A DNA stretch of 62,274 nucleotides, the filler included, from Globobulimina sp. (taxonomy: Eukaryota), in the NCBI GenBank assembly GCA_003354225.1. It is 24 parts of 24 records of this genome, joined end to end, with 100 filler letters (N's around TTAATTAATTAA, not from the genome) between each part and the next. Parts side by side here need not be neighbours in the genome. Positions count along the whole stretch, not along the records: positions 7,804 to 10,304 come from PIVH01006309.1; 23 more parts are not named here. The stretch is one strand, 5' to 3'. This document shows positions 1 to 62,274 of this stretch, piece by piece. Below the pieces are notes generated by a model. It searched no databases and had not been told where the DNA came from. It saw only the letters and a list, made by a program, of their open reading frames with translations. The position numbers and the translations under genes are program-made. How positions within the stretch are numbered: the first letter of the stretch is position 1; each line of letters starts with the position of its first letter.

Positions 1-83
1 TGTGTGTATTGGTGAAACGTTAGAAACACGAAATTTGAGTAAAATTAAATCAAAACTAAAAAGTCTAAACTAATATTCACAAA

Positions 84-2501
84 TTAAGCTTTAAATATTT
101 CTGTACATTGTGGTATGCGGTGTGTTTCATTACCACATAAACACATATGTAATCTAACCATATTTCCCACTTTGCACGCTAAGCTTTTGGAGAAACATTT
201 CTCTCCACCCATATGATGTGCTGCACAATATTTGTGAGTCAATTTGTATTTTGGTTTTAACCTCGCATTGATATTTTCCATCCACACATCAAATCGTTTG
301 GTTCTGTCAGATTTTTGTTTCTCTCTTTTTGTTGTCCGTCCTGTTTCATATGCGGGTTTTTCTGTTTTTGTTGGTCTTTTCTCAATTTTTTCGTACGAAA
401 TAGCTTTTTTATGCTCAGCAATTTGTTTCTGAGTCTTTAATAATTTGGCATGGTCATATTGTGAGAACATACGTTGTAACCATAAATCCTCAGTATTTGG
501 TGATTTCACCTTATCGATGTCCAATTTTTGCCTTAAATGTGTATTTCGGGCGGTCAACATCACTGATAATTGTTTACTATTTGCCATATCCATTGATTCG
601 TTAACAAATAGATAAAATAATTGTTGATTTAATGTATTATCATACACTAAAGTCTCAAAAATGATTCTACATTGTCTCCAATCATGAATTGCTACATTTA
701 ACATCATAATATATCGATTTAGTTCTATACTTGGATCGATTTTTAATTTTTTGATGGCATACAATTTTGACAAAGCAGTGACAATTTGTTGGCTATACTT
801 ATTTGCATAAATTAACCACATATTTAATAGTCGCTGTATTTCCTGAAAGAACGAAAAAATGCTTTGCTTCTCATTGAAAATATTGGCGATTGTTGTTGTG
901 ATGTTCGATTGAGTTAAATGTTGAGTACGTTTTTCAAATTTGATCAATTCTAACATAATATCCGTCATTGACTGTGTCGAAATTCTCCATACAAACATTA
1001 AAAAACCTGTTTCTGCGATTTCTTTTTTATTTTTCTTGGATTTTTTTGATTTTTTCTTCTTACCACTCGATGAATCATCAGAATCCGCATCGGAGTCTGT
1101 GTGTAATCAGAGGGAAAATCATGATTTGCATTGGATAAATCCAGAGGTCGCAGAGGTTGTGAATGTGTTTCATTGAGCACATAATTGACAGTCAGAGTAT
1201 TTTTGGTGTGCTCAAATTATTTGTTTCAAAATTGGTGATAGCTAATTATTTTGACGCATGATCTCATGATTCGTCATATACGCTATGTCAATCTTGGTAT
1301 TATTATTGTTTTGATGATGTAATAAACACGAAAAATGTTAAAGTATACAGAACATGTTTCTCTCCACAAAAACACAAAAGTATAAACAAAGGGGAATCTA
1401 AAACAAAATACGGCCAAAGCCATACAAACGATTATAGTCAAGCTTCTTAACTATGCGGCCCAATGACACAAAGGACAGACCCACGTACCTTGGATTTCAT
1501 CCACAATGCCTTTGTTACTCTGTTTATTCATCATTCGTAGATTGGTGCGATGTAAATTTGATTTGTGGTGGATTTTATTTGTGTGATTTGCAATTAATTC
1601 GAATCCCAATGTCGTTTTATCGACGTGATATTCCTTGCTCCAACGATGGATTCCGCGTTGATCAGAATTTAACATTTGTTCCACGGACTGTTTCTGCGGC
1701 GAATCCATTCCTTGTTGATTTGACATAACTTTCCCCAAATTGAAGGAAAGTGTGTCTTGTCGCTCAATTAAGGTATTAACCCTATCTAAGATCACTTTGC
1801 TGTTGTTGGTATTGGGAGGTTTGTCATCGTCACTATCCCCACTCTTTAATTCCAGTCGCCGTTTCTTCTTCGGACGACGTTCAAATTCTTCATCCAATTC
1901 GTCCCACTCACTGCGTTTGCGAACACTTCCACTGAGTGAGGGATTATCGATTACTTTGTCCCTTTTCGTGACAAATAATTCCTTCGGGATAACGTCTAAT
2001 TCCTTGTACGATTTAATCCGTTCTCCAGCCTCATTAATGTAATTCTTATCAGTTAAAAATTTAAATTGTTCAAAATAAACTTTAACGATTAATTTACGCA
2101 ATTTTACTGGGTCAGAGACGCCAGATACAGCTTGAAATCTGTTCGATTTTGGTGGTAAGTTGTAATAAACGCGATAATTTACTAAAAATTGGGTCATTCT
2201 GTGATTATACGCATTGAATTCTGATTTGACATCGGAGTATTTTAATGAGGAACGTTTCTGAAAACGTCCAATGTTATTAATCATATTGACTCTTGTTTTG
2301 ATGACTAATTTATATCTCTTTTTCCAATCAATCTCATATTCATTCGATTTGTCAGCGCTCACAAATTGTGAATCTTTGAATATTCTGATCCTTTCACTGG
2401 ATAATGTTTGTTCTTTTTCATCGGATTTAATCTCAATGTCATCCTCATTCAATCTAAATAAAGCCTCGTCGGTTGAATAACCATCGCCAGCGTTACTCGC
2501 T
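84..2501 (-). CDS. Spliced protein (5' partial) with C-terminal CCCH plus CCHC-like Zn knuckles, resembling DIRS/Ngaro-type Gag
   Basis: ORFs 1451-2452 and 84-998 join in frame through a phase-1 intron 1488..1097 (CAAG|GTACGT...ACACAG|AC), giving EIQ-D-SDADSDD. The C-terminus reads YCAAHHMGGEKCFSKSLACKVGNMVRLHMCLCGNETHRIPQC. Confidence 0.55.
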
Positions 2502-2601
2502 NNNNNNNNNNNNNNNNNNNNNNNNNNNNNNNNNNNNNNNNNNNNTTAATTAATTAANNNNNNNNNNNNNNNNNNNNNNNNNNNNNNNNNNNNNNNNNNN
2601 N
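2502..2601. other. Artificial contig linker (first of 23)
   Basis: N44-TTAATTAATTAA-N44 (stops in all six frames). It recurs at 5103, 7704, 10305, 12905, 15505, 18105, 20705, 23305, 25905, 28505, 31104, 33703, 36302, 38900, 41498, 44096, 46694, 49292, 51889, 54486, 57083 and 59679. Contig lengths fall from 2501 to 2496. Confidence 0.99.
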
Positions 2602-4909
2602 GCTTATTATAAATATCAAAGTCGTCAAAGCCAATGACATTATGCAAGTCCATGGAGCCCATATCAATGCTGGCATTGTACCCACTGGTCTTCGGCAACA
2701 GATTCGTATTTGTGACTGCTTTTTTCTCTTCGTCGTCTTCCGCAGTCATTGAGGATAACGATGATACTTCGTCCGATGAGTTGTGCTCTTTATTTTTGTT
2801 TACATCCAACTCACTTAAACTCGAATCACTGTCCTCCGAATCGATGGTACCGATGGTTTGCTGTCCCACTGCGTGTTGGTCAATGTTGTAGCGGTCCTTT
2901 GCATTGGATAGCACATTCAATAACGGATTATGTTTGTGTTTATGTTGGGTAATGGTCAAATTAAATGAGGACTGTGATCTGAGTGCGCCTTGATTCACAA
3001 CATTGGCATGTTGCTGTTTGAAATCGGTGTTTTTTTTATTTCGCGTATCGGCTTCATTGTCGGTGGCTGCTTGCCTCAGCGGCGTTAATCTGTAATTATT
3101 GATTGTATTGGTATCAGTGTCGGATATACGCGCGGTATCATAATAATCTTCACCGGATTCTTCTAAATCACCCAGATATTTCGGTATATGCTCGTCGGCG
3201 GGTAATTGTGCAGCATTTATGGGAGATACATTGGTTAGTTCTGTGGTGGAGTTTTGTAACTTAAATTTGACCAATTTGCCGGATGAGATATTGTGTGTAT
3301 AACGTATCTTAGAGGTCTGGATTGTGGTTGGTTTCAGAAAGTGAACATTTGTACTTTTGGGAGGTGGTGATACGACATGCATAAGTTCAGCAGGCGGCGA
3401 TTGACCATGTATATGGGGATAAGGCGTGCCTTTTATAACGATGTTAGTTGGCGACAGTGGCTCGCTTGATTTGCGTTTCATTGCTTTATTATTTAGGATA
3501 AGTTTGTAAGTTTATTCGAATACAATTTGCATTGTACATGATATAAAGCATAATATGCAGAAACACGCTATTATTTGTTGTTGTTTCTGAATATTATAAT
3601 TATATATATATCATGGTCGCTGCTTTGATTTCTATCGTTTTTTACATATATACCTGGCTTATGTATGGAGCCCGGTGGTGATGATATTGAATAACTGGAT
3701 AAGTTTAAGACGGGCCTCCCAATACAGTCTAATTTGCTATTTTGTGCGCTTTCCAATTCATTATTTGCTATTTTGAACGCAGTGGTTTTCCCATTGCGAT
3801 TCATATTATATCTCCGTCGATGTTTGGGTGCAGATAATAACAAATCGAACATTTTCTTTTGTAAAATGTCTTTATAATCCTTATACGCGGATGCTTTAAT
3901 ACATTTTATGTACTTATTTTTCTTATTTTGCAACGCATTTATTCGTTGTCGTACAAACTCACTCTCCGTTGATACAAATAAACGACTCCATATAGGCACT
4001 TTGTCAGGGATTTGAGATAATATCTCTGCCATTTCATTCTCATTATATCTGATCACATACTCCGTTAACGGTGGTGGAGGGGGTGGTAAATCTGTGCAAC
4101 TTATTTAGTTTATGCCAATAGCAAACATTTCATACATGTTTGACATACCAGGTGGTGGTGGAATGTCTGTGTTGGTTATAAGCGGTGTGGGTGGGAATTG
4201 TTGCTGTTTATCATCCTCATCCTCATCCGCATCGTCTAAGAATGTGATATCTTGATCTTGATCTACTGCACTTATTAAATATGCAATGTATTTTTCAGGC
4301 TCATATTTACATTTTGATTCATGTTTTTTCCACTTCGTAAAGGAGTGCAATTGTTTACTACAATGACTGCAACACAGACAATCTGTTTTTCATTTATGTG
4401 TTTTTGGAGTGAACAACAAAACAAAAACAAACACAACTTTTTATTTCCAGCATAGCAAATTCTTCAGGATCAAATTGATGGAATATGTCATCATCATAAT
4501 ACTGATTATAATATGGATCATATAATTTATACTGTTTACTATTGATTGCTTTGCATGGATTGATTGTATGTTTGCTGTATATAATTTGTATGGATTCATC
4601 GTCGCCGATTTGAGACAGTCTTAAAAACGCTTCAATGCGTGAGATCAATATATCTTTTAAGCGTTTTATAGTGGGATGTTGAAAATGTTGCGCGTTACAA
4701 AATTGCATAAAATCAAAACGATCAATATATCCCACATGTTCTTCATCGATGTAATCAAATATTTTGATTACATCTTTTTTGGTCATGTTGATTGATAGTT
4801 TGTTAAAAGCTGTCACCCATTTGATTTTATCTATGTCATCGTCCGAGTCATCTCCCAGCAAACTCCCATTGAAAAATGTGGCTAGTGAGTCCTGATTATT
4901 CGCTGTCAT
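2602..4909 (-). CDS. Four-exon protein with EF-hand, C2HC-like Zn finger and Pro-rich/low-complexity regions (3' partial)
   Basis: EF-hand IFDYIDEEHVGYIDRFDF and CSHCSKQLHSFTKWKKHESKC. Three phase-1 GT-AG introns join ORFs 4394-4909, 4105-4350, 3571-4056 and 2546-3481 in frame. Confidence 0.65.
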
Positions 4910-4966
4910 TATGGCCCCAAAAACAGTTTTTTGTCTTAAAGCTTTAAAAAAACGTAAGAGTGAATA

Positions 4967-5102
4967 ATGTCTAAAAAAGAGACAAAAGACAAAGAGAAAC
5001 TACCTCAGGATGAGAAAGCCGCAGAAGACAAAGAAGCGGAAGAAAAAGAGGAAGAGAAAGTGGATGAGATGGCTCCTTTGCAACAATTATTTTATCATTG
5101 TA
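4967..5102 (+). CDS. N-terminus of unknown protein (Lys/Glu-rich)
   Basis: ATG-initiated ORF open to the contig end, divergent from the gene starting at 4909. Confidence 0.5.
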
Positions 5103-5274
5103 NNNNNNNNNNNNNNNNNNNNNNNNNNNNNNNNNNNNNNNNNNNNTTAATTAATTAANNNNNNNNNNNNNNNNNNNNNNNNNNNNNNNNNNNNNNNNNN
5201 NNAAAAGAAACAGTCCGAAATACCAAAAAGATAGTCAATTAAAAAAAATATTAAATTTATATCATGCACAAACA

Positions 5275-6912
5275 TTAATAATCCTCATCAACATCTTGAT
5301 GCTCATTATTTGCCTTCATATTGCTCACAAAATCGTTTGTGTCATCCAAGACTCCCTTTAATTTCGACTCAATATTCAATGCTTTCCGTAATAACTCCTT
5401 TAATTTTGCCAAATCATCCAATAACTTATTAATTTGCTGCATCAATTTCTTATTTTTACTCAACAACAAATCATTTTTATTTTTCTCGTCATCCAACTCA
5501 TTCTTTAACTCTTCGATCTGATTCAATGCGTCGTGCAACTTCGCATTTAACTCATTATTATTATTCAATAACTTATTCATTTCTTGCTTATTTTCCTCAT
5601 TCTCGCCCAATAAGTCCTCATTGTCTCGCGTAGATTTATTTAATTCGTCTTTAACATCCTGCAAATCACTCAGCGCCTCTTTCAAATCCCGTTTCAATTT
5701 GGTTTTCATGTCAACCATCTGGTTGTACATATTCTCTTTCTCAGCCTGCAACTCTTTATTTTGGTTCTCTACATCTTCCAATTGCTTCGTAAGCATACTT
5801 TCATTGTCATTTTTTTCATGCGCCACAATGGATAATCTCCGGTCTCGATCGGCAATTTGTTTCCGTAAATCGCCCATAACACCTCGCTGTTTCTCAATTG
5901 TCGCGTCCAATTTGTCTTTATTTTTACGAAAATCTGCCGCTTCACGCACAGCTTTGTTCATTTTAAGAGTTACTCCTTCAAAATCCTCTTCTTTTTTTTG
6001 TAGCTGTAGAATTATACAAAAATAATATCACAGAAACGTTATTTTTTTTTATTTGTATACTACAAATATATCACAGAAACGCGTTTTTTTTGTATATTTT
6101 TGTACCTCTTTAGCTAATTTTTGAATGACATTGAATGCCATATCCAACGCCGACGTGATATCGTCGACTTGGCTGAAATCGACGCCTAAGATTTTGAGCC
6201 GGGCCGCGATGGCTTTTTGCAATCTGTCTAATTTTTGTTTTAACCAAAACCTTTCCTTATTTGCTTTCAACCTCATTTCCCGTTCACTGTCCATTTTTTT
6301 TTGTTTTTTGCCGGAAACAGACTCTAAAGTAAGAATCTTGCGCTTTAATACCTGGTTATCGCGAGTCAACGATTTGATTTTGGCCTCCATGTCCAAGAGT
6401 TTCTGACTTTGATGCTCTGCCTTTCCAAAGCTTTTGACGCCGCTTAAGGTACGACGCGATTTGGTCGATTTCGTCTTTGTTGGTGTATCGATTTCGTATA
6501 ACTTGAATTGGGTATCGATGGTAAAAAAATCTTCGTTGATTTGCAATATTATGAATAATGTGTCGTCGTGATTTGGTTTATTGCGTAAGGCTGATATTTC
6601 AGAACGGGATAAATACGTCGGTAGCAAATCAATTTGTTCCTTGTCCTTTCCATTTCTGTTTGGCTTAGTAAAATATCCATATTTCATGGACCAATTTTCG
6701 TTTCGGTTTTTGGATGCTGTTTTTAATATTTTTATTAATTTCTCAACTGTTTGTGTCAATCCTTTGGCCGCCAATGTTGTTGCATTGTACGACGCGGTGA
6801 ATTTACGTAGGTTTTTCTTGTCGCGAACATATAAAACTAACGACGATGAGTCTTTTAACGTGAGGTCAAAATCAAATTGTGAATCTTGTGATTTTGCGTC
6901 TTCAGATGACAT
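5275..6912 (-). CDS. Long coiled-coil protein with a globular head, possibly CCDC61/SAS-6/XRCC4-like
   Basis: Phase-0 intron 6105..6004 (GAG|GTACAA...TACAG|CTA) joins ORFs 6049-6912 and 5275-5961. About 140 aa of alpha/beta head are followed by heptad-rich sequence. Confidence 0.65.
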
Positions 6913-7125
6913 TATGTTTAAAGTTGTTTCACTAGTAAAGTTTTTTGATGGTTAGAAATAAATTTAAACTTTTTTGTTGCGTAGTTTGTAAACAGAGTCT
7001 TATATCTTTGATAGAAATATCTTCCAAACTGACTGACAAATTGAAGTGCAAGTGGATTATGACTGATACCATCTTTACATCGTGTAAAGCACCACTTGAT
7101 ATCATAAAAGAGCCATACTCTTCGG

Positions 7126-7703
7126 TTGCTTCTTTTAAATTATCAATCAGAAATTTTGATCAATGTAATAATTAATAATACGACACCATACGTTTGTAAT
7201 CAATGTGCAGGCTGGCCAGAAAATGATAATGATCGATTTTGTATACATCACAGAAATGAAAAACATAGAATAAGTGTCACGAAACATGCTGGCCATAAAC
7301 GACAGCCAGGTACATCAACTACAGTGGCAACAACAGTGCCATTACAAAAGAAACGAAGGCTCTCAGTAACAACTCAATTATCACGGACTCTCAATACGTT
7401 ACATTTTGATGATAGTTGTGATAATACCACATTTTTTACAAGCAATAAAAAGAAAAATAGTAAAAACAAGAAGAAAAACATAAATCAACGTTCAATAACT
7501 TCATTTTACAAATCAACATCCAATGTATCATCCAATGTATTATCCAATGTATCATCAAATGTATCATCACAAAATAAAACATTTTTACAAATTGCATCCA
7601 ATGTATCATCACAATCTGAAATAAAACCAAAACCAAAAATAAAACAAACACCAAAAACAAAAATAAAACACGATGGATGTGCAAAGAAAGGAACATATTC
7701 CAA
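7126..7703 (+). CDS. Unknown protein with CxxC...H-x4-H Zn-finger-like motif and PIP-box-like QRSITSFY (partial; possibly transposon-derived)
   Basis: YVCNQC...HHRNEKH, QRSITSFY, and SNVS repeats encoded by 12-bp tandem units. Confidence 0.4.
7516..7570 (+). repeat. 12-bp coding tandem repeat (about 4 copies of TCCAATGTATCA)
   Basis: Visible directly; encodes SNVS SNVL SNVS SNVS. Confidence 0.8.
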
Positions 7704-7803
7704 NNNNNNNNNNNNNNNNNNNNNNNNNNNNNNNNNNNNNNNNNNNNTTAATTAATTAANNNNNNNNNNNNNNNNNNNNNNNNNNNNNNNNNNNNNNNNN
7801 NNN

Positions 7804-9122
7804 ATGTTTTCAATCTCCGACTCATTTGCCAAATTATCATCCAATACATCCACATCTTCCTTAATGGTATAATTTGTATTGCCAGAATCAAGAGCTGAGT
7901 AGGATATAGTTTTAGTTTCCAATGCTTTTGTTTGTGCGGATACTGATTGCGGACTCGGCAACTCAATGCTCGTTGCGGCGATGTTTAACATTCTACTTTG
8001 CTGCACTTGCACCACAGTCACTTTCTTCACAGTATCTCTTTTAACACAACACATCACACATTCATGCACAATGCGGTCACATCTGCACCAATATTTGTAT
8101 AAATTGAGATTAAATCCAAGACTCAGATATATAATAAACGCACCCAGCGCATAATTCACAATTGTGATCCAAAACCATCGCGCTAAACTTAATATTTTTG
8201 CTGCAGCATAATGTGGTGCCCAATAATATCGATAAGCAGTCAGTATGCCTGAACCGCAACTAATTGCTATGATTGCTACGGTGATGGTTAACATCTTCGT
8301 AATTACCTGCAGCAATTTGGCATCTCTGTCCATGTTTGATTTTGTTAAGTTATCGACATCATTTTTGATTTCTGTTATGGTCTTAGAATGTTTAACCAAT
8401 ACATCCGATGTCATTGAATTCACCAAAACCATTTCCAAACGCTTTACTAACAACAATATTAAATGAGAAATACCGAGGAATACGCAGAGAAAACTTGTAT
8501 ATGCCAAGACCTGTCCAATTCGAAATTTTCTGCCAAAGTCCTGGCCAAATATTTCCATGGTTATGTTGCCTAAAGGAAAGCCAATGGCCGCTGTTATCAT
8601 AAACAGTGCATGGACTCTTTTGGTGCAACGTGAGACATTGAAGTCGTCGCCAGATTGGGCTATGGTTAATATTAACATTGAATAAAAATACATATAAAAC
8701 AATAGTGAGACAAATCCAATTAATACAGCAAAAACAATTAAAGCAATGTAGCCAAGGGGATAGTTTTGGGCTTGTATCCAATTTCCGTATTTTAGGATGC
8801 CATAACCGTTACAGGCAAACGTCAAAAATGCTAAAAAATATGCACAGAGGAGTACATCTGTTGGAGCTGGCAATACACAGATATTTACACATTCAAAGTA
8901 ATCTGATTGTGAGCCACAACAAATTGAACAATATTTACAAACATCTGGTTTGTTTCGTTCATTTGGTTGTGATTTTCGAACTATTTTATATATCAATGAG
9001 AGTAATAATATTAATGAAACAAATGCTACAAATAATGACGCTATTCCTCTGTAATATGGGTACTCGGATTCTAATTGCCAAGATTTTGAATATTTATCTA
9101 GCGAATCTAAACCCTCTGACAT
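7804..9122 (-). CDS. Seven-transmembrane (GPCR-like) receptor, 3' partial
   Basis: Intronless ORF with seven hydrophobic segments, a long third intracellular loop, a Cys-rich post-TM7 segment (YKYWCRCDRIVHECVMCC) and a Cys-rich loop after TM1. The likely start is MSEGLDS at 9122. Confidence 0.75.
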
Positions 9123-9178
9123 TGTTAAAAAGGTTTTCCTTCTGACTTCTGACACTTTTATAAACCTTAGCATCAAAC

Positions 9179-10304
9179 ATGGGGAACCAACTCAAGCCAA
9201 TCCCATCAAATCAAACCTTAAGTACATCCACATTGGCAGATTATGCATCAAATAAATCAATCACACCCACAATCAATTCCTCGTCGACATTAGAGTCAGA
9301 TGCATCAAGCCGACATGTTTCACCCTCACCACAGCCACCATCTCATACAAACCGTATTGTATCTAGCAAAATTGTTCAAATTGCTGCTGATTTTTGGAAT
9401 AATCAAATGACTCAATTATCATATAAACAGCAATTAGTTACCTACCTACATTATATTATTTATATAGCATATATATACTGCATATATTCGTAATTAATAT
9501 TTCGTATTATCATAAAACAAAATACAGGAAATCGGTGTAACTATTTATTTAGGAATGATGGTCAAAAATAAACGCATGCAACCATTTCAAAAACATTTCC
9601 GCTCAAAAGACGAAAATGTAAAAATAGAAACAATCAGTTTAAAATTTGTAAACATGGTAGGATGGTTAATACGGACATTATTACGAAAAGATGACAATTT
9701 ATCCGACATATTAGCCAATGTAGGCGCTATTCATCGCCAATTGAATGTTGACATGAAACATTTTGCTGCTATGTTAGAATCGTTGCATGAAACATTTACG
9801 CATTACTTTCCAAATTCATATAAAATACAGGTTTGACTATATATAAATTATATAAATCTGTACATATTACTGTACGAACAGGAAAAATATGCAATTGATT
9901 ATACGTTTGGATTGGCCACAAAACTGATGATGGGACAAAGAATAAAACCTAAGAATGATGATAATTATTTGAAGAATTTAAATTCTTGTTTAAAATCATC
10001 AGTTGGAAGGGAATATTTATTCAAATATTTGCAACAAAGTATGTATATACGTATATGCTGTGTGATTTGCCTAACTTTAATATTATGTAAACTGATCTGA
10101 CAGCGTGGTGTGACGAGATAGTGATTTATTTGAAAGCAATGATGAAATTCAAGAATCAGACCACAGATAAAGGCCGATTTATGATTGCTAGAAATATCAT
10201 TGAAGTGAGTATTGATTCCAAATCCAATTTGTGTTTAAATATTTCATATGAAACAAGACAAAATATGTTGACAATGATGAATCAGGGGAAAACTCAGTAC
10301 CAGA
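9179..10304 (+). CDS. Globin-RGS fusion protein with Gly2 N-terminus (4 exons, 3' partial)
   Basis: Exons 9179-9436, 9528-9830, 9882-10038 and 10104->10304, with in-frame GT-AG introns of 91, 51 and 65 nt. Globin motifs: ADFW, EIGVTIY, LANVGAIHRQLNVDMKHF. RGS motifs: LNSCLKSSVGREYLFKYLQQTWCDEIVIYL...ARNIIEVSIDSKSNLCLNISYETRQ. Confidence 0.85.
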
Positions 10305-10404
10305 NNNNNNNNNNNNNNNNNNNNNNNNNNNNNNNNNNNNNNNNNNNNTTAATTAATTAANNNNNNNNNNNNNNNNNNNNNNNNNNNNNNNNNNNNNNNN
10401 NNNN

Positions 10405-12904
10405 ATCTGCAACAATCAAAGAAAGATATGCGTCCATTGTGTATTTATTTGACTTTGAAAATATGAATCAAGAAAAAAGTGATGAATTAAAATTTGAAAT
10501 TACAATCGATTCCGATGCATTTATCTCCAAATTCATTGCAACTATTGATGGTGAATTATTTTATGGAAAAACACAGGGAAAAAAGCAGCAAAACAAGAAT
10601 ACAGCGAAGCAAAAAAAAATGATGAAAATGCCATATTAATATCTCAGCCACATACAAACATTCCAAATATTCCAAATAAAAACAAATATCGACTCAAAAT
10701 CGAAAATATCATTAAAGATCACCATTGGACAATATTTAAAGAAAAAATTTAATTTTAATCAATTAAATATTCAAATTCTACGCAGCTTTAATAAATATAA
10801 TATCACACAAAATTTTGATTTTATATCATTCGAATTCAACATTACGGATTTAAGCGGGATTTATGATGTAAACATTCCAATTTCATCAGACACAGACAAT
10901 GACAATAATAGTCAGGGCATAATCATTCAAAATAGAACAATGGACAAACTACACAAAAATTGCATGGTAATCGGTAAAATTATGACGAAAACATCATCAA
11001 TGAATGAATTTGTATTAAAATATAAAATCAAGGGAGAACAAAATGATTCATATATTCTATTTGATAGAGGCAGCAACACATTTTGTCATATTATATCTGA
11101 TGTTATTACAGATTCAATGGTTGAGCAATATGATGATTATGCAAACGAAGGAAATGATGATGACATTAAACAAAATGTATTAATTCCGCGACGTGTTGTA
11201 TTTGTCATTGATAAATCGGGAAGTATGCGGGGTCCAAAATGGAATAAAACAATATCTGCCACACTCACTGCTTTAACACAATTAAGAACATTATATGATA
11301 GGTATTGCGTCATATTGTTTGATAAAATCATAGATTTGGTGCCGTGCACTGGAATGATGGCAGTAAATGAGGACAGTATACAGCAAACTGTACAATATAT
11401 AAAAAGCAAAAGTGTGAATGGAGGGACTGATATAAATAATGCGTTATTATCGGCAATAACAATGATTAAAAACGACATTGTAAACTTAAATAATCAGACC
11501 GCGGATGGTAAGGCAGCAAATTATAACTTTTTTATGAATCAAATAATATTTATAACGGACGGTGAGCCAAACCGAGGAGTGACAAATCCAAAGCAGATAA
11601 TGTTGAATGTTGGAAGTGCAAATACGTTGAGTGAGATTGACAAATATTTTAACAAAATCTCAATATTTTCGTTTGGAGTTGGTACAGATAATAATGATTC
11701 GTCGTGGATTAAAGATTTAAACCATTCTCTTTTAAAATTATTAAGTGTAAATAACGGTGGTTATTATAAACGCATTAAACAAAATTCAGCTGACACCGAT
11801 TTGACTGCAAATTATAATATTTTATCCAAACCGATATTATCAAATATCAATGTCAAATATGACAATGACGGCATTACAAATGTGACAAACACCGCATTCA
11901 ACACATTATATGCAGGAAATGATATTATTATTTGTGGCCAAATTGAAAATGACGACAAAAATGACTTGGATGTATCATTGACAATATCTGCCACCACAGG
12001 AAAAGAAATAAAATTAAATGATGGCACATTAGTAACGAAACCAATCCATATTTATAAAAAAATGCAATTGCAAATGCTGATGAATGGTGATGATGAAAAT
12101 AAAAATATTGAGAGAATCTGGGCATATTTAAGATTGAAACAATTTGCAAATAAGAAGTTAATGAATAACACCACGAGCAATGGTATGTTATCTCCATTAT
12201 CATTAGCAATGAAATTTAAATTTGTCACACCATGGACCTCAATGATTGTGGTTAAAAAAAAAGATAATAAACAAATTGAAACAGAATCTCAAGTGGTACA
12301 AAAATCAGATTATGATAGTAACGAAAGAAAAACACGTTCACTGTATGCAAAAGCCGGGTATTTACCAACAACAAATCCATTTTCTCGAACGGATTCGTAT
12401 GGCGTTGTGAAAAAGGCACAATCCATACAGAAATACGTCAAGTTTGAAGCAGTAAAATCTGCAAAACATAAACCTGTGATATCAGATTGTTATGACGTGA
12501 TAAAAACGGAAGAGTCAAAATCAAATGTTTCGGAAAGAGATTTTTATAAAACATTCTGGATCGAAGCTGGTAGAATTGGAGAGGGCGCATTTAGCAGAAT
12601 ACGAACAATAACACGGAAATCTGACAAAAGGAAGTTTGCGTTAAAAATGATTAAAAAAAAAGGAAGATCAATGGCTGAAATAAAAAATGCATCGCAAGCA
12701 ATTGAGATACTGAAACAATGTAAGCATGAAAATATTATCCATTTGGAAAGTTGGTGTGATACCAAAAAAAGATTGTATATTGTTGTTGAAATGAGTGAGG
12801 TCGGAGAGATAAATTTAATTCAATATATTATAAATGCTGCAGATAAGAAATGGTCACAGCACAAAATGATGAATATTATTAAACAAATTGTTGGCGGACT
12901 GCAG
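10405..12904 (+). CDS. VIT + vWA (ITIH-like) protein fused to a CAMK-like Ser/Thr kinase domain; VIT region frameshifted; both ends partial
   Basis: VIT-like DAFISKFIATIDG; MIDAS DKSGSM, GGTDIN and FITDGEPN; IERIWAYL/FVTPWTSMIVV; kinase IGEGAFS, ALKMI and KHENII. Two frame changes near 10585 and 10668. Confidence 0.8.
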
Positions 12905-13004
12905 NNNNNNNNNNNNNNNNNNNNNNNNNNNNNNNNNNNNNNNNNNNNTTAATTAATTAANNNNNNNNNNNNNNNNNNNNNNNNNNNNNNNNNNNNNNNN
13001 NNNN

Positions 13005-14791
13005 AACATAGCATTTAATAAAAAATCTTCGAGTTTGATTGAATTTTGAAAATAATTGAAAACATGCGTTTGAAAATCCTTTTTTGTTTTGGTCATTCCA
13101 AATGGTTTAACTGTAAATGAATTGGAAATTATATTCAATGGATCCAAAATACGTTTCAATTTTTGACTTTTATGATAAGATTCCACATTCCAATGAAAGT
13201 AATGCTGCCACACATCCTCAATGTTGACGTTACCAAAAGTAGAGCCACGTGAACGTATATCGATCCATCCAAAGCCGAATGTCCATGTATTCAGCAACTT
13301 TGTCCACGTAGAATCACTAAATTGCGACACAATTCTTCTTCCATTTGGATTAATACTTTGATTCCAATATATATCAGTTCCAATTTGCAAAAATCGGCGA
13401 TCCCCGCCACTGCCATACGTTATCTCTGCATACATATATACGCCGGCATACTTTGCCTTTTCTTCATATATTATTGCGAATTGTGTTGTAAATGAATGAA
13501 TAAATCCATCAGAGATCGACAATCTGATCATTGGATGTAAACGATATGGCGACAGATGCATTCGATGTAAATAGGTTTTTTGTGCAAATATATATGGAAC
13601 AGATGCACTCAGCTGATACTCTGACGGTGTCATCTGTATTGGATTACATATCACAGCATCTGTCGAGTAACGGTTCGCTGCATCAATAAATTTGTTGAAT
13701 GGAGCATATATATCATGCGGTAAAGTTTCGCCTGTTATCCTGATGAAATTGGCTATAAATCGAATAATTTCACCATAAACGCCACCTTTTAAAATCCTTA
13801 AATAAAAGCTATACTGTCTGTCGATCTGATCACTTTCATACATTTCTTTAAAAACATACAGCATCGATTTCAAAACATCGCCATCAAATTGCCAGTCGCA
13901 AGTGTAATATATTGACATTGGGAAGTCACTATTTTGTAATGCTTCAATCCTGACTTTTGTAACAACGCCCCAATTACCTGAATTCTGACCACTTTTAACC
14001 GCTCGATTAACAATTGTCGATAACGCATCCCACGAACTTTTCTTTTTGTTATAATCAACGGTAACAAATGAACCATTTACTGTCATAAAGTCATAGCCGA
14101 TTACATGCGACAAAAAAGTACCAAGTTGCATATGCATATGGCCCTGGCCGCCAGTCGAGAAATGTCCGCCCACAGCAACTGTCTGACAATCACCATGCGG
14201 GACAAATAAATCTGACGCTGCTAACACTTGGCTGACATGTCCTAATTTTGCACCAACTCCTAATTCTACAATTTTACTGTTTTTAGTAATTGAAATTGTA
14301 TCAAAAGCGCGCATATCCAGTTGAATACACGGATGAAGCGCCGAGTTACACGAAGATAATCCGCTATATTGATGACCGCCGGAACGAATCACAACTTTGA
14401 AATTACATTGTTTCGCATACTCAAATGTTAATTTGATATCTTCATCGCAGCCAGCAAAGACAACAACGGATGGATCTACATTTTCGGGATGACTCACTGA
14501 TGCAAATTGTGACTTAGCTTCAAAATATGAATTCGAATCATCGTCTGATTTTAATATCAAACTTCCACATAATTTTGAATCAAATATTGTATTTTGTATT
14601 GAATTAATTAATGAATTGCAGGGTGCGGATGCGGTTCCGGATGCGTCGGATGATGACCTCAATGATTTGATTGTTGTCAAAGTTAACTCATTTCTTGTAC
14701 CGTCATATGGAATTATAACACATAGTGCAATAATAAACATTATAATAAATAATATCCAACGTTTCCGATGTGTTGACACAAACTTTCTCAT
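13005..14791 (-). CDS. Berberine-bridge-enzyme-like FAD-linked oxidoreductase with N-terminal membrane anchor (3' partial)
   Basis: RSGGHQYSGLSS, HGDCQTVAVGGHFSTGGQG, WGVVT and LKRILDPLNII; hydrophobic N-terminal segment. Confidence 0.85.
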
Positions 14792-14985
14792 GTTTCAGTA
14801 ATCTTAATTTAACAGATTAGATCACTTACTTCACTGAAAATAACTTTTGTCATTGTTCATTTTGCTTGTGTCGTTGTTCTGAACTCTGAACTCAACACCT
14901 TATATTTAATTTGGTTCTCATTCATCTGCACTTTTATTATTTCCGTCCCAATTTTGTGGTTATTCCACTTATTTGAAATTATTGA

Positions 14986-15504
14986 ATGATGTTTGATTCG
15001 AGAGGTTCCCAACCAATTTATCTCGCTGAATTGAAGAGAGGTTTAGCATCGTCATCACCATCAAAATTAGAACACAAAAAAGTAGCATCACAATCAGTAG
15101 ACCTGGACGAAAAGAACAATGTGGAAATGACAGAACTGATAGACCTAAATCCCTCTGATCATGATGACGATGATGAAGCACCAAACGTAAAACCATTAGG
15201 TAACCAGTACACAAAAGGCAGCTGTTTTAAACTATTGACAGATTGCTTCTGTTGGTTAAGGATATGTTTACTTATTTTTATTGTGCTGTTGCTGTTATTA
15301 ACAGTCTCATATTGTATGGGACAATCAAATGAAACAAAATTGCATATAATTACACAATGTCCACAACCAAAGACGAGGGAAGAAATATGGCAGCATTCAT
15401 ACGATGCATTTAAAACAAATGGCAACGCAATCAATGACGAATCGCAATTTGGTTATACCAATGAACCATGTTGGACCACCAGGAAAATTGAGATAAATAC
15501 CGAT
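14986..15504 (+). CDS. Unknown membrane protein, N-terminal part
   Basis: ORF open to the contig end with one long hydrophobic segment (ICLLIFIVLLLLLTVSYCM). Confidence 0.55.
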
Positions 15505-15749
15505 NNNNNNNNNNNNNNNNNNNNNNNNNNNNNNNNNNNNNNNNNNNNTTAATTAATTAANNNNNNNNNNNNNNNNNNNNNNNNNNNNNNNNNNNNNNNN
15601 NNNNTATAATTACTTTAATCGTTACTTTAATCATAATATAATCGACTCACTGATGTAATTATATTCACTTTTTTATTATTTTTTGTCCTCGCGCTCATTG
15701 TTTAATTTATATATTTTTGAGTTATGTGTATGTTCTTTTTTTTTGTAAA

Positions 15750-18104
15750 TTAAAATTTATACAGCGCTTCACCTTCACATTTCCAACCAGTTAAATATAA
15801 ATCATTATATATCAGCAACCCAATCAATGTCATATACATCAGAAAGGTGAGCCAATTAAGCATTTTTGGTGCAGACAGCTTATTTTCTTGTTTGGACAGA
15901 AGTCGTTTTAAACAGAATAAAATGTTGAACAAATAGTACGTAGCAATCACACAGATCACAATCAAATTAATATCACATATATTAAAATAATTAAATTCTT
16001 GCAGTGTATGTCGAAATAAATGCAGATGTTTAATGACATACCATCCCAAACAAAATGTAAACACCGCATCGGTGGTTAATGTGGCAGAGAAAACAACTGC
16101 TAACACACTCAAAATAATATAAAATGGATGAAATAAGATATGGATAAATATCGGCAATAACAAGAATATAAACAATGATAAATTGGTCAATACTGCGATA
16201 TTGATAATGTCATTGTGTTTGTTATGTGTTATATTCTCTAAACACGATTTATCGTAAAATAAAAAAATAACCAATGTGCCAAGAATAGATATTGCTAATA
16301 AAATAATATTTATTCGTAGGAAAGTACCTGTTTTCTTGTATATGTTATCGGAATACATTTGATGGCGAATGAAAGCAAATAACAAAGATATTAATAGTAA
16401 AATAGTGATAAATAAAGAAATCCAAATCAGTTTACCTTTGTTCAGAAAAAAAATAATTCAACATTTCAAATAAGGATATCTGTACATATTTGTTTTAAGA
16501 ATAAATGAATATATTTTTCACAAAACCTTGACAAATATCATCCATTTTGTGCAGATTATGACGATCAAATAAGGACAGCACAGAAGTGATGATACACACA
16601 ATAATAATCGCAATAATGGTGATAATAAAAAGTTTCTCCAACCAATTCTGAATCATTTCAAATATATATGACAAATTGGTCCATGTATTGTTAATTTTTA
16701 TGTCACTCATTTTAGATTCTTCTCTCTTATCATTGAGATATAGCTCGGCTTCGGATATCGGGTCTTTTACGGTCATGGCCTCTAATTTTAACTCACTTAA
16801 ATACGAATTTAATACATTTTTCCATTTCTTATTTTCATCGCGCAGTGCTCCCGACGCTCTATGCAACGCTGTCAGCACTGATCTTGAATATGATGCAGAC
16901 CCAGAACCACTACATTCGACCAATTCCTGTGTTTGTATACTCATTTCATGGTATATTTCATCTAATTTTTCTTGATACTGCGCCTTTTCTGGCTTATTGT
17001 CATCAACATTATGTTGTTTATATTCTTCCAATGTATAAGCTGGCTTCCGCTGGAATGGATTTTTAATTAATATTTGCAAAATATGTACGTTTCTCATATG
17101 GATTGAGATTAACACTCCCTTCCAACCATATTTTTTGTACAACTGAGTTTTAATCAAACTGTCTAAATATAATATTTTCTTCAATTTAGCAGCAGTTAAT
17201 TGTGATATGTTGCGATTGTTCGTATACAAAAACTGGTAAATTGTAAAGGTTTTTAATTGGTCGACGTTGACCATATTCCAGAGTTGATTGGAAAAACCAA
17301 AACAATAAAACCAGTCAACTGATGACCAGTTGGTTATATTTTTTGCGGTAATAAAGTTTAATTGAGACAATTTTAATAATAATGATAAAACACCGATTGC
17401 TAAACCCAACAACAATAAAATTATAACCAATCCATACGCTGATTCCCTCATAAACTGCTTCAATTCGCGTTTTTTGTCACTGTTGCTTGAAATTGCATCT
17501 TTGTTTGCAATGTGTTGCTGTAAATCTTTCAGTAATTTCCGTTTTAATACAGAATCACATGCAGGTTTTCTATGGACATCGATCTGTTTTCGTAGCGTTT
17601 GGCAGTATTTAGTGTCATTGTCAGTGTTGTTTTTAATCACAGTGGAAATATGAAAGAAGATCGCCGCTGGGCGACATTCATAAAATAATTTGAAAGCAGA
17701 CCAAGAACCGCTTAATTCCAATAATTCAATCAATGTTACATAATTTCCAGTTTTCTTTAGAAATAATATCGTATAAAATAATGCTAATACAATGATACAT
17801 AATCCACCAAATTCAATCCCTGTTACTATTTGCTTACAAATCGACAAATAAATCTCTGTGTCTTTGGTGGTGTCTGTATCGCTTAAAATAAATATTTTGC
17901 ACATATTGAAGAGAATAAATGCTATATTCATGCATATTGAGTATGGTTTGAGAATGTAAATATTAATCACATCGTAATTGGATAATCCAAACATATATTG
18001 ATCTAGAAATAATTCCATCTCTTGCTCTGATCTCAAATGTTCTGCCTTTACTGATGCTGCAAAATCCAGGAATGGATCTCGTCCAGCCACCTTAACCTCA
18101 TCTT
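15750..18104 (-). CDS. Unknown multi-pass membrane protein (5' partial, probably one intron near 16436-16526)
   Basis: Two long hydrophobic ORFs that can be joined in frame by a GT-AG intron (CAAG|GTTTTG...CAAAG|GTAAA). Confidence 0.6.
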
Positions 18105-18611
18105 NNNNNNNNNNNNNNNNNNNNNNNNNNNNNNNNNNNNNNNNNNNNTTAATTAATTAANNNNNNNNNNNNNNNNNNNNNNNNNNNNNNNNNNNNNNNN
18201 NNNNCCAATCATCACATTTTATTATTTATCATAAAAACTGCTATTTTTTTTTTGTGTTTCTGTTGTATATGTAAAAAAAACATATATATTTTGCATAAAA
18301 TATCAAACAAACAATTATATAACATGCAAGGATATATATATATATATAGCTAACTTAGTTGGACTTAGTCTAATGAAAACATTATTATTCCCGCCTGTTG
18401 ATATGCGTTTACAATAGCGATTGGACGATTGAAGTAATTTAATGACATATTTTGTTTACTTCTAATAGAGATCGATCCATATTTTGCTGCTCCTTCTTTA
18501 TACTCGGTATACAACAAAAAAATCACGATTGGTGTGTTTGGCACGTACATATGTTATAACTTTTGGTTATATAAAAAAAAAGGGTAAATCAGAAGTTTGA
18601 CAACGCAAAAC

Positions 18612-20704
18612 CTATAATTTATCATCATCAATATCATGTTGATCATCATCTATTGAATTGATAGTAACGGCATAGTCATTAGTATCATTTTTATCAATCA
18701 TCGCCTCCGTTGTATCATTATCCAATTCATCCGTATCATCAATTTGTCTCTGATATGCAAACATTTTGGTTTTACTTAATTTCTTTTTCCAAATCCATCT
18801 AAATCCGACAGTTAAACATAACAAAACAATTAAACTTAATATGCAAATCCATACATAATTCAATAAACTACATTCACTCGTTTCATTATCATTGCTCAGA
18901 CCATTTGCTTCAAACAAATATTCAGCAATATCATGATAATTATTTTTAATCCATTCCGTATTAATTTGTATGTTTTCTAATGTTTCATTCACAGATCTTT
19001 CGTTTGATGATGTCTTACGTCCATCTTCTTTGTAATAAAAATCATAAATATTGTCATAATAATTCATAGATGCAAAAGTGTTTGGAAGTTCTGTCAAATC
19101 CTGCGCAGAAAATCCAGATCCATAAATATGAAATAATTTATCCCAAAACTCGTTTTTTATTAAATACGACCACAATGCTTCTCTTCCATAACATCGTCGC
19201 AACGAATATAAACCACGCAATTTATCCTGGTCTCGAACAAATGTTGATGATAATATGAATTCTAATGAACGTAAATTCAAATCCTCGGACTTATAAACTG
19301 AACCAATTGCACGTAGCAAATATTGCTCATATTCGCTATTTAATAAATTATAAATAGCTATAAATTCGGACAATAAATTCAAAGATTCTCCATTCTCGGA
19401 CTGGTACGTTAACGCACATTCTATCACTTGCCTTAAAATATTTGCATCAATTCCTTCAATTTCACCTTGTTTATTCACTGCTATTTTATGATTATTATCC
19501 AATGCATTGTTCACAAACAAATTATATCCATATTCTATTACATTTTGCTCATTAAAGCGAACCATTGCTACGATCAACAATGCTCTTAAATTGATAACAT
19601 TTTCAGAGTCATTTTGAGTGATATTCCATTGATTGATCGATACCCAAACTGGTGATATTATATTCAGTGCATACACTCGAAAATTGGTGATAATATGTTT
19701 CGAATCATTCAAATGTTTTTCACAAAATAACGAATCCATTGTCATCAATGAGTTTATTATAATATCCCATATTAAAAATTGCGGATTGCCCGACTCGAAC
19801 ACACTTATTTTGGCTATAAATTGTAAATATTGTGCGCCAGAAATATAATTTGCGATCATAAATGCATATCGATCGCATAATAATGCATACTTATCGAAAT
19901 CAGACAATTTATTTTCTGTATTTAACCATGCATTTAATATAAAATCAAATGCTTTTTCATCATATAATACCCGGAAATATCCATTCATTCCACTATTAAA
20001 TAAATAAAATTCATATTTGTCCCCATCAGCCCTGGTCCTTTGCACACTCATTGTGTCCGTCACGGCTCTCATTATATTATTTTCATAGTTTATACTGCCA
20101 TCAATTAATTTTATTGACAATGGTATTTGCCAAATTTGATTGTCATATTCATGCATTAACTCTGTATCATACAAACCAAACCATACTCCATTTGCTTTCA
20201 ACATCCGTTTCTGTGTCACATTAAATAAAATAGCATCATTCTGCACTGTCGTAGTAATATTTAAATATGGAAATCCTTTTTGTAGTACCCACGAATTCAT
20301 CATATCAGTAATACTTTCACCGCCCAACGCATCCCATAATTGCTGCGTATCTGCATTGCCATACATATGCAACAACAAATATTTATGTATGCCATTCATA
20401 AAAGTTTCGTTCCCTATAAATAAATATAACATTCGTATGACGGACATGCCTTTGTCATAAGTGACACGATCGAATAATGTGTCAATCTCATTTGGATCAT
20501 TAACGTTTGACTCAATGGCATGCGTAAAATACGAGGAATCTGTAATTAATACATTATTCATGTAAATTAGGAAGAAATCCCAGATTTGAAAGGAAGAGTC
20601 CATATAATTTGTGCCAATGTACTCAATAAACGACGCAAAGCCTTCGTTGAGCCACAAATCATTCCACCACGTCATAGTGACAATATTCCCGAACCATTGG
20701 TGTG
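18612..20704 (-). CDS. M1-family zinc aminopeptidase (aminopeptidase N-like) with C-terminal TM helix (5' partial)
   Basis: HQWFGNIVTMTWWNDLWLNEGFASF, FDRVTYDKG and WVLQKGFP, then an ERAP1-C-like region and TM LLNYVWICILSLIVLLCLTVGF. Confidence 0.92.
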
Positions 20705-20804
20705 NNNNNNNNNNNNNNNNNNNNNNNNNNNNNNNNNNNNNNNNNNNNTTAATTAATTAANNNNNNNNNNNNNNNNNNNNNNNNNNNNNNNNNNNNNNNN
20801 NNNN

Positions 20805-22115
20805 TATAAAGACAAATATCCGTTATCCGCACATATAAAACAAAATATATTTCACCGTGATAAACATAGCAATATTTTATGTGGCTCGCTTGGAGTACTC
20901 ATCGAATGTCTATTTATTACGAAATCAAATGCGATTTTACAAGAATTAATTGACGAAATATTGCGACCACCACCACCAAAAAAAGCAAAACAAAAAAAAA
21001 TTAATGTAGCAGAAAAGGACAGAATTAAGAAACATATTTGTGAGATGATTATGGACGAATCGGCCTCACATTTAATACAAAGCATATTTGAGTTTGGAAA
21101 TAAAAATGTTTCATTATTTGTCTTCAAAAATTATTTAAATGCAAAAGATATTCGAGAGATTGCATTAAATGATAATGGAAATTTTGTGCTGCAATCAATG
21201 TTACGACGTTTATTTGATATTAAATCCATTCAATTCGTCGCTTCATCCCTCCAGAATAATATTATTGAGTTATTTAATAAAAATAAGATTGGTGTTTTAT
21301 ATTGTTTGCTTGATGCATTTACGAGAAAACATTTGAAACCAAATGCGATGGTTAAAGCTATTTTAAATGAAATTGATAATGTTAAGGTGGATAATAATAA
21401 CGATGAAAAGGAGAATGATAATATAATTTATAAGTTTTTGTATTTAAATTTGAATGAAAATAAAAGAAAAAAACATTTGATTAGATCGAAAATTATGGCA
21501 TTATCATCACAATACTCAGTGTTGGGCAGTTTGTTGTTACAATCGATTATTAAATGTAATTCGGATTTGTCTGAACCAGTTTACAAAGCGCTGTTGGTAT
21601 TGGATGTAAATGAGATTGTAAAGATTTGTAAGGATAGTTCGGGGAGTCATGTTATTCAAAGTTTTATTGAAAGTAAATATATTTTTGGTCCTATAAAATG
21701 GCAATTTTTGAGTAAAATAGAAGATAAATTCGCTACTCTTTGCACAGATAAATTTGGAAATTATATAATGGAATCAACTTTTTTTTGTTTAGATTTTCCA
21801 TTTAAAGAACAATTTGCATTAAAATTATTGGATTCAGAGTCAACATTAAAAGGGTCAAGAATTGGATTGATGTTATATGTTAAAATGAAACTGGGTTTAT
21901 TGAAAAGCGATGATTATAAATGGAGGCGAACCATTATGAAACACAAGAAGCATTTCAGGAAGACTTGTTTGAAAATTAAGAAGCATAAAACGAAAAATAG
22001 CGATAAGAAAAACAAAACAAAACCGAAAAATAATAAACATTATAAAAACAGTCAAAATTATAAAAACATTCAAAACAGAGCAAAGAAACTGAAAAAAACC
22101 AACAAATTATTTTGA
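20805..22115 (+). CDS. NOP9: Pumilio/PUF-repeat protein, Nop9-like (5' partial)
   Basis: PUF repeats NDNGNFVLQSML, CKDSSGSHVIQSF and CTDKFGNYIMES; Lys-rich tail. The frame is open from the contig start. Confidence 0.65.
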   Translation, partial: YKDKYPLSAHIKQNIFHRDKHSNILCGSLGVLIECLFITKSNAILQELIDEILRPPPPKKAKQKKINVAEKDRIKKHICEMIMDESASHLIQSIFEFGNKNVSLFVFKNYLNAKDIREIALNDNGNFVLQSMLRRLFDIKSIQFVASSLQNNIIELFNKNKIGVLYCLLDAFTRKHLKPNAMVKAILNEIDNVKVDNNNDEKENDNIIYKFLYLNLNENKRKKHLIRSKIMALSSQYSVLGSLLLQSIIKCNSDLSEPVYKALLVLDVNEIVKICKDSSGSHVIQSFIESKYIFGPIKWQFLSKIEDKFATLCTDKFGNYIMESTFFCLDFPFKEQFALKLLDSESTLKGSRIGLMLYVKMKLGLLKSDDYKWRRTIMKHKKHFRKTCLKIKKHKTKNSDKKNKTKPKNNKHYKNSQNYKNIQNRAKKLKKTNKLF

Positions 22116-22687
22116 CATTAATATTCTTGTAACAATTTATTGATTTATATATTTGCGTGAATTAATATTACTATCCAGACATTGACCATTTATTTTCTGA
22201 TCGAGGTCATTTATTTTCTGAACGAGCCCTTAAATTTATCTGTGATCCTATCGTCGGATTGTTATGTTCAAAACCAAACGGGTGAATAGTTTTGATACAC
22301 TATTTAGATCCTACAAATCCTGAAAATAAAGCAAAGTGATTTATTGTGTTATTTGTATGTGAATTATATAATGTATAATCAATTTTTATACTTTCCGTGT
22401 ATATTGGTTAGAAAGGACTACGGATTAGAATTTCAATTCAGATATTAGAAAGTACATTCACTACTACATTGAACTAAAGTCCTCTAAATATAAATACGAG
22501 CGTAGAGTGAGCTTGTACGCACCCCAGCATTTACATGCAGGACAAGGTGTACGCTTCTCCACGCCCGAAATATTGACCTTCCTAATACTAAACTTTCTGA
22601 ATCAATGTATCGGTTCTAAAACCACATCCTTTCTAACCAATCTACAGGGAAAGTACGTGATAAGTGTGACGTCACCATGTTACGTAA

Positions 22688-22923
22688 GGGGTTATATTGC
22701 GTAATAACAATTTGGACCTAGGACCTAGGTATATGGTTATTGCAATTTATTGCAATTTATTGCAATTTATTGCAATTTAGACCTGAGTTGTGGGCTTTTA
22801 ACGCAAGCTTATTTAGCACAACAATATGGATCACAGACAAGTCTCGAGTTATTGCAATTTATTGCAATTAAGGATACCTAGGTTCTAGGTCCAATTGTTA
22901 TTGCGCAATGTAAGAACAACCCC
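22688..22923. mobile_element. MITE-like non-autonomous element (~236 bp)
   Basis: Inverted arms of about 41 bp (TTATATTGCGTAATAACAATTTGGACCTAGGACCTAGGTAT against ATACCTAGGTTCTAGGTCCAATTGTTATTGCGCAATGTAA). Termini GGGGTT...AACCCC, flanks TAA/TAG, internal TTATTGCAAT tandem arrays. Confidence 0.6.
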
Positions 22924-23069
22924 TAGGTTGACAACAGCATCAATTTACACACTACGTAGTGTTGAAAGGTGGTTAAAACACCGATTTGACACATGCGTGT
23001 TGTAACCAAATTAGAAACACATAGCAGTGACCAGACGTCGTTTTGTATACACTGTTGTCACCAATACGT

Positions 23070-23304
23070 GATCACCAATCAATAATCACACATCGAATAT
23101 CACTGTTTTGTTAACTGAATGTGTGGATCACCAGTCAGTTATCACGGATCCAATATCACTGTTTTGTTAACAAAATGTGTGGATCACCAGTCAGTTACCA
23201 CGGAACCAATATCACTGTTTTGTTAACAAAATGCATGGATCACCAAACAGTTATCACCGATCCTTTGTCACTGTTGAGTTGGTACCATTGCTGAATCACC
23301 AATA
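23070..23304. repeat. 56-bp tandem repeat, more than 4 copies, running off the contig end
   Basis: Units start at 23070, 23126, 23182, 23238 and 23294. Consensus GATCACCAGTCAGTTATCACGGATCCAATATCACTGTTTTGTTAACAAAATGTGTG. Confidence 0.9.
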
Positions 23305-23404
23305 NNNNNNNNNNNNNNNNNNNNNNNNNNNNNNNNNNNNNNNNNNNNTTAATTAATTAANNNNNNNNNNNNNNNNNNNNNNNNNNNNNNNNNNNNNNNN
23401 NNNN

Positions 23405-25575
23405 GATGAAAACAAACCAGCCACCAACTTAGCCTTAGCTTGCAACACCGTCGTAATCAATGGAATGATTGCCAATGTAGTCGAGACATATACCGATGAT
23501 ATCGTAGAGCGTGGCGCGATGAGTATTAGTAGAAAGACAAATTGTTATTATTGCCCTTCGATTTATTGTGCCAATCCGGGTAAATGATAATAATAATGGA
23601 TAAATCTCTGCGATGGATAACGCTCAGAATGCCACAACACAGATACCATCCAATCAAACATTACATCATCAGCCAATTTCCCAAACAAATCAAACTGAGA
23701 TTTAAACGAATGCCATACAGCGATGAGACGGTTGAAAAGACAGAGTACCAACAGCTCCATGCTTTCAACAAGAGTCCAAGTAAGATTTTAAAACTTCACG
23801 CTTTTATAATCAAAAACGATTATGTGGTCAACGAGCCTGTGTTACAGCAATCGGTAAAACATAATAAGTATCACATAAAATGGTTTGTGCCGCCTGATAA
23901 AAATAGAAAATGGATCCAGAACCACTGGGAAGCGACACACTTTGAATTGAATATGAACCTCCATACTCTGGACAGAAACAACTGGATAAATAACCAGAAG
24001 AATAACGCCATAATATCGCTCAATCAGATGTATAAATATGCAATAAACAAATACCAAACACAAAATCCGCAATTACGAAAATATAAAAATTACTTAGTAA
24101 ACAAAACAACGCAGAAACACACAAACAATCAATATAACCACAAAACCGACATTTCACAAATAATCTTGAAATATCCGTTTATGCAGATCTATGAGCCTGA
24201 CATTGAGCCATTCACCACCACTAAAATAAAAATAAAGAATCTAAAAATAGGTTTTTTGAACATTAATGGCAAGGCAAAAACGAAAATAAATCAGATGCAT
24301 CCTTATATGCAGCAACTAGTAATACACCATAAATTGGATATAATTCTGCTAATTGACACCCGTAGAGTCCATAGACCCGATTGGAGCCTGCCTGGCTACA
24401 AATTAATAGTCCATAAATCGCCAATGATCGCCAATAACCTTCGCAAGGTAGGCGGCATATTAATTTACCATAAAATCAATCTCAAAAATAAAATCAAATT
24501 AATACAGAAAACCAGAGGCCATAATACTGCCTGGATTGCAATTGACAGTGCGGGCCAAAATAAGCCAACTTATATAGCGATCAATTATGCTCGCACTTAC
24601 AAACCAAAACTAGCCAAACGCAGCTCTGACTTCTACGAGTCCCTAACCAATGATGTCCGAAAATATAAAGCGGAGTGCAATGATATGTACGTCATTGGTG
24701 ATTTTAATGCCCGTATGGGTGATATGACCATGGATAGCGCCAAAAATCCCCATTACAAGCACATGAAGAAGCTGTTGGATGAAACAAAATTAAAAATAGC
24801 CAATCCGCAGTTTGCGCCGAAGTTCTTGACGTGCCTCGCGAAAGGAGTCAGAAATACTGGTGGTTCAATCATTGATTACGTAATCACAGAAAACTTGAAT
24901 TCCATTAAGAAGCTGCAGGTTGATACCCACCCAATTTTCATGGACCACCGACCTGTAATATTCACCTTAAACAACATTGATTGCCAAACGGATATAATTG
25001 ATAAACATTTCATACTAAGACAATATAAGCCCAATGACACATTAATAAAATCGCATTATAACATACTGAATAACAGAGCGCGGCACCTACAGAAATTTGC
25101 CAAAAACACAGAATATTATCAGAGTGAGTCAGAGAGAGAATATATATCAAACATAACCTCGATCACTGCAATCTACACCCTTCACCTTGCAACAATTAAA
25201 GCCTTTGGAATAGTCGATTTTGACTCTGCCAATACATGGACCAATATGACATCCAAACAGATCTCCTTAAATATCAAACAACGGCTGTTCATGAACACAA
25301 ATACAAACACCAATGAAATGCATAATTTAATAATCGAAGCTGAAAAAGAATTCGTCCAAAATAAGCAAAATCAATTGACCCAAAATACCCTACGCTTCAA
25401 CAATTTAGATCACTGTAATAAGCTAAAACGGTTCAAAACGTTCAATAAAAATAAAGCCGCTCCCAAAAGTCAGACCGATGATGAAATTGCACAAAGTTGG
25501 ATGGCGATTTATATTCAATCCCGGCAACTTTTATACATTATTTGTCTCAGTGTATACCGGAAACATTTTAGATGA
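23405..25575 (+). mobile_element. Non-LTR retrotransposon fragment: end of ORF1 plus ORF2 with APE-type endonuclease; truncated before RT
   Basis: APE/EEP motifs KIGFLNING, DIILLIDTR, GGILIY, IGDFNAR, SIIDYVIT and DHRPV. The upstream frame 23405-23587 ends in TGA TAA TAA TAA, overlapping the ORF2 ATGs. Confidence 0.85.
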
Positions 25576-26586
25576 AATGTTGATGCTTTATACAGTAAAA
25601 AATCAACAATTTATTGTATTGAATAATTCATTTGAGATTATTAGCAAATACAAAATCATTAACAATGCAAATCATCCATTTTTAAACACAGATAGATACA
25701 GTTTCGATTCAGACGTAGTCGCATTGTACGACTCTATGATTTTAGATCAATGCATTGAAATTTTGCAATATATCCAAGACGATTTATGTTACAATCATTA
25801 CAAATATCATTTTTTAATTGATTCACTGCATTTTTTCCGGGATAACACGTATATAAAATACAAAGATTGGACGCGTCGAATGATAATTGGCATTGGAACA
25901 GGTANNNNNNNNNNNNNNNNNNNNNNNNNNNNNNNNNNNNNNNNNNNNTTAATTAATTAANNNNNNNNNNNNNNNNNNNNNNNNNNNNNNNNNNNNNNNN
26001 NNNNAAATAGGCAAACAAAAACAAACCAAAAAAAGGAAAATAAAAATAACAAAGATACTAATACTACAACATCACAATTCAGGCAACAAACTGGATATGA
26101 CAATAACCCAAACAAAGATTGATAAAGCCCACTTCTTTTTACATCATTGATCTAAATCTTTACATTTTTCATTAATCACGCAATCACAGAAGAGTTTGTC
26201 GTACAAATATCCGGTCTTTTTTTTAACTGTTGATGGTTCCAATAAAATACAATTTTCAATCTGAATATTAGCACCATCTGCATTATAAATAAACGTAGCC
26301 TCCACCTGATGTTTTGATTTACGAATTTGCTGTGCTGCATTCTCATCACAACAATAATGACAATCTCCACAATCACACAACAGAAGTGCTGTCATTTTTA
26401 ATTTTGAATCTCCGATTTGCGCATTACCGAATATTATGTTGCGCTCCATACACACAGCTGCAACAAACACATAATTGAGATAAATAATCCATCGCAAAAT
26501 AATTGAGATAAATAGTTGGGAGTGTCTAGCCAGTTAAATTTTTTTGTTAATTTTAAAACAGCCACTTTAAATTTGATCGAACGACC

Positions 26587-28504
26587 ATGTCACACAAAAG
26601 AGGAAGAAAACGGTCGCGTGGGGCATTTGATAATTTAATTAAAGGGCAACAAACTGTACAAGATTTACATAAATTGAGCAAACCTCGACGAAAGAGACGA
26701 AAAGCAAACAGAACTTTAACACGAGTTTTACAGCAAACAATGGCTAAAGCAACCACCGCGTACATGAATGGAGAGTATGAGACCGCAAAATCATTGGCTC
26801 AAGAAATTGTATTAAAAAAAACAAACTATTCATATGTTTATAATTTGTTAGGCAAAGTAAACGAAGCACAAAAAGATTATTCAAATGCATTGACTGCATA
26901 TCAATGTTATGTATCATTGCGATATCCACTTAAAACGATACAATCGGAAACATCAAGAAATTTATTCAAAGAAAATGACAGTGATACAGACGACAGCGAT
27001 TTTGACGATGCTTTGGATAATAATCCGACAGCCGAACTCATTGAAAAAATTGCAAATTTAGCATTAAAATCAAAGAATTATGCAATGGCATTAGATATGA
27101 TTGGAAAGATTGAATCTCATTATCTCTATTTATTAAATAAGATAATTAAAACTGGCATAGATTTGACTGACAATCAAATTGAAACAAAAAGAACAGAAAT
27201 AATAAATTATTTGGCCTGTATTTATCATAAAAGAGCAAATATTTATAAAATATTAAAACAGTTTGATGCAGAAACGAAAGAATATGAATTAATTTATCAT
27301 TATGTTCATAAAAAAAAGGAGCATCCATTGATTGTCTCTGAGAATACATCAAATCCGGATAAGTTAGAAATGGATTTAAATCATATCGAATTATTACACG
27401 TTTTGAATAAAATATGTCCGAAGTCAGCTAATTGGATAAATTATAAATACTTAAAGGATTATTTTGATATTTTTATGGAAACTAATAAGTACAATGTAGA
27501 TAATAATAAATATATACTATGGCTAATTGATGAGATAAATAATAATATTCCATATACATTCAACAATCAATTAAAGAAGACCTATAAGCAATTATTTTAT
27601 ACATTATTCTCCATTTTTGTGTCTGTTGGAATGGAAATGTGCAGATTTCGAGCCATATTAATTTATTTGCAATGTTTTAGTGAACAATTATCGGAAACAA
27701 ATACGTTTCCATTCACTTTAAACATAAAAAAAGGAATTTGTTTGTTATGGTTAAAGGATAGGTCATTCATCAAATATTATAACGATTTAATAGCAGCACC
27801 CCAACAAACTGGATATGGCTCGCTGTACATGCTGTTTTTAGATGGATTGATTGCAAAAAATAAATTGAAGCTAGCACAAGATTTAATGAATAAAATTGAG
27901 CAAATTGAACATCTCAACCAACCACAAATATGGCTTCGGTTTGCAGATTGCTATACATTGCAAAAGAAATATGACAAAGCAATCCGTCAATACATCAAAG
28001 TCATACACAACACAATGGCAACAAATCAGGATAAAGACGAAGATATATTATTATCTGCGAGATTAAAATTATTAGAAATTTATTTTATTATAAATGATGA
28101 AGAAAATGCGCAAAAACTATTGAAAATCACTCAAAAATATAAAGAACAACAAGTCATTACACACAATAATATCAATACAGACATGAAACAGCACGACGAC
28201 GACAACGACAACGAAGACTATGGTGATGGTGATGGCGATGTTGATGTTGATATCGATGCTAATGAGGCTGTTGATGTATGGTTTAAACCACAGACAAAAA
28301 TGCCAACAAATCCGCAGTTAAGGTCCTATTTTGAAGTGGGATTATTTGGCTCAGCCATTGTACCAAAGGAGTTATTACAGTTAGAACTGTTAAACATTGA
28401 GCTGCGCGCACAATATCTGCAATGTCTGCAGCTCTTTAAAACGCAGCAATATCATCAATATTTACTAAAATGTGAATCCAAAATCATTCAATTATTTGCC
28501 ATTT
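26587..28504 (+). CDS. GTF3C3: TPR protein, probable TFIIIC subunit Tfc4/GTF3C3 (3' partial)
   Basis: Basic N-terminus, then MAKATTAYMNGEYETAKSLAQEIV and later TPRs (IWLRFADCY...AIRQYIKVI...ARLKL) matching Tfc4 architecture as I recall it. Confidence 0.65.
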
Positions 28505-28604
28505 NNNNNNNNNNNNNNNNNNNNNNNNNNNNNNNNNNNNNNNNNNNNTTAATTAATTAANNNNNNNNNNNNNNNNNNNNNNNNNNNNNNNNNNNNNNNN
28601 NNNN

Positions 28605-31103
28605 CATTCAATGATACGAATGTATTATCCATGACAGCGTTAAATGGTAAATACACAGTAAAATTTATTAAAAATCCAAGCAAAACATCAGAATGGCTGT
28701 TATCAACACCAACATATGTTCAAATACCAAACGCAGATAAATCATCCATCGCAGTTACGTTATCCGAAAATGGTGCCGGATGTGGAGACCCTATAATTGC
28801 CATGAATGATAATACCCATTTTGTTGCTGTTGCATTCAGTTAAAAGATATATACTTATTTTAATATTACATTTTTTTCATTGCATGCTTGTATAATATAT
28901 ACAGTGCAACATTCAGTTGGTTTTTATCCACAATGTGACACTGATTTAGCTACAAAAACGACAAATATCTATGATGATTTCACTGATCCTGCACAATCCA
29001 TGTTATTTGATAATAAAAATAATGATTGGTCGCCATTGATTTTAACAGAAAGTAATGGACAAAGAAAAGTACTTTTTTTCTATGATTTAATTAATGGTCA
29101 AACCACTGCATTTGTGACGAGGCAATTGAGTTCAACGGGACATGATGTTCATTTTAAATGTGTATGGAATGGTATTTTTGCTCAACAACAGCCGCTCGAT
29201 GTTTTAATGTATGTTTCCCATCTGATTTTTTTTTGTATACATAAGCACAAGAAATCCATAAATGCGGTGAATTTGTTTATGAAAACGTTCTTTTACTACC
29301 CTACAATGTTTAATGTGAAAATCTTTTCACGTACCATGCTGCCTTGACATGCTTACGGAATTATTGCAATACACAGTGCAACATCAACATCACAAACATG
29401 TAAATTTGAAGACATTACAACTGAATATTGCTCAAACCATTGGGATCACCCGTTAGATTTCTGTGATAATACCACATCTCCGACACATTTATCATTATGG
29501 AATAATCCGACCACCAAATCTAAAGTTGCCAAGAAACAGGAAATCATACATGGTCTATTTAATGAAACACAACAACTCTATGTTGTTTATCACAATTTAG
29601 CTGATCATCAACTAATTAAATTCAATATAATATTCTATATTGATCCCACTACATTGACAGCTTCGGACATTATCAATTTTCAAATCGAATTCATTGACAC
29701 AAAATTAATTGTAGCAAATTATGCAGCGTCAAATAGTTTAATTTGTGAAGACAACGACTGGATCACTGCAGCAACAAAATATTGTTCATTTGCAATCGCA
29801 AACCCATACACATATAACCATACAAACAGTTCTATGAAAGTTACAATATCAGCTGATATAACCAGTGGTATATCGCCGTTACTTTGGGGCTTCAATGAAT
29901 TTTGTGTTGATTCATCATATATAAGGTATACAACTTGCATTTCTCAATATTTTATGATAATGTTTGTATTATTTTTAAAGAACACCGCATCCAACACCAG
30001 AACCAACAATATCTCCAACTTTACCTACCAATGCACCAACTGGATCACCGTCACAACCGCCTACAATTTCGCCAACTGGCTCACCATCGCAACCTCCAAC
30101 TCTTGCCCCATCATATAGTCCTACACAGTTCCCATCCTCTACACCGTCGCAACCACCTACTAATGCACCCTCTATATCACCATCTGTAGCTCCATCACTT
30201 GCTCCAACAAATATGCCTAGTTTAGCACCATCTGGTTTTCCATCGCAACCACCTACAAATGCACCATCTGTGACTCCAACCGTTGCTCCAAGTTTATCTC
30301 CCTCGTCTGCACCTACTTTAGCACCGTCACATGTGCCTACTGTCGGTCCGACAACCGAACCTACGATGGAACCTACGTATGATCCTACGTTAGAACCTAC
30401 GAATGAGCCTACTTTAGATCCTACAGCTGAACCGACATTTGATCCAACGTCTGATCCAACGTATGGACCTACCGATGATCCAACTATAGATCCTACGACA
30501 GGTCCAACATCTGACCCTACTGTGGAACCTACATCTGACCCTTCGTTTGATCCAACTGCTATTCCTACATTTGAACCTACTTTTCGTCCTACTACTAATC
30601 CTACATTGGAACCTACAGTGAATCCTACATTTGATCCAACCTATAATCCCACAAGTTTAGTGAATCCAACCTTTACTCGACAAAGACAAGTTTTTCACTG
30701 AAACTTATAAATCAACATAATGTCACCAACAGTTACTCCAACGTTTGATCCAACAGCGGAACCAACCACAAATCCTACAGTGAAACCGACCGGAGGGCCT
30801 TCTGTATCTCCAACAATTGAACCCACAACAAATCCAACCACGGAACCAACTGTAGAACCGACATATAATCCAATCATAGATCCTACGCTTGATCCAAGTC
30901 ATCATCCAACTACTGATCCTACATTGAATCCTACATCAAAACCAACAATAGTCCCAACATCCATTCCTACATTTCGCCCAACAATGGTTCCTACAAAATC
31001 ACCAACACATATCACATCCACAAATCCCACACCATATCCAACTGGATTTCCTACCAATAATCCAACGACCGAACCAACCTCCATTCCTACATGGAACCCA
31101 ACC
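28605..31103 (+). CDS. Extracellular protein with long xPTxxPT (PT-repeat) mucin-like stalk; multi-exon, partial
   Basis: Dozens of EPT/DPT/NPT/APS tetrapeptides from about 29980 to 31103, preceded by Cys-containing segments interrupted by AT-rich intron-like stretches. Confidence 0.7.
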
Positions 31104-31327
31104 NNNNNNNNNNNNNNNNNNNNNNNNNNNNNNNNNNNNNNNNNNNNTTAATTAATTAANNNNNNNNNNNNNNNNNNNNNNNNNNNNNNNNNNNNNNNNN
31201 NNNCATTACATTGTTCTTTTTTCTGTTTTTTTTTTCCCATAAATAAGTTCTGTTTTGTTTACTTTTTCCCCATTGACTTTTGAGTAGCAGTACATCTTCA
31301 ACTCGATTTAAAAAAGTGTAATTTAAC

Positions 31328-33167
31328 ATGGCCTCTTTGTTTGATGATAATAGAAAATTGATAATGGGCAAAGCATCAACGATGAACGACAAATGGCAAT
31401 TGAATTTATATAAATTATTTCATCGATGTGGTGTCATTCAACCAAGCTCAGAAATATTAACTGTTACAGACAATGGAATGCATTCAATAAATTACAAACA
31501 ATTCAATATATTATGTTCAAATTTAGCAGTTTCGTTAACAAATAAAGTGGGATTGAATGTTGGTGATTGTTGTGGTTCGTTTATGTATAATAATTCAAGA
31601 CATATGTCATTATATTTTACAATTCCTTGCATGGGTTCGATATTACACACATTAAATATTCGATTACATCCAAATGAAATATCTTATTTAATAAAACACG
31701 CTCAGAATAAAATTATTTTTGTTGATTATGATTTGTTGCCATTATTTACTCAAATTCCGATAGAAACATTTCTAAATATTTCCTATCTCATAATATGTGG
31801 TCCAAATGAACTGCCATTAACTCAGTCCCATTGGAATACAATTCAAGAATCCGTTTTTTTTGTGCAATTATCGAAAACTACGCACACAAAATATATGGAT
31901 TACAATGATTTAATTATTAAACATCCAAATAACTCCGATGGACCTTCCTATATTTGGCCAAACTTAGATGAAAAAAGTGGATGTTTTTTATGTTACACAT
32001 CAGGTTAATTTACTTTGAACATCAGATCAGATGTGATGTTACATATTTTGTCCTTATATAATTTGTTTATAATATCTAGGGACCACAGGTAACCCCAAAG
32101 GCGTATTATTTTCACATCGCAGTTTATTTTTACATATTTTGGGTGAATTATCCACGGACAACTTGTCAATATCTGGCATAGATTGTGCATTGCCAATAGT
32201 ACCATTGTACCACGCATTGGGATGGTTATATCCGTTCACTGCAATGTGTTTAGGCTATAAACTGATTCTATTAAATAAATGTAATAATTACAATAGGATA
32301 TTACGCATTTGTTTGCAAAATAATGTGACAATCATTGCCGGTGTACCCACAGTCATTCAATCCTTTAAAAATATTATTATAAATAACGAGAATGTCAGTG
32401 ATAAATATACAAATTATTTGACAACTATATTAAAGCGCGCATTTTGTGGTGGTAGTTCAGCGTCGCCTGCCTTAATAAATTGGTTTTGGAATAAATATAA
32501 AATTGAATTAATGACTGGATGGGGAATGACTGAGATGGCTGGACCGGGCACCACGGCGAGGATGAAAATGACGCAGTTGGATAGAAATCCGCAGATTGAA
32601 AATTTATACAATCCTGGAATTGCTCCGCCTTTATTACATTTGAAATTGGATACAAAGGCAACAAATAATGGTAATATGGGGGAACTGTTGGCCTATGGAC
32701 CGTATGTAACTACTAAATATCATAACGTTTCTGCACCGCATAAATTTGATAAAAATGGCTGGTTAAAAACTGGAGATATTGCACAGATTACAAAGCGGAA
32801 ACAGTTAATTATAAAAGATCGAAGCAAAGATGTTGATATGGAAAATTATATCATGTCATTGGATGTGGATAACATTGTGAAATGTGTTGTAATTGGCGTA
32901 AAACATGAAAAATTTGATGAGAGACCGATTGTTATTATGGAAGCAAAAAAGGAAATTGATCGGAAATTGATTATTGATCACTTAAAATTAAAATATGCAA
33001 ATTTCCAATTGCCAGATGATATTTTATTTTGGAGAAATATTCCGGTTGCTGGCACTGGCAAAATATCAAAAAAAGATATCAGAGAGTTGCTACAGAAACA
33101 AAAATATAAATTGCCCTCTATTCCCTTAAGGAAATTATTGTACAATAATTCTCAGTCAAAGTTGTAA
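31328..33167 (+). CDS. AMP-forming fatty acyl-CoA ligase (AlkK/DmdB-like) with PTS1 signal
   Basis: CYTSG|TTGNPKG across intron 32004-32079, LHTLNIRL, VPLYHALGW, GWGMTE and WLKTGD; ends SKL*. Confidence 0.9.
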
Positions 33168-33200
33168 TTTTACCTCAAGAAAATCACTAAAAATTATTTG

Positions 33201-33702
33201 ATGGCAACAGGCGCAGGCTATACAACAGTCATTCAATCAAAGCAACGTAAGATTTTATTAAATGCTTTAAATACACAAGAATTTGCTGATGTTACATTTA
33301 TTATTGGTGATGAAGAGGCCGAATTCAATATAAATCGTATATTTTTATCATTGATTAGTCCAGTTTTCAAAGCAATGTTATTTGGACATATGAAGGAAAG
33401 TAAGCCAAATTCTGATGTAATAATTAAAGATATGAAGCCTGAAATATTTGAACATGTTCTCAATTTTGCATATTGCAACGATCCAAAGATTACAAAAACC
33501 AATGTATTACTTTTATTGCAAGTATGCGACAAATACCAAATTACATTATTATCAGAAATTTGCCATACCTCAACGAAAATAATTTTTGTCCATATTGTTG
33601 TGCAGCGATCCAATTAAACATATTTAAGGGTGAGATTATTAAAATTATGCAAAATTATCTTTCGGCAAACTGGAGTGCATGTTTACACGGAGATACTTTT
33701 TG
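33201..33702 (+). CDS. BTB/POZ domain protein (3' partial, frameshift near 33565)
   Basis: FADVTFIIG...SPVFKAMLFGHMKES...FEHVLNFAYC. Confidence 0.85.
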
Positions 33703-33802
33703 NNNNNNNNNNNNNNNNNNNNNNNNNNNNNNNNNNNNNNNNNNNNTTAATTAATTAANNNNNNNNNNNNNNNNNNNNNNNNNNNNNNNNNNNNNNNNNN
33801 NN

Positions 33803-34483
33803 ATTCCATTCATTATAAACAAAATGTGGTTCTAATTTTTGTTGATGCGCTCTATTAACGGCCTGATGAATATTTTTTATTCCCATTGGTACAATATAGT
33901 TTTTATGAATATTTAAATGATAAAATAAGATATGTGCATCAATGTCATTTGATTCATACCATCCATATTCGCCTACTCTTTTAATAAATATTCCATGCTT
34001 TGTTTTCCTAAATTCTACACTTTTCATCTCGATCACTGAATTTGTTCCATGCAGTTTTGATCCAAATGAGCCATACCTAAATACCCACAATCCGTGATTT
34101 TCACCATATAATAATTGCACATAAGCGTCAATGCCATTTGATGCTATGTTAACATTCAAATTATTCATTAACAGACACAATCCAATTTCATCTAATTCAC
34201 TCCATTTCGCCTCTGTTATTCGTTTCATTTTTATTATTCCCTTACATTTATATAAACCTTTACCAAATATCTGAGAGTATTGCCTGTCTTTATAATAAAA
34301 CTGAATTTCATTTGTTCCAAATGGGCCAAATGCTAATTTTTGTGGTTTTGTCTCAAACTCAATTTGCCATTCCTGTTTTTCATTGCCAAACATCATTTGC
34401 ATGCTCATTCCACCCATTCCACCCATCATGTGATGATGATGGTGATTATGATGCATAGCACCAAAGCCCATTCGAGGATCCAT
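33803..34483 (-). CDS. Unknown protein with His/Gly/Met-rich N-terminus (3' partial)
   Basis: ATG-initiated ORF of about 227 aa open to the contig end. Confidence 0.55.
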
Positions 34484-34661
34484 GAGTCTACAAGAGTTTT
34501 TTCAATTAATTAGATCTAGGTATCAAATTTTAAAGCCACACTAAATATAAAGCTATATTATAAAATTAAAGTTAATAAAAGCTAGACAGAAACAACAAAA
34601 TAATAAAATAAACACTCAAAAGAAAAAACATCTATTCATTCTATTTGGTATATTGCCAGTG

Positions 34662-36301
34662 TCATATTGCATTATTAGTCGTCGACTCATAATATTCTTG
34701 GCTATATTGTGATTCTACACCGGTACCAGGTATTGTGCACGCACTATCCACTGCGATTAAGTGTACTTTAGGCACTGCAGCTGATTGAGTTAAATCAGTC
34801 CATTCAGTAAATTCAGATACATCTTGTGATGTAAAAGAAGTGTGTTTCCTTGCTTGATATAGTTCAATTCCCGGTAAATCGCATTCATTATCCTCGGCAT
34901 CTGAATATATGATATGATATGATATGATATGATATATTATTAATATACTGTAGTAATATAAATGTATAACATATTAACATACCATAGCTAATAACCGAGG
35001 CGCGTTCAATTCTTTCTCTACATTGTAAAATATTGTTTCTTTGCATTTGATGTTGCAAATAATGTCTTTTGTGTCTAAAATAATTCCAAACTAAAGCCAC
35101 AAATATCGCCGACATGAAACATGTTGCAACACATAACGCTAAAACCACAAACATAATATTTTTGTTTATTGTAATGAAAGCATATTCAGATGATGGTGGC
35201 ATGGAAATTATGCTGCAATCTGCAATTCCAATCAAGTCATTATCATTATCATTATCATTATTGTTCAATATGTTAATCTCCATTGAATTTCCAGAGCAAT
35301 TTATGCTGTTTGGATAAATAAATTGAGAAAGCATTGTGTTGTCGACACATTCATATCTAAATGAAGATGTTGCATTTATTTTGAAACATTCATTAATGAC
35401 TATATTTTTGCTGTATACATGTACTTCATTCAAATTAGTGAAATTACGATAATAATCAACGTTGACAATTGAAGCACCAACATTATCGTTATTACAATTA
35501 AAATCCACAAAATGATGTACAGATATTGTAATATCAAAATAATTATAATCTAATAAGTTATCAAGTGCACATTCTGTATTATTCAGCCATATACGTTTAA
35601 TTATCATTTTATGATCAGAATTTACACAAATATATTTATATGACATTAATAATGTGTATATAAATGGCCTGGCATTTATTTATTGGAATAGGCATTTTTC
35701 CATCGTTAATATATCCAAAAAGATGTGTATTAACCATCAAGCTCTGGGAACAATGCAAAATCTCATAACCAAACAATCCATCAATGGAACATTTATTATG
35801 TTGATACAATGCTGCTCCAAATAAAAATGAATCCACATTACAATTTGAGTCATTATAAAATAATTTATCAATCCGCGTGGACGAGCTCGAGCATGACAAC
35901 TGAGCGTATAAATTGCTATATTCGTTTGAAGGATAACACGTCTTCATCACTAAATGTTTAATCTGCCACGGCCAAACCGAAAAGTTATTGTTTAAATTCG
36001 GATGGCATATTACATCTGACTGTGTATAATCATATTGAATGAAAGACGCAGTATCATAATCACTACAAACTGATGATGCACATTCCATCATATCATCTGA
36101 GACTGAAATGCTTGATTCCAAGTACAAATTTAATGTATTGTCTAAATCCGTTGCTGTCGCACATTTGCTATCATTAAACACAGTTTGTGGCACCGTATAT
36201 AAATTAACACCATCACCGTTACTCTTACATTTATATAAATTATTCATTCCATTTGAATCTTTATCACAAATATCTATTGCATACGGTAATAAATCCAACG
36301 G
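34662..36301 (-). CDS. Cys-rich single-pass membrane protein (5' partial; frameshift near 35645; intron near 34901-34981)
   Basis: Repeated Cys-rich modules and TM IMFVVLALCVATCFMSAIFVALVW. An intron containing an ATATC microsatellite precedes a last exon ending at TGA 34662. Confidence 0.6.
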
Positions 36302-36401
36302 NNNNNNNNNNNNNNNNNNNNNNNNNNNNNNNNNNNNNNNNNNNNTTAATTAATTAANNNNNNNNNNNNNNNNNNNNNNNNNNNNNNNNNNNNNNNNNNN
36401 N

Positions 36402-36702
36402 TGAGATTAAAATGAGGCGTCCATTCTTAATTTTGTTTATTTTTGTGTTTTTTATTTGGGTGCAAGGATAGCGCCATTTGTTTACAACTTTATTGCATAC
36501 CTTTTGGTGGCTTTATTTTGATGATGCCGTATTTTAATCCTTCATCGCGTATTGATTGGATGTATTTCAATGGATTGCTAAACTCAGCAACCGATGGATA
36601 AAATGTTTTTGTTTCTTCTATTGCAGAATAATCATAGTCTGAATATTTTGTTGCGGTCACACTATTTAACTGAGATGTTGCTTTTAGTTCTTCTTTGTTC
36701 AT
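36402..36702 (-). CDS. JmjN domain (KDM5/JARID-type histone demethylase N-terminus), 3' partial
   Basis: TFYPSVAEFSNPLKYIQSIRDEGLKYGIIKIKPPK, then an intron, then WTPHFNL. Confidence 0.8.
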
Positions 36703-36761
36703 TGCAGGAATTACTTTGATGAGCTCGACAGGTTTTTTGTCTAAGTTAGTGAGACTCAATC

Positions 36762-37394
36762 ATGTCAACCAACGTTCCTCTCAATAAGCGGCTTGGGATT
36801 GTCCAGTGTATGGAATTGTTAGTCTTTGGCTTTTTATGTGAGAAACAAGAGCAGCCACAACGGTCATTGATGTGTGCTGATATTGGCAGTATTATCTCCT
36901 CTTTTTTTGGTGGGATATTCAATTGGAAGCTCTGCAATGATGAGTTAGATGCGTTTCTAAATAAGTCCAAGACGTATTTGGTGAGTAAATCGTTTATGTG
37001 CCACGGCTTGGAATTCGTTTGTCATTTGGCTCAGCGTGATTTCATTTCCTTTTTTTGGTCAATTCGAGAAATACCAACAAAGTATAGATCAATTCAAGTG
37101 CGGTACCAATTGCAGTGTCGCGAAACCAATACATTTTGGCATTATCGATCAGTGTGGGCCACCAATGAATTCCTAGAAAGTGAAAATGAGCTTCTATGTG
37201 ATGGGATTGGTTGGCCGTTTTGGCACACATTGGCAAGATCCGACATTAAAAAGGGCGTGAAATGTTTAAATTTTACGTGTTTAATCATAGATTGGGAGCC
37301 TTTGGGTGCTGTGGATGGAATCACCTATTCGGAAAAAACACTGTCCAGCACCGTTGGCGATCGATATCAGTTTTCTACTTTAAGTGAATATTAA
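36762..37394 (+). CDS. Unknown protein, possibly MATH/TRAF-like fold
   Basis: Complete 210-aa ORF with FNWK...SKSF...GW pattern. Confidence 0.5.
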   Translation: MSTNVPLNKRLGIVQCMELLVFGFLCEKQEQPQRSLMCADIGSIISSFFGGIFNWKLCNDELDAFLNKSKTYLVSKSFMCHGLEFVCHLAQRDFISFFWSIREIPTKYRSIQVRYQLQCRETNTFWHYRSVWATNEFLESENELLCDGIGWPFWHTLARSDIKKGVKCLNFTCLIIDWEPLGAVDGITYSEKTLSSTVGDRYQFSTLSEY

Positions 37395-37479
37395 ATGTTT
37401 GACCACTGTATAAATCTTGTATATTTTACATATTTCAATGACAACACTGTGAAACTTGCGTCTTGTCTGACATTTATTT

Positions 37480-38899
37480 TCAACAACACACAACACGTCG
37501 AAACACTTTATTTTTATAAACGTCAGATTGAAAGAAAGAGGACAAATGCGCCACAATTTGCCATTTATTTGCGGAATCGCGGACATCCAAAATCTCGATG
37601 CTGCCCAGATCGGTGCCGCTGCAAACACACAATATGCCATTATAGCTGTTGCACAACAAACTATTATCGATCCACACATTTGGCTGTTTCCTATGCGACT
37701 TGTTGAGCGGCGCCAATTTATGCCATTGATCTTTGATTAAATCGTATTCCTCCACCGATGTGGCCGCAACATCCGAGGCGCCGCCAACCGCAATACATTT
37801 GTCCCGATGTTTCCAATGGACCAAGGTCGCCAACGAGCGGTTGACATTCATATCCGATATTTTATGCCATTCCGAGCGGTTAAAGTCGTAAATCGAGCAA
37901 CTTTTCAGATCGCCATTCACTTTGTTACTGCCACCACTCACAATCAACAGTTCCGACTCAGATTCATTGTAACTGCGGCATTTCATATCTTGCCACAAAC
38001 AAATTGCCGCACAATATCGAGCTGCAAACATATTCGGCAAAGACTCCCATTGCAATGCGGCGCCACTTTGTGCACTTTCTGTGGCTGCGCCGGCGCGGAG
38101 TCTCTGCATTGTGTTCAAGGAGCGGTTCGAGTCATTCTTGCCGCCCAACACAAGCAAGCCATGGATGTGCGAGTACAGCGCCGCGCAGCCATACGTTATC
38201 TGGTTCATATACGGCAATTGGAACCAATCATTTGTCTCCAAACAGCAGCCATCGACGCGGCTCAACTTTTGCCCGGTTTTGCTGAGCCAGCCGCCGCAGC
38301 GAAAGATCATTGTCACTCTCTCGTCTCTCCAGAACTGCGTTTGTTTGAAGTTGAACATCTGGCGAATGCCGGAGGTGTTGTTTCCGAATGAAGAGTTCAA
38401 TAAATATGGCTGGATGTAATCCAATGCGATGTTGTAGCCGGTACAGATTGCATTGCCCGACACGTCCCACAAATTATTCATTTCGAACTTGCTTTCTTTT
38501 TTTTCCTTTTTCTCCTCCAAAGTGTGAGCGCGTGGCGACAAATGCAAATATTGGTGATTGTAGATCCGATTTATGTCATTGATGCCGGCGGACTCATCGA
38601 ATAATGTGTATTTTGTTTTGTTTTTCAGATTGACAAATTCCACTGCATTTTGCCGGCAATCTGCCCCTTTTTTGCTGCCACAAAACACCAACAATCCGTT
38701 GCAGTCATTGGACAAACTGCTGATATTTTGGCCGCTTTTCTGGCTGCTGTCAAAGGACAGTTTTCTGCGCAAAAACTCAATTTGCTTGGATTGCTCCTTG
38801 AATTTCTGATGCATGTTTTGCTGCACATTTTGCATTTGGTCGCAGACGTGGACTAATTTCAAAGTGAGGTGCTTCACTTCAAACTGTTTCAAGTGAGCA
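37480..38899 (-). CDS. Kelch-repeat protein with N-terminal coiled coil (5' partial)
   Basis: Repeated GG...Y/W kelch units (FRCGGW, LVLGGK, IVSGGS, IAVGGA; WFQLPYM, WESLPNM, WHKISDM). Confidence 0.85.
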
Positions 38900-38999
38900 N
38901 NNNNNNNNNNNNNNNNNNNNNNNNNNNNNNNNNNNNNNNNNNNTTAATTAATTAANNNNNNNNNNNNNNNNNNNNNNNNNNNNNNNNNNNNNNNNNNNN

Positions 39000-41127
39000 A
39001 TTGAATCATCAAAAAAAACATATATTGTCGTTACAAGACACAGTTGAACAATCAAAAAAAGAATGGGCTGCATTGTCAAAAAGAAAAAATAAGAAAAGGA
39101 ATAGAAATAAAACAAATGACATTAATTCGACAATTATCGCAACAAAACAAACCTGGACTGATGCGTCCATCTTAAAAAGACGCATTGAGCGCGAATACAA
39201 CCACGATAACAAAAAAAAAGAACAAGCATTAGAGCACAGAAGAAGTGCATTGCGAAGCAGTATTGATAATTATTGCAATTCGCTCATTTTAGATTCGAAA
39301 TATGATTTATTTGTATTGTATCGATTAATATCATTATGGTTTGATAATTATTACGATTTTGCTGTCACCAAATCCATTGCAAAATATTTGTGTTCGGACG
39401 AGCAGAATCAACAACAAATTCCAACTCAGAAATTAATACCTTTGGTGTATCAAATTGCATCGCGATTATCGCTCTCGCAAACCACCAATAATAGCAACAG
39501 CGAGAAAAAAGAGAAAAAAGATGCATTGGATTACTTTTATTGTATAATTTATAAAATTATCTATTTGATGGCGTCGCAGCATCCATACCATTGCTTGTAT
39601 CAAATATTCCAACTTTCGAATGTGGACAAACTGAATGAATCGGCTCGCGTTAAGACTGGGTTTCAAATAAATAAACAAAAAAAGTTAGCAGCGTTAAAAT
39701 TAATTTCTGAGTTAAAAACAAAGAATCGCGATTTAGAGAAAATTGTCATTGGCATTGCATCACTGATTGACGCATATTGCAGTATTTCCGCAGCATCGTC
39801 CAAAGAGAAAACAAAACATAAACGACGCCATGGACAAAAGGTGATATTTCCAATCAAAAATTATCCCAAAATGTTGAATATCGTCAACATGAATATATTA
39901 CCGATTGCAACAGTGCCTATCCATATAAATGCGACTGACATTGCATATATTTGTAGGTACAAAGCAGAAGCACAGTTAGCTGAGTCCGGGATAACCTGTC
40001 CAGTCATCATCGATGTGTTGGGCAGCGACGGCCGCGAATACAGAGAATTGGTGAAGCCGCAGGACGATCTGCGACAGGACGCAGTGATGGAGCAAGTCTT
40101 TGGTTTATGCAACAAAGTATTATCGACTTGCGATGACAATAATAAATACATAAAAAAATATGTCCGCACGTATAAAGTGGTGCCATTAACGCCGACGATT
40201 GGCATTGTCGAATGGGTCAAAGGCACCATTCCAATGGGCGTGTATTTGAATAAAATCCATGAAAAATATAAACGCAAAAATGACTATTTGCCCTCGGCAG
40301 CGCGACACACAATGAACGAGGCAGTAAAACGTGTAAATCAAGTCTTGTCGCAGGGGCAGGATAAAAATAACCAGAATCGCAACAAAAGAGAAGAAATATT
40401 ATTGGATACATACAGCGATATTTGTGCGCGATTCCCGCCGATGTTTCATAAGTTTTTTCTCCAATATCATGCGGATGGCGCTCAAGATTGGTTTAATGCG
40501 CGGCTGTCGTACATTATATCGTGTTCAGTCAATTCGATTATTGGCTATTTGTTGGGTTTAGGCGATAGACATACTCAGAATATATTGATTGATCTGGCCA
40601 CCTCGGAACTGATTCATATTGATTTAGGCGTCGCGTTCGACCAAGGAAAGCTGTTAAAGACACCCGAATTAGTGCCGTTTCGGCTGACTAGAGACATTGT
40701 GGATGGCTTTGGGTTAAATTCATATCATGGCACATTTAAGAAAATATGCATTCAAGTTTTGAAATTATTGCGCGAGAATCAGCAAATATTTTATACAGTT
40801 TTGCGGGTTTTTATTCACGACCCTTTATATAAATGGTCGTTAGATCCGGATAAAATGAATAGATTACAACATGATCGCGACGAGAATGAGAATAAAAAGC
40901 ACACTCCAATCAAGACTCAGACTTGCTATACTTATGAAAATACAAAAGTTGATAACAATCAACGAGCGGAAAGAGCATTGCATATTTTACGGCAAAAGTT
41001 TCAAGGAAATGATAACCAACAATTGAATGTAATCAGTGTGGAGGGACAAGTGAATAGATTGATATTGCAAGCTATTGACACTACTAATTTATCGCAAATG
41101 TTTCATGGATGGTGCAGTTGGATGTAA
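39000..41127 (+). CDS. ATM: ATM/Tel1 PIKK kinase, C-terminal FAT-kinase-FATC part
   Basis: DDLRQDAVMEQVF, GLGDRHTQNIL and HIDLGVAFDQGKLLKTPELVPFRLTRD; FATC LSQMFHGWCSWM*. Confidence 0.95.
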
Positions 41128-41207
41128 ATCATATTACTGTTTCAATAATTAACAAATACAAACTTTTGTTAATCTTTATTTTGTGTTTACTTGTTTTGTA
41201 TATGACA

Positions 41208-41497
41208 TTATGGAACAACTGAAAGTACCTCAATTTCAACAGAAATCGAAAGCGAGTCAATTTTGAACAGATCCGTTGACGGAAATAATTGCTTCAAATA
41301 TCTAAACAAATCCTCATCATCCTCTGAAAATGTGACAGTATTCATTTGCACGCTGTCATCATAACTATTTGCTACCTTACAATTTATCTTTAACTCTTTT
41401 GTTGGTCGTTTGAATAAATCAAGAATTAATTGAACGCGCCTCTCATCCATCTCAGCCACATCATAATCCATTGGAACAATGCTTAATCCCCAATTCC
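41208..41497 (-). CDS. C-terminus of unknown protein
   Basis: Frame open from the contig end, convergent with ATM. Confidence 0.4.
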
Positions 41498-41719
41498 NNN
41501 NNNNNNNNNNNNNNNNNNNNNNNNNNNNNNNNNNNNNNNNNTTAATTAATTAANNNNNNNNNNNNNNNNNNNNNNNNNNNNNNNNNNNNNNNNNNNNCGT
41601 TATATTACTGAAAAACACCAAAACACACAATATCTGAATGAGAATATTCGCGGCAACCAAAAAAAAAGCAGATTGTGCAGTATGTGCAGTGAAAACGGAA
41701 ACATATCCAACATAACAAC

Positions 41720-42515
41720 TTAACATACCTGAATAGAGAATGAATGATCATACAACAATTCAGACAAAGAAGTGCAAAATTTCGTTCTTTTTGGAAAATA
41801 ATCTTCAATCAAATAAGATTGCGGCAATTTTGATAATAATTCAGCTTTGCTTAGAAATGAATTCTTAATGTTTCCAAAAGGTACTCGCCATTTTGGTGTC
41901 GCGTATTTTTTATTTGGTACTAATAACACATACAAAAATTGTTTATCTGTCCTGCGTTGTAAACCGCAATGAAATATTAAATATTTATTATTTATTAAAA
42001 TGATTTGTTTTTTAAATGCCTGACATCTGAAAATATAATCAATATACTTATATAACAACGTATGGTCTTTGCCCCATCTTTCTTTCACAATATATTCACT
42101 TAAACGTTTGGTGCAATCTTTGGATATAAAAACGTAATCTTTTAATTGTAATTTTAATGAATTATTTACATATTGGAATAATAATATTTTTGTGGAAAAC
42201 CCGTTCAGCAAAACATTGTCATTTTCAGTCAGTGGGTCCATTGCGTCGTAATTATCGTCCTCTTTCTTGCAGTCTTCTTCTTGTTGTTGCTGTTGTGCTA
42301 AATGGAATTGATGGGATATAGTTTCCTCTATTTCTTGTTGTTTGCGTTGCAAATGATCTTCGTAGATTGACTCAGGAATAACAGGTCCGGATTCTGTACT
42401 AATCTGAGCATTGTTATGTAATAACGGATTTGGAGGAATGTGGTCCAGCAATAATCCGTCAATATCTTCTAACACAGAATCTAAAACGGTGTTTATTCGG
42501 TCTTCAACCAGGAAA
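41720..42515 (-). CDS. Exon encoding a DUF3825-like domain
   Basis: ERWGKDHTLLYKYIDYIF...LIFHCGL...FLYVLLVPN...PKRTKF...ELLYD resembles the DUF3825 pattern (E-W...IL.NY..TF...FNTGL...P-a-yf...l-fD). Bounded by AG| and |GTATGT. Confidence 0.55.
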
Positions 42516-42805
42516 CTATTTTATAGCTTAATGTACAAAACAACATTTGCTGATGTTATCATTTATTATAACTGAACTTATCCTTGGTTTGTTGACTTTG
42601 TTCAAATTGACTGATTTGAGACATGCGTTTATTGTGTTTATATGGGAAAACACAATCAGAATGGTTGAGAGTGCTGTTACTATGGTGGGCATATATTGAA
42701 AAGCGTATACAGTACTGCTTGTATAGGATGACAAAATGAAATGCTTTAATGATAAAAAATAAGTTTTGTTTTACTCCACTGTCTCACTACACAATCATGT
42801 GAACC

Positions 42806-44095
42806 ATGGCAACACATATCAGTAAAGATGTTCATGATATACACCCGTCGCTAGCAAACTTAGATGGTACCATTGGACTTGCAAAGCAACGTCTTTCTCA
42901 AGCATCAACACCGCAGTATTATAAAGTCAAACGTGTTGACCCCGCAGCCAATTTGCAATCTGCTGACTTGCGTCCATTTAAAAACGATGGAGAAAGAAAT
43001 TTTATAATTTTAGTAGAGGCAATTCAATTATTTGACGATAAGGAATTAACACAACAAACAGCCAATGTAGTGGTGGAAAAAGATGCTGTTATTCCCGGTA
43101 CATATTTATACGATGATAAAGTTGTATGTTTAGGCAATCCATACAATGTATATTGCAACGCAATTGATGTGGAACCACAAGATTTAAAGCACTCCCATTA
43201 TGCTCAAGATATGGACACAGATAATAAAGACGAAGAATATGTTATTATTGACACGGACCGTACAGACACTGTAGATACGGACAATAACTATCAGCAGAAA
43301 ACGGAGACAATGCGAGAAATAAACATTGAAACGGATATCAATGAAAAACACTATGCAGTTCCTGCTGTCACTGATGCAGACAATGTAAATGGTGCCGGCG
43401 GTCATGTTGTACAGCCATCAAATGTTACCATACCGGAAATTGATAGCAATGTTAATAGGAATTATCCAGATGCTGCAATACCGAGTTTAGAAGAAAAAAA
43501 TGAATCATTTATACAGAGATTACCGCCCAAACAAAGCTTATTTACAACTGCAGAAAATGGCTCACATTTTGAATTTGCTGAAAATGAAATGAATGCTGGT
43601 TCGCAGCAACAATTAACAGGAAATAATATGAATAATGGCTGTGACAACGCAAACGCTCAAGGCAGTAATTCAAAATCGGAGCAGTCCAAATATTTTTTTA
43701 ACGATTTTTTAATGCGCGCAGTGGTGCTCGCAACTTCATTGTTGATATTCTGTATTTTATCATTTGCAGAATGGTTTAAGAAACAAACAATAACTTCCTT
43801 TTCAACAGCTTTTGGTATCTCAGCATTTGGTATTTTTGTTGTTTTTCTTGGAGCATTTGGTTGTTTATTTGGTGGAATGTTAGAAATGTTAAAGATATCA
43901 TTGCCTCACAAACGTTATTTTATTTTGTTTATAATGGCAATGTATGTAATTGGCGGATTCTTTTATTTTGTGGGTGCGTGCAGTGTAGCTCAGGCATACA
44001 ATTCAGTGGATAGTTCTGTTTCTAATATCGCTGCATTTGCCGGTGTTTGGTGGAAAGAAATGTTTTATGTTCCAATGATATCAACTATTACAGGT
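42806..44095 (+). CDS. Unknown protein with acidic linker and C-terminal TM helices (3' partial)
   Basis: Open ORF of 430 aa with at least 3 hydrophobic segments at the end. Confidence 0.6.
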
Positions 44096-44195
44096 NNNNN
44101 NNNNNNNNNNNNNNNNNNNNNNNNNNNNNNNNNNNNNNNTTAATTAATTAANNNNNNNNNNNNNNNNNNNNNNNNNNNNNNNNNNNNNNNNNNNN

Positions 44196-44823
44196 GGATG
44201 GGATGATGTGCGGCATGGACCAAATTGCCATCGATGAGATCTTCAAAGTGCGTGGTTACATATACACCATCGTTGTCGTGTTTTTTTTGATGTGTTTTTG
44301 GTTCATCACACCTTTTAAATATATCATATTGTAATATATCATCGTCTTCATCTCCATCAATATCCTCGTCGAGTTGTACAATTTCACGTACTCTCTCAGT
44401 TAATGCATCGCTATCTAATAATTGACAAATATGATCATGATATTCGTTTTCTTGTAGTGGTAGAGGGGATATATTAGAGTGTGCGGGTGGCGATACATTA
44501 GATTCTTGTGTGGTGGCTGTGTTATTTTGGATGAGGGCTGGTTTAACAACATTGGACCAGACAGATTTTATTAAACCAACACCGAAATGCCATCCATTAT
44601 TGGTCTCTGTGTCAGTGGGCTCGGTCTGAGGTTTTGGTTGATGTGTAATACGATATTGAGGGTGCGAGGATACGTTGGTGACAGGATTATTGTTATTTGT
44701 GTTGTTGTTGTTGTTTGGATTATGTACTTGGAGTAATGATGATGTTTTATTTCCATTTAAAGGATTGTGTCTTGATTGGTGAGTTACATTTGGTTTGGCT
44801 CTGGATGGTCCATATGTGGCCAT
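44196..44823 (-). CDS. Unknown low-complexity protein, N-terminal part
   Basis: ATG-initiated ORF open to the contig end. Confidence 0.5.
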
Positions 44824-44917
44824 TATTTAGACGGATGTGACAAAAAGAATGATTTATTTGGATTATTGATTGATTCTTGTTGTTTGTCGACTATTGTTTG
44901 GTGTCACTTTGGCGAAA

Positions 44918-46119
44918 ATGCAATATTTTCTAAAAACCCCAACTAGTAATATTAGTTACTATAGTACCTTATGTTTCAGGTTTTGCACGGACAAAAATAC
45001 AATTTTACGCAGTTTCGCCATCAATAATACCCAGCTGCAGCCTGCACGATTTCCAAAAACTGGCCAAAAACTCACAACTTCTACATGTGACAAACAAGTC
45101 AAATTTTCATCGTTTGTAATGCTACACAACAAAAGAACATTATCTACAAATCCTGGCTTGATTCCATTATTGGGACAAACACCACCTCCAAAGAAACGGA
45201 AATTAACTACAAAATCATTGTTGTCAGGTCTTATTTATATTTAACTCACATGTAACATGATTTAAATCTTATAATAATTCCAGGCATTGTTTCAAACCCA
45301 CAAAGAAGTAGAAAAAAGAAAAGGAAAATAATAGCATTTGTTTCAGTTCCTGACGAATATTGTGGATGGAAACCAGACCGACAAAATGCATGGAAAAACA
45401 TTGGGAATGATCCAGGATATTATTATTTTCATTATTTACCACCTAAACAGCAACCAACTACATGGACTAACAAAGAGATTATAAAATTAAAAAATTGTTT
45501 CAAATTTAACAATATACCGAAATGTAATCAAACGCGATCCATTGAATGGGGATTATTTTCATTCAGATTTAAAGGAAAAACAGGCAAAGTAATTAAAGAA
45601 CAGTTCATTAAATTTATGCAAGATATTGCTCACAAATCATTAAATAATTTGACTCATTTGAGAAGAAATGATAATTATCATCATCCATATTTTACATATT
45701 CATTGAAATCAAATTCTATGTTCATTGCGTTATCCACTGTGTGTTTAGCACCGCTACACCTCAGAAATAAATATTTATTCATTAATTTTAAGGACAAAAA
45801 ACCGATCGGTTCCGAGGAAAAACAGATTAGTAATCCGAATACAAAAAATGATGCCATCACATTAATTGATTGCAGTCCTATGATTCAAGAGTTCATTGAA
45901 AATGAATGTAAATCATTGCATGCGAAATTTGAGAGAGAAAGGAATGATATAAATAATGATAAACAAAGAAATAAGTTGTTAATGCGACACAAATTGCGAG
46001 AAAAACATAAACGCGAATCAAATGTTTTATTTTGGCGGTGTGCTTTCCTGATGGCGGCTGATCTGGACTCTACAAATGTTGCTGTACCCAAAGTTGACTT
46101 TAATTTCCCATATAAATGA
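44918..46119 (+). CDS. Divergent Myb/SANT-like protein (intron near 45228-45282; start uncertain)
   Basis: The frame of ORF 45616 extends upstream through WKPDRQNAWKNIGNDPGYYYFHYLPP...TWTNKE...EWGLFSFRFKGKTG, similar to the PNAYYYRF...WG.FS..IPGR.G Myb-like family. Confidence 0.5.
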
Positions 46120-47014
46120 TGACTAGTTCTCCAACAGAGCTGTGCATTGAGAATATCATTGTTGTGATCGGATTTCAACTTTTGCAGTGATAATTATTTA
46201 CCCTGAAAACCATAAATTACTATAAAAAATGTGCACAGCTGAAAAAAATGTGTGTGCTGATCTGTAGTGAAAATATTGGTCAAACCTACAAACCTTTAAA
46301 CACCTTTAAACATAAAAAACATGAAACGCAGTTCTTTCAAGAGTAAACATCAATAATCTGCAATCATGTCAACTGTTGTTATTTTACTGATATTATTAAG
46401 TTTAACTATCACGCTGATTGATACAAATTCAGACAATAAAATATCGGTTACAATCTTTGCTATCACAAATAAATATGAATTAAGTGATGTTGGTGTACAA
46501 CCCACAGGAGGTCATTGGTTAGCGATTCAACGCATCAATAATGATCCTGATTTTTTGGATAAATATGTATTTAAGCTTCTTGGTATTGTGTATTTTTTGG
46601 ATTAAAATACACAGAAATCGTAAAATAATCAGTGGATTGTGTTTGGAGAATTCTTCAATTACAATATACAATATAGAATATACAACACAATCCNNNNNNN
46701 NNNNNNNNNNNNNNNNNNNNNNNNNNNNNNNNNNNNNTTAATTAATTAANNNNNNNNNNNNNNNNNNNNNNNNNNNNNNNNNNNNNNNNNNNNACTCAAA
46801 TGGCAACAAATCAGATTGTATTCGGCTTTAAATAATATTTATTGCCAATTTGCCATAATTATAATGTACAGAACATACTAACATTTTATATGACCATTTT
46901 ATAACATCTGACCTCTCCATCATTATAAAACAACGAAGTCAGTCATGATCATCTTTTCACACATTTTTAATTTTCAGAGGCTTTGAAATGCAGCATGTAG
47001 TAGTGGGGCAAAAT

Positions 47015-49291
47015 TCAATCGGGACGCAGGTCCGATTCCAGGCTCACGGATTGCTGGAACATCCCCGCGAGATTATAAAGGGATCCGTAGCCGGATCCTG
47101 AAGGATAATTGAAGCATTTATACTTTGCAAATTGGACAGAATCGACGGACGGGATAATGAGGTTGCTATTGTATGGATGGTTTCTTCCAACAAACGCTAA
47201 TCTATCTGCAATGAGATTAAAGGTCTGTTGTTTTGGCTTAGTGTGGGATTTAATTTTCCATAGTATTATTTTCATATCTTTAATGTATGACTGCGTTGCT
47301 CTGAATAGTGTGGCGTACGTTAATTTCTTTATGTTTGGGGGGGTTATGATTAAGGAGAGGAAATTTGTCATTGAGTCTGTAAATAATATGATTCTTCTGT
47401 TGTCACAGTTGGTTTTGCAGTATTTGAGGAAGAATTTAGATTTTGCAATGGCTAATAGCTCACCTAAGTGGTTAGTTTGGGACCCAATAGGTTGGGCAAA
47501 GCAGTGGATCCTGTTATGGTCTCTAATCATGATCCCAATCCCAGTGCGGTTATCCTCACTCGAGGAGTCTGTGGCAATTAATATGTCATTTGGTCGGATT
47601 TTGTATTGGTAGTTATACCAATCATTTATTGAATCATTACGAGTATGGTGGATGATGTTGCGGTCATAAACTGGACTAAATTTGTTGATACATGTCTTCG
47701 TTTGGATTGTTTTATTATGTATGCGATAGACAAGATTTATATATTGGTGTGTATTGGAGATCATACTTTTATAGAAAGTGTTTCTTGGGTGCGACACTTC
47801 GATGGTGTGCTGTTTATAGATGAATTGTGAGGATTTCTCATTATAACAATTTGCACCACTTATTAGTAGCCATAGAATGTCAGTGTTATTGCGCACATCT
47901 GCGAGGTATTCGATAGTGCGTTGCATGAATATTTGATTGTGACATCTGTTTATCTTGGAGCCGATCTTGGAGAGATGTAGGCGGGCGTTATTCCAATAGG
48001 AATAACGAAAGTATTGTAAGTGTGGACAAGTAATGCAAAGATGGTGTTCTATTGGAGTGGCTGTGGCGCTTTGACAAAGGTCACAATAATTTGGTTTTTG
48101 GTTGAAGAAATAGAAGAGTTCACGGTATTGGGTTATCATTTTGTTGTTGACGAAGTTGGCCAGGTCTGGGACCTCATATGTATTGATTGCTTTATAATTC
48201 GGGGAATAATATGCTAAGACTTTGAAAGGATGTTTGTTGTTGAAATTGGAGATTATTTCTTTGTGTTGTTTGGTTACAATTATGGGTCTTAGGTCCGACG
48301 GGGTCTCTGCTTCATCAAATGGATCTATGGAGGTTGGGCCTTCTTCGATTATTCTGATGGTGTTTGGGAGCCATTTTGTTTTCAGAGTTGTGTACTGTTT
48401 GTAAAGGGTATAATTTTGAATGTTTGGTAAGCTATTCCATTGGTGCATATAGGAGATTGGTTTGTTTTTACATAATTTCCAATAAAAAGCCAATTTTAAC
48501 ACCACCCAACGTTCTGAGGGGGAGGGAATACCTGCAAAGATGGAAAATTGAGAGAAAATATACTTTTTGATTTGTGTTTGTTTGGTTATGGCTGTTATCT
48601 GTTTTTCGAGCGCCGCAGTTAGATTTATTTCTTTGCTGTCAAGGACTTGTGCGAATATTTCAGTATAAACCAGATAGAAAGTTTTTAAAATGCGTAATTT
48701 GTCTCTTAGTGAAATAAAATCATGGTTGAAGTCCAATTGCGAGAGCAGTTTGGCTTTTTGATCCAGTTTGTTTAAGAATACTTTATTGGTACATTGGGTG
48801 GAGACAAGATTGTCGTTGTCGAACGAGCATAAGTGCGCGCCTAGATATCGCAGGAAAGTTACAATCTGCAATGGCTTGCCGTTCATTTGGCATAGATGAT
48901 GCATTTTAGATATTGGCCAGTTATTATCATGGATTATGTTGTGCCATATGATATGGTATGGTTTGTCTGATATCTTGTTTTTATAATATTTACAATGTTC
49001 AGTGAAAGAATTCATTATGTTTAGGGGGATTTCGTTTTCTTTGTAGGAGCATATATGGCCATTAATATCAATGGCGTTGATTTTATGATTTGTCAATTGT
49101 TGGATTAGGACCATTGGCGCTTTCTTGTGGGTAATACATGTTATTTTGGAGTGATATTCGTTATCTATGGTGGCTTTTTGCGATTGAGTGTAATGGTGCG
49201 TGTTATTGGTTAGTATGGAAGGATAATTGTAGATCATGGTTTTGCATTTCTTCGCATTACAATTATATGACCCATTTGTGCTATGTTGTTC
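47015..49291 (-). mobile_element. Non-LTR retrotransposon ORF2 3' part: RT C-terminus, CCHC Zn finger, RNase H
   Basis: EQHS...KKCK...RYLG; CDLC...EHHLCITC; RNase H ATDSS, TNHLGELLAI, FTDS, KSH and NLIADRLA. Confidence 0.9.
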
Positions 49292-49391
49292 NNNNNNNNN
49301 NNNNNNNNNNNNNNNNNNNNNNNNNNNNNNNNNNNTTAATTAATTAANNNNNNNNNNNNNNNNNNNNNNNNNNNNNNNNNNNNNNNNNNNN

Positions 49392-49725
49392 CAACATCGT
49401 TTTTATGGCCGCGTGATAAATAACAGGCAATTCCTAAATCTCTATGAAAGGTCGTCGGCAAATCTTTGACACAATGCACGGCGCAATCGATCCGATGCTC
49501 TAATAACGCGATATCTAATTCTTTTGTAAATATTCCTTTGTCTGAAAATTTTGAGAGTGATGTGTTTTGATCTTTGTCTCCTTTCGTTGTCATTCCTAAA
49601 ATATTAAACGTTGCTACATTTGCATCTGTCGACTCTGTCAATAATTTCTGTGCATATTTTGCTTGCCACATTGCCAATTTTGACTCACGACTACCAATTG
49701 TGATCGTGCTTCTTTTTTCCTCCAT
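49392..49725 (-). CDS. hemC: Porphobilinogen deaminase (hydroxymethylbilane synthase), N-terminal part
   Basis: IGSRESKLAMWQA, TTKGDK, KGIFTKELD and DCAVHCVKDLPT. Confidence 0.95.
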
Positions 49726-49780
49726 ATTTAAACTTAGAGAAACGTTTTTTTTTAACTTTTATCTTTACACTTAACCTAAA

Positions 49781-51888
49781 ATGAAGGCAAGACAAAGCAG
49801 TAAGGTGTGTCTACGTACATTACTTTAATACTTACGCCAATCCTAACCTCCATGCACCAAACATCATATATATTACAGCCCAGACACAAATTCAGAGTTT
49901 GTCAAATAAATCGATTATATTTTTAGTCTCGCGAACAAAAAAAAAACAAAAACATATACAGTTTACATTAACGGTGCACCACATAATATTTCCTGCAGCA
50001 ATCTCACACAAATTGTCATCCTCCAAATTCTATGTCTTATTAAGCAGAGCGGACAAAAACAGTGAAAGCAAAGTCGGGTCGATCTCGAAAGGCGGCAAAA
50101 TCGAATACAACCAAGAACTGTCCATCCAAGCAACATTGCTCAAAGTTAAAAACAAGAAACAAACACAAAAACAACACAGCTAAGCCGCCGCAAACAACGC
50201 ACACAGAGCCGTTCCACCAATGCCTACCTTTCCAAACATTGTCGAATCGTATTACGCCAATTGAAGCACTCCAACAATCCGCATGCAAAAGTGAGGGAAT
50301 CCTCCGTCGGCTCCATCAAATTCGACTTAGTCGATTACATAAACCGCATCCCATCCGAACAGAAGCTGACTTTCACCAAATGCGCCTTGCAAAATGTCTT
50401 CATTTCCTGCAGCATCAGCAGCAAAGAACTCGCTCTCGAACCAGCCTACGACGACAATATGAGCGTCACCTCCGGCAACACAGTGCGCGTTGACTCGTTC
50501 TGGTTAGACAAAGAATCCTCGCGATCGGAGGAACAAAAGTCGTCGTCGCCAACGCACAACAACGGCTATATAGAAAGCGAAGGGGATCCTGATCCGCCAG
50601 AAGGCGACGCCGCGTCGGATGAGACCATACCCATTGAGCGCAAAGAGAGGGTGCAACTACGCCTCACTGATCAGCATTTGCTGGAATATGGGTCGAATGC
50701 CGGCACCAAGCAAAAGGAGATGGCGTCTTTCCGCATCAAACATGCGATGGATGTGATGGCCAACGAGAACAGTTATATTGACGATTTATATGCGATGTAT
50801 GAGAAACAGCAGAAGGAATTCTACGAAGCGCAGCAAAGAATTGACAGATTGGAGAGGCTTTTGGTGGGAAAGGATGTGGAATTGAAGCATTTCGCAGATG
50901 AGGAGAGGAAATGGAGCGTAGCGATGGTAGCCTGCGAACGCGAGAAAGCTAATTTTGAGGCTTGTACTATCGAATTGAATTTCAAATATCAGCAGCAAAA
51001 GGAGCTGCGCAGGGAATGTAAGAAGGAGCTGTCTGAGATTACGCTGTCGACGAAGCGGATTATTGTCGAGAAGCAACGGATTGAGATGAAGTATAATAAC
51101 TTGATTGCGTCGTTGAGCGCTGATCGCAACCCTTTGTTGAAAGTGCTGTGTAAGTTACAGACAGACTATGATGACTTGGAAGAGTCATTGATACTGCAAC
51201 AGAACAGTTGGCGCGATACGGGCAATATATTGGAGAGCGAGTTGGAAAAAGAAAAGAGGAAGTTTCAGAAAGCAGTGAATGAGCTGAAAAGGTATAAGGT
51301 GAAAAACCATGCGCTGAGGCAAGAAAATGGAAAGTTGTGTCAGAAGATTGAGACATTGCAATGTCAACATGACAATGATAGGATTGATATGCAATTACAA
51401 GAGCAGAAATTGATTGAGATGGAAAATATTAATATTGGAAAAGCTGAAAGTGTACAAATTGTTGGTGATGGGGATGGTGATGCCGATGATGAGGACGGTG
51501 GGGCAATTGATGGAAATGGGAAATTAATTGGAATGGATGTGGTTGGAAAGGAGAAGAAAGAGAGACGAAATAGCAGTGTTATTGCCAATATTAAAAAGTT
51601 TAATACAGCGGCGACCACAATGAATAAAGAGAGGAAAAGAAGGAAATCGGGCAAATTTAAAAGAAAAAGTATTTCGAAAAATAGTTATTTGGAATTGGAG
51701 ACAGAAAATAAAAATAAAATTAAAAACAAAAAAAGAACAAAACCAAAAGCAAAAACAAAAAATGATATTAATAAAACGAATGCGACGAAATTAACAAATG
51801 TGCAAAGTATGACATATAAAATAGATAAAGAAGAAAATGTTATGATTGAACAGGAATTATTATGTAGCTCTTTTTTCTGCTGCAAAAT
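49781..51888 (+). CDS. NT-type C2 (EEIG1/EHBP1-like) domain plus coiled-coil protein (3' partial)
   Basis: The ATG at 49781 is joined by introns to QFTLTVHH...IEYNQELSIQATL...YLSKHC...VGSIKFDLVDY, followed by a long coiled coil. Confidence 0.7.
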
Positions 51889-51988
51889 NNNNNNNNNNNN
51901 NNNNNNNNNNNNNNNNNNNNNNNNNNNNNNNNTTAATTAATTAANNNNNNNNNNNNNNNNNNNNNNNNNNNNNNNNNNNNNNNNNNNN

Positions 51989-53112
51989 AAAAACCAATCT
52001 ACCTTGCATCACTCGATGTAAGAAAAGCATATGATATGGTACCCAGAGACAAAATATTATACAAACTTAAACACCAATTCAACTTACCAGACTCCCTCTG
52101 TCAAATCCTACAAGCAACTTTTTCCCAAACAAAAACAGGAATAAAAACAAATCGACATTTAACACATACCTTTGATATAAAAAAAGGAGTTTTACAAGGA
52201 AGTGTACTTGCACCCATACTATATGGAACATATATTAATGACCTAATCACTGAATTAAATAACAGTAACCTTGGAACACAACTACAAGATGATAATATAT
52301 CTGCAATCGCATATTGTGATGATATAATACTAACTACCGATAACCCACAAAATTTACCCAAATTAATCCAAATATGTGAACAACATAGTAAAAAATGGCA
52401 ATATCGTTTTAATCCAGATAAATGTAAAATAATTAGTCACAACTACAGTGAACCAACAACAATAAACTACACCACACAACAAGCTCAAAAAATACAAAAT
52501 TATTATAACAAACAAACTAAAAAAACAACCAAACTGCAACCAGCACCATCAAGTATCCAACAACTCATCGACAACACAATCATTGGCACTGACATATATA
52601 ATCGACCAAACCAATCATGGGAAATAAAAAACATCCCAGAAATATATAGAACAAAAATCAAAGAACACTTCAAATATCACAAAATTTTAAAAATCCAAAC
52701 CCCCTTTCTAATACAATGGAAGGGAATAAAATACCCAGATTCTATAAAACGAGCATTAACAAGAAATTGCATACTAGGTAACAAACACCTGAAATATGCA
52801 CCACAACTTACATATCTTGGAATTAAACTACATAATCAAGATCCTCATTGTATTATCTCTGATCATCTTACAACTCAAAAATTCTGTAACAAATTATTTT
52901 CTAAAGAAAACCATATGAAAAAACTCCCAATTAATTATTCAACTCTCCTACTACATCCAAGAATCCATCTAACAAAATCAATTTTAACTGCATATACAGA
53001 AGTATTTGCTCAAGTTCTCACCATGAGAGATAAATCAAAAATAAATAATATTTCTCACAACCCTATAGCAAAGTTAATTTCGTTGCAAATCGTTTCTCAG
53101 ATAATTGAATAA
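51989..53112 (+). mobile_element. Non-LTR retrotransposon reverse transcriptase fragment
   Basis: LDVRKAYDMV, GVLQGSVLAPILY, AYCDD, FNPDKCK and YLG. Confidence 0.93.
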
Positions 53113-53203
53113 AACGTATACAACTTATCTACCAGGTGTTATCTTTTTGAATATATCGTTTAACGATAAGTTGTATACATTTAATTCAATTATCTGAGAA
53201 ACG
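53091..53203. repeat. 39-bp inverted repeat (2 mismatches) around a 35-bp loop
   Basis: 53091-53129 CGTTTCTCAGATAATTGAATAAAACGTATACAACTTATC pairs with 53165-53203. Confidence 0.85.
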
Positions 53204-53500
53204 CTTTCCAAATTCCGAAACGGTTTGGTATATGTTTGCCTTGGGTTTGTTCTGTGTTTGTTATAACTTTGTCTTGGGTTTGCAAATCCAGAACAAATAA
53301 TTTTCGGATACAAAGGGGGGGGGTATCTTTTAGAATATATCGTTTAGTGAGGTTTGAGTGATTTCCAAGTAAATTACACAGAAAACATTCAACAACCGCA
53401 CACAAATAATTAAAACAGAAGCACACACACAAATTCAAAAAATATACATTCAACATTATCATAACATGTACAATGGGAAACACTATGAACGTTAACCACT

Positions 53501-54111
53501 TCATTGACGTGTTAGTTGATCATTACCAGCAGTGGTTCCTTGCGGCGTAATGTCATTATTTGGTTGGTATAAATCTTCACCATCACTGTCGTTACCATTA
53601 CCCACTGAACTTATAGCGTTACTATCATCACTCAATGATTTAATATTATCCATGGCCAATACACCTGATGTTACATAAAAAGCATTATCTATGTCATCAA
53701 TGTTACTGACATTGATGACATGCGGAGCCAACTCAATATTATTTAATATATTTTTGGTTGCTGTGTTTTTATTTTGTTTTTGTTTTTGAATAAATACAGA
53801 TACTGTTATAACACAGGGAATTAATATCAGTAAAATACAAATAATTATGATAACCAATGTTAAAGAGGCTCTGGGTTGTTTTGTGAATGGGATCGTATAT
53901 CAAATGACGTGGTTGTTGAAACTTCATCAGATACTTCCTCTAAAATATTAATATAACAATTTTCACACAAATATTCACAAAAATTATATTTAGAATCGGA
54001 GATAATTAGCATACCTTCATTAGTGGTCGGAATTGCTGTATTTGGAAAATCTGTTGCTGGAATGTGCGTACGTGGCAACACACAAAAAGAATCAAAAACA
54101 ATATATAACAA
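53501..54111 (-). CDS. C-terminal part of a single-pass membrane protein
   Basis: TM VIIIICILLILIPCVITVSVFI followed by QKQKQNK and an acidic tail. The exon structure is unclear. Confidence 0.45.
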
Positions 54112-54588
54112 AGTGAAAAATTGTAGAAAAATAAAATATTAAATAAATAAAACAATTATATTATTATTATAGATTGGTGGCAATAAACTAATTCCATTCA
54201 TGATGCATTCGTAAATAAGAATTAATATTTTTAGAATATTTATTAACAAATTGGATTTTGTGATGTTTAAGATGCTCAGGAATGAATTTTAAGGCACGGC
54301 GATAAGTATTTTGTATTCCCGTCGTGTCATAAATGCGATCATGGAGAGATATCTGACTGTTAACTGTCAGATCGATAAAAAACAAAACAATAAATTTAAA
54401 TTATGATGATGGGCATGCACTAGCTCCTCATGATGGATTATTATGAACTGTGCCATCATCATAATAATCCAAAAATTTCCCTTCCNNNNNNNNNNNNNNN
54501 NNNNNNNNNNNNNNNNNNNNNNNNNNNNNTTAATTAATTAANNNNNNNNNNNNNNNNNNNNNNNNNNNNNNNNNNNNNNNNNNNNAAT

Positions 54589-57082
54589 TCATCCGCAAGT
54601 AAAGACTTTGCCGTTGTTGGTGCCGATAATAACCAAATGCATGTTTTCCAAGATGGACAATGAGGACAAGGAAGACTTGGTTTTGAGCGAGGGGAAGGAG
54701 CGAGTGATCATCTTCGAGTTGTAGGTGCGCGCAAAGTTGCGGTTCGACTGCGTTTGCGTGAATATCGTCGGCTCTTTCAGGATTTGAGTGGGCGTCTTCA
54801 GCTTTGCGTAGCCAATGCCTTTGCCGATGGAGCAGATTATGTTCGATTTATACAGTCCAAAATCGGTAATCTTATATTGCGACAGATTCGTTTTGATGGT
54901 TTTCAGCGACTTTGCATCAAATTTGTTCGGCTCATATCGCGCAATAATTTGTGGCGGATTGTTGAACAAAAATGGCTGCGATATAATCGGCGTAAACGGC
55001 AACAAATTGTTGCAATTTGAGATTTCGTCATTAATCGACGAAGAAATTTGATATTTGTCATATTTGTCGACATCGCCATCGACAACCATTTTTTTATTCT
55101 TTTTCGGGCCGCCATTGTGCAAATTGTCCGTTTGCGTGCTTTTAATTTTCATGCCCGAAGAAGCGATGCAATTATTATTGTTAATGTAGCTGTGATACGC
55201 TCGGATATGTTCCGTGTAACGCGAATAATCATCAATGTCGCCATTAAAGTTGGGATTCAATAACAAAGTGCGAATCGCCACATCTTTCTGCCGGATTTTG
55301 TGCTTTTTGTTCAAAATGCAAGTCTCGAAATAACTGTCGCCATTAAACAAATAGTTGTCTTTGTTTTTGATGTCGTCGTCCTCCATCTCAATGACAACCA
55401 GATCTTCCTCCTCCTCCTTCTCCTCCTTCTTATCCGTGCTCGCATCGCCAATCTCGATCAGTTTCGCACTGATTTGTTGGTGCAACTTGTTCTTTTCCGA
55501 CAGCAGCTCGTCTTTCTCATTGTTATTATTCTCGCCGTCTGCACTTTTGATGCTCACCAACTTGGATTTCTTGCTTTTTTTGTGCATCTTCTGGTCCTCC
55601 AACAAAAACAACTTCTCCTTCGGATACTTTTCAAACTTGGAACAAGACTCCAAATACAGCCGCGAGATCTGATTGCAATTAAAAACAAACAAACCTTCGT
55701 CGCGGCACAGTGCAATCAGAATGTTGTCGTTGCTCCAGTACAATTTCGTGATTTCGGAGTGAAACTCGTGGAAAGACTCCACGATGAAACCGTTGCGCAA
55801 GTCCAAAATCACAATTTGTCCGTCCGACAGACCCACGGCGACTTCGCGCTGATTGTTGCGCACTGCGATGGCGCTCACTCGCCGTGCATGCGAATGGTAG
55901 CCGCCATGCGACATATTCTGCGAAGAAGTGCTGTCGTACACCGTCGGGTTGTTGTAATTGTAGTTGCTGTCTTCGTGCTTCTTGAGATTCAGTTTGTTGT
56001 GCGGCAAAATCTCCCAATCGTACGAACAAGATCGCGTATTAATGTCCAGAAACTCGACGCGGCCCTTTTGATTCCCCGCCAACAGACAGCAATAATTGAA
56101 GGGCGTCATACACGTATATTTGTCGAACATCTTGCTGTGAGAATGCATGTGCACATTCGCGTTGTTGTGCGGCTGCGACGCCGCCAAATCGTTCATTGAC
56201 TGCGAGTGTTTGTGGTGGTGATGGTGATGGTCACGGTGGTGTTTCTTCGCTGCTTTCGGCTGTTTGGAGGACGAATGCGGCGTAAACTTGCGGATAGTTT
56301 CGCATTTGGCCGAATCCCAAACATGAATCTCGCCGCAACACGACGCGATTTGGTCCGTGTACTTCAGGAAAGAGATGTTTTTGATGGCGCCCAAATGCTG
56401 CGTATACTGCGTCAAATCGCGCAGTTTGGAATATTCCACGCGCCACATTCGGATATTGCCCTCGCTGCCTCCCGTCAGCACCAAATTGGCATTCTTCTTG
56501 CTTTCAATGGTTAGGATGCGAGTCGATGGCTGGTGGCCTTGTATAATGTGATGGATATTGGCTTTGAACTGCCACTGTTTGTGGGGCTGCGAGTTGGTGT
56601 CCGCTTGCATCGAATGACTGTGGCTGTGACTTTGACTTTGTTCATCATCCGTGCTGTCAACAATATTCTCGCCCGACTCACTCGAGTCAGCGCCGCCCAA
56701 TTCATCCAACTCTGCCTCATTCGGCGCCGTATTGCCCAGTTTATTGGGCGATATTTGTTGCGATATTTGCTGCGAATTGTTCTTGTCTTGGATTTGTTGA
56801 TAAAAATAAATGAGGATAGTATTAGTATTAGTGGTTGGTTGGTTGCAATATTAATTCGGATATTCATTCTCAACCAATTCAGACGACAGTGTCTCGTGTG
56901 TACAAAATATAAATACCGTTTAAACTCAATGGCCAAATTAAATTCATAAAAAAACAAACCGTACTTTGGAGAGTATTTGAGCTGACATGCAGTCACATTT
57001 CAGAGTCGCTAAAGCTTAAAGTTTTTGGCATTCGACAAAAATTAACATAAAACTTAACATTGCGGAATATAGCTCGTAAGCA
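54589..57082 (-). CDS. WDR81: WD40 protein resembling the C-terminus of WDR81/GFS12 (5' partial)
   Basis: WQFKANIHHIIQGH, YTQHLGAIKNISFL...IASCCGEIHVWDS, and terminal LSSLSILENMHLVIIGTNNGKVFTCG. Confidence 0.6.
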
Positions 57083-57182
57083 NNNNNNNNNNNNNNNNNN
57101 NNNNNNNNNNNNNNNNNNNNNNNNNNTTAATTAATTAANNNNNNNNNNNNNNNNNNNNNNNNNNNNNNNNNNNNNNNNNNNN

Positions 57183-57560
57183 ATGGAGAGGTTTGACATT
57201 TAAGTCATTGGTTAATACGTTTGGGTCAATGTCGTTTAATAACATGGTGCCATCAATGGTGGAGGCATAGAATATGTTGACATAGTCTTGTAAGCCGAGA
57301 GTAGTTAACCAGTAACACACTTCGTTGACAGTCCATTGGGCGGCGCGTGATTTTTTAGCAAAGTCTGGATTGGCGGCGTCGTTTTGTAGGACAGATAATA
57401 ATTGGTCTTGCTGTTCGGTTTCATCTCTGAAGGTGCTGATTAATGAGGTTAAGGCATTGGCCATGTCTCGTTTCGATTCTGTCGTTTTCAAATATGGTGT
57501 TGGTCCGTTCGTTTCTTCATTTGATTCTTCTTGTGAAGCAGGACTGGTTTCGTCTGCCAT
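57183..57560 (-). CDS. SAM-domain protein (3' partial)
   Basis: QWTVNEVCYWLTTLGLQDYVNIFYASTIDGTMLL. Confidence 0.85.
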
Positions 57561-57820
57561 GCTCAAACAAAGGCTGTTTTAAAAAAACATTCTTCAAAAC
57601 TTTAAGAAATCCGAAAGATTTTTGTACATGGTTTTATTCATTCATCTCAATTATTAATGAACACGTATATTCCAAACGGGATTAGTATTCTCATTCTATG
57701 TTATTACAATCGAATGGATGGAAGTCATGGAACTATCATTTAATTGGAGAATATATGATTATTAAATACAACAAAGAGATCTTATATATATCACTTTTGT
57801 TGCATGCAATAAGTACAATA

Positions 57821-58744
57821 TCACTGAGATGCAGTTTGCCAAACTTTTAGTACTTCTTGTAGTTCACCACCATTTTGATAAGGATCAACATCATGAATTT
57901 TGACTAATAATGCTTGCAATACAATTGTTTTAGAATCTTTTGCTAAAAATTGTGTTTCATTTTTATCGATTAATCCCCCATATAATACATCAAAATCATC
58001 TCTACCCAGTACAGATGTTGTGGCTTTTCCTTCACTTCCAACTAGTTCCAAGTTCTGACACCGTTTTTGGGTCTTGTCGAACTAACCAAATTGTTTGAAC
58101 CCATTTATTTCTCCATCGACAAGGCTTTGCATATAACTGTGCATATAATGGTATTTTCGTCGTATATACACCGTTTCCAAATACATTACCATTTGCTTGA
58201 TTGACTCGTTTTCCATTTGATAAAACAGAACCTAATTATTATAAATTGTTTGCTATGTCACAGTCACACAACACAACACAAGACGAAAAAGACGAAATGT
58301 ATATTAATCATAAACACCTGATGCTACCAACCCATTTTTATAAATGCTTGCTACATTTTTGACTGCTGTGCCATGATATGCATATTGAAAATTATAATTG
58401 TTAAAATATTTCTTTTTCAATACAAATTTACTGCAATTTGACGGTCTTAAATATCTGTGACCACCACGTTCTTCAATATGACACCAATTTCTTTTATAAT
58501 AACAATCATCAGAATGACTATATTCATTTGCAGGAATAAATCGATTTTCTTTAATAAATTCCAGGGCTAATTGATGCTTTACAACCTTGTTCAAGTTATG
58601 TGATCCATAAACATATCCTTCGTTGTTTGATTTCCAAACATTTGAGGGAATATTTTTCGATTTTAATCTGATGCCAGAATGAGCACTATCGCCGTATCCA
58701 TTCACTTTTGCGTCATCAATCACTGAATTTGGTTTCCAAGCCAT
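57821..58744 (-). pseudogene. ADP-ribosyltransferase-fold protein (NEURL4/PARP-like HGT motif) disrupted by a 10-bp insertion
   Basis: AYHGTAVKNVASIYKNGL, intron 58317..58232, FGNGVYTT..YAQLYA, VQTIWLVRQDP and NETQF...LQALLVK. The frame breaks at 58036-58051. Confidence 0.65.
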
Positions 58745-58819
58745 ATTTGATGTCAGTTGAATGAATATTGTTATCTTTTTGAAAGGAAAGTTTTTTATAC
58801 TAGCTTTGTGATCTGTGTA

Positions 58820-59570
58820 ATGGCTGAACAAGATAAAAAAACAGAGGAGAAATCAGATGGAATGTGTACAGTTTACTATCATAAATATTTTGGTGGGCGA
58901 GGTACTTTGGTGCGTTTAGCATTGGCGATTGCAGGAATTAAATACAGTGAAGGTTCTGCAGAAGATGGTGCAAAAAGTAAAGGTGCTGATAATGCCAATG
59001 GTTATCCAAATTTTGCGTACCCGATTGTAAAAATTGACGGTGTTTTACTATCACAATCAGCTGCTATTTGTGCCTATGTTTTAGCAAAAGGTGGCTGTGG
59101 ACCAAAAGATTTAATGCAACAAACACAAGCAATGCAAGGTATAAATATACGTTTTTCATTTGTGTATAACTGCATAACCAAAAATGTCATAATTAGTTGC
59201 ATTGACTGCCGCCGATTTATGGGCTGGATTTTTTGGGAAATATGGAGCCGACGTTCCATCCGATTGGATTAAATCGAGAGGTTACAGTTTTTTAGCTGTG
59301 CTGGAAAATCAATTGAAACAAAATAATGGAGGTAAAAGTTTTTATTTTGGTGACGCTCCATGTATTGCCGATATTTTTGTTGCTGATTTTTTGCGTAGAT
59401 TTAAATTTATTAAACCAGATTTGTACAAAGAATGCGGATTTGATTTATTGAAGGCATTTCTACCGCGGTTTGAAACATATCCGACAGTTAAAGCATTTTT
59501 GGAATCAGATGGTTATAAATCAACTGTTGGTAAAGCCACGGAAGGGAAGATGGGATATCTTGCATTATAA
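58820..59570 (+). CDS. Glutathione S-transferase
   Basis: YFGGRGTLVRLAL, YPIVKIDGVLLSQSAAI, intron 59139-59196 and FYFGDAPCIADIF. Confidence 0.9.
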
Positions 59571-59778
59571 TATGACATAAATTTGTATATACATTAATTT
59601 TGTAAATTTTCTGGTTTTAATTTTGCAAAAACCTCGCTAAAAAACTTTCAATTTAAAATATTTTACAGGTCATATTGANNNNNNNNNNNNNNNNNNNNNN
59701 NNNNNNNNNNNNNNNNNNNNNNTTAATTAATTAANNNNNNNNNNNNNNNNNNNNNNNNNNNNNNNNNNNNNNNNNNNN

Positions 59779-60792
59779 TCACACAACGGATATCGCAAAA
59801 TGCCACACTCGCTATTCACTCGATAATTATCTCTAATTAACACAAATAAAAACTCTCTATTCAAATATTTGGATGTATAGAGTTGCCATACCTCACTAAA
59901 TTATGTAATATATAAAATTCTAAGTGTTGAATGAATGAATTCGAACTGCAATGTTTCAAATGAATAATTTGTGAATCTTGTGTAATTTTGCATATATTTC
60001 CTGTGAGTTTGTTGATAAAAGTTAAACAGGGAATTGTTATCAGACGATCCCGTGTCGGTATTCCAGCACAATATAACCATAAATCAGCTATATTTGCATT
60101 GTCATATACATCACGCACTTGTTTTGTATATCTGATGGATTCACAGATTGATAATAAATGTCCTGATGATGCTTTATTATAAAATGAATAATATCCATAC
60201 ATTCCCATTCGTGATAACTTACGGTTTTGTCCATTGCAACATTCTCCTAAAAATATTAAATACGCTGTTAAATGTTTGTAATTGTTATGTTGCCGCATAT
60301 CTTTATCACAAACAATTTGCTTAAATCTGTGCATCTCCTCATTTGTGGCTGGTTTATTAAATGTTGTCAGCATTTGCGGCAAATGCATTTCAATCCATTT
60401 CTTAAATTCAGCCCAACAAAGAATGACTCGTTTATAATATTTAATGCTGTCATGTCCTTAAATACAGACAAAATTTGCAAAATGCGTTTTAAATCTGTTG
60501 GGGGTTTTGTTATTTTCATCATCACCGATATCTGCATTGAAAAATGTATTACATTGCTGTTCCCAAACTGGTGCTTGATTTATCAATGTGTTTGCTTCTT
60601 TGCTGTAAACAAAAGTATCAATTAAGTTAATAATTATTTTAAAAATACGCATGCTAATTTTAAAAAAGCAACGTACCTAATAATGGATATTGCTGCGATA
60701 TCATGGTATGTCATGAATTCCGAAATAATAAACCATGCGTCAGATAAAGCAAGTATAGATGTTGGTGCATTGTCAGGAACTTCAGTTGCCAT
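59779..60792 (-). pseudogene. F-box + SMI1/KNR4 protein (FBXO3/SKIP16-like) with an in-frame TAA at 60458-60460; 3' partial
   Basis: F-box-like AWFIISEFM...SKEANTLINQAPVW, then KRVILCWAEFKKWIEMHLP and CNGQ...MYGYYSFY. ORFs 60458-60652 and 59861-60388 share a frame. Confidence 0.6.
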
Positions 60793-60826
60793 AACTTACA
60801 AAACCTTTTTTTTTAATTTGTGAAGC

Positions 60827-62274
60827 ATGAAATGTTTTTATCTCTATTTAATAGCAGTCTGTGTCTGGTCAGCGGTTGTTGAATTTCCTGAGCCTACAGA
60901 TGAGATAACAGGGTTAAGATCAGCGGGAACAACCACAGAATCGAAACAACGGGATATATGGCGGAGAGTCTCCAAAATTGCCAACAATATACAAAAGGCC
61001 AAAGTAAAACAATATGAATGTGATGATTGTTTAAAACGAGGATCGGGTGCTGTGACCTTTCATATTTTACCAGATATAATCACACAAAAAAAGCAATATT
61101 CGCGAGGTATTGAAAATCGGATCACATATGACATTTATTCCAAGTCTGATATCCCGCAAACATTCTACAGCCAGCCATTTGTAAACGCACCAAATGATAT
61201 TATGGCTTCATTGCTTTATTCAATACAGATTAATGAAGCTCCACTGCACGATTTCGAGCAAGCCAAATCTCTGAAAAACACTGCAATGTTGACCGCAAAA
61301 CAGGAACTTTTCAAATTAGCAATACAAGCTGAACAGCCATTGTCTGCGTTGAGTGAAATCCAAGCACATTATAAAAAATCTGGCGTTGGCATTATCACAG
61401 CATATAACAAATTGAATGGCATTAATACTTTGCCCCATGTGGCAGGCGCAGATTTGACTAAATTTAAACAGAAATATGAATTAAATAAACCTTACTATTT
61501 CCGCAAAGCTGTGGGTGACATTCCAGTCATACTTTGCAATGAATACATCGATGCAGACTTATTGTGTACAAATAAATATTTACTTGTTTGGCGTAAACAA
61601 GCATCGGAATTACAAAGAAAAGTCAGAGTTGAAATAAGATATCCATTGATTCCAAACGAATTAGTGATTGCACCCACTTTATTGATTAAATATGACTCTC
61701 CCAATTTGAAAACGCACTCAATCGGTTACAAGAAATGGTGGGATTGCTCCAATCGTCAGTTGGGAATTGAAAAATGTGTATACAAATTGGACAAAGCGTT
61801 GCAGAAATTCTCTGCGAATGACCCTATTCAGGGCACTGTGCGTATTGGGAAGGGTCAGATTGCAGGGAATTGGAAAGAATGCGGCACCAAAACTTTCAGA
61901 CAGCAAAACCGCGAATTGTGCAGCATCAAATTAAAAGATATTTGGCCGTCCACAGTGACTCGGATAAAGGTCGAAATAATGCATCCACCAAAGTATGAGG
62001 GGGAATATGCGGCCATCGAATTCGAACAAGTTGCCCCAAAAGTTCATTATTTCACAACTGAACAGAGTCCCACCACGATGCAGAAAATAATGCAGGCGGT
62101 GCGGCCCTGGAAACGGGAGGAAAAAAAAATAAATTCTAAAATGAAAAATATCTGTTACGGTGATATCACAACATGCAGCAAAAAATATGCTGGCGGCACC
62201 ACTGCGCGCATTGCAGGCTCACAAACAAATCGTTTTTTGAGCAGGTTGTGGAGCAAAAGCGTCACATTAAAACT
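60827..62274 (+). CDS. Unknown secreted protein, more than 480 aa, absent from the ORF track (no stop before the window end)
   Basis: Manual translation is uninterrupted from MKCFYLYLIAVCVWSAVVEFPEP to ...SKSVTLK. The N-terminus looks like a signal peptide. Confidence 0.75.
   Translation, partial: MKCFYLYLIAVCVWSAVVEFPEPTDEITGLRSAGTTTESKQRDIWRRVSKIANNIQKAKVKQYECDDCLKRGSGAVTFHILPDIITQKKQYSRGIENRITYDIYSKSDIPQTFYSQPFVNAPNDIMASLLYSIQINEAPLHDFEQAKSLKNTAMLTAKQELFKLAIQAEQPLSALSEIQAHYKKSGVGIITAYNKLNGINTLPHVAGADLTKFKQKYELNKPYYFRKAVGDIPVILCNEYIDADLLCTNKYLLVWRKQASELQRKVRVEIRYPLIPNELVIAPTLLIKYDSPNLKTHSIGYKKWWDCSNRQLGIEKCVYKLDKALQKFSANDPIQGTVRIGKGQIAGNWKECGTKTFRQQNRELCSIKLKDIWPSTVTRIKVEIMHPPKYEGEYAAIEFEQVAPKVHYFTTEQSPTTMQKIMQAVRPWKREEKKINSKMKNICYGDITTCSKKYAGGTTARIAGSQTNRFLSRLWSKSVTLK

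Follow-up and report, generated by a model that had tools for sequence, protein, structure and literature searches.

A spliced Globobulimina gene that fuses a globin to an RGS domain, a candidate haem-based regulator of G-protein signalling

The DNA analyzed here, which we call the window, is a stretch of 62,274 nucleotides from the Globobulimina sp. assembly GCA_003354225.1 in which 24 contigs of ~2.5 kb each are joined by spacers. One of these contigs (PIVH01006309.1) occupies positions 7804-10304, with a spacer of N's from 10305, and carries two genes that face away from each other (Table 1). The rightward gene opens at an ATG (9179-9181) that reads MGNQ and consists of four ORFs whose joined frame runs over 9179-10304 without a stop. 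The leftward gene encodes a piece of a membrane protein, which we take up below.

Table 1. Positions of the two genes, their parts and selected residues in the window
Feature	Position	Strand	Description
Neighbour gene, divergent	7804-9122	-	encodes 439 aa of a seven-helix membrane protein; incomplete at the contig start
Spacer	9123-9178	.	56 bp between the start codons of the two head-to-head genes
Exon 1	9179-9436	+	86 codons: Met-Gly start, Ser/Thr/Pro-rich leader, globin A helix (ADFW)
Intron 1	9437-9527	+	91 nt, GT..AG, phase 0, GC 0.21; joint 9436|9528 in X6, X7 and X8
Exon 2	9528-9830	+	101 codons: globin helices B to G
B10 Tyr	9546-9548	+	placed by alignment of P0002 to 3s1i_A
E7 Ile (non-His)	9633-9635	+	placed by alignment of P0002 to 3s1i_A
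F8 proximal His (VGAIH)	9732-9734	+	aligns, via P0002, with the His of 'GRRHK' in 3s1i
Intron 2	9831-9881	+	51 nt, GT..AG, phase 0; in-frame TGA at 9834-9836
Exon 3	9882-10038	+	157 nt: globin H helix, short linker, first RGS helices (LKNLNSCLKSSVGREYLFKYLQQ)
Intron 3	10039-10103	+	65 nt, GT..AG, phase 1; joint 10038|10104 in X6, X7 and X8
Exon 4, transcript-supported part	10104-10284	+	RGS core
Last 20 nt of the contig	10285-10304	+	unmatched by transcripts; read as 'GKTQYQ'

The globin-RGS gene is real and spliced. An earlier note on this DNA had proposed four ORFs joined across three GT-AG introns, and exactly these joints are present in contigs of three public runs that two studies contributed (X6, X7 and X8). 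The type recorded for these runs ('RNA?') is a guess, and we took their intron-less contigs to be derived from cDNA. The joint at intron 2 is 9830|9882 in all three runs, and the form listed as 9826|9878 'cut +4' is the same joint. Run X1 has contigs that keep intron 1 (spanning 8900-9809) and intron 3 (at 9892-10171) unspliced; it has no cover over 9840-9886, and an unspliced intron 2 is absent from its contigs. Protein alignment with tblastn agrees with this gene model, with relative P0001 aligning to all of exon 1 (9179-9436) and a gap of 17 residues falling exactly at intron 2. The introns are also more AT-rich than the exons (GC 0.21-0.31 versus 0.27-0.38).

The window has 1298 stop-to-stop ORFs with a length of 25 aa or more. 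When these were compared with a profile of the protein family, the four exon ORFs were the sole matches (E 1e-8, 1e-36, 9e-17 and 1e-24 for exons 1 to 4), and the best of the other ORFs reached only E 0.67. The exon ORFs tile the profile in order, at profile positions 1-88, 87-187, 186-246 and 245-312. Chance ORFs were ruled out by this ordered tiling together with the transcript joints, and a prokaryotic origin was dismissed because the introns are spliceosomal and the labelled relatives, described below, are foraminiferal.

The depth of the X6-X8 contigs is 63-86 over the globin-RGS gene versus 8-9 over its neighbour. Transcript 5' ends fall at ~9172-9174, with X6 record 7 starting at 9174 and X8 record 14 at 9172; the latter record has adapter-like loose letters ahead of 9172. 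The spliced contigs are ~94-97% identical to the window (about 3-6 differences per 100 letters), so they originate from an allele, a strain or a close paralogue rather than from this exact copy, and none of the spliced contigs aligned to the window is 100% identical to it. Synonymous changes make up 18 of the 37 listed differences between transcripts and window, which suggests purifying selection.

Since the contig ends at 10304, the gene is cut on its 3' side and lacks roughly the final third of its RGS domain, a truncation that went unnoticed in the earlier note, whose exon joints were right. The match to the window ends at 10284 in the X6, X7 and X8 contigs and in X1 record 5, and past that position the X6 and X7 contigs run on for more than 255 nt with different letters. 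Because no transcript contig matches 10285-10304, the reading of these nucleotides given in Table 1 is doubtful and the 3' end of the gene must be regarded as missing. A canonical intron beginning at 10285 was ruled out, as there is no GT at that position. The cut at the contig end, the conflict of the last 20 nt with the transcripts and the lack of an identical spliced contig are what one would expect if the locus were a pseudogene or an assembly artefact that makes no protein, but the frame is open through four exons with exact splice sites, the substitutions are skewed to synonymous ones, and the product is collinear from end to end with expressed relatives, so we consider a dead or artefactual locus extremely unlikely.

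The full protein would have ~350-370 residues, the first 299 of which are encoded on this contig, and its architecture is almost certainly a Met-Gly leader, then a globin, then an RGS domain. The earlier note had read the same order, MGNQ-leader-globin-RGS, and Pfam, the family profile and a structural model of a relative agree on it. Against the family profile, the 299 residues of the spliced product reach 327.5 bits, versus at most 0.2 for 20 shuffled versions, and they align with P0157, the closest full-length relative, at 58% identity over 320 columns (E 6e-122). With Pfam, exon 2 by itself matches Globin PF00042 at 24.4 bits (E 4.3e-5; cut-off 22), as had been predicted, and exons 1 and 3 taken singly have no matches. 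Exon 4 alone gives 14.7 bits (E 0.042) against the RGS PF00615 cut-off of 23.9, a score to be read with the fact in mind that in the window an intron divides the RGS domain and the contig ends within it. Close relatives score marginally against the same RGS cut-off, at 23.9 bits in P0002, a full-length relative with a Globin score of 30.2 bits, and 27.7 bits in P0157; other relatives reach up to 58.4 bits.

Further evidence for the two domains came from comparing the family profile with the PDB, where its match to Hell's Gate globin I (3s1i) has E 4e-16 and that to RGS2 E 6.5e-14; RGS18, RGS1, RGS10, RGS8, RGS16 and RGS4 follow at E 1e-13 to 1e-8. A search of the PDB with the single sequence P0002 found, on the RGS side, only RGS14 at E 0.16. 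It took the family profile to reach the RGS domains.

Fold comparisons were made with P0157 in place of the window's own chain. Structure prediction had been proposed in the earlier note as a check on the fusion, and the P0157 model has a globin fold running into an RGS fold, with pLDDT >90 over both and a disordered leader (residues 1-72). The globin spans 79-227 and the RGS domain 231-368, leaving a linker of only a few residues; mapped by hand from P0157 to the window, the globin lies at ~9356-9941 and the RGS domain from ~9951 onward. The modelled globin superposes on 3s1i_A with Z 16.2 (131 of 131 residues, rmsd 2.1 Å) and is predicted to be a complete 3/3 fold with helices A-H. The modelled RGS part superposes on RGS8 with Z 16.2 (126 of 131 residues, rmsd 2.2) and on RGS4 from its complex with Gi-alpha-1 with Z 16.1 (114 of 116 residues, rmsd 1.6), and is predicted to be a nine-helix, R4-like RGS fold. 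A search of the ESM Atlas with P0157 residues 78-370 gave no usable match.

The family comprises 164 representative clusters. Among 30 relatives, 19 carry a foraminiferan taxon label and no other label occurs, so the picture of a rhizarian protist from hypoxic sediment, drawn in the earlier note, fits the taxonomy as far as labels go. Residue counts given below refer to 47 aligned relatives.

Alignment to solved globins bears out the landmarks that had been picked out by eye, namely the B10 Tyr, a Phe in the CD region, the proximal F8 His at 9732-9734 and an E7 position that is not His. The F8 His is kept in 45/47 relatives, and the Leu and Gly just before it in 39/47 and 47/47. The distal side is far more variable: B10 is Phe in 20/47 and Tyr in 19/47, the CD1 Phe is present in 23/47, and E7 is Leu, Gln, Thr, Ile, His or other residues. 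Variation at B10 and E7 is what would be expected if the paralogues were tuned to different ligands. One might instead suppose that the globin fold has lost haem binding and now serves as a regulatory, structural or dimerization domain preceding an ordinary RGS protein. The low counts of CD1 Phe and B10 Tyr could be cited for this, along with the failure of Pfam Globin to reach E 0.01 in P0157 and in 21 of the 43 proteins that span both domains (50 scanned). We regard this as very unlikely given the near-invariant F8 His, the Leu-Gly kept before it in most relatives, the full 3/3 fold predicted with high confidence, and the copy in the window, in which the B10 Tyr, the CD Phe and the F8 His are all present.

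As to lineage, the best PDB relatives of the globin, 3s1i and 3ubc, are of the single-domain 'Hemoglobin-like flavoprotein' type (profile E 4e-16). The protoglobin-type sensor family PF11563 scores 13.2 bits on exon 2 and 16-22 bits in six relatives, all under its cut-off of 25. Judged by sequence, the globin is of the single-domain/flavohaemoglobin-like type and lies outside the protoglobin-type sensor lineage.

This affiliation raises the question of whether the globin has a catalytic or buffering job of its own, such as NO dioxygenation, the handling of nitrite or NO, or O2 storage, with the RGS domain and lipid anchor only localizing it and no signalling of ligand state. NO chemistry is plausible in these organisms, the relatives coming from foraminifera of oxygen-depleted sediments, a setting in which the group is noted for thriving (PMC8153729). 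Localization alone hardly explains, however, why the RGS fusion is held through a short, fixed linker in at least 43 divergent cluster representatives; the protein is also without a reductase partner domain, and its E7 and B10 vary whereas they are fixed in dedicated NO dioxygenases. We consider an enzyme or buffer role improbable and retain a haem-binding sensor globin as the preferred reading of this half of the protein.

In the RGS half, the Asn at 10238-10240 (LNIS), proposed earlier as the catalytic one, aligns with the Asn of 'EINI' in RGS2 when the family profile is aligned to that protein, and is Asn in 36/47 relatives; position and alignment agree. We take the residue in this column to correspond to Asn128 of RGS4, which contacts the catalytic Gln of G-alpha. 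Further upstream, the 'CEEN' of RGS2 is matched in the alignment by Cys-Asp-Glu-Ile (10109-10120); the Glu-Asn pair of this 'SEEN/CEEN' motif faces switch I of G-alpha. The Glu of this 'CDE' (GAG at 10115-10117 in the window) is kept in 43/47. The next column, where RGS2 has the Asn of 'FCEEN', holds Ile, Leu or Met in the family and Asn in 0/47; the window has Ile there (10118-10120). The equivalent Asn of RGS4 contacts switch I of G-alpha, so with its absence from all 47 relatives, GAP activity of the canonical kind could be reduced or gone. The Trp column of 'EFW' in RGS2 is mostly Leu (33/47; Leu270 in P0157), and the basic residue towards the domain's C-terminal end varies, with Lys or Arg in 19/47. 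The last RGS helix has Trp in 47/47 and Phe in 46/47. The Cys of 'FCEEN' and the Asn of 'ENNSY' in RGS2 are shared by 44/47 and 35/47, respectively; we assume these to be two of the three residues that give RGS2 its preference for Gq.

These substitutions bear on the nature of the output. The RGS domain could be a non-GAP module that binds G-alpha or another protein, as in GRKs, axin and RGS-RhoGEFs, with binding set by the haem state, so that the protein would act as a scaffold, an effector or in a GDI-like manner and would not be an off-switch. The hydrophobic residue at the 'FCEEN' Asn throughout the family is consistent with this, as are matches of the family profile to axin (E 1e-8) and EhRGS-RhoGEF (3.9e-8), the existence of RGS domains that have lost GAP activity and now serve as scaffolds (PMC3971589) and the GDI action of neuroglobin on G-alpha-i (PMC4842972). 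The best matches in both sequence and structure are nevertheless GAP-active R4 domains (RGS2, RGS18, RGS1, RGS8 and RGS4), and the interface Glu and Asn are largely kept. A non-GAP output is unlikely on this evidence, and of the alternatives that we considered it is the one that we take most seriously; our preferred reading is that the RGS domain regulates G-alpha.

At the N-terminus, the window protein starts with MGNQLKP and so has Gly at position 2, and an MG start is found in 33/47 relatives. A small or uncharged residue at position 6 belongs to the simple PROSITE-type pattern for myristoylation, which is crude, and failing it leaves myristoylation possible. The Lys at position 6 of the window protein fails this pattern, which 21/47 relatives fit. 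The suggestion that Gly2 permits N-myristoylation thus keeps its Gly2, shared with most of the family, and for this copy lacks the position-6 pattern.

The divergent neighbour had no Pfam family at E<=0.01, and when the limit was raised to 10 only DUF1129 appeared (E 2.4). It has five homologues, 48-64% identical. Its model has seven long helices at a pLDDT of 57; in structure it comes closest to TMEM87A, to whose 7TM part it aligns over 250 residues (Z 19.4, rmsd 3.4), followed by Ste2, rhodopsins and GPCRs at Z 13-16, and Foldseek returned nothing at E<=0.001 (best E 0.089). This seven-helix protein may be a receptor whose signalling the globin-RGS copy modulates.

In the literature that we searched, we found no description of a globin-RGS fusion or of a globin-coupled RGS output, in line with the statement in the earlier note that no characterized globin-RGS protein was known. 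The words 'globin', 'hemoglobin', 'G protein' and 'RGS' are absent from the main text of two papers on foraminiferal transcriptomes (PMC8153729 and PMC11736642).

Comparison with known systems places the protein between several of them. Haem-based gas sensors have been described that feed into chemotaxis, cyclase, diguanylate-cyclase or kinase outputs, and so have RGS proteins with many partner domains; the bacterial and archaeal globin-coupled sensors include HemAT, DosC and globin-coupled histidine kinases. The Globobulimina protein is like these sensors in having an N-terminal globin that leads directly into a C-terminal signalling domain (in P0157 the globin ends at ~227 and the RGS domain starts at ~231), in its B10 Tyr and lack of an E7 His, and in the presumed control of output by ligand state. 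It is unlike them in its eukaryotic RGS output, which is absent from the literature searched on such sensors, in its PF00042 globin of the single-domain/flavohaemoglobin-like type, and in being encoded by a eukaryotic spliced gene. The parallel with globin-coupled sensors drawn in the earlier note accordingly extends to the N-terminal globin with an output domain and stops short of a globin from the sensor lineage, in view of the sub-threshold PF11563 score. A prokaryotic parallel is the Hell's Gate globin-Roadblock/LC7 fusion (PDB 3wfw), a close relative of the globin (profile E 1e-11). Roadblock/LC7 proteins regulate small GTPases (MglB-type); the 3wfw protein is bacterial, and its partner fold and GTPase class differ from those of the globin-RGS protein.

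With R4 RGS proteins (RGS2, RGS4, RGS8, RGS16 and RGS18) the output half shares the fold (Z 16.1-16.2, rmsd 1.6-2.2 Å over 114-126 residues), the Glu of the G-alpha interface and the 'EINI' Asn. It departs from them in the hydrophobic 'FCEEN' Asn column and the mostly Leu 'EFW' Trp column, in the fusion to a globin, and in a 12-residue insertion before the last helices. Among protists, the oxygen-sensing adenylate cyclases (OACs) of trypanosomatids carry their globin at the N-terminus and a cyclase at the C-terminus, and most trypanosomatids have a single OAC gene, with several in some lineages, according to PMC7719234 (which cites Sen Santara et al. 2013). OACs and the Leishmania globin-coupled haem adenylate cyclase share with the present protein an N-terminal globin joined to a C-terminal signalling domain in a protist. 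The output of OACs, however, is a cyclase that makes cAMP rather than a regulator of heterotrimeric G proteins, and the mostly single OAC gene contrasts with the 164 representative clusters here. [quoted passage not shown] Neuroglobin is similar in that haem redox in a globin is linked to binding of G-alpha, as we propose here, and a neuroglobin structure (1oj6) is among the structural matches of the globin half; it differs in acting in trans, through its own surface and on the GDP form, whereas here an RGS domain on the same chain would meet the activated form.

How such a protein might work can be put together from these parts. The N-terminal Met-Gly, probably myristoylated, and the disordered Ser/Thr/Pro-rich leader of ~60 residues that follows would tether the protein to a membrane, and the globin would bind haem through the F8 His. 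If O2 or NO bound, or the iron changed its redox state, the F-G-H helices could shift. With almost nothing between helix H and the first RGS helix, such a shift could alter how the RGS domain engages activated G-alpha at the membrane, and the duration of G-protein signals would in this way be set by ambient gas or redox conditions. On balance we lean towards a haem-globin sensor that regulates G-alpha through its RGS domain, and we regard the interpretation offered in the earlier note, taken as a whole, as partly supported.

A broader scenario, of which we are less sure and which we put forward tentatively, is that foraminifera built and then expanded a set of lipid-anchored haem sensors that act on heterotrimeric G proteins, the distal pocket of each paralogue being tuned to O2, NO, nitrite chemistry or sulfide and the RGS domain setting how long the G-alpha signal lasts. 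The size of the family and its variable distal pocket would make it well suited to studying the tuning of ligand selectivity. A real coupling would link O2, NO or redox state directly, and in a way that is simple to assay, to the lifetime of a G-protein signal. If the proposal is true, the family would provide the first case of a globin-coupled input to G-protein signalling, and it would be part of how foraminifera navigate and survive steep gradients of oxygen and nitrate.

The 62,274 bases of the window consist of 24 pieces of about 2.5 kb and 23 spacers of the form N44-TTAATTAATTAA-N44, which begin at 2502, 5103, 7704, 10305 and so on. Pieces on the two sides of a spacer do not adjoin in the genome, and the genomic context of the globin-RGS gene is the piece 7804-10304 only. 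The gene continues beyond the 3' end of this piece, and the last helices of the RGS domain are absent from the window's copy. The ATG, exons, introns and His and Asn codons proposed in the earlier note all read as described (see table), the reading frame is open across the joined exons, and AT content is higher in all three introns than in the exons. The first intron falls just ahead of the globin B helix, separating 'QQL' from 'EIG', and the second where helix H starts, separating 'KIQ' from 'EKY'; we take both to differ from B12.2 and G7.0, the intron positions classically conserved in globins.

Features of the contig that carries the globin-RGS gene
Feature	Position	Strand	Remark
Start codon ATG	9179	+	reads MGNQ
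Exon 1	9179-9436	+	sequence reading
Intron 1	9437-9527	+	91 nt, GT..AG
Exon 2	9528-9830	+	sequence reading
His codon	9732-9734	+	sequence reading
Intron 2	9831-9881	+	51 nt, GT..AG
Exon 3	9882-10038	+	sequence reading
Intron 3	10039-10103	+	65 nt, GT..AG
Exon 4	10104 onward	+	sequence reading
Asn codon	10238-10240	+	sequence reading
Neighbouring gene, the only one on the contig	7804-9122	-	start codons 56 bp apart, head to head with the globin-RGS gene

As a chance control, a profile of 47 relatives, built with the window sequence excluded, was run against all 1298 ORFs of the window (stop to stop, at least 25 aa). The only matches were the four exon ORFs, in order and abutting (profile spans 1-88, 87-187, 186-246 and 245-312; E 1e-8 to 1e-36), and the best other ORF had an E of 0.67.

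There were 10 public sequencing runs for the stretch, none recorded as RNA, and four were compared with the window: X1, the run that best covers the stretch, X6 and X7, which are from one sample, and X8, which is from another study. The label 'RNA?' on the last three is a guess. Single contigs in X6, X7 and X8 join 9436 to 9528, 9826 to 9878 and 10038 to 10104, with the second joint marked 'cut +4', making it equal to 9830 to 9882. Every joint skips GT..AG, and its shorter side is 63-252 letters long. The three junctions predicted from the sequence recur exactly in these 'RNA?' contigs, whose exons each show 5-19 letter differences from the window (about 3-6%). X1 contigs, which cover introns 1 and 3, are unspliced across both (8900-9809 and 9892-10171). 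Because of the spliced joints in X6, X7 and X8 together with the unspliced contigs in X1, we consider the four-exon gene model confirmed, with caveats on transcript differences and allelic source. Contig depth was 63-86 over the globin-RGS gene versus 8-9 over the neighbouring gene. The transcript contigs start at about 9172-9174, which leaves a very short 5' UTR and makes 9179 the first ATG.

In X7 and X8 the spliced contigs also have 6 nt (two codons) inserted in frame after 9354, in the disordered leader. With this divergence, the source of the spliced contigs is an allele, a strain or a close paralogue. Eighteen of the 37 listed transcript-window differences (3 further ones fall outside the list) are synonymous, a greater share than unconstrained change would give, and we find it highly improbable that the locus is dead. 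In all compared contigs the match to the window ends at 10284. Some contigs end there, and the spliced ones go on for more than 255 letters in sequence unlike the window that, in frame by eye, resembles the relatives at the same point. The contig's final 20 nt, 10285-10304, are supported by none of the compared contigs and could represent either an assembly tip or a variant; lacking a GT at their start, they do not have the look of an intron.

Compared singly with Pfam, exon 2 matched Globin (24.4 bits against a cut-off of 22, E 4.3e-5), exon 4 matched RGS below the cut-off (14.7 bits, E 0.042), and exons 1 and 3 had no match. A search with exon 2 for longer proteins gave 4 matches among 28 candidates, and one with P0002, a matching relative of 388 aa, gave 7 among 1500. 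P0002 itself scores 30.2 bits for Globin and, for RGS, 23.9 bits, which is exactly the cut-off. Transcript-derived relatives are collinear with all four exons and span each junction exactly. The spliced 299 residues are 58% identical to the closest full-length relative, P0157 (370 aa; 320 columns, E 6e-122), and match the family profile in one stretch at 327.5 bits, compared with at most 0.2 bits for 20 shuffles. Against the PDB, the profile of 47 sequences matched 284 distinct sequences at E<=1, including Hell's Gate globin I (3s1i, E 4e-16), the fusion of a Hell's Gate globin with a Roadblock/LC7 domain (3wfw, E 1e-11), RGS2 (E 6.5e-14), RGS18, RGS1, RGS10, RGS5, RGS8 and RGS16 (E 1e-13 to 1e-9), RGS4 (1agr_E, E 1.3e-8) and axin (E 1e-8).

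An AlphaFold2 model was made of P0157, rather than of the window's own chain, with the family alignment. Its mean pLDDT is 82.6, with values above 90 over both domains and residues 1-72 disordered. Residues 79-227 form a full globin (Z 16.2; 131/131 residues of 3s1i_A aligned, rmsd 2.1 Å) and residues 231-368 an RGS domain (Z 16.2 to RGS8; Z 16.1 to RGS4 in complex with Gi-alpha-1, 114/116 residues, rmsd 1.6 Å). Foldseek agrees with both assignments. The order of globin then RGS, as first read from the DNA, is reproduced in the model of P0157, where only a few residues separate the two folds.

Aligned to 3s1i, the window globin has Tyr at B10 (9546-9548), Phe in the CD region, Ile at E7 (9633-9635) and His at F8, in agreement with the landmarks of the earlier note (B10 Tyr, CD Phe, F8 His and a non-His E7). 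Among the 47 aligned relatives, six of which form three pairs of near-duplicates, 45 have His at F8, and the 'LG' ahead of it is Leu in 39 and Gly in 47. CD1 is Phe in 23, and B10 is Phe in 20 and Tyr in 19. E7 varies widely, with Leu in 11, Gln in 10, Thr in 6, Ile in 4, His in 2 and other residues in the rest. A constant proximal side with a varied distal side would be the expected look of a haem-protein family with differing ligand behaviour, and we regard a globin fold without haem as very unlikely.

In the RGS domain, the family motifs 'fCdEl', 'eini' and 'eenhWkkF' correspond to 'FCEEN', 'EINI' and 'ENNSYPRF' of RGS2. The same 47 relatives have the Cys in 44, the Glu in 43, the 'EINI' Asn in 36, the 'ENNSY' Asn in 35, the Trp in 47 and the Phe in 46, and Asn occurs in none of them at the 'FCEEN' Asn column (Ile 15, Leu 15, Met 7, others). 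The Asn picked out in the window has its codon where proposed and falls in the 'EINI' column. We take this residue to correspond to RGS4 Asn128, and the one missing from the 'FCEEN' column to RGS4 Asn88, which contacts switch I. Of the three residues behind the Gq preference of RGS2, two are shared with the family, the Cys and the 'ENNSY' Asn. On this basis the RGS fold and part of the G-alpha interface are canonical, and GAP competence is possible but uncertain. The absence of the switch-I Asn throughout the family favours the main rival, in which sensing is kept and the RGS domain is a non-GAP binding module, a reading we consider possible if somewhat doubtful. That a working globin is merely localised by its RGS domain seems to us unlikely.

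The window protein starts with MG, as do 33 of the 47 relatives. Twenty-one relatives fit a simple myristoylation pattern, which MGNQLKP fails (Lys at position 6). A lipid anchor on the window protein is plausible.

The protein of the neighbouring gene had no Pfam family at E<=0.01 (DUF1129 alone at E 2.4, with a limit of 10) and has five homologues at 48-64% identity. Seven long helices are seen in its model, which is of low confidence (pLDDT 57 overall, 70-85 in the helices). Structurally the model comes closest to the 7TM part of TMEM87A (Z 19.4; 250 residues at rmsd 3.4), with Ste2, microbial rhodopsins and many GPCRs next at Z 13-16; Foldseek alone gave no match at E<=0.001. A predicted seven-helix membrane protein adjoining an RGS gene is suggestive, as a single case. 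The next contig has a 770-aa open frame up to its end (10640-12904, plus strand) with, by eye, a von Willebrand A-like 'DKSGSM' and then protein-kinase-like motifs.

An exhaustive search of 1.84 billion representatives with P0002 yielded 164 clusters at E<=1e-3, a number that falls to 99 at <=1e-10 and to 35 at <=1e-30. Fifty of the 150 listed representatives (43 with a match over both domains and 7 long ones) were scanned with Pfam at E<=0.01: 23 had Globin and RGS, 21 RGS only, 4 Globin only and 2 neither. Taxon labels were looked up for 30 representatives, of which 11 were unlabelled and all 19 labelled ones were Foraminifera (Nonionella stella, Bolivina argentea, Elphidium margaritaceum or Ammonia sp.), with no non-foraminiferal label. 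N. stella and B. argentea are reportedly the species of a study on foraminifera from oxygen-depleted sediments. Some relatives are much longer (P0012, 974 aa; P0024, 661; P0049, 908; P0071, 725; P0074, 775; P0091, 676). In P0049 and P0071, Pfam RGS lies at about 310-490, whereas the globin-RGS query matches a later stretch, about 606-818, a layout that hints at RGS-plus-globin(-RGS) variants.

Public transcriptome sets do contain globin-RGS proteins, and on at least one, the relative P0005, both domains carry an automatic Pfam label. The earlier note knew of no characterised globin-RGS protein, and literature searches on globin with RGS and on globin with foraminifera or Reticulomyxa, in the openly searchable literature, likewise found none, nor does the main text of two foraminiferal papers describe one. 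As far as the literature is searchable, these sequences are public but undescribed. De Mendoza et al. report independent RGS radiations in rhizarians with many RGS architectures, and the sections consulted do not mention a globin partner (PMC3971589). Among eukaryotes, the closest precedent is provided by the fusions of globin and adenylate cyclase in trypanosomatids (PMC7719234), and in function the closest parallel is neuroglobin, a redox-dependent GDI on G-alpha-i (PMC4842972).

The globin-RGS protein shares the logic of globin-coupled sensors, although its globin is outside the classical sensor-globin lineage (PF11563 under cut-off) and we did not find an RGS output described among theirs. 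On balance we lean towards the protein being a candidate membrane-associated haem sensor, in which haem ligand or redox state would be passed via helix H into the RGS domain and would tune its action on activated G-alpha.
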